From: Eledone cirrhosa
Lineage: Eukaryota
Direction of reading: 5' to 3'
Assembly (NCBI GenBank): GCA_964016885.1
Contig: OZ024756.1
Span: 35,526,001 to 35,590,000, forward strand
Length of the DNA stretch: 64,000 nucleotides
Shown: positions 1 through 64,000 of the stretch, piece by piece
Numbering within the stretch: position 1 is the stretch's first letter
How the letters are laid out: each line of letters begins with the position of its first letter
The notes under the pieces: model-generated
What the model was told of the DNA's origin: nothing
The model's database searches: none
What the model saw: the letters and a program-made list of their open reading frames with translations, nothing else
Made by a program: the position numbers and the translations under genes

Positions 1-15084: not shown

Positions 15085-15482
15085 CAACATTATCACCACT
15101 GCCACAAACACCAACATTATCATCAATACCATCACTACCACAAACACCAACACTACGATCACAACCACCACAATTATCACCATAAACACCAACATTATCA
15201 CCACTATAACCACCATTAACACCATAAACACCAACATTATCACCACTATAACCATCTTTATCAACATAAACACCAACATTATCACCACTATAACCATCAT
15301 TATCAACATAAACACCAACATTATCACCACTATAACCACCATTAACACCATAAACACCAACATTATCACCACTATAACCATCATTATCAACATAAACACC
15401 AACATTATCACCACTATAACCACCATTAACATCATAAACACCAACATTATCACTAATGTAACTACCATTATCAACATAAACA
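15085..15482. repeat. 42-bp minisatellite (caacataaacaccaacattatcaccactataaccatcattat)
   Basis: Direct tandem repeats. Confidence 0.85.
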
Positions 15483-15483
15483 G

Positions 15484-15668
15484 TGGATTGGCAGTATCTG
15501 TAGAGAGTCGGACGCCATGCTTTCCAACATAGTTATGTCCCTTTACAGACTGAGTTCAAATCTCGCCAAGGTTAACTTTGCCTTTCATCCTTACGGGGTC
15601 GATAAAATAAAGTACCAGTAATACACTGGGATAATTGCTGGCCTTGCGCCAAAAGTAGAAACAATTAT
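15484..15668 (+). mobile_element. tRNA-derived SINE, family 1 (Meta-domain-like core)
   Basis: A box tggcagtatctgta, B box gagttcaaatc, core actttgcctttcatccttacggggtcgataaaataaagtaccag. Confidence 0.85.
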
Positions 15669-15920
15669 CACCACTGTAACCACCATTATCAACAAAAACA
15701 CCAACATTACCATTACAATCACAATGGTGATGTGTGGTCCCATTACTCTCGAGGGAATCAGGGGCTGTTATATTGACATATGGCATATCAAGGGCATTTT
15801 TTTAAAACCTGGCGGAGCCCAATGTCCTCTCCAGGTGTGAATCCAGCAGATTTCTTCCAGAGAAAGATCTAGAGAAAGTGAGAAAATGGAAGTGAGAAAG
15901 AGATATGGATGAAGAATCAA

Positions 15921-16075
15921 CCCCAGTACTTGACTGGTACTTTGTTTATCGACCTTGAATGGATGAAAGGAAAAGTTGACCTCGGTGGGATTTGAACTGA
16001 GAATGTGAAGGGCCGTAACTCTGTGCCACGGAGCATGGTGTCCGATGCTCTAACGATTCTGCCAATCCACCGCCT
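15921..16075 (-). mobile_element. tRNA-derived SINE, family 1, older copy
   Basis: Reverse complement of the family-1 head and core. Confidence 0.75.
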
Positions 16076-16143
16076 TATCATAATGGTGATACACAATCTA
16101 TATTAGGTGTGGTCTATGGTACTGGTCAAATTAGAATTATTAG

Positions 16144-16185
<42 letters not shown>

Positions 16186-16664
16186 GGTATTGTCACCACC
16201 AACATCATTGTCATCCTCACCACTACCAACATCATCGTTGTCATCACCATCTTTACCATCACCACCACCATCATTACTCCCATATTCATCACCACCATCA
16301 CCACCATCACCACCAACAACATCATCACCACCATCACCACCATCACCACCATCACCACCGTCACCACCATCACCACCATCACCACCATCACCACCACCAT
16401 CACCACCATCACCACCAACAACATCATCATTATCTTCAACAACAACAGCAACAATGTAATTATCTCTCATCTTCCAAACATGTTTGACCACTTAGACAAA
16501 TCAGTTTTACTCTAAATCCTAATTATATATATACATACATATATACACACATATATACACACATATATATATATACACACATATATATATATATACACAC
16601 ACACACATATATATATATATACACACACACACATATATATATATATACACACACACATATATAT

Positions 16665-16728
<64 letters not shown>

Positions 16729-17375
16729 ATATATGTATGTATATATATGTATGTAGGTATATATGTATGTATATATGCATACATACATATATATATATGT
16801 ATATATGCATTATTTAGTATATATAGTGTGTGCATACATACATGTGTATAGCGTATATTTGTTTGTGTGTGTGATGAGGATGTGTATATATATATAAACA
16901 GAGAGAGGGGGGGGGGGGGGGTGAGAGAGAGAGAGAGGGGGGGAGGAGTTAAGGAGAGAGAGTGGGATATGGTTAAAACAATGAAATGTATCTTCTATCA
17001 GTTTCAATATGGAGTATTCCAGTTACCTACTTATAGTGTAAGTGTTTAAATACTCTGTAGAAGATATATATACTCCTTATGTAGTTCTTTGGTAGTAGCA
17101 ACATAACACACTATATCACAAAGCTGGACGTTTGTATTACTGGTATTACTGGTACAGTCCACTCAACAGGCTTCCACACACTTTCTGTCTACCAGATTTC
17201 ACTGACAGGGTTGGGTTTACTCGAGATTACAGCAGAAGACACTAGTTTATACTGGATGGCTGTAGGATTGAACATGGACTCTCATGATTGAGAAGCAAAC
17301 TTCTTAACCACTCAGCTACATACATACAGTGCATTCAGTAAAAATATATATGTGTGTGTGTGTCTGTGTGTGTTG

Positions 17376-17925
17376 TGCATGGCTTAAGTGGTTAGGGAGT
17401 TGGGTTGAAAATTGTAAGGTTGTGAGTTCAATTCCCAGACTGGCTGATGTATTGTGTCCATGAGCAAGACACTTTATTTCATGTTGCTTCGGTTCACCCA
17501 TCATCATCAGCATCATCATCATTTTACGTCTGCTCTTCCCTGCTTGCAAGGGTGGGACGGGTCTTATTCAGCACAGCATCTCTCCACTTGTCACGGTCCT
17601 TCGTCATCTCCACCGTGAGCTTCAGCGATCTGAGGTCTGTTCTCACCACCTCCGCCCATGTATTTTGTGGTTTACCTCTACCATGTCTTCCTTCAACTGG
17701 CATTTCCTGGCACTTCTTCACTCATCGGTCATCCTCCATCTGTAGAAATGAGTTGCGACATCACTAGTTCCTTGGACAACACTGGTGGTGTGTAGAGGGG
17801 ACACTGGTATGTATAGGTAACTACTGGTCTTTCCCCAAAAACACATTGCCCAGGTTTGTGCCTTGGAAGGGAACTTTCTAGGTGCAAAATCCATGGTTAT
17901 TCATGACCAAAGGGGGCTTTACTTT
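17376..17925 (+). mobile_element. tRNA-derived CORE-like SINE (family 2) interrupted by an antisense RTE fragment
   Basis: gcatggcttaagtggttag...gagttcaattcc...gagcaagacactttatttc; resumes at ctgtagaaatgag (~17740). Confidence 0.75.
17500..17740 (-). pseudogene. RTE LINE 3' fragment
   Basis: KKCQEMPVEGRHGRGKPQNTWAEVVRTDL...DRDKWR, then a (GAT)n tail. Confidence 0.85.
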
Positions 17926-18071
17926 TTTTATATGTATTAGCGTTAGGAATGGCATCTAGCCAGAATCTGCCCTGTGTGAGCAAAACACTGTCCTCCAACC
18001 TGATCTCTCCGAAAGGGACAGCCCATCCTACTCATGCTAGCGTGCAAAATGGACATTAAATGAGGATGATA

Positions 18072-18110
<39 letters not shown>

Positions 18111-18585
18111 GTGTAAGAGGCAAATAAAAGTGCTGATGTGAGGAAGGGCATCCGATGTGAAACTTTGCCTCAAAATGTTCTGTCCAGGCCAGGCCAGCAT
18201 GGAATGTTAATGTAAACACGATGATGATACATATGTATATATATGTATATATATATATGTTGTTCTACTCTTGATGAGGCTCTTTTTGGGGCATCGTTTT
18301 ATGATTAGATGTCCTTCATGGTGCCAACCCTTATCTGAGTTTAATTAGTATGCGGGACTTCATATATGCGTCTGAGCTTTGTAAAAAATACATTGCAAAG
18401 TTTACTAAACAGATATTTCGCTGAATATATATCACTTCACATCAAACAGGAGGGGGTGACTATTAATCTACATATAGTGTAGTGATGGTAGGTAGCTGGC
18501 TGAAATCTCAGCTACACTTGTGACCATCTTCAGATTTAAGTATTAGTATTGTCTTGCTATCTTGCTACTATTATTGTTTCATCGA

Positions 18586-18770
18586 GGGTGGTGGCTTGGC
18601 AGTATCGGTAGAGGGTCAGACGCCATGCTTTCCAGCATAGTTACGTCCCTTTGCGGTCTGAGTTCAAATCCCACCGAGGTTAACTTTGCCTTTCATCCTT
18701 ACGGGGTCGATAAAATAAAGTACCAGTAATGCACTGGGTAATTGATGGCCTTGTGCCAAAAGTAGAAACA
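18586..18770 (+). mobile_element. tRNA-derived SINE, family 1, full length with 16-bp TSD attattgtttcatcga
   Basis: TSD at 18570-18585 and 18771-18786. Confidence 0.92.
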
Positions 18771-18934
18771 ATTATTGTTTCATCGACTGGACATCACTAC
18801 AATATTTGTTTGTATTTACCTGTGTTTATATATATATATACATATAGCAAGAGAGAGAGCGATACACACACACACATACATACATATATATAATTATATG
18901 TACATAAATACATATATATATAAATATATATATA

Positions 18935-19958
18935 TCATCATCATCATCATCATCATTTAATGTCCATCTTCCACGCTTGCATGGGTTTGGACGGGAGTTT
19001 TCCCACTTGAGGCAAGATTTGTTGTCCTGCTCGTATAGGACTGTCTGGCGGGTTTTCTACGGCTGGATGCCCTTCCTAACACCAACCACATTTACAGTGT
19101 GGGCTGGGAGGTTTTTACCGTGTTACCTACACAACCACATTACAGCATGGACTGTGTGTTTTTTTGTCGTGACACCTACACGACCTCATTTGTTTCGGAC
19201 TGGATGTTGTGGTACCAACATAACTTCACATTTAAGGGGGTAGTGTGGATGGGGTGGGGGTAGTGTGACGGGGTGTATTTTGTTAGAGGTGCCTACTGAC
19301 TGTAGGTTTCGTTTTGTACTTAGGCAAGGCGGGTCTTCTGTATTACTATGTAGCGCCAAAGATCTCGGTCCAGTGACATTGTCTTGGAGAGGTGTAAGTG
19401 TGTGAGGTCGGAATTTATCAAGTTATCCCAGGTTTTTCTGGGTCTGCCTACTCTGTGGCTACCGTCTATTTTTATCGCCCTGCACTTTTTTATACAGCTG
19501 TCGTCTTTCATGCGCATCATGTGACCGTACCAACGTAGTCTTCTCTCGAGTAAACAGCATCTGATCCCTCTTATTCCTAATTTCTCCCTTAGTTTGTTTA
19601 TGCTTTGCCGTTCACGTATATTACTATTACACATCCAGCGGAGCATGCAAGCTTCGTTCCTCTCCAGTCTGCATATATCCTCTGCACACAATGCCCAGGT
19701 CTCACTGCCATGTAACATTGCTGTTCGTATGCAGGCATCATACAGCCTGCCTTTCATTTTTAGGGAGAACCCTTTAGCGGCCAATAGTGGTATAAGCTCT
19801 CTGAACTTTTTCCATCCCGTTCTGACTCTAGCTACTGTACTTTCAGAGCACCCTCCCCCACTGCAGATTTTGTCACCCAGGTAACGGAAGGTGTCCACTA
19901 TTTCTATAGAATCATCTGTGCAATGGAATGAGCTAGTATTCTGTGGGCACTTGCTGCT

Positions 19959-19960
<2 letters not shown>
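18935..19960 (-). mobile_element. 5'-truncated RTE LINE (RT C-terminus, ~380-bp 3' UTR and (GAT)n tail)
   Basis: ORF 19320-19960 plus a UTR ending in the ccatgcaagcgtgg hairpin and (gat)n. Confidence 0.92.
19320..19960 (-). pseudogene. RTE-clade reverse transcriptase C-terminal region (open frame, truncated at a TA tract)
   Basis: FRYLG...ARVRTGWKKFREL...LHGSETW...RRLRWYGH...GRPRKTW...DRDLWR. Confidence 0.92.
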
Positions 19961-19996
<36 letters not shown>

Positions 19997-20000
<4 letters not shown>

Positions 20001-20202
20001 AACCAGTAAGACCCCGACGGCTGAGCTCAAGCCGTTTCGACGGCTAATTCTGAACTGAATTAGCCGTCCAAAATTAGCCGTCGAAACGGCTTGAGCTCAG
20101 CCGTCGGGGTCTTACTGGTTCCTATTACCCACTCTACTACCCCAAGTATTGAGTACTTTGGTGCGTTATGGTCCACCTGGTTCCTTACCATATTTCCTTC
20201 GT

Positions 20203-20203
<1 letters not shown>
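19997..20203 (+). mobile_element. Fold-back mini-element, family H (3' half of hammerhead plus tail)
   Basis: Arms 19997-20050/20072-20124; GAAA cggct tgagctc agccg TC ggggtc; (TA)n on both sides. Confidence 0.75.
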
Positions 20204-20240
<37 letters not shown>

Positions 20241-20963
20241 CACCTGTTCATTTGCCTGTCTGTTCATCAATTACCTATCCATCTATTCAGCTGCAGATCT
20301 GTTCACCTGTCCATCTGTCCATCTGCTCACCTGCTCATCTGCTCACCTGTCCATCTGTTCACCTGGTCACCTGGTCACCTGTTCACCTATTCCACCAGTT
20401 CGTGTGTAGTCAGATTCTTTCTTCTGCTGTTCTGGTAAATGCCGCCAGATCTATGCACTGACATGCAGTGCCGTGCAGTGCCGTGCACTGGCATGCATTT
20501 CCATGTAGAACAAGCAAACACACAACATTGTTGCTAGTTTTACAGACAATTACCTGCTGCCATTGCTGGTGTTGCTGCTTCTGCTGCTGCTGCTGCTGTT
20601 GCTGTTGCTACCTGTGTCTTTGAGAAGGTGTTCTCTCCTCACCTGACTGCTTTGAGAAGGTGTTCTCTCCTCACCTGACTGCATCACAATAGATTCTTCC
20701 ACTGAAGCTACATCTATCGATCTCACTTTACTATTTAGTTCCCACTACATTCACTGGATCTGTTCCTCGCGGCGGGGGGGAAACACCTTTCCAAGGAGTT
20801 TGTCTTTGCCTTTATTCGTGGATATATTTTCACTGGTTTACCTGCCGAAGGTGAAAACCTGTATTTGGTAAAGGGTTTATCAGCTGTATATAATTGGTGA
20901 CCCCTTGGAATTACCTGTCTTCCATTCTTTTAGGGTCTATACTCAGTATAGTCATTATATACA

Positions 20964-21014
<51 letters not shown>

Positions 21015-21015
21015 G

Positions 21016-21084
21016 TAAGTTATTCCGGGTTGAATCGGAGGTAACCACAGTAAGTAAGGTACTCAATACATAGCAGAGTATAAA
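21016..21084 (-). mobile_element. 3' tail fragment of family B within (TA)n
   Basis: Matches 4344-4412. Confidence 0.75.
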
Positions 21085-21505
21085 ACTTATATATATATAT
21101 ATATATATATATATCAAAGTTGTAAAAAAACTAAAAAAACAAGCACGTGGGCAATACAAAATACAGTATATACACTATATACAAAGCAGCCAACATTATG
21201 AAAAAAAAATGAATGTTCCTTTACTTAATATATCTATCTGTTGGTACTACTTCACCAAATTTTCATCACATCTCTAAGATATATATATATTTACTCTTAA
21301 AAATGGAAATTAATACCATTTAAATCTTCCTATAAATCAATATTTACCTGTCGTCCTGTGGATTTAAGTGGTGTTCTCAACATTTTATGGATAATATTTA
21401 CTAAAAAAACCTGGAAAGCAATATTTTGTGAAGGTTCACTCTTACACATATATAGCAAATCCTGGGAAATACCTGTTTTACACTCTTTTAAAGGGTGATA
21501 TTTTG

Positions 21506-21537
<32 letters not shown>

Positions 21538-21804
21538 TATACACACGCACACACACACACAATATATATATATATATATATACGGCTATTTTTCTGGAAG
21601 TGGAGCCTTATTCTGTCTGCATCTGGTGGAGCTATTTCTACAATTCTCAATATATCTATTGGAATATATTTAATCCAAAAAATGGATATTAATATTATTG
21701 AAATATTCCTTCAAATCAATATCGATCTCTTGTTAAAGTAAAAGCCAGTGTCGGCTAACATTTCCATGGATCTGATCAGCTATATACCAGTATTTACATT
21801 TGAT

Positions 21805-23085
21805 GTTCTGGAGTTGGTGGTAGTAATGGTGGTGTTCTGGAGTTGGTAGAAGTACTACTGGTGTTCTGGAGTTGGTAGAAGTACTGGTGGTGTTCTGGAG
21901 TTGGTAGAAGTACTGGTAGTGTTCTGGAGTTGGTAGAAGTACTGGTGGTGTTCTGGAGTTGGTAGAAGTACTGGTGGTGTTCTGGAGTTGGTAGAAGTAC
22001 TGGTGGTGTTCTGGAGTTGGTAGAAGTACTGGTGGTGTTCTGGAGTTGGTGGTAGTACTGGTGGTGTTCTGGAGTTGGTAGAAGTACTAGTGGTGTTCTG
22101 GAGTTGGTAGAAGTACTACTGGTGTTCTGGAGTTGGTAGAAGTACTAGTGGTGTTCTGGAGTTGGTAGAAGTACTGGTGGTGTTCTGGAGTTGGTAGAAG
22201 TACTGGTGGTGTTCTGGAGTTGGTAGAAGTACTGGTGGTGTTCTGGAGTTGGTGGTAGTACTGGTGGTGTTCTGGAGTTGGTAGAAGTACTAGTGGTGTT
22301 CTGGAGTTGGTAGAAGTACTACTGGTGTTCTGGAGTTGGTAGAAGTACTAGTGGTGTTCTGGAGTTGGTAGAAGTACTGGTGGTGTTCTGGAGTTGGTAG
22401 AAGTACTGGTAGTGTTCTGGAGTTGGTAGAAGTACTAGTGGTGTTCTGGAGTTTGTAGAAGTACTGGTGGTGTTCTGGAGTTGGTAGAAGTACTACTAGT
22501 GTTCTGGAGTTGGTAGAAGTACTGGTGGTGTTCTGGAGTTGGTAGAAGTACTAGTGGTGTTCTGGTGTTGGTAGAAGTACTGGTGGTGTTCTGGAGTTGG
22601 TAGAAGTACTGGTAGTGTTCTGGAGTTGGTAGAAGTACTGGTGGTGTTCTGGAGTTGGTAGAAGTACTGGTGGTGTTCTGGAGTTGGTAGAAGTACTAGT
22701 GGTGTTCTGAAGTTGGTAGAAGTACTACTGGTGTTCTGGAGTTGGTAGAAGTACTAGTGGTGTTCTGGAGTTGGTGGTAGTACTGGTGGTAGTTCTGGAG
22801 TTGGTGGTAGTACTGGTGGTGTTCTGGAGTTGGCAGAAGTACTGGTAGTGTTCTGGAGTTGGTGGTAGTACTGGTGGTGTTCTGGAGTTGGTAGTAGTAC
22901 TGGTGGTGTTCCAGAGTTAGTAGTAGTACTGGTGGTGTTCCAGAGTTGGTGGTAGTACTGGTGGTAGTTCTGGAGTTGGTGGTAGTACTGGTGGTGTTCT
23001 GGAGTTAGTAGTAATACTGGTGGAGTTCCAGAGTTGGTAGTAATACTGTCGGTAGTTCTGGAGTTGGTGGTAGTACTGGTGGTGT
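21805..23085. repeat. 29-bp minisatellite (gttctggagttggtagaagtactggtggt), ~44 copies
   Basis: Direct tandem repeats. Confidence 0.95.
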
Positions 23086-23649
23086 TGCTGTTGTAGTTTA
23101 GTTGATGGCTACAACTTCTTAAGATATGATGGATATACCATAAATATCAACATTACAACAGAGAAAGAAAAACGGTTTCTTTGAGTAAGCACCAACTGAT
23201 GGTTCCTTTGATCTTCATGAGAACGTGGATACATAGAGAGTCTTGGTGACTACCTGGAGATATAAGTTCACCAAACTACTGGAGACATATTACATATCCT
23301 GGTCTTTGTGCGCACATAGAGAGGAAAGATAGCCTAACACCTGAGTACATATTCCAATTTACCATGGAGTCTTTGTAAGTACTTGCACTGATAATGTTGG
23401 ATAATCGTTTAATGTTGGCGCCATGATAGCTTCCAAAGATGGTTTCAGGAACTTTATTCACATCAAAGATGTTTTTGCTGGTGATGTAAGTTTTAGTTAA
23501 ATCAATTGATCCCTCTCTCTCTCTCTCTACCCTTTGAATATATATATATATATATGTATGTATGTATGTATATATATATAAATGTATATAACTAAGAATG
23601 GTTTGCCAAAGAGTAATGGAAGGTAACATGTATATTCCATATAGAAATG

Positions 23650-23699
23650 ACTTCTACAGGACTAGAACTGTTTCATTTGTTTGAAATCATCAGGAAAGT
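23650..23699 (-). ncRNA. Hammerhead ribozyme, family B
   Basis: Reverse complement: actttc CTGATGA tttcaaacaaat GAAA cag ttctagtc ctg TA gaagt. Confidence 0.6.
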
Positions 23700-23780
23700 T
23701 TGAATATGTAAAACCATCTCTCTTCTTCTTTCTTAATATATATATATATATAAATATATATATACAAAATATATATATAT

Positions 23781-23949
23781 AGGGAAGCAGAAAATTGCTT
23801 TTTGTGATCCAGTTAGGGTTAACTCCACAAGTTTGTAAGAATTCCGCTCAATCTTGGAGTATAAAGTATAAAAGAGAAAACACAGGTAAGCATTAATAGA
23901 AGGATTCTATTTTCTCTTTTATACTTTATACTCCAAGATTGAACGGAAT
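23781..23949 (-). mobile_element. Fold-back mini-element (40-bp arms 23841-23880/23910-23949) within (TA)n
   Basis: Inverted repeat with 1 mismatch; long arm carries the ACTC/GAGT hairpin. Confidence 0.65.
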
Positions 23950-23965
23950 ATATATATATATATAT

Positions 23966-24083
23966 GATTCTGATGAAATGACAGTAAATAATAACATTGA
24001 AATATTGAATGTCTGCATAACTAAAAGTTTGTAGATAGCAGCTGTTTTAGGTTATGTAACTGTTATAGAAACACGTGTCAATA
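23966..24083 (+). ncRNA. Hammerhead ribozyme with extended stem II
   Basis: gatt CTGATGA a atgacagt..(~75 nt)..actgttat a GAAA cacgtg TC aat. Confidence 0.65.
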
Positions 24084-24379
24084 AATTCCTTTCAACTAAA
24101 CTGTATCCATTCAAATCTTTCTATATATATATATATATATATAAGCATTCATCATATTTTTGACTAAAGAAATTTTAGCCTGATAGTGGGGGTTTAAAAC
24201 CCTCTAAAAATGGAAAAGAATGAGTATTGATGTTTATATTCATCTTTTTTCATTTCTTAGAGGGTTCTAAACCCCACTATCAGGAAAAATTTCTTTAGTA
24301 AAAAATACGGTGAAAGTTTCTATTTCTACTAAATTTCAAACTTTGCTTGCTATTTCAAAACAAACTTAGTTGTTATGTT

Positions 24380-24511
24380 ATATGTTGACATACTCTGCGA
24401 GCTAAATAAACTATGTATCAAATTTGAACAAAATTGGATGGAAACTGTAGAAATGCATTACCTGCTCACAGACAAACAGACAGACGTTTTTGTTTTTCTA
24501 TATATAGAGAT
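24380..24511 (-). mobile_element. Possible 5' end of a non-autonomous Helitron/Helentron-like element
   Basis: Reverse complement: atctctatatatag...gtctgtctgtttgtctgt...ccaattttgttcaaatttg; resembles the usual HINE/Lep1-type layout. Confidence 0.4.
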
Positions 24512-25465
24512 AGAAATGATTTCCACATGACTAGAATGGTTTCATTTGTTTGAACTCAATTGACTTTAAGAAGCAGAATCATAAAATGGAGATGACAAAT
24601 GATTACAAGGTTTGGTGACTTAATGTAAGGGCAATGACCTGCCTACCAACATAAAATATAACCTGACCTATTCATGTGTCCTCTCCCACTTTCACTCCTT
24701 AGTAGCTATTCCTCACCCCTTTCATTTTCTTCTCGTCCACAATCACCCCTTAGCTGCTCTCACCATCACTGTATACTTCCGACCCCTACATCACCCAGGA
24801 ATACCTCCACTACCCCTTAAATCCTAACACTCACACTCGATCCAGGTTCATCATGCTACCCAAGACCACCCCTCACCCTGCTCCTAAAATCCCAACACAC
24901 AGGCAATAACATCCCCGCTCCCATTAACTGCTATTATGACAGTACTTCCCAAATGCTAACATCCACATTCTAACCAGTTTAGTAACTCTACTCTGGATTA
25001 CCCTCAACCCCAAACATCTTAACATATCAGTCTTCATTTTTTTTCTGCTTTGCAAAATTTTTTCTTGAATGGGTAATAGGACTTTCATATCTGAAGATTT
25101 CTAGGGTCAACATTGATCAACAAGTCTTTTAAGGACATTTTCTGTGGTAAAGAAGGGTTTACTCTTGCAGGCTCCCTGATAGATATAACACTCCTCATTG
25201 GGCCCTTTATAAGGCAATGTTTTACAGCAGAATGCCCTTCCCAGTGTCAACCCTTTTAGTTGCCTCTAACAACATGCAGTTGATATGGTGTACCTATTCT
25301 AAGCTTGATATACACTAAGATTAACACACCTTAAACAACACTACTTTCCCTGCTAAAGCTGGGGTTAAATTTTGTGGACCCCATGACAGGTTTCATACTC
25401 ATCCATGGCTCCTTTATGAGGCAATGTTTTACAGCTAGATGCCCTTCCTGGCAACAACCCATTTA

Positions 25466-26427
25466 GGATACAGTGTACCTATTCTAAACCAGATACACAC
25501 AGGGATAGAGTGTACCTATTCTAAACCAAATACACACAGGGATAGAGTGTACCTATTCTAAACTAGATACACACAGGGATAGAGTGTACCTATTCTAAAC
25601 CAGATACACACAGGGATAGAGTGTACCTATTCTAAACCAAATAAACACAGGGATAGAGTGTACCTATTTTAAACCAAATACACACAGGGATAGAGTGTAC
25701 CTATTCTAAACCAGATACACACAGGCATACAGTATATCTATTTTAAACCAAATACACACAGGGATAGAGTGTACCTATTCTAAACTGGATATACACAGGA
25801 ATAGAATGTACCTATTCTAAACTGGATAAACACAGGGATAGAGTGTATCTATTCTAAACTGGATATACACAGGAATAGAATGTACCTATTCTAAACTGGA
25901 TAAACACAGGGATAGAGTGTACCTATTCTAAACTGGATAAACACAGGGATAGAGTGTACCTATTCTAAACTGGATAAACACAGGGATAGAGTGTACCTAT
26001 TCTAAACTGGATAAACACAGGGATAGAGTGTACCTATTCTAAACTGGATAAACACAGGGATGCAGTATACCTATTCTAAACTGGATAAACACAGGGATTG
26101 AGTGTACCTATTCTAAACTGGATAAACACAGGGATAGAGTGTACCTATTCTAAACTGGATAAACACAGGGATGCAGTATACCTATTGTAAACTGGATAAA
26201 CACAGGGATGCAGTATACCTATTGTAAACTGGATATACACAGGGATGCAGTGTACCTATTCTAAACTGGATATACACATGGATACCGTATACCTATTCTA
26301 AACTGGATATACACAGGGATGCAGTGTACCTATTCTAAACCCAATATACATAGGGATATGGTAGACCTATTCTAAACTGGATGCATACATGGATACCGTG
26401 GACCTATTCTAAACTGGATAAACACAG
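25466..26427. repeat. 37-bp minisatellite (agagtgtacctattctaaactggataaacacagggat), ~26 copies
   Basis: Direct tandem repeats. Confidence 0.95.
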
Positions 26428-26997
26428 CAGAGGATCAATATTGATTGAAATTAAATAATTAAACATCAGCAATTAGTAGTAAAATACTAGTTAATTATTA
26501 ATACTACTACAACTACATTACAGACTACTGAGCCTTTGTTTATAATTAAATGCAAATCAGCACTTTAAAAACTTAATTAGGCAATTGCAATATATCTTTA
26601 TGTCTTATACAAGTAATAAGTTAATTAAATATTCTTCCAGTATTGCTTTAATTAATCCTTGACTAGGACTTAATTTAGCTTCCCTGTAGCCCCCTCCCCC
26701 TGCTTCACTCCCCCTATCCCTCACAATCTGTGAGCAATGACCACCACCTTCACCCTCTCCTTTCGTTCCTCCTCCTAATCGCCTTCTTCCCCCCTTGTTA
26801 ACCCTCCCCTCCTCCACCTCCTCCCCCACCACCTCCTCCATCAATCAACTTATCACACACAACTCTATTGTTGTTATTCTTTCTAATCCTTCACTTTCAC
26901 CCTTACCTCCCCTCACTCCACCCACCCCTCATCACTCTCTCTCTCTCTCGCTCTCTCTCACCTCCCTCTGTCATCTCTCAAGTAATAAAAACAACTC

Positions 26998-28032
26998 CAG
27001 CAACACACCACAACACAACACAACACAACACAACACAACACACCACACCACACCACACCACACCACACCACACCACACCACACCACAACACACCACACCA
27101 CACCACACCACACACTACACCATACCACAACACAACACAACACACACCACACCACACCACACTACACCATACCACAACACAACACACACCACACCACACC
27201 ACACTACACCATACCACAACACAACACACACCACACCACACTACACCATACCACAACACACACCACACCACACTACACCATACCACAACACAACACACAC
27301 CACACCACACCACACTACACCATACCACAACACAACACATCACACCACACCACACCACAACACATCACACCACACACCACACCACACACTACACCATACC
27401 ACAACACAACACATCACAACACACCACAACACAACACAACACACCACAACACACACCACACCACACTACACCATACCACAACACAACACATCACATCACA
27501 TCACACCACACCACAACACATCACACCACATCACACCACACACCACACCACAACACCTCACAACACAACACAACACACCACAACACAATACACCACACCA
27601 CAAGACAACACAACACAACACACCACACCACACTACACCACACCGCACTGCACCGCACCGCACTACACCACACCACACACCACACCACAAGACAACACAA
27701 CACACCACACCACACTACACCACACCGCACTGCACCGCACCGCACTACACCACACCACACACCACACCACAAGACAACACAACACAACACACCACACTAC
27801 ACCACACCGCACTGCACCGCACCGCACTACACCACACCACACACCACACCACAAGACAACACAACACAACACAACACACCACACTACACCACACCGCACT
27901 GCACCGCACCGCACTACACCACACCACACACCACACCACAAGACAACACAACACAACACACCACACTACACCACACCGCACTGCACCGCACCGCACTACA
28001 CCACACCACACACCACACCACAACACACCACA

Positions 28033-28035
<3 letters not shown>
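26998..28035. repeat. CACCA/CACAA pentamer-derived satellite with ~80-bp higher-order unit in the 3' half
   Basis: Recurring cacaagac...ccgcactgcaccgcaccgcac. Confidence 0.85.
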
Positions 28036-28063
<28 letters not shown>

Positions 28064-28729
28064 CCTCTCTCTCTCTGTTTGATTTATTGACCCTGAAGGG
28101 ATAAAAGGCAAAGTTGACCTCGGCATCATTTGAACTCTGAGCACAGAGAGCCGGTGGTGGTGGTGGTGGTGGTGGTGGCGATATATTGGTGGTGTTGGTG
28201 ATGTGTTGGTGTTGGTGTTGGTGTTGGTGGTGTGTTTGAGGTGTTTATGATGGAGATGTGTTGGTATTGGTGTTGGTGATGTTGGTGTTGGTGTTGGTGA
28301 TCTGCTGATGTTTGTGACGGTGGTGTGTTGGTGGTGTTTGTGATGGTGATGTGGTGGTGATGCAGTGGTGGTGTTTGTGGTGTTGATAGTGGTGTTGATG
28401 TTTGTGATGGTGGTGTGCTGGTGTTGGCAGTGGTGTGTTGGTGGTAGTGATAGTGGTGATGGTGTTTATGATGGTGGTGGTGATAGTGGTATGTTGATGT
28501 TGGTGGTGATATGTAGTCTTCAAAACCATCAAAGAATTCATGTAAAGTTATAAGAAAAAAAAAACGAACCAAATTGCATCCATTTTTATTCTATCAATAT
28601 TTCAATGTTGGTTTTACCTTCCCAGAGATGTTATTGCCTACAATATTATATTCTACACACCTGTTATTGTGTAAAATATTCTAGACACCTGTTATTATAT
28701 ACAATATTCTACACACCTGTTATTATCTA

Positions 28730-30818
28730 CAACACTCTACACCATATGCTACTATATATACACAACTCTACATCATCAGATATTACTCTACAATATATAC
28801 ACTACTCTACACCATATGCTACAATATATACACTACTCTACACCATATGCTACAATATATACACTACTCTACACCATATGCTACAATATATACACTACTC
28901 TACACCATATGCCACAATATATACACTACTCTACACCATATGCTACAATATATACAACACTCTACACCATATGCTACAATATATACAACACTCTACACCA
29001 TATGCTACAATATATATACACTACTCTACACCATATGCTACAATATATATACACTACTCTACACCATATGCTACTATATATATACTACTCTACACCATGA
29101 GATATTACCCTACAATATACACTACTCTACACCATATGCTACAATATATATACTACTCTACACCATCAGATATTACTCTACAATATACACTACTCTACAC
29201 CATATGCTACAATATATATACCCCTCTACACCATCAGATATTACCCTACAATATACACTACTCTACACCATATGCTACAATATATATACCCCTCTACACC
29301 ATCAGATATTACCCTACAATATACACTACTCTACACCATATGCTACAATATATATACTACTCTACAACATCAGATATTACCCTACAATATACACTACTCT
29401 ACACCATATGCTACAATATATATACTACTCTACAACATCAGATATTACCCTACAATATACACTACTCTACACCATATGCTACAATATATATACTACTCTA
29501 CAACATCAGATATTACCCTACAATATACACTACTCTACACCATATGCTACAATATATATACTACTCTACAACATCAGATATTACCCTACAATATACACTA
29601 CTCTACACCATATGCTACAATATATATACTACTCTACAACATCAGATATTACCCTACAATATACACTACTCTACACCATATGCTACAATATATATACTAC
29701 TCTACAACATCAGATATTACCCTACAATATACACTACTCTACACCATATGCTACAATATATATACCCCTCTACACCATCAGATATTACCCTACAATATAC
29801 ACTACTCTACACCATATGCTACAATATATATACTACTCTACAACATCAGATATTACCCTACAATATACACTACTCTACACCATATGCTACAATATATATA
29901 CTACTCTACAACATCAGATATTACCCTACAATATACACTACTCTACACCATATGCTACAATATATATACTACTCTACAACATCAGATATTACCCTACAAT
30001 ATACACTACTCTACACCATATGCTACAATATATATACTACTCTACAACATCAGATATTACCCTACAATATACACTACTCTACACCATATGCTACAATATA
30101 TATACCCCTCTACACCATCAGATATTACCCTACAATATACACTACTCTACACCATATGCTACAATATATATACTACTCTACAACATCAGATATTACCCTA
30201 CAATATACACTACTCTACACCATATGCTACAATATATATACTACTCTACAACATCAGATATTACCCTACAATATACACTACTCTACACCATATGCTACAA
30301 TATATATACTACTCTACAACATCAGATATTACCCTACAATATACACTACTCTACACCATATGCTACAATATATATACTACTCTACAACATCAGATATTAC
30401 CCTACAATATACACTACTCTACACCATATGCTACAATATATATACTACTCTACAACATCAGATATTACCCTACAATATACACTACTCTACACCATATGCT
30501 ACAATATATATACTACTCTACAACATCAGATATTACCCTACAATATACACTACTCTACACCATATGCTACAATATATATACTACTCTACAACATCAGATA
30601 TTACCCTACAATATACACTACTCTACACCATATGCTACAATATATATACTACTCTACAACATCAGATATTACCCTACAATATACACTACTCTACACCATA
30701 TGCTACAATATATATACCCCTCTACACCATCAGATATTACCCTACAATATACACTACTCTACACCATATGCTACAATATATATACTACTCTACAACATCA
30801 GATATTACCCTACAATAT
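28730..30818. repeat. Minisatellite: 31-33 bp monomers switching to a homogeneous 68-bp dimeric unit
   Basis: atcagatattaccctacaatatacactactctacaccatatgctacaatatatatactactctacaac, ~25 copies. Confidence 0.95.
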
Positions 30819-31356
30819 CCAATTCTATCTACATCCTTCTGTTATTCCGAAATCTCACATCTTTTACAATATTCTATAACATCATTGGTCAATTTTTCTC
30901 TTTCTATTTTCATTATATTTCTATTATATTTTATTATATTTACATTATATTTCTATTATATTTTATTATATTTCTATTATATTTCTATTATATTTCTATT
31001 ATATTTTATTATATTTACATTATATTTCTATTATATTTTATTATATTTCTATTATATTTCTATTATATTTCTATTATATTTTATATTTCTATTATATTTT
31101 ATTATATTTTATTATATTTTATTATATTTTATATTTTATTATATTTTATTATCATTCATTTATTTATTGAAAATTTCCAGAACTCAATTAAAGAGATTCT
31201 TAGTCTTTAAATAAGAAATCTTGTTACTAGTAACTGCTACCATTTTTGGTTCCCACCACAGCACTCTTCCAAGACATAGCCTGGAGCTGTCTAATCTTTA
31301 CTGTTTATATGTTTATATGAAGAATGACAATAATGGTCTCTCTTTCTCTCTTTCTT

Positions 31357-31387
<31 letters not shown>

Positions 31388-32249
31388 CTTTCTTTCTCTC
31401 TTTCTTTCTTTCTTTCTTCCAAATATTTTGTAAACACAATTTTGATAACAGTTGTTGTTCTTCTGTCATTCATTGTTGCTTGTTGTTGTTGTTGTCGTTG
31501 TTATTGTAGTTGTCATTGTTGTTGTAGCTGTGGCTGTATTTGTTGTTGCTGTTGTTGTTGTTGTTGTTGTTGTTGTGGCTGTATTTGTTGTTGTTGTTGT
31601 GGCTGTATTTGTTGTAGCTGTGGCTGTATTTGTTGTTGTTGTTGTAGCTGTGGTTGTATTTGTTGTTGTAGCTGTGCTGTATTTGTTGTTGCTGTTGTAG
31701 TTGTTGTTTTGGCTGTATTTATTATTATTGTTGTTGTTGTGGCTGTATTTGTTATTGCTGTTATTGTTGTTGCTGTTGTTGTTGTTATGGCTGTATTTGT
31801 TTGTTATTGTTTGTTATTGCTATTGTTTGCTGTTGTTATTGTTGTTGTTATTGCTATTGTTTGCTGTTGTTATTGTTGTTGTTATTGTTATTGTTTGCTG
31901 TTGTTATTGTTGTTATTGTAGTTATTGACTCATCACCAATCTATCGTCATCGATCTCCCCCCCCCCCCCCCCCACCATTATATATATGCTCTCTCTTACT
32001 AGACAGTTCTTAGCTTCACAAATATTGTCTCTGCGTATGTGTTGCTGTTCTTGAATAACTTACATCAATGGCTTTTCTCTCCCTCTCTCTCTCCCTCTCC
32101 CTCTCTCTCTATCTATCTAGCTCTATCTCTCCCTCTCTCTCTCTCTCTATCTCTCTCTATCACTCACTTTCTCTCTCTATCACTCACTTTCTCTCTCGAC
32201 ATCTCTCTTTCTCTCTCTTTACATCTCTCTCTCTCTCTCTCTTTACATC

Positions 32250-32288
<39 letters not shown>

Positions 32289-32291
32289 CTA

Positions 32292-32332
<41 letters not shown>

Positions 32333-32450
32333 CTCTCTATCACTATCTCTCTCTCTCTATCTCTCTCTACATCTTTCTCTTTACATCTCTCTCTTTCTCT
32401 CTCTCTTTACATCTCTATCTATCTATCTCTCACTCACTCTCTCTCTCTCC

Positions 32451-32498
<48 letters not shown>

Positions 32499-32658
32499 TC
32501 ACATCTCACTCTCTCTCTCTATCTATCTATCTTTCTCTCTCACTCTCTTTACACCTCTCTCTCATTGTAATTACACCTCTCTCTCCCCTTTTCTCTCTCA
32601 CTATCTCTCATCTCTCACTCCCTTTCATTCACTATCTCTCATCTCTCACTCCATTTCA

Positions 32659-32717
<59 letters not shown>

Positions 32718-32721
<4 letters not shown>

Positions 32722-33365
32722 TCCTCCCACTTTATGATGACTAATAATAATTGCATAAACCACTCCACTCCATTCCACTCAACTCGACTCTATGCTCTAC
32801 TCCACTCCACTCCCCTCCACCCACTCCACTCCACGTTTGCTCTCCTCTCAACTTATGTCACCAATGTCTGCTCTGTTTAAACTAACTACTGGCTCACCTG
32901 AATTTAGAAACACTTCCTTCATTCATAACCATACATTTGTAACCCCACCGTCTCTTACTGGGATGGGGGGGGGGGTTATCTTGATTTAGTGGATTTGGGA
33001 TTGATTTGATGGACCAAATCCTCATCATCACCACCACCATCATCGTCATCACCACTACCACCACCATCATCACTACCACCACCACTACCATCATCATCAC
33101 CATCACCACCAACACCACTATCATTGCTGCAAACATTATATATTTCCGTATTATGGTACCGTAATTCTCAGCGTCGAAGACGCTACTTTTTTCTTAAAAT
33201 AAGTCTCAAAGATCTACCATGCATCCTGGAGGCCAAAGGTTGTTTATTATTTGTATTGGCAGTATCGGTAGAGGGTCGGACGCCATGCTTTCCAGCATAG
33301 TTACGTCCCTTTACGATCTGAGTTCAAATCCCGCCGAGGTTGACTTTGCCTTTCATCCTTACGGG
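32718..33365. repeat. Local duplication, copy 1 (copy 2 at 37751-38411)
   Basis: ~650 bp near-identical, direct orientation. Confidence 0.9.
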
Positions 33366-33515
33366 GTCGATAAAATAAAGTACCAGTAATGCACTGGGTA
33401 ATTGCTGGCCTTGTGCCAAAAGTAGAAACAATTATTTGTTTTTCAAATTTTTGGTTGTCAAAATTAGGGTGTATCCTCGAGGATGAAGCGTCTTCGTCCC
33501 CAGGGTAATACGGTA
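33157..33515. mobile_element. Tc1/mariner-pogo-like MITE with a nested family-1 SINE (33255-33430, TSD attatttgt)
   Basis: Imperfect TIR taccgtaatt..cgaagacgct / agcgtcttcg..aatacggta with TA ends. Confidence 0.7.
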
Positions 33516-33909
33516 GTTAAATAATTTAAAATTATGTCTTTGTGTACATTGTATTAAAGCCTTTCTTTATTTCTATATTACATTAAAAACAATAAAAATA
33601 ACCCTGAGGTCAACTTCGATTTGACAGACATTCAGCAGTAATGGACAGATCTGCTTTCTATTAGTCCAGGAAATTAAAGGTTTTACTCTATAATAAAATT
33701 TAGATTTCTTTTTGACAAAACTTGGAACCAGCAATTTTGTTGCTGAATTGTACAAAAAAAAAAAAAATCTTCTCCATCAGTAATTCATGATGTGAAGTAA
33801 ATGTCCCATGAGGTGGGGTTGGGAGTTTATTTGAATATTTGGGAAGTTTATGAGGGAGAAATTTTAATATTTGGAGCAGCAGGACAATTTGAATATTTTG
33901 AAGGTCAAT

Positions 33910-34138
33910 TTAACCCTTTAGCGTTTAAACCGGCCATATCTGGCCAGAATTCTTTCACCTCTTTCTGTTCAAACTGGCAATAACTGGCTGCTCATACTGG
34001 TGTTAAGGTATTGTTCTCAAAATAAATAATAACAAAATCTCATAGATTCGATATTATGTGAGATAATTATGTAAGGTAAAGCCTTTACCATTAAAATACA
34101 ATAGTATATATAGAGTAATGTAAATGGTAAAGGGGTAA
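33910..34138. mobile_element. piggyBac-like MITE (~228 bp)
   Basis: TTAA-cccttta...taaagggg; body matches the family. Confidence 0.8.
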
Positions 34139-34411
34139 ATATTGGCTGACATTCCCCTTCTATTTATTCATGCTGTCAGTCATGTTTGCTTTGAAAGAAC
34201 AGAGGCCATTGTTAAGAGTTGAGAATATTCTTTAGCCTTGCAGTAGACAAGGTTGCCTCTCTACTGTTGGCATCACATTAAAATACACCCAGTATGCTCT
34301 GTAAAGTAGTTGTCATTCAAGCAAACACAATGTATTGTAGAGAGAATTCTTTAGTCATATCAAGGATATAAGAACTTCTCTGGTGATATTTCTATGATAA
34401 AATACACCCAG

Positions 34412-34640
34412 TTAACCCTTTAGCATTTAAACCAGCCATATCTGGCCAGAAGTCTCTCACCTCATTCTGTCCAAACCAGCTGTAACTGGCCACTCATACT
34501 TGCGTTGAGGTATTGTTCTCAAAATAATTAACATCAAAATCTCATAGATTCAATATTATGTGAGATAATTATGTAAGATAAAGCTTTTACCACAAAAATA
34601 CAATAGTATGTATAGAGTAATGTAAATGCTAAAGGGTTAA
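34412..34640. mobile_element. piggyBac-like MITE, intact TTAA on both sides
   Basis: TTAA ccctttagcattt ... aaatgctaaaggg TTAA. Confidence 0.88.
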
Positions 34641-34936
34641 GTGACTGGTGTTTTAAAAGGTAATCCAGCTATAGAAACCCTGCCAAAAAAATGGATTGTT
34701 CATGCAAGATGTGGTTCCCTGGCCTGTCTAGGAGGGCAGTAATTCCAAATAAGGACTGACTTGGAACTCTGACCATGACAAAACATCCAGTATGTCAGCA
34801 TGGAAAGGAGTTTATGATTTTTACTTGTTGCATCTTCTACAAGAACTTAATCTAAGACGTGATAAATTGCCAGAGAATAATATTACCATTTTAGAAACGC
34901 TGGAAAAATATTCCCTTCCTTTATATAGATATATAT

Positions 34937-35160
34937 GTAAAAGGTAAACAGAAATAACAACACAATCAGTACAGTATATAGAAGGAATATATTAGGTTAA
35001 CGCTTGAAATAGCAGAAAGAGAGTCTTAACGTTTCGGACGCTAGTCCTTCATCAGAAGAAAGAATCAGAAATAAGATAGATTGAAGGGACGGGTGAGGTG
35101 GAATTGGAAAAAATGTCTTTAGATAAAAATAACAGGTCCATTCATGTTGACATCTCTTGG
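34937..35160 (-). mobile_element. Hammerhead-bearing mini-element (ribozyme at 35024-35059)
   Basis: Reverse complement: tctt CTGATGA a ggac tagc gtcc GAAA cg TT aaga; decayed copy at 41431-41649. Confidence 0.8.
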
Positions 35161-35162
35161 AA

Positions 35163-35240
<78 letters not shown>

Positions 35241-35291
35241 TCATCGTCATCATCATCATCATTTTATATCCTCTTTTCTTTGCTTGCAAGG

Positions 35292-35398
<107 letters not shown>

Positions 35399-36899
35399 CA
35401 CGCATACCCACTCACACACATACACACATGTATATATTCTATATTTTGTATTCAAAACACTTTTAGCCTTCAGAGTCATTCATGGCTGTTCACATCCAAC
35501 ATATGACTGTTTATTTTTAGTTTATTTTTTAGTTTATTTTTTAGTCTTTCATATTCTTTTATTTATTCATTTATCATCATCCCCCCTCCCCTCCACCTTT
35601 TCTCTCTTCATCCATTAGTTTTTTTAGTTTTTTTACGAATAATTTGAAAAGCTCAATTAAATCCACCTATTTATTTTATTAACATAAAATCTCAATATGT
35701 TTCTGTCAGGGGGATTTTTTTATGGGGGTGTATGGGGTGGTGGTGGAGAAGGGGACAGCGGCAGCTGGGGGGGGGTCCTTTTGGGGGGTTTAATATCTTT
35801 GCTATATTATATTATATTATATATTATATATTTTTTTTACTTAATATCTTTGCTGCATTTTTTCTAAATATATATGTATATATATATATTTTTTTTTGGG
35901 GGGGGGGAGGGGGTTGTATGTTAATATTTTTCCCCTCACCCTCCCCAAAGCTTCGGTCAAATCAGTATTGAAGTTATATCAAGGACACAGCATGAATGGG
36001 GGTGAAGGATGGAGAGGTGGCAATATTTTTCTGTGTGAAATTCCATTAGAAATTTCTGCCATTATCGTAATTTTCACGATACAAATAATAAAAATATTGT
36101 CAACATTTTGGATGGCTTTTATATTAATATATTTTTTAATATTTCATATTAAAATATTTTATATTATTTTATATTAATTTATATAATATTATATTATTTT
36201 ATATTAATATATATTATACTATTTTATATTAATTTATATTAATATATTTTATATTAATTTATATTATATTAATTTATTTTTATTTTGTTTTATTTTATTT
36301 TATTTTATTTAAAACTTTTTTTAATTCAAAAATATTTTTTTAATTATTTTAAATTATTTATTTTATATTTTAATCTTTATATTGTGTGTGCTATTTCTAT
36401 CTTCATCTATAATTACAAGTTCTCTCTTCTTTTTGAAGTCAGATTTTCTTTTGGAATTTGGGAGGAAACTGGGTGGGGGCGGCGGGTATTTTTCAAAATT
36501 TTTCCCTCTTACATTCCGTCCTTTTTTCTTTCTTCTTCCTTGATCATGATACGCACATACGCATGCACGTACGCACATACACACACACACAAACATACAT
36601 ATGTCTGCTTTCCCTGCTAGCAAGGGTTGGACAGGTCTACACAGACCAAGTCATTACTGAAAGCAGTGGTCCCTGATCTCCCATACTGTATGTGGTTTAG
36701 TGAAGTACTGGTGGCGGTACTAATATGAGCACTCCATGCACAAACAAAGTAGATATAATCAGAAAAACAATGAAGTTTCCTTTATATGCATCCATGTTTT
36801 TATTGTCTATCGACCTGTTATGCACATTTCACAGATGATTGGTTCAAGGTCACAAATGGAAATATCGACCTGCTCATCAGACTGGTAACAATATAGATT

Positions 36900-36930
<31 letters not shown>

Positions 36931-37400
36931 ATATTATATATATATTATATATATATTATATATATATATATTTTATATATATATATATATAATATATATA
37001 TATTTTATATATATATATAATATATATTATATATATATATATATAATATATTATATATATATATATATAATATATATTATATATATATTATATATATATA
37101 TATTTTATATATATATATAATATATATATATATTTTATATATATATATAATATATATTATATATATATATATATAATATATTATATATATATATATATAT
37201 ATAAATATAATTTCAGCGAGATTGAATTTCGGCTGTGGTCGAAAACAAAGCGAAACGCAATATCCGAGTTATGCTGGCAAGCGCTCCATCGACCAAATAA
37301 AGACCAGAGCAATAAACATAGGTTATAAAGACCAAACAAACTGATATATATATATATATATATATAATAGGCGATCGACAAGATCCCAGACTTCATTCAC

Positions 37401-37625
37401 TTAACCCTTTACCATTCAAACCGGCTGTATCTGGCCGTATCTCACTTCTTTCTGTTCAAACCGGCTGTAACTGGCTGCAAACACGTACATTAAGGAATTG
37501 TTTTCAAAATAAATAACATCAAAATCTCATAGATTCGATTTTATGTGAGATAATTATGTAAGATAAAGCCTTTACTGTGAAAATACAATAGTATATATAG
37601 AGCAATGTAAATGGTAAAGGGTTAA
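37401..37625. mobile_element. piggyBac-like MITE, intact TTAA on both sides
   Basis: TTAA ccctttaccatt ... aatggtaaaggg TTAA. Confidence 0.88.
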
Positions 37626-37698
37626 TGAGTAGGTTGGAGTTTGTCAAATCGAACCAAGAAAACAATGTTTCCACTGGTCTTTCCAATTGTTAATACTT

Positions 37699-37732
<34 letters not shown>

Positions 37733-37750
37733 TCTCTCTCTCTCTCTCTC

Positions 37751-38411
37751 TCCTTCCTCCCACTTTATGATGACTAATAATAATTGCATAAACCACTCCA
37801 CTCCACTCCATTCCACTCAACTCGACTCTATGCTCTACTCCACTCCACTCCCCTCCACTCCACTCCACCCACTCCACTCCACGTTTGCTCTCCTCTCAAC
37901 TTATGTCACCAATGTCTGCTCTGTTTAAACTAACTACTGGCTCACCTGAATTTAGAAACACTTCCTTCATTCATAACCATACATTTGTAACCCCACCGTC
38001 TCTTACTGGGATGGGGGGGGGGGGTTATCTTGATTTAGTGGATTTGGGATTGATTTGATGGACCAAATCCTCATCATCACCACTACCACCACCATCATCA
38101 CTACCACCACCACTACCATCATCATCACCATCATCACCATCACCACCATCACCACCAACACCACTATCATTGCTGCAAACATTATATATCTCCCTATTAT
38201 GGTACCGTAATTCTCGGCGTCGAAGACGCTACTTTTTTCTTAAAATAAGTCTCAAAGATCTACCATGCATCCTGGAGGCCAAAGGTTGTTTATTATTTGT
38301 ATTGGCAGTATCGGTAGAGGGTCGGACGCCATGCTTTCCAGCATAGTTACGTCCCTTTACGATCTGAGTTCAAATCCCGCCGAGGTTGACTTTGCCTTTC
38401 ATCCTTACGGG
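37751..38411. repeat. Local duplication, copy 2 (truncated within the SINE)
   Basis: Matches 32718-33365. Confidence 0.9.
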
Positions 38412-38414
38412 ATG

Positions 38415-38473
<59 letters not shown>

Positions 38474-38834
38474 ATCATGCTAGCGTGGAAAAAGGGTGTT
38501 AAACGATGATGATGATGATGATATATGTGTGTGTGTGTGTATACATACGCACATATATATATATTACAACATATATTACAACAGTAATATTATCATAACA
38601 ACAACATAAACAACAACAACAACTGTAAAACCATTATAACAACAATGTTAACAACAACAACAACAACATTGTCATAACAACAACATTGTCATAACAACAT
38701 TATCATCAATAACATCAACAACAATGATCATATATATATATATATATATACAATATATACATACAATATATACATACAATATATATATACATACAATATA
38801 TATATATACAATATGTATATATAAATGTATATAT

Positions 38835-39240
38835 ACAATATACTAATAAATGAAACTATATTTATAAAACCATATTTATTTTATATATATTTCATTATAT
38901 ATATTTTATATATATTTTATTATATATATTTTATATATATTTTATTATATATATTTCAAGGGCAACCAAGGCAAATTATGGTGCGCTTTCATCAGATAAA
39001 ATACAGATTTGTTTTATAAATAAATATTGACATACCCGGAAAAAAGACAACCTTAACGGTTGGAGCTTCCTGGTTGCCCTTGAAAAATATATAATAAAAT
39101 AAATATGCTTTTATAAATATAGTTTCCATTTATTAATATATTGTGTATTTACTCCACTTACTTGTTGAGTGCTTTATATCAGTTATAAAAACGTTTAAGC
39201 TTGTTGAATCCCAACAAATTAAATATAATCTCTGCATAAA
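38835..39240. mobile_element. Inverted pair of family F hammerhead elements (intact minus-strand ribozyme 38940-39001)
   Basis: Reverse complement: ttttat CTGATGA aagcgcacca..tggttgccctt GAAA tatata TA ataaaa; plus arm 39071-39240 carries the tail. Confidence 0.75.
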
Positions 39241-40767
39241 TGTAAGTATAATATATATATACAATATAGACATATATATATTTGTATGTATGTATATGTA
39301 TGTATGTATGTGTGTGTGTTGGTTCTGTGTGTACACAAGTGTATTTCGAGGGATTTTTTTAATAGTAATAACACAACAAAAAAGTTTATTAAAAAATAGA
39401 TTAAAAATTAATAATTTATGTTTTTATAATAATTTATGTTATTTTTTTTAAAATTGTATTTTAAAAAAATAATTTGGATATTAATTCCATCTAATTCTAA
39501 TTTATTGATATTAATCCTTACTATCAACACCACCATCATCATCATCACTACCAGCAACAACAGCAACACTATCATCAACACCACCACCACCACCACACCA
39601 TCATCATCATTACCAGCAGCAACAACACTAACACCACCACCACAGCTATCATCACCACCACAACTACTACCCCCCAGGCCATTACACAGTGGTGGTCATG
39701 GTTATGGACTGGCGGTGACAGAAGTGTAAAGTTAGTGTTATTCTTGGCAGTGATCCAGTGGTTGTTGTCATCAACAGCTGATTATTACCTCACACCACCA
39801 CCACCACCACCACACACCACCACCACACCACCACCGTTGTCCTGGTTTTCCTCACACCACCACCATCACCACACCACCACCACCACCACACCACCACCAC
39901 CACCACCACCACCACACCACCACAAAATGTCCACCTATACACAAACTAACAAGCCCCCCCCCCCTCCATATAGACTCTCACACAAACATTGTCTGGGAGG
40001 ATAATGTTCCTTACTACCATTCATCCCCCACCACACACCTCCCACAACACATCTCCCACAACATATCCCCCACCACACACATGTGTACGCACACACATAC
40101 ACACACACACAGCAGCCATTTTGAAAACAACGATAATTTGGTGCCACCAGCTTATAATTAATCCTTTTTCATTATTGCAACAAATCTCACCCCACACCTC
40201 TCCCTGAACTCCCTTAAAACCACACCATAAAACATATCCACAGGTACAATTACCAATACCACCACCAAGACTAAACACCACCACTACCAACACCATCACC
40301 ACCACCACCACCAAGACCAAACACCACCATTATCAACACCATCACCACCACCAAGACCAAACACCACCATTACCAACACCAACACCACCAACATCACCAC
40401 CACCAAGACCGAATACCACCATTAGCAACACCAACACCACCACCACCACCACCAAGACCGAACACCACCATTATCAACACCAACACCACCACCATGACCG
40501 AATACCATCACCACCACCACCACCAAGACCAAACACCACCATTACCAACACCACCATTATCACCACCAACATCACCACCACCAAGACCAAACACCACCAT
40601 TACCAACACCAACACCATCACCATGACCGAATACCATCACCACCTCCACCAAGACCGAACACCCACCACAACCAACACCACCACCACCACAACCGACCAT
40701 CACAACCATCACCACCATCTACAACCACCCATAGTCAATCATAGTCATTTATTGTGACTATATCAAC

Positions 40768-41245
40768 AGACAGTGTGTAGATGTTGACTGGGTATATAGA
40801 TATATATACACAGTGTGTAGACGTTGACTGGGTATATAGATATATATACACAGTGTGTAGATGTTAACTGGGTATATAGAGACAGTGTGTAGATGTTGAC
40901 TGGGTATATAGATACAGTGTGTAGATGTTGATTGTATATATAGATACAGTGTCTAGATGTTGACTGTATATATAGATATATATAGATAGTGTGTAGATGT
41001 TGACTGGGTATATAGATATATATACACAGTGTGTAGATGTTGACTGGGTATATAGATATATATACACAGTGTGTAGATGTTAACTGGGTATATAGAGACA
41101 GTGTGTAGATGTTGACTGTATATATAGATACAGTGTGTAGATGTTGATTGTATATATAGATATATATAGACAGTGTGTAAATGTTGACTGGGTATATATA
41201 TATATATAGATACAGTGTGTAGATGTTGACTGAGTATATAGACAC
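40768..41245. repeat. 30-40 bp minisatellite (acagtgtgtagatgttgactgggtatatagat(at)n)
   Basis: Direct tandem repeats. Confidence 0.9.
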
Positions 41246-41430
41246 GGTAACCAGCATAAATATATATCTATATATCCCCTATTATCTGACATAATTTATT
41301 ATCTGCCGTCTCTCATTGCTATGATTTATAAAGAGCTTCGTCTCTCTTCCTTGAGCTCCTTTGATCATAGGGGACTATGGTAAGTTTCCTACTCTATATT
41401 CTACTTTGATATATATATATATATATATAT

Positions 41431-41649
41431 GTAAAAGGTAAACAGAAATAACACAATCGGTACAGTATATGGAAGGGATATATTAGGTTAACGCTTGATA
41501 TAGTAGGAAGAGGGTCCTAACGTTTTGGACACTAGTCTTTCATCTGAAGAAAGAATGAGAAATAAGATAGATTGATGGGACGGGTGGGTTGGAATTGGAA
41601 AAGATGTCTTTAGATAAAAATAACAGGTCCATTCCCGTTGACATCTCTT
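41431..41649 (-). mobile_element. Decayed copy of the 34937-35160 element
   Basis: Colinear; core mutated to CAGATGA/AAAA. Confidence 0.8.
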
Positions 41650-41951
41650 ATCTTGGGTTAGACAAGTTGTCCTGTTGTGGGCAATGTTGGGTCAGGTGAC
41701 CATGCCTTGCTCATACAAAACTGATATATATGTATATAGTATATATATGCATAGTGTATGTGTATGTATATTTAGGGTAGTTATCGATGATGAATAGACT
41801 GGTTGGAGCAATAATGATCTTATTTATGTGTGTATATATATATTATCTAATAGGAATTTACATCGATATTCAATAATTTTGACTCTGTTATGATATATAC
41901 AGATCCATATCAGACAGACAGACAGATAGATAGTTAGATAGATAGATAGAC

Positions 41952-41991
<40 letters not shown>

Positions 41992-43301
41992 TTCTTTATT
42001 TGCCACAAGGGCGTAGAAAAATGGAACATTACAAGACGTGATGGTGGGGGTTTTACATAAAATCTTTAACAATGTCAGTAGACTTATGTAAATGTCATAT
42101 TTAATCATTGTTCCACAATTTTTATTACCAATCTTCCTACAAAACATTGTAAATATTTCTGCATTCTTCAAAATTCCAAACCATATTTGGTGGTGGTGGT
42201 TGTAAGGGGTCGTGGTTGTGGTTGTGGTTGTGGTGGTGGTGGTGGCGGTGGTTGTGGTGGTTGTGGTGGTGTCTGGTGGTATGTATTGGAAATGGTGGTG
42301 ATGGTTGTGATGGAGGTTGCGGTGAAGGTGGTTGTGGTGGTGGAGGTGGTGGTGGTGGTGGTATGTGGTGGTGGTGGTGGTGGTGCTGGTGGTGGTGGTG
42401 GTGGTTGTGGTGGTATGTGGTGGTGGTGGTGGTGCTGGTGGTGGTGGTGGTGGTGGTTGTGGTGGTATGTGGATGTGGTGATAGTTGTGATGGAGGTTGT
42501 GGTGAAGGTGGTTGTGGTGAAGATGGTGGTGGTGGTGGTATGTGGAGGTGGTGATAGTTAGTTGTGATGGTGATTGTGGGGAAGGTGGTGGTGGTGGTGG
42601 TGGTGGTTGTGGTGGTGATGGTATGTGGTGGTGGCTGTGGTGGAGAGTAAGATGACAATTTAATATAATGTTTTATATTTCATACACATACACACACAAT
42701 TTTATATTACATGTGTTTCATTGTAATTTGGCTCTAAACCATTGATAACTGCATAATACTTATGTATATAATGGTAGGGACTTATGTATATAATGGAAGG
42801 GTTTGATTCTGAAACTATGGACTCTTCAAATGAATATAGACATTGACAGTGAAACACTCTGTTGCTTTTAGAAGAAAAAACATTACCTTTCTATATGAGG
42901 TATTTAATGACCCTATATAGTAAAGGTAACAAATGCAGCGTTGTAGTGATAGATTCACCAAGGTAATGCTTTCAGGGCTTAAGTTTTTGTGGTAGGCACC
43001 GGTCGCATAAGGTATCTTCAAAGAATGTACACAGGCTACAGAGTCATTAAAATATGTGTTTTTTGAACAATGAAAATAAAACAAAAGTCAGGTGTAGGTT
43101 GTTAATAGCATTTCATTGTTTTACAATCCTTTCAAAAGGCTGATTGATCACTGTAAATCGAATGATCAAACACCAGGTAGTGGAGTAGTGGTTACGTCAC
43201 TTCCTATTTTAGTGCCGATATTCAAGATGGTAAAACAATGAAGAAGTACTCTTAACAACCAACATATAACTTCTATTTTATTTTCATTTTTCAAAATACA
43301 C

Positions 43302-43387
<86 letters not shown>

Positions 43388-43396
43388 TATATATAT

Positions 43397-43570
43397 GAAA
43401 AGATTCAGGACCCTGACGGCTGAGCTCCGGCATTTTGATAGCTGTCAGATCTAGCTGTTGAAACGGCCAGAGCTCAGCCGTCAGGGTCCTGAATGTTTCC
43501 ATATTACCCACTCTACTACCCCAAGTTTTGAGTACTTTGGTGGATTATGGTCTAGCTGGTTTTTACCACA
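43397..43570 (+). mobile_element. Diverged family H fold-back element
   Basis: attcaggaccctgacggctgagctc / gagctcagccgtcagggtcctgaat, plus the family H tail. Confidence 0.75.
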
Positions 43571-43831
43571 CCCTATCTGATTGATTGCCTAAACACGAGA
43601 AGTGAATTTTTCACACGTTGTCCACACGTCACCAAACATCTATTGCATAACTACAAGGCTCCGGACTGATTCTTTGTAATTTTATTTTTAATTTTATTTT
43701 CAACCTAAAAACTTTCCGGACTTTCACAGTTATCTCCCTTACACCTCCCGCACGCAGTCTAGTATTGCCTGTGCGAAGTGACCGAGTTTCTGCGCATGCG
43801 CGTTCTTACAGTTGTCCTTCCTGTTCCTATA

Positions 43832-43889
43832 ACCATACACATCCCGAGCTGAAGATCCACGCAGGTGAAACAATTGTTCTCGGTATGGT
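43832..43889 (+). ncRNA. Type I hammerhead ribozyme
   Basis: accata..ccgag CTGAAGA tccacgcaggt GAAA caattg TT ctcgg tatggt. Confidence 0.8.
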
Positions 43890-43924
43890 GAACTAACTGT
43901 TGTGTAAGCACTTCTACACACATA

Positions 43925-43966
<42 letters not shown>

Positions 43967-44027
43967 ATTCGTTTTTGAATTTGTTTTGTGAGATTTCTTA
44001 TCTAAAAACGTGTGTTGAAATAGATAT

Positions 44028-44102
44028 TGTTATACTTTGGGAGGGTCATGTTGCCATTAAATGTGCATGTGTTTTTATTGGCAACATGACCCTCCCAACG
44101 TA

Positions 44103-44107
<5 letters not shown>
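44028..44107. mobile_element. 80-bp miniature inverted-repeat element; the same terminus recurs at 44760 (+) and 55388 (-)
   Basis: 28-bp arms gttatactttgggagggtcatgttgcca / tggcaacatgaccctcccaacgtataac. Confidence 0.6.
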
Positions 44108-44147
<40 letters not shown>

Positions 44148-44362
44148 TATTTACGTATCGAGAAAGAGAAAAAAAGGGGAGGTTATGTGATACATATAGT
44201 TATTTGCCAAGTAGCGTATGCCAAAGGTGCTCGATACTAGTGCCGGCAGTATTAAATATTCGAAGTGTTAATATTTAATGGGCTAGAGAGTTAGCAGAGC
44301 GTAAGCACGTGGGAAAGTAAAAAATCGGAGAATAGACCGTTAAAACATGTTTATTTAAAACA

Positions 44363-44402
44363 GCCCCTACGTACGTTTCGCCCAGTTGGGCTTCTCAAGG
44401 GC
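44363..44402 (-). ncRNA. Hammerhead ribozyme, U3-A8 core variant, in island ~44146-44418
   Basis: Reverse complement: gccc TTGAGAA gccc aact gggc GAAA cgtacg TA ggggc, then AATAAA. Confidence 0.75.
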
Positions 44403-44415
44403 ATAAATAATCAAA

Positions 44416-44450
<35 letters not shown>

Positions 44451-44642
44451 TAGTCCTTGTATAGGTTCAAAAATTGATATTTGGAATTTCATAGCACAGA
44501 TATAACGGTAACCCTATACACTTGACAGATTTCTTGTCAAGAAAGTCTCATTCAACCTTTAGTAGTATGGGTCGGATGTGATACCTTTGAGGCAGCTGTT
44601 TTTGTGGCCCGAATGCTTACCCATTCTTATTTTTAATTAAGG

Positions 44643-44673
<31 letters not shown>

Positions 44674-44706
44674 TTATATACTTATATATATATATTTATT
44701 TATATA

Positions 44707-44759
<53 letters not shown>

Positions 44760-45082
44760 TGTTATACTTGGGGAGGGTCATATTTGCGTAATATTGCCAG
44801 AATTAATAACAGAACACACTCACTGTTTGGTTGGTTTTCGCTTCTCGCTGTCTTTTATATCTACGATCTAACTTACTCGGTCCTCAATGTTGCCATTGAC
44901 TGACCGACGGTCAAAAATAATACAGATACAATATAGACACAAACACATATATATAGTTTACATAATTTACATAAATCTTTCGTTGCACATCTGCAACATC
45001 GTCAAGTATAACAATATCTGTTTCGACACACGATTTCATATAAAAAACCTCGCTAAACTAATTCATCGCCGCTATATATATA

Positions 45083-45170
<88 letters not shown>

Positions 45171-45553
45171 TATATATATTTATATACTTATATATATTGA
45201 TCATCTTCATAAAAGTAGTTAGCAGCAGGACATATTGTTTATATGGGACTTCAACAAGCCTCATTGCTTTCCTTTAATGGTATTGACATTATGATACATA
45301 GGGACAGAAAATAAACACACACGCACAAACACATGTTTACACATAGACACAGAAACGCTTACACACACACACATGTTTACACATAGACACAAAAATTCTC
45401 ATACACACACAGTCATGCTCACACACATGCACACACACACACATACACACAATATGGAGGACAAAAGACCTGTTAAACATGGAATATATCAAAGGAATAT
45501 ATATGAAATCTTCAATAACAATACATTCTCCTAAAGATTTACTTGACACACAA

Positions 45554-45584
<31 letters not shown>

Positions 45585-45637
45585 CATGCACACACACACA
45601 TATATACACACACATATACCTATATACACACACTTAC

Positions 45638-45668
<31 letters not shown>

Positions 45669-45900
45669 CACACACACAAAGATATACACCCATACATACA
45701 TACACACACACACATATATATACACACATACATACACATAGATATATATATATACATACACACACACGCACACACCTAGACTACATGAAATATTTATACG
45801 ACAGCAATTAAAGACATCAGATACAATAACAACTTGAAAGAAGAATAGCTAAACAATTGATTATGTGTGTGTGTGTGTAAGTGTGTGTGTGTGTGTGTGT

Positions 45901-45964
<64 letters not shown>

Positions 45965-46364
45965 TAGCAAAGTAGCCTGCCATTGCTGGGCAATTTTCAC
46001 CATAGAATGCCTTTCTTTCAATTTTTTTTTCTTCCATGTCTCCCCTGTGCCTCATCTCTCAGTATTTATTCCCCGTGACCTGTCCCCGTGAATCCTTAAT
46101 CATCCCCATGGTGTTTTCTATGGAAATTTACTCAGTAGAGATATACACACATACACTCTCAAGTATGTAGTATATTCTTAGAGGGTTCTAAACCCCACTA
46201 TCAGGCTAAAATTGCTTTAGTCAAAACATACGGTGAAAGCTTCTGTTTCTAATTTCAAATCGTTCGCTGTTTAAAAAGAATACTTACTTATAAAAATAGT
46301 CGTTTTGGAGGCTTCCAAAACGACTATTTTTCATTGCTTCAAGCAAACTTTAAACACTCTCTTA

Positions 46365-46526
46365 TTGGACGCCATGCTTTGCAGCAAAGAGTTATGGCTC
46401 TTTATGGTCTGAGTTTAAATCCCGCCGAAGTTAACTTTGCCTTTCATCCTTACCGGGTCGATAAAATAAAGCACCAGTAATACACTGGGATAATTGCTGG
46501 CCTTGTGCCAAAAGTAGAAACAATTA
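46365..46526 (+). mobile_element. Family-1 SINE, 5'-truncated
   Basis: Core and tail match the family. Confidence 0.85.
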
Positions 46527-47760
46527 TATATAGATATGTATATGTGTATATGGTTATATTTGTATGCATGTCTACATGTATGCATGTGTACATGTATGTA
46601 TGTGTACATGTATGTATGTATGTGTGCATGTTTGTTTGTATATGCCTGTGTTGTGTGTAAATGTATATATGTGTGCAGATGTGTGTGTACATGTATATGG
46701 TGTGTGCATACATGTATATATCTGTTTATACATGTAAATATGTGTGTGTGTCCATGCAAGTATTAGGAAATACAAGATGGTGACTCAAAGAATCTGACAG
46801 ATCTGGAGACATCTGTAGAGGAGGTGGGACAACAGACATGTGAGTAGTGGGACAACAGCCAGGGAGATGGGGATGGTGGACGAGGGTGACAACAGACCTG
46901 CTGGTGTAGGGGGACAGTTTAGATGGAGGAGGGAGGGTGGAGACAGCTTTGATGCAGGTAGGGGGAGGCAACAGACACGTTGACATTTGGCCTGAAATGC
47001 CAGAGGTGGAAGTGTGTGATATCAGATGTCATGAGTTGTATTGATTGTTGTAGAGTAGTGACAGGTTCAAACCTCAATACTGACCTTTTAACACCACCAC
47101 CACCACCCTCACAACCACCACCACCACCACCACCCACCACCACAACCATAACCCCTAACCACCAACACCACCATCACAACCAACACCACAACCACCACAA
47201 CCAAAACCCCTAACCACCAACACCAACAGCACCACCACAACCACCACCACCACCATCACAACCAACACCACAACCACCACAACCATAACCCCTAACCACC
47301 AACACCAACAGCACCACCACAACCACCACCACCACCATCACAACCACCACCACCACCATCACAACCAAAACCCCTAACCACCAACAACAACCACAACACT
47401 ACCACCAACAACAACAACAATAACACCAACAACAGCATCACCACAACAACAATAACAATGACAACACCACCACCATCACCACAATCACCACAATCACCCC
47501 TAACCACCACCAACAACAACAACAACCACAACACCACCACCACAACCAACAACACCAGCAGCATCACCACAATGGCATCACCGCCACCATCACCACCATG
47601 GTTGTGCTGGGGGTGATGGTGGTGGTGGTGGTGGTGTTGTGGTGGTGGTGTTGTTGTTGTTGTTGGTGGTATTAGTGTTGGCAGTGGTGGTGTTGATGTT
47701 GGTGGTGGAGGATCAGGGGGAGGAGATGTTTAGTGTGTAATATATATGTTGAAATATGTT

Positions 47761-47989
47761 TTAACCCTTTAACATTTAAACCAACCATATCCGGCCAGAA
47801 TTCTCTCACCTCCTTCTGTTCAAACCGGCTGTAACTGGCCGCTCATACTGATGTTAAGGTATTGTTCTCAAAATAAATAACATCGAAAGTTCATAGATTC
47901 GATATTATGTGAAATAATTAACTGAGATAAAGCTTTTACCACAAAAATACAATAGTAAATATGGAGTAATGGAAATGGTAACATGTTAA
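47761..47989. mobile_element. piggyBac-like MITE
   Basis: TTAA-cccttta; body matches; right TIR decayed. Confidence 0.8.
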
Positions 47990-48646
47990 ACTCTCTCGCA
48001 TGGTGGTTTGTCCAGGATCTTTGTGGCTGTGTCAAAACTGATGGAGATCCATTGCCCTCCAGTTGTTGATCTTTACATCTTGAGTTGAGTTGTGGGGGTG
48101 GGGCGGGGCGGGGGGTGTATTGTTGAGGGTTTTGTGGCTGGTGTGGTGGTGGTGTGGTGAGGAAAGGTGGTGAAGATGGGACGGAGTGGTGGTAAGGGTT
48201 TTGTGGGTGATGTGGTGTGGTGGTGGTGGTGGTGTATTGTAGAAAAGACGGTGGTGGTGGTGGTGGTGGTGGTGAGAGGGGATGGAATGAGGGTGGTGGT
48301 GGTGGTGGGGGTGTGAGTAAAAATATTATTAAGGGAGAGACATGTAAATAAGTTACTGGGGTGAGGGCTAAGAGAAAACATTAAGAAGTGTAGTGGTAAG
48401 AGTAGTAGAAATAAAGGTGGTGGCAGTGGTGGGTGTTGTAAGAAAGAGGAGTGGCAGAATGAGTGAAATAAAGACAAGATAGATCATAGATCAATGCTCA
48501 CAGATCAATAATCAATCATTCTTCAGTAACGGTGGACATTTGTATACAGCTTGCTTAATCTAATTATTTCTGGTAAATTTAAGGAACTTTCATTTCTCTC
48601 TCTATATATATGTATGTATGTATGCATATGTATATATATATATATG

Positions 48647-48688
<42 letters not shown>

Positions 48689-49001
48689 CATATATATATA
48701 TATATATATGTATGCATATATATGCATGAATGTCTGTGTATGAATGTAATGTCTGTATGTAGTTCTCTATGTATTATTTATGTAGGTGTGTGTATATGTG
48801 TATTTATGTATGTGTGTGTATATGTGTATATATGTGTGTGTATGTGTATTTATGTATGTGTGTGTATGTGTGTGTATGTGTATTTATGTATGTGTGTATA
48901 TGTGTGTGTATGTGTGTGTATGTGTATTTATGTATGTACATCTCTCAATCTCAGTCTTTCTCTCAGCATTGGAAAGAAACATTTCTCCACATTTACATAC
49001 T

Positions 49002-49081
<80 letters not shown>

Positions 49082-49246
49082 GCACACACACACACACACA
49101 CACATATAGATATATAGATATATATATATATGTATATATATGTATATATATATAGTATATATGTATGTATTTTCTACTATAAGGTTTCCTTAAAGAACTG
49201 TGAAGCAGCATAAAGTTAAATATTAGCTGAAGGATAAAAAAAAATC

Positions 49247-49714
49247 AATAACAACAATGACAGCAACAACAACAGCAATAACAACAACACCAGCAACAAC
49301 AATGACAATAACAACAACAATAACAATAATAACAACAACAATAACAACAATGGCAGCAACAACAACGACAATAACAACAACAACAATGACAGCAACAACA
49401 ACAACACCAGCAACAACAATGACAATAACAACAACAACAACAATGACAGCAACAACAACAACACCACCAACAACAATGACAATAACAACAACAACAACAA
49501 TAACAACAATGACAGCAACAACAACAACAATAACAGCAACAATAATGACAGCAACAACAACAACGAGGACAACACCAACAATGACAATAACAACAACAAC
49601 AACGACAATAACAATAACAATAACAACAACGACAATAACAACAACAACAACAATAACAACAACAACAACACCAGCAAGAACGACGAGGACAGCAACAACA
49701 ACAACAACAACAAT

Positions 49715-49750
<36 letters not shown>

Positions 49751-49810
49751 AACAGCAACAACAATAACAACAACACCAGCAACAACAATAATAACAATAA
49801 TGACAATAAT
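49247..49810. repeat. (AAC/AAT)n trinucleotide low-complexity tract
   Basis: Visible; source of the poly-T and poly-L ORFs. Confidence 0.9.
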
Positions 49811-49981
49811 TGTTATAATAAAAATGGTGGTTTTATTTTATTGGCCTCTGGGGTGCAAGAATTTAGGGGCAATAGAAGGACGAAAAGCAAGACAGAGTAG
49901 GGGGTACATCAGGTAAAAGGAAAGGTTACATCAATAAAGGGAAAACAGTAGGTGTACAAAAAAAAGGATTATATATATATA

Positions 49982-50468
49982 TCATCATCATCATCATCAT
50001 CAACGTTTAACGTCCGTGTTCCACGCTTGCATGGGTTTGGACGGGGGTAGTCCCACTTGAGGCAAGAGTGATTGTCTTGCTCGCATAGGACTGTCTGGCA
50101 GGTTTTCTACAGTTGGATGCCCTTCCTAACACCAACCACATTTACAGTGTGGGGCTGGGAGGTTTTTACCGTGTTGCCTACACGGCCACATTACAGCGTG
50201 GACTGTGTGTTTTTTTGTCGTGACACCTACACGATCTCATTTGTTTCGGCCTGGATGGCGCGGCACCAACATAACTTTACATAGGACGGGGTGGTGTGGA
50301 TGGGTGGGGGTGGTGGCGGGACGGGGTGTATTTTGTTAGAGATGCCTACTGGCAAGGCGGGTCTTCTCTGTTACTGAGTACCGCCAAAGGTCTCGGTCCA
50401 GTGACATTGTCTTGGAGAGGTGTAAGTGTGTGAGGTCGGAGTTTATCAGCTCGTCCCAGGTTTTTCTC
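49982..50468 (-). mobile_element. Second, shorter copy of the RTE LINE 3' end
   Basis: Colinear with 18935-19440. Confidence 0.88.
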
Positions 50469-50489
50469 TATATATATATATATATATAT

Positions 50490-50726
50490 CCAGGGGTGTA
50501 ACTAGGAGTTACTGCAGGTTCACCCGGGAGAGCACTCGATGTCTAGGTTCACTTCTGTGATGAGGTGTAGAGCTATACAGAGTGTAATATATTGAAAGGA
50601 TAACAAGGACGATTGATTACTCCTTCATTGCAGTTATTGGTTGGTGACACGTGTTTCACCACTGATCAGCTCAAGGTTCGATCTGTATCGATCCTACCCA
50701 ACTCAATGATCGGCGGCTCAATGGAC

Positions 50727-50729
<3 letters not shown>
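50490..50729 (-). mobile_element. Decayed hammerhead mini-element within (TA)n
   Basis: Reverse complement: gggt CCATTGA gccgccgatca..tgatcagtggt GAAA cacgtg TC acca; tail has the ACTC/GAGT hairpin. Confidence 0.55.
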
Positions 50730-50804
<75 letters not shown>

Positions 50805-50806
<2 letters not shown>

Positions 50807-51035
50807 TCTTTACTCTTTTACCTGTTCCAGCCATCTGGCTGAGGCCATGCTGGGGCACCACCCTTGTTTCTACACATTCTATCTCCAGCCTGTGTTGGCT
50901 GGCCATTGGTGTAAGAGAGAGTTCATTGCTGCTGCCCTTAGGTTACCTTCATACCATGCTGTGGGCTCATCTGGAATCCTGGATAGCAGGGTGTTGAGAT
51001 GTTTCTTGAAAGCATCCACCTCCACACCAATACGT
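50805..51035 (-). mobile_element. CR1/L2-group LINE 3' end, copy 2
   Basis: [22 protein letters not shown]...RAAAMNSLLHQW; colinear with 3189-3420. Confidence 0.75.
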
Positions 51036-51137
51036 GCTTTCTTTCTCTCATTTTTCCCCCTCTTTTCCTCTTTTCCATCTGTCTTCTTTTTTCTTCTCTC
51101 ACCCAAACAACCTCTCTTTTTTTTTCTTCTCTCTCAT

Positions 51138-51173
51138 TCATCCGATGAAGGGTTAGCATCCGAAACATTGTGA
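51138..51173 (+). ncRNA. Hammerhead ribozyme with one core substitution
   Basis: tcat CCGATGA a gggt tagc atcc GAAA ca TT gtga. Confidence 0.55.
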
Positions 51174-51244
51174 TTCTGCTCTAACTTTTTATAAGTTTTA
51201 TAATACTAATATAGCATTATGGTATTGCATTTTTTCATTGCATC

Positions 51245-51283
<39 letters not shown>

Positions 51284-51349
51284 GTCTAACCCATGCTAGC
51301 GTGGAAAACGGACGTTAAACGAAAATGATGATGATGATGATACATATTC

Positions 51350-51382
<33 letters not shown>

Positions 51383-51673
51383 AATATGTATGTATATATT
51401 GAGATTCCCTTTGGAATATTCAACATCGAAGCTAACAAAAGATCCATTAAATCTTTTATTACTTGTATATATAAATATATACTTGTATCTATAAATATAA
51501 TAACATGCATCCATACATACATATATACATACATATGTATAGATAATTTACTTATATATATGTGTGTATGCATGTGCATGCGTGTGTGTGTGTATGTATA
51601 TATATATATACATGTATCCACATATTCGCATATATATATATTCATATACACTCATGTATACATACATATATAT

Positions 51674-51704
<31 letters not shown>

Positions 51705-51769
51705 TTATATATAAACATGCAAATATATATATATGTATGTATAGATATATAGATATATATGTGTGTATA

Positions 51770-51811
<42 letters not shown>

Positions 51812-51911
51812 TATACATATATATATATATATATATGTATGTGTATACATATGTGTGTATATATGTATATATATATATGTATGTGTATACATATGTGTGT
51901 GTGTGTATATG

Positions 51912-51962
<51 letters not shown>

Positions 51963-52190
51963 ATATATATGTGTGTATGTGTATATATGTATATATATTA
52001 TATACCCCAGTTGTAAGTGTATTGAACAGAGTTACAACAAGTAAATGTATGACAAACCAGATATTCCAGTGATCAGATCTCAATGAATTATTGATACCAC
52101 ATACTACTAAACTATACACAACACCAACTCTGGCAACAATCAATACATTTATACCTACAATCAGTGTTACTTTTATTATTATCACTATTA

Positions 52191-53211
52191 ATAATTGTTT
52201 CTAATTTTGGCACAAGGCCAGCAAATATCTCAGTGCATTACTGGTACTTTATTTGTCAGAAAGCCAGCAATATCTCAGTGCATTACTGGTACTTTATTTG
52301 TCAGAAAGCCAGCAATATCTCAGTGCATTACTGGTACTTTATTTGTCATAAGGCCAGCAATTATCCCAGTACATTACTGGTTCTTTATTTGTCATAAGGC
52401 CAGCAATTATCCCAGTACATTACTGGTTCTTTATTTGTCATAAGGCCAGCAATTATCTCAGTACATTACTGGTTCTTTATTTGTCAGAAAGCCAGCAATA
52501 TCTCAGTGCATTACTGGTACTTTATTTGTCATAAGGCCAGCAATTATCCCAGTACATTACTGGTTCTTTATTTGTCATAAGGCCAGCAATTATCCCAGTA
52601 CATTACTGGTTCTTTATTTGTCAGAAAGCCAGCAATTATTCCAGTACATTACTGGTACTTTATTTGTCACAAGGCCAGCAATTATTCCAGTGCATTACTG
52701 GTACTTTATTTGTCAGAAAGCCAGCAATATCCCAGTGCATTATTGGTACTTTATTTGTCACAAGGCCAGCAATTATCTCAGTACATTACTGGTACTTTAT
52801 TTGTCACAAGGCCAGCAATTATCCCAGTACATTACTGGTACTTTATTTGTCAGAAAGCCAGCAATATCCCAGTACATTACTGGTTCTTTATTTGTCAGAA
52901 AGCCAGCAATTATTCCAGTACATTACTGGTACTTTATTTGTCACAAGGCCAGCAATTATCCCAGTACATTACTGGTACTTTATTGTCACAAGGCCAGCAA
53001 TTATTCCAGTACATTACTGGTACTTTATTTGTCACAAGGCCAGCAATTATCCCAGTACATTACTGGTACTTTATTTGTCACAAGGGCAGCAATTATCCCA
53101 GTGTATTACTGGTACTTTATTTTATCGACCCTGTAACGATGAAAGGCAAAGTTGACCTCGGCGGGATTTGAACTCAGAATGGAAAGGGCCATAACTCTAT
53201 GCGTCAAAGCA
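52191..53211 (-). mobile_element. Family-1 SINE whose 3' ~46 bp is tandemly amplified ~20 times
   Basis: Unit gtcacaaggccagcaattatcccagtacattactggtactttattt lies between the SINE tail (52191) and the SINE core (53120-53211). Confidence 0.9.
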
Positions 53212-53389
53212 TATATATATATATAATATGCTAACATATGCAATATGTTACATTAGTCATATCTGATATGTAATGGAATATCTGCATCTATTGTGGAATA
53301 TAGTGAAAGATGAACAAGTTGTGTTGATGATGTATTTCAGTCTATAGCATCTGAATATATTGATTAGTGCCTGTTGTCTATATATATAT

Positions 53390-53619
53390 ATAATATAAGA
53401 TCAAAAGATGGTTAAAGGAGTTCCATGTATTTTATTATGCGCATTTCAAAATATTATTGCATGATGATGTTTGTTTTTGAAATGCGCATAATAAAATACA
53501 TGGAACTCCTTTAACCATCTTTTGATCTTATATTATGCATACTCCAGTCCTACAAACTGTAGAGTGCTTCTTATCCGATATCTGCATTGCTTTATTGTAC
53601 TACAATAAAACTCACCTCC

Positions 53620-53622
<3 letters not shown>
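53390..53622 (+). mobile_element. Fold-back mini-element (62-bp arms 53390-53451/53475-53536) with the 3' half of a hammerhead
   Basis: GAAA tgcgca TA ataaaa on each arm; tail hairpin at 53541-53565. Confidence 0.7.
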
Positions 53623-53661
<39 letters not shown>

Positions 53662-53666
53662 TATAT

Positions 53667-54251
53667 GGTCTTTAAAGCGATGAAATACCAATGAAGGCTG
53701 GAAGATCACTGATGAAGGACTAAATTTATTCATATGTAACCCATTTGCAACCACGCAGCACGCCATGTTTTCATATTTTTCATATATTTATATATTTTCC
53801 TCCGCTGTGACCCGTCTGTTTCTTTCTTACTGCTTCCCCTTTCTCCGTATCTCTCACTTCCTTGTACCCCCCTCTGCCTGTCACTCTCTCTGTTAGCCTG
53901 TTCCTCACACTTTCACTCACTCACTCTCTGCTACTCCCTCTCCTACTTCCTCCCGTTTGACCTGTGCGAAATTCTTTCCTTACTCACATTTCGACCAGGT
54001 CGGATGGTCTTTATTCTCTCTCGTCTACGATTTCACAGAACTTATGTTCATGGATTTCAGGGACTTGACTTCTTCTTCCTCACTTTTCGTTGCATTACCA
54101 TCTTTGTTTGTTTGCTGTCTCGCTCGTTCCCCCTATTTACGTGTCCCAACGACTTTCCTTAGCCGTTGCTCGCACCAACCGGAGGTATGGTCTTTAAAGC
54201 GATGAAATACCAATGAAGGCTGGAAGATCACTGATGAATTTATTCATATGT

Positions 54252-54252
<1 letters not shown>
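53667..54252 (+). mobile_element. ~585-bp element with ~65-bp terminal direct repeats (period 522) within (TA)n
   Basis: ggtctttaaagcgatgaaataccaatgaaggctggaagatcactgatgaa at 53667 and 54189. Confidence 0.65.
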
Positions 54253-54322
<70 letters not shown>

Positions 54323-54354
54323 TACACGGGTGTGTATGATTGTGTATAGAAGAT

Positions 54355-54598
54355 TATATTAATAAAAGGAATTCCAACTTTGTCTGATTTACTCGTTTTA
54401 TTTACAATCCTTTAAAATTATAATGATATTATAATGAAATAGTATGGTAGAATATTAATTGTTAAGTGTTAATTGTTCAATTAACACTTAACAGTTAATA
54501 TTCTACCATACTATTTCATTATAATATCATTATAATTTTAAAGGATTGTAAATAAAACGAGTAAATCAGACAAAGTTGGAATTCCTTTTATTAATATA
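54355..54598. repeat. Near-perfect palindrome, 121-bp arms with a 2-nt spacer
   Basis: 54355-54475 versus 54478-54598, one mismatch. Confidence 0.92.
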
Positions 54599-54787
54599 TA
54601 TATATATATATTTATGGTTTGTCCCATTTAGAGGCAAGTTAGGTCGAGTGACTGTGTCTCGCCCATATAGGACTGTTTCTGGCTGGTTTTCTATGGCTGG
54701 ATGCCCTTCCTAACGCCAACCAGATTGACAGTGTATGCTGGTTGCTTTTTGCCATGTTTTTACGCGTCCACTTTACAGTGCAGGCTG

Positions 54788-54834
<47 letters not shown>

Positions 54835-54836
<2 letters not shown>

Positions 54837-55030
54837 CGAAGGAAATGTGGTAAGGAACCAGGTGGACCATAACGCACCAAAGTACTCAATACTTGGGGTA
54901 GTAGAGTGGGTAATAGGAACCAGTAAGACCCCGACGGCTGAGCTCAAGCCGTTTCGACGGCTAATTCTAGACGTTGTCTAGAATTAGCCGTCGAAACGGC
55001 TTGAGCTCAGCCGTCGGGGTCTTACTGGTT

Positions 55031-55034
<4 letters not shown>
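54835..55034 (-). mobile_element. Family H fold-back element (perfect 59-bp arms 54914-54972/54976-55034)
   Basis: Near-identical to the reverse complement of 19997-20203. Confidence 0.8.
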
Positions 55035-55110
<76 letters not shown>

Positions 55111-55164
55111 GTGTTCTGTTATTAATTCTGGCAATATTATTACACAAATATTATTACACAAATA

Positions 55165-55350
55165 GGGCGATGGATTGGCAGTATTGGTGGAGGGTCGGAC
55201 GCCATGCTTTGACGCATAGAGTTACGGCCCTTGCCATTCTGAGTTCAAATCCCGCCGAGGTTGACTTTGCCTTTCATCCTTACGGGGTCGATAAAATAAA
55301 GTACCAGTAATGCACTGGGTAATTGCTGGCCTTGTGCCAAACGTAGAAAC
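55165..55350 (+). mobile_element. Family-1 SINE, full length, TSD attattacacaaat
   Basis: 14-bp direct repeats flank it; inserted into the TGTTATAC-terminus element. Confidence 0.9.
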
Positions 55351-56986
55351 AATTATTACACAAATGTGTCCCTCCCCAAGTATAACAATATATATATATA
55401 TATATATGCCCCAGCATGGCCTCAACTACTGTAACAATACTACAACTGTTACACATTGTAACACACTACAGCGCATTACTATGTAACACATCTGTAACAC
55501 ACTACAACACAACTGTTACATATATACAGGCACATGCTCACACTCATGCAGATGCACACATCCACACACAGAGAAACATATGCACACGTGTATACACACA
55601 CACACATAGAGAGACATAAACATACACACACACACATACACTCATACACACACACACACACATAAGAAAACCTCAACTCAGTTGTGGGAATGGCGTTACT
55701 ACTACTACTACCACTACCACCACCTCCACCACCACTACTACTACTACTACCACTACCACTACTACTACTACTACCACTACCACTACTACTACTACTACTA
55801 TTACTACCACTACTACTACCACCACCACCACCACCACCACCACCACTACCACTACTACTACTACTACCACTACCACCACCACCACCACCACCACTACCAC
55901 TACTACTACTACTACCACCACTACCACTACTACTACTACTATTACTACCACTACTACTACCACTACCACCACCACCTCCACTACCACCACCACTACCACC
56001 ACCACCACCACTGCTACTACTACTACTACTACATAATTACGTAAACAAAATAATTTTAGACAAATATGTCTACCAGCTAATTAATTACTAAAATTTCTTT
56101 CTGTGGTGGTGGTGGTGGTGGCGGCGGTGGTGGTCGTGGTGGCGGTAGTGGTTGTGGAGGTGGTGGTGGTGGTTATGGTGGTGGTGATGGTGGTGGTTGT
56201 GGAGGTGGTGGTGGAGGTGGTGGTGATGGTGGTGGTGGTTATGGTGGTGGTGATGGTAGTTGTGGTGGTGGTGGTGGTTATGATGGGAATGGTGAGGGTT
56301 GGGATGAGGGTGATGTTGATGATGATGTTGATGATGGTGGCGATGGTAATGATGGTGATGGTGATAGTTATGTTGGTGATGGTTATGATGGTGATGGTGA
56401 TGAGGGTGATGGTGATGGTGATGGTGATGGTTATGCTGATGGTGATGGTGATGGTGATGATGGTAGATAAAGTGTATACATTTAGTGAAGTGATGATGGC
56501 GATGGTAGGTATATATTTAGTCAAGCGCAATTTGTTGTATCAATCAATAAGAAGACATTTTTGGTTGTTTCCAAGGCAGGTTGTAATCTTTGCAGTTTCA
56601 TCTGTGTGTGTGTGTGTACATATGTGTGTGTGTGCGCGTGCGCGTGTGTGTATGTGTGTGCGTGTGTATATATGTAAGTGTGTGTATATATGTAAGTGTG
56701 TACGTGTATGCGTGTGCATGTGTATGTATGAGTATATGTGTGTGTGTGTGGTATGCATGTATGGGTGTGTGTATGTGTGCATGTATATGTGTGTGTATGT
56801 GTGTGTATGTATGTATGTGTGTGTATATATGTATGTGTATGTATGTGTGTGTGTAGATATGTATGTGTGTGCATTGTGTATATATGTATGTGTATGTGTG
56901 TGTGTAGATATGTATGTGTGTGTGTAGATATGTATGTGTGTGCATTGTGTATATATGTATGTGTGTACAATCTACTGTTTCACCTG

Positions 56987-57024
<38 letters not shown>

Positions 57025-57034
57025 ACTCTCTGTC

Positions 57035-57069
<35 letters not shown>

Positions 57070-64000: not shown

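Follow-up and report, generated by a model that had tools for sequence, protein, structure and literature searches.

Palindromic stump insertions beside (TA)n tracts, most likely derived from a Penelope-like element of the Hydra clade, with a centre that differs from copy to copy

A family of palindromic insertions, designated family H, was investigated in a window of 64,000 nt (the whole stretch of DNA that was analysed). Judged from their sequence, the family H copies are most likely stump insertions, present in high copy number, of a Penelope-like retroelement (PLE) of the Hydra clade that targets (TA)n, and they most likely hold only the last ~115 nt of the element, namely the 3′ half of a hammerhead and a tail. 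The junction at the centre of the palindrome appeared to be made anew at each insertion. Insertion by two cDNAs that start from opposite target strands and are joined head to head is the preferred route, with a probability of about 0.5.

Window and sequence data

The window was AT-rich, and 32,095 of the 64,000 bases were masked, i.e., about half of the window was tandem repeat. A dispersed repeat of ~180 nt presumably resembles an octopus SINE. Two SINE-like copies (60290–60615 and 62654–62978), which were 98% identical and in opposite orientation, lay ~2 kb apart. A C2H2 zinc-finger-like frame under the Pfam curated cut-off was found in a duplicated 455-nt segment on the minus strand (9460–9657 and 10002–10172). 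Among the 150 longest of the 215 non-repeat reading frames of the window, none matched an RT or GIY-YIG family in Pfam. The best 150 of the 289 Rfam matches of the window included only hairpin and low-complexity models.

For the population data, copy 3 of family H was compared with four public sequencing runs. It was matched by 23,255 reads of one run and by 16,839 contigs of another run with the same organism label; two other organism labels contributed 40 and 2 contigs. The summed contig depth given below is not equivalent to copy number. The raw-read run was nearly blind at H1 centres, with 6,800 molecules stopping at 54966, the end of AATT; this pile-up of read ends was probably produced by a library restriction cut at AATT.

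Anatomy of the family H copies

The copies of family H in the window were as follows:

19997–20203, plus strand: copy 1, palindrome with a one-sided tail
43397–about 43570, plus strand: copy 2, older, of a second subfamily (H2), loop at 43444–52; the tail decays past ~43570
54835–55034, minus strand: copy 3, perfect arms of 57 bp, loop at 54973–75, rare variant mirrored at 54969 and 54979
3807–3896, minus strand: copy 4, tail and mini-palindrome at site B, between (TA)n tracts

The three palindromes that the sequence-only reading had placed at 19997, 43397 and 54835 were real, and local inverted repeats were found at each (19999–20122, 43399–43498 and 54916–55032). In the sense direction, the three palindromic copies had the layout (TA)n, inverted arm, centre, 16–17 nt, GAAA, a stem of 5–6 bp, GUC, then 19 nt to TA, the 79-nt tail and (TA)n, with the right-hand (TA)n decayed in copy 2. 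The combination of an inverted 5′-truncated copy and a one-sided tail was present in three of the four copies, and the H copies were single, dispersed and inverted. The parts of copy 1 were as follows:

19960–19998: (TA)n target tract, left flank, at distance 0 from the palindrome
19997–20055, minus strand: inverted arm, a tail-less, 5′-truncated copy with its outer end at an internal TA (site B)
20056–20065 (approximate boundaries), plus strand: junction, ~10 nt templated from the arm (partial duplication)
20066–20082, plus strand: 17 nt before GAAA, the last of them C11.1; sense arm's 5′ boundary and putative 3′ strand of stem II
20083–20111, plus strand: probable 3′ half of a type I hammerhead, with GAAA at 20083–86, stem III at 20086–20104 and the 3′ strand of stem I at 20106–11
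after C20105: putative cleavage site
20123–20125, plus strand: site B, the internal TAT at which the inverted arm ends; probable second RT start
20125–20203, plus strand: 79-nt tail, at one end only; the motif at 20141–58 is common to family K and to Hydra-clade 3′ ends
20202–20239: (TA)n target tract, right flank

The inverted arm of copy 1 showed 0 differences from copy 3 over 54 nt. A (TA)n tract touched site B in all four copies and also the 3′ end in three of them, the 3′ end of copy 2 being decayed. The 3′ end of H (site A) lay ~97 nt beyond the putative cut. The 17 nt preceding GAAA are probably the native strand of stem II. A short direct repeat (20115–20129 and 20177–20189), by which the surroundings of site B recur near the 3′ end, was observed in H and was absent from H2. 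An open frame through the H tail was judged to be a chance frame. A Helentron/HINE reading, based on an 8-nt match between the left end and 20177–84, did not hold in copy 2.

Centres of the palindromes

The centres differed between the copies, as had been noticed from the letters of the window. In copy 1, a 12-mer occurred twice (20057–68 and 20071–82). The centre of copy 3 was a 3-nt loop (54973–75), and that of copy 2 was a 9-nt loop (43444–52) with the axis near 43448, not at 43440 as first read. Copy 4, which the sequence-only reading had not listed, consisted of the tail plus only a mini-palindrome with 6-bp arms at the outer end of the arm, i.e., at the TA that ends the other arms. The earlier claim that the family always inverts at stem II stood for the three palindromic copies, in each of which the tail-bearing arm started 16–17 nt 5′ of GAAA; it did not stand for copy 4, which inverts elsewhere, or for family K (see below), which inverts upstream of CUGAUGA.

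Outside the centre, copies 1 and 3 showed 1 difference over 186 nt, yet their centres were unrelated; the junction therefore appears to be remade at each insertion. The summed contig depth fell from 2–3 million in the arms to ~8,300 at the loop of copy 3 (<0.4%), a drop to which contig ends and subfamily divergence also contribute. The near-identity of copies 1 and 3 beside unlike centres and the low depth at the centre of copy 3 support recurrent formation of the junction, and they disfavour the other suggestion of the sequence-only reading, that the ~200-bp palindrome is itself mobile.

Probable hammerhead half in family H

In copy 1, GAAA, a 6-bp stem and GUC were located at 20083–20105; the stem had 5 bp in copy 2. 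GAAA, stem III and the NUH cleavage triplet were present in all three palindromic copies. Shuffling the 58-nt arm by dinucleotides gave an equal GAAA-stem-UH arrangement in 6 of 5,000 cases; the shuffle ignores the internal 7-mer repeat of the arm. A second occurrence of this 7-mer, which forms stem III, lies directly ahead of GAAA, and in the fold predicted for copies 1 and 3, GAAA falls in the loop of a competing hairpin; the hammerhead 3′ half of H could thus be partly a by-product of the 7-mer repeat. The changes of the H2 subfamily fall in loop III and its closing pair.

None of the three palindromic copies keeps CUGAnGA, which confirmed an earlier statement, and copy 4 is also without the core. 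Neither exact CTGAnGA nor a U3–A8 variant was found within ~100 nt of any of the four copies on either strand, and CTGAnGA occurred in none of 19 loose-end consensuses of 30 letters each (19 listed of 391). The H copies are not complete ribozymes; truncation would explain the missing CUGAnGA half. For H, a targeted Rfam scan with the 3′ hammerhead half of copy 3 yielded no hammerhead match.

The GAAA-stem III pattern was found at 62 plus 1 loci, and none of these 63 loci had CTGAnGA upstream or the tail motif; all of them look like GC-rich microbial chance matches and were rejected as relatives. A 20-nt pattern of the H tail gave 0 loci among the metagenome and viral contigs. A type II hammerhead, with the core downstream of the cut, was also rejected: two positions of the tail motif deviate from the core, and in family K the motif stands beside a full core.

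Family K and other palindromes of the window

Family K and another PLE-like family were represented in the window as follows:

4345–4536, minus strand: family K, copy 1, H-like layout, full type I core with stems I–III, axis just 5′ of CUGAUGA
61060–61122, plus strand: family K, ends at its own site B without tail or inversion, 19 nt from the cut site to (TA)n
21020–21084, minus strand: family K, tail-only copy between (TA)n tracts
23632–23697 and 24510–24558: further family K copies
34937–35158 and 41431–41649, minus strand: another PLE-like family, not inverted; its textbook minimal hammerhead (35055) lies 90 nt from (TA)n

Inverted, tail-only and tail-less forms were all represented among the five window copies of family K. 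A descriptor search found four full hammerhead motifs in the window, one of which lay in the 30-kb unmasked part vs 0 in 100 shuffles of that part. Rfam gave a weak Hammerhead_3 match for K (E = 5.9), and a targeted Rfam scan gave no match for the hammerhead-like motif at 35055. An 11-mer common to H and K lay at nearly equal distances beyond the cut site, ~40 nt in H and ~37 nt in K (91 of 20,000 shuffles). The overall similarity of H and K was weak, an equal score being reached by 62 of 2,000 shuffles from GAAA on and by 468 of 2,000 for the tail alone. The distance from the cut site to (TA)n was 97 nt in H vs 90, 74, 90, and 87 nt in four window elements whose cores were complete or decayed by 1–2 bases. 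Two copies of another family extended more than 100 nt past the hammerhead without inversion. Hammerhead-like motifs at 4068, 38995 (minus strand), and 63760 had stems II of ~10–15 bp and a short UA palindrome as stem III; the motif at 63760 failed the descriptor.

Outside masked DNA, nine local inverted repeats were found, three of which were H. Eight of the nine touched (TA)n within 5 nt at one end, a count that has no shuffle control in a window rich in (TA)n, and in six of these eight a second (TA)n tract lay 46–94 nt past the other end. The TA-flanked palindrome at 53398–53528 had a decayed hammerhead-like core; its tail-bearing arm keeps the core region, and its inverted arm ends a few bases past GAAA. 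Both this palindrome and K, with its axis at stem I, also break in the 5′ half of the ribozyme. Palindromes that abut (TA)n and have no CUGAnGA in the repeat were located at 24148–24314, 44029–44106, 54360–54593, and about 23850–23940, and two of them had related non-inverted copies at 46175–46289 and 45004–45065. These palindromes are possibly hammerhead-free PLEs such as Naiads.

Relationship to Penelope-like elements

According to the available sections of Craig et al. (2021, PMC8557442), PLE insertions have an inverted 5′-truncated copy and a tail at one end, usually of 30–40 nt; the 79-nt tail of H is longer. The same sections describe the Hydra clade as having canonical hammerheads, as inserting nearly always at (TA)n and as including one Octopus family, and one Hydra-clade consensus has a 5′ inverted copy. 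Compared by eye with the consensi given there, the H tail and the Hydra-1_Amil 3′ end agreed at 15 of 18 nt (0.01–0.05 expected by chance over six consensi), and the tail motif GAGYA(C/G)T was present in four of the six Hydra consensi. Counted by eye in the same source, two Hydra consensi end 97 and 88 nt past the cut, and two Hydra consensi without the tail motif end ~35–40 nt past it. The core layout of K is that of Hydra-1_aMil, Penelope-1_NV, and Penelope-1_SK as given in these sections (PMC8557442).

With the Hydra clade (Hydra-1_Amil, Hydra-2_Amil, Hydra-1_Obim, and Penelope-13_HM), H shares the targeting of (TA)n and the tail motif. The type I hammerhead of Hydra members, which lies close to the 3′ end and has a genuine stem III, may have its counterpart in the half core of H, and in some members the distance from the cut to the 3′ end is, as in H, ~90–100 nt. 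Unlike these elements, H consists of ~200-nt stumps with no ORF and no CUGAnGA, and its stem III is longer (5–6 bp, with a loop of 7–9 nt). H is not Hydra-1_Obim, for their 3′ ends differ. Among the window copies, the reading frames and the loose ends listed, no H copy with CUGAnGA or coding sequence was found. The copies are too short for an ORF with the RT and GIY-YIG endonuclease of EN+ PLEs, and the Hydra clade is otherwise recognised by RT phylogeny and protein motifs (DKT, RWK, no CCHH); the tail homology seen by eye is the one link at sequence level between H and this clade. The tail homology with the Hydra clade, the spacing to the 3′ end and the sister family with a full core indirectly support the hammerhead origin of H that had been proposed at the outset.

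According to the part available of Cervera and de la Pena (2014, PMC4209133), PLE hammerheads mostly occur as single motifs in truncated copies, and some form close pairs on opposite strands. PLEs make up 6.83% of the genome in the Octopus vulgaris annotation (PMC13282606, available text). The H motifs were absent from the searched text of that annotation, and H may already be in the Octopus vulgaris repeat library.

Junctions in public reads and contigs

The outer end of the inverted arm was fixed, with (TA)n joined at 54913 in 3,434 reads and 89 contigs, and the loose ends at both ends of H were (TA)n. The raw reads included both the (TA)n-joined and the tail-joined arm, and no single contig covered the whole matched stretch. 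Subfamily H2, to which copy 2 belongs, was represented by a loose-end consensus in 158 contigs and 2,150 reads, and the H2-diagnostic bases were present in the two arms of copy 2 alike. The most variable part between the subfamilies was the arm termini (54917–26). The bases of copy 3 at 54969 and 54979 were mirrored in both arms and were absent from 96–97% of the depth, another base being present in 203,737 of 211,364 and 250,860 of 258,409 depth units, respectively.

Inversions without duplication accounted for 11 of the 15 joints listed (48 in total) and connected the tail side (54879–54925) to the centre end of the inverted arm. Five of six such contig joints with 1–7 known filler letters lay within 6 nt of site B (P ~1e-4 if uniform). 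The non-duplicated joints were rare (depth 19–89 vs millions), their sides were only 21–27 letters long, and they could be later deletions of one arm.

In one contig with another organism label, unrelated DNA was joined ~13 nt 5′ of GAAA. Thirty-three contigs agreed on a loose-end consensus beyond 54976 (agreement 0.53), and this shared loose end may be one inherited centre. A loose end of 1,102 reads at 54985 was rejected as non-inverted upstream sequence and resembled the decayed inverted arm of copy 2. In 24 reads, the 3′ end of one H copy (54836) was connected to site B (54913) of another copy on the opposite strand, a hint at clustered or nested H insertions.

Mechanism of insertion

In the preferred route, a GIY-YIG endonuclease would cut both strands of the (TA)n tract, as suggested by the in vitro data on PAc (Poseidon of Anolis). 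One target strand would prime RT at the RNA's 3′ end (site A), and the other strand would probably prime RT 79 nt upstream, at the internal TAT (site B). The two cDNAs would run toward the 5′ side of the RNA and would usually stop 7–20 nt past GAAA, in the stem II region and before CUGAnGA. The 3′ ends of the cDNAs would then be joined head to head, presumably by error-prone end joining, which would produce a palindrome, a one-sided tail and a new centre each time. If cDNA A stopped near B, an inversion without duplication or a tail-only copy would be formed. The stop point could be a roadblock set by the folded or protein-bound ribozyme, or it could be the true 5′ end of a template that was already truncated.

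The anatomy, the fixed outer end, the differing centres and the non-duplicated forms are the parts of this two-primer model that were observed. The fixed outer end and the rare non-duplicated inversions favour two cDNAs from opposite strands over pure snap-back. Two start sites bounding the tail account for the non-duplicated inversions, for the tail-only copies (H copy 4 and K at 21020) and for the tail-less K copy that ends at B. The available text of Frangieh et al. (2024, PMC11167929) describes cutting and extension of both target strands by PAc, whose tail is bounded by two internal RT start sites, which is like the route proposed for H; the PAc template is the uncut hammerhead RNA, and cleavage is not needed for insertion in vitro. 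Unlike H, PAc belongs to another clade, and its inversion junctions are not described in that text (PMC11167929). Three points speak against two primers: the rare variant of copy 3 mirrored in both arms is simpler under snap-back, a snap-back copy, too, would encounter B as its first TAT, and the non-duplicated joints are rare, short-sided and possibly later deletions.

A possible but rather doubtful alternative keeps the PLE origin and has a single cDNA that folds back near stem II, copies itself outward and switches to the other target strand where it first meets TAT microhomology (site B). It is favoured by copy 3, a perfect hairpin whose loop has 3 nt and whose rare bases at 54969 and 54979 are mirrored, by the H2 bases in both arms of copy 2, and by the long stems II of other hammerhead-like motifs of the window (4068, 38995, and 63760). 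Self-priming was earlier inferred from PLE palindromes in the available part of Arkhipova et al. (2013, PMC3846280). However, snap-back alone does not give the non-duplicated inversions (11 of the 15 joints listed), tail-less copies that terminate at B, or copy 1 with its templated insert, and palindromic heads are also found in families without CUGAnGA in the repeat. Repeated snap-back on stem II had been one suggestion of the sequence-only reading; the recurrent formation of the junction held, but snap-back did not hold as the only route, since other families invert elsewhere or without a hammerhead. Two-primer joining and snap-back may both operate.

It is improbable that the whole palindrome and its tail form a non-autonomous unit, descended from one or a few founding inversions, whose transcript is re-inserted intact. 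The 5′ boundary was nearly fixed in all three palindromic copies, and the 33 contigs with a common loose end beyond 54976 maybe share one inherited centre; but copies 1 and 3, identical at 185 of 186 nt, have unrelated centres, the copy 3 centre has <0.4% of the arm depth, and the subfamily differences are matched in both arms.

A Tc1/mariner-type MITE is defined by conserved terminal inverted repeats at both element ends. In H, the greatest variation between subfamilies is at the arm termini (54917–26), and the element continues for 79 nt past one arm. A hairpin MITE of this type with TA duplication, lying beside an unrelated tail, would require the hammerhead half to be due to chance and copy 4 to be an excision footprint. 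TA bounds the palindrome on both sides, copy 4 reads TA, three bases and TA at the empty site, and stem III overlaps the repeated 7-mer, all of which would fit; the variable termini, the tail attached in register in all three palindromic copies and the same layout with a full core in family K make this reading very improbable. Palindrome tips are unstable and no single contig spans the whole stretch, but it is hardly credible that all copies landed with one centre and that breakage and repair of hairpin tips, or errors of assembly, scrambled it later, for copy 3 persists as a perfect hairpin, the raw reads show both the (TA)n-joined and the tail-joined arm, and the asymmetric joints cluster at B rather than evenly over the arm.

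Within the two-primer route, a more speculative and unlikely extension is that the hammerhead determines the break point: the folded, protein-bound ribozyme would block the RT of the element, and both cDNAs would end in the 5′ half of the ribozyme and be joined at that point. The active H templates would be non-coding RNAs of ~115 nt with their start in stem II. They would parasitise Hydra-clade PLEs as half-hammerheads, would have spread to very high copy number, and would offer a substrate strand for trans cleavage by the CUGAnGA half of the full-length element.

Comparison with other systems

In L1 twin priming, as Ostertag and Kazazian reportedly described it in 2001, the second target strand primes internally and a 5′ inversion results. 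L1 inversions are said to be without duplication, whereas most H copies duplicate a segment and the second site is fixed.

The Penelope insertions of Adineta vaga with an inverted pLTR, in the available part of Arkhipova et al. (2013, PMC3846280), are like H in having a 5′ inverted copy, junction palindromes and a one-sided tail, with self-priming proposed. They differ from H in their 31-bp tail and visible target duplications, and in that part their junctions are not mapped onto a ribozyme. Non-LTR retrozymes, as described in the available part of a preprint (bioRxiv 10.64898/2026.07.22.740005), are like H small non-coding PLE derivatives with type I hammerheads. The retrozymes of this source form head-to-tail tandems with a complete ribozyme in each unit, whereas H is dispersed and inverted and has half a core.

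Significance

The architecture and the self-priming idea are already in print. A literature search, which covered few subscription journals and repeat databases, found no paper mapping inversion axes onto a ribozyme or describing family H. The origin of the tandem and inverted structures of PLEs is named as unsolved in the available sections of Craig et al. (2021, PMC8557442).

Family H is young and very abundant (16,839 contigs in one run); its outer end is fixed, its inner boundary nearly so, and each copy has a new junction. As a natural experiment, it can separate two-primer joining from self-priming, and it can show whether the fold of the ribozyme stops reverse transcription. The reading given here explains a common class of microsatellite-flanked palindromes, to which annotation software may give the label of MITE or miRNA-like hairpin.
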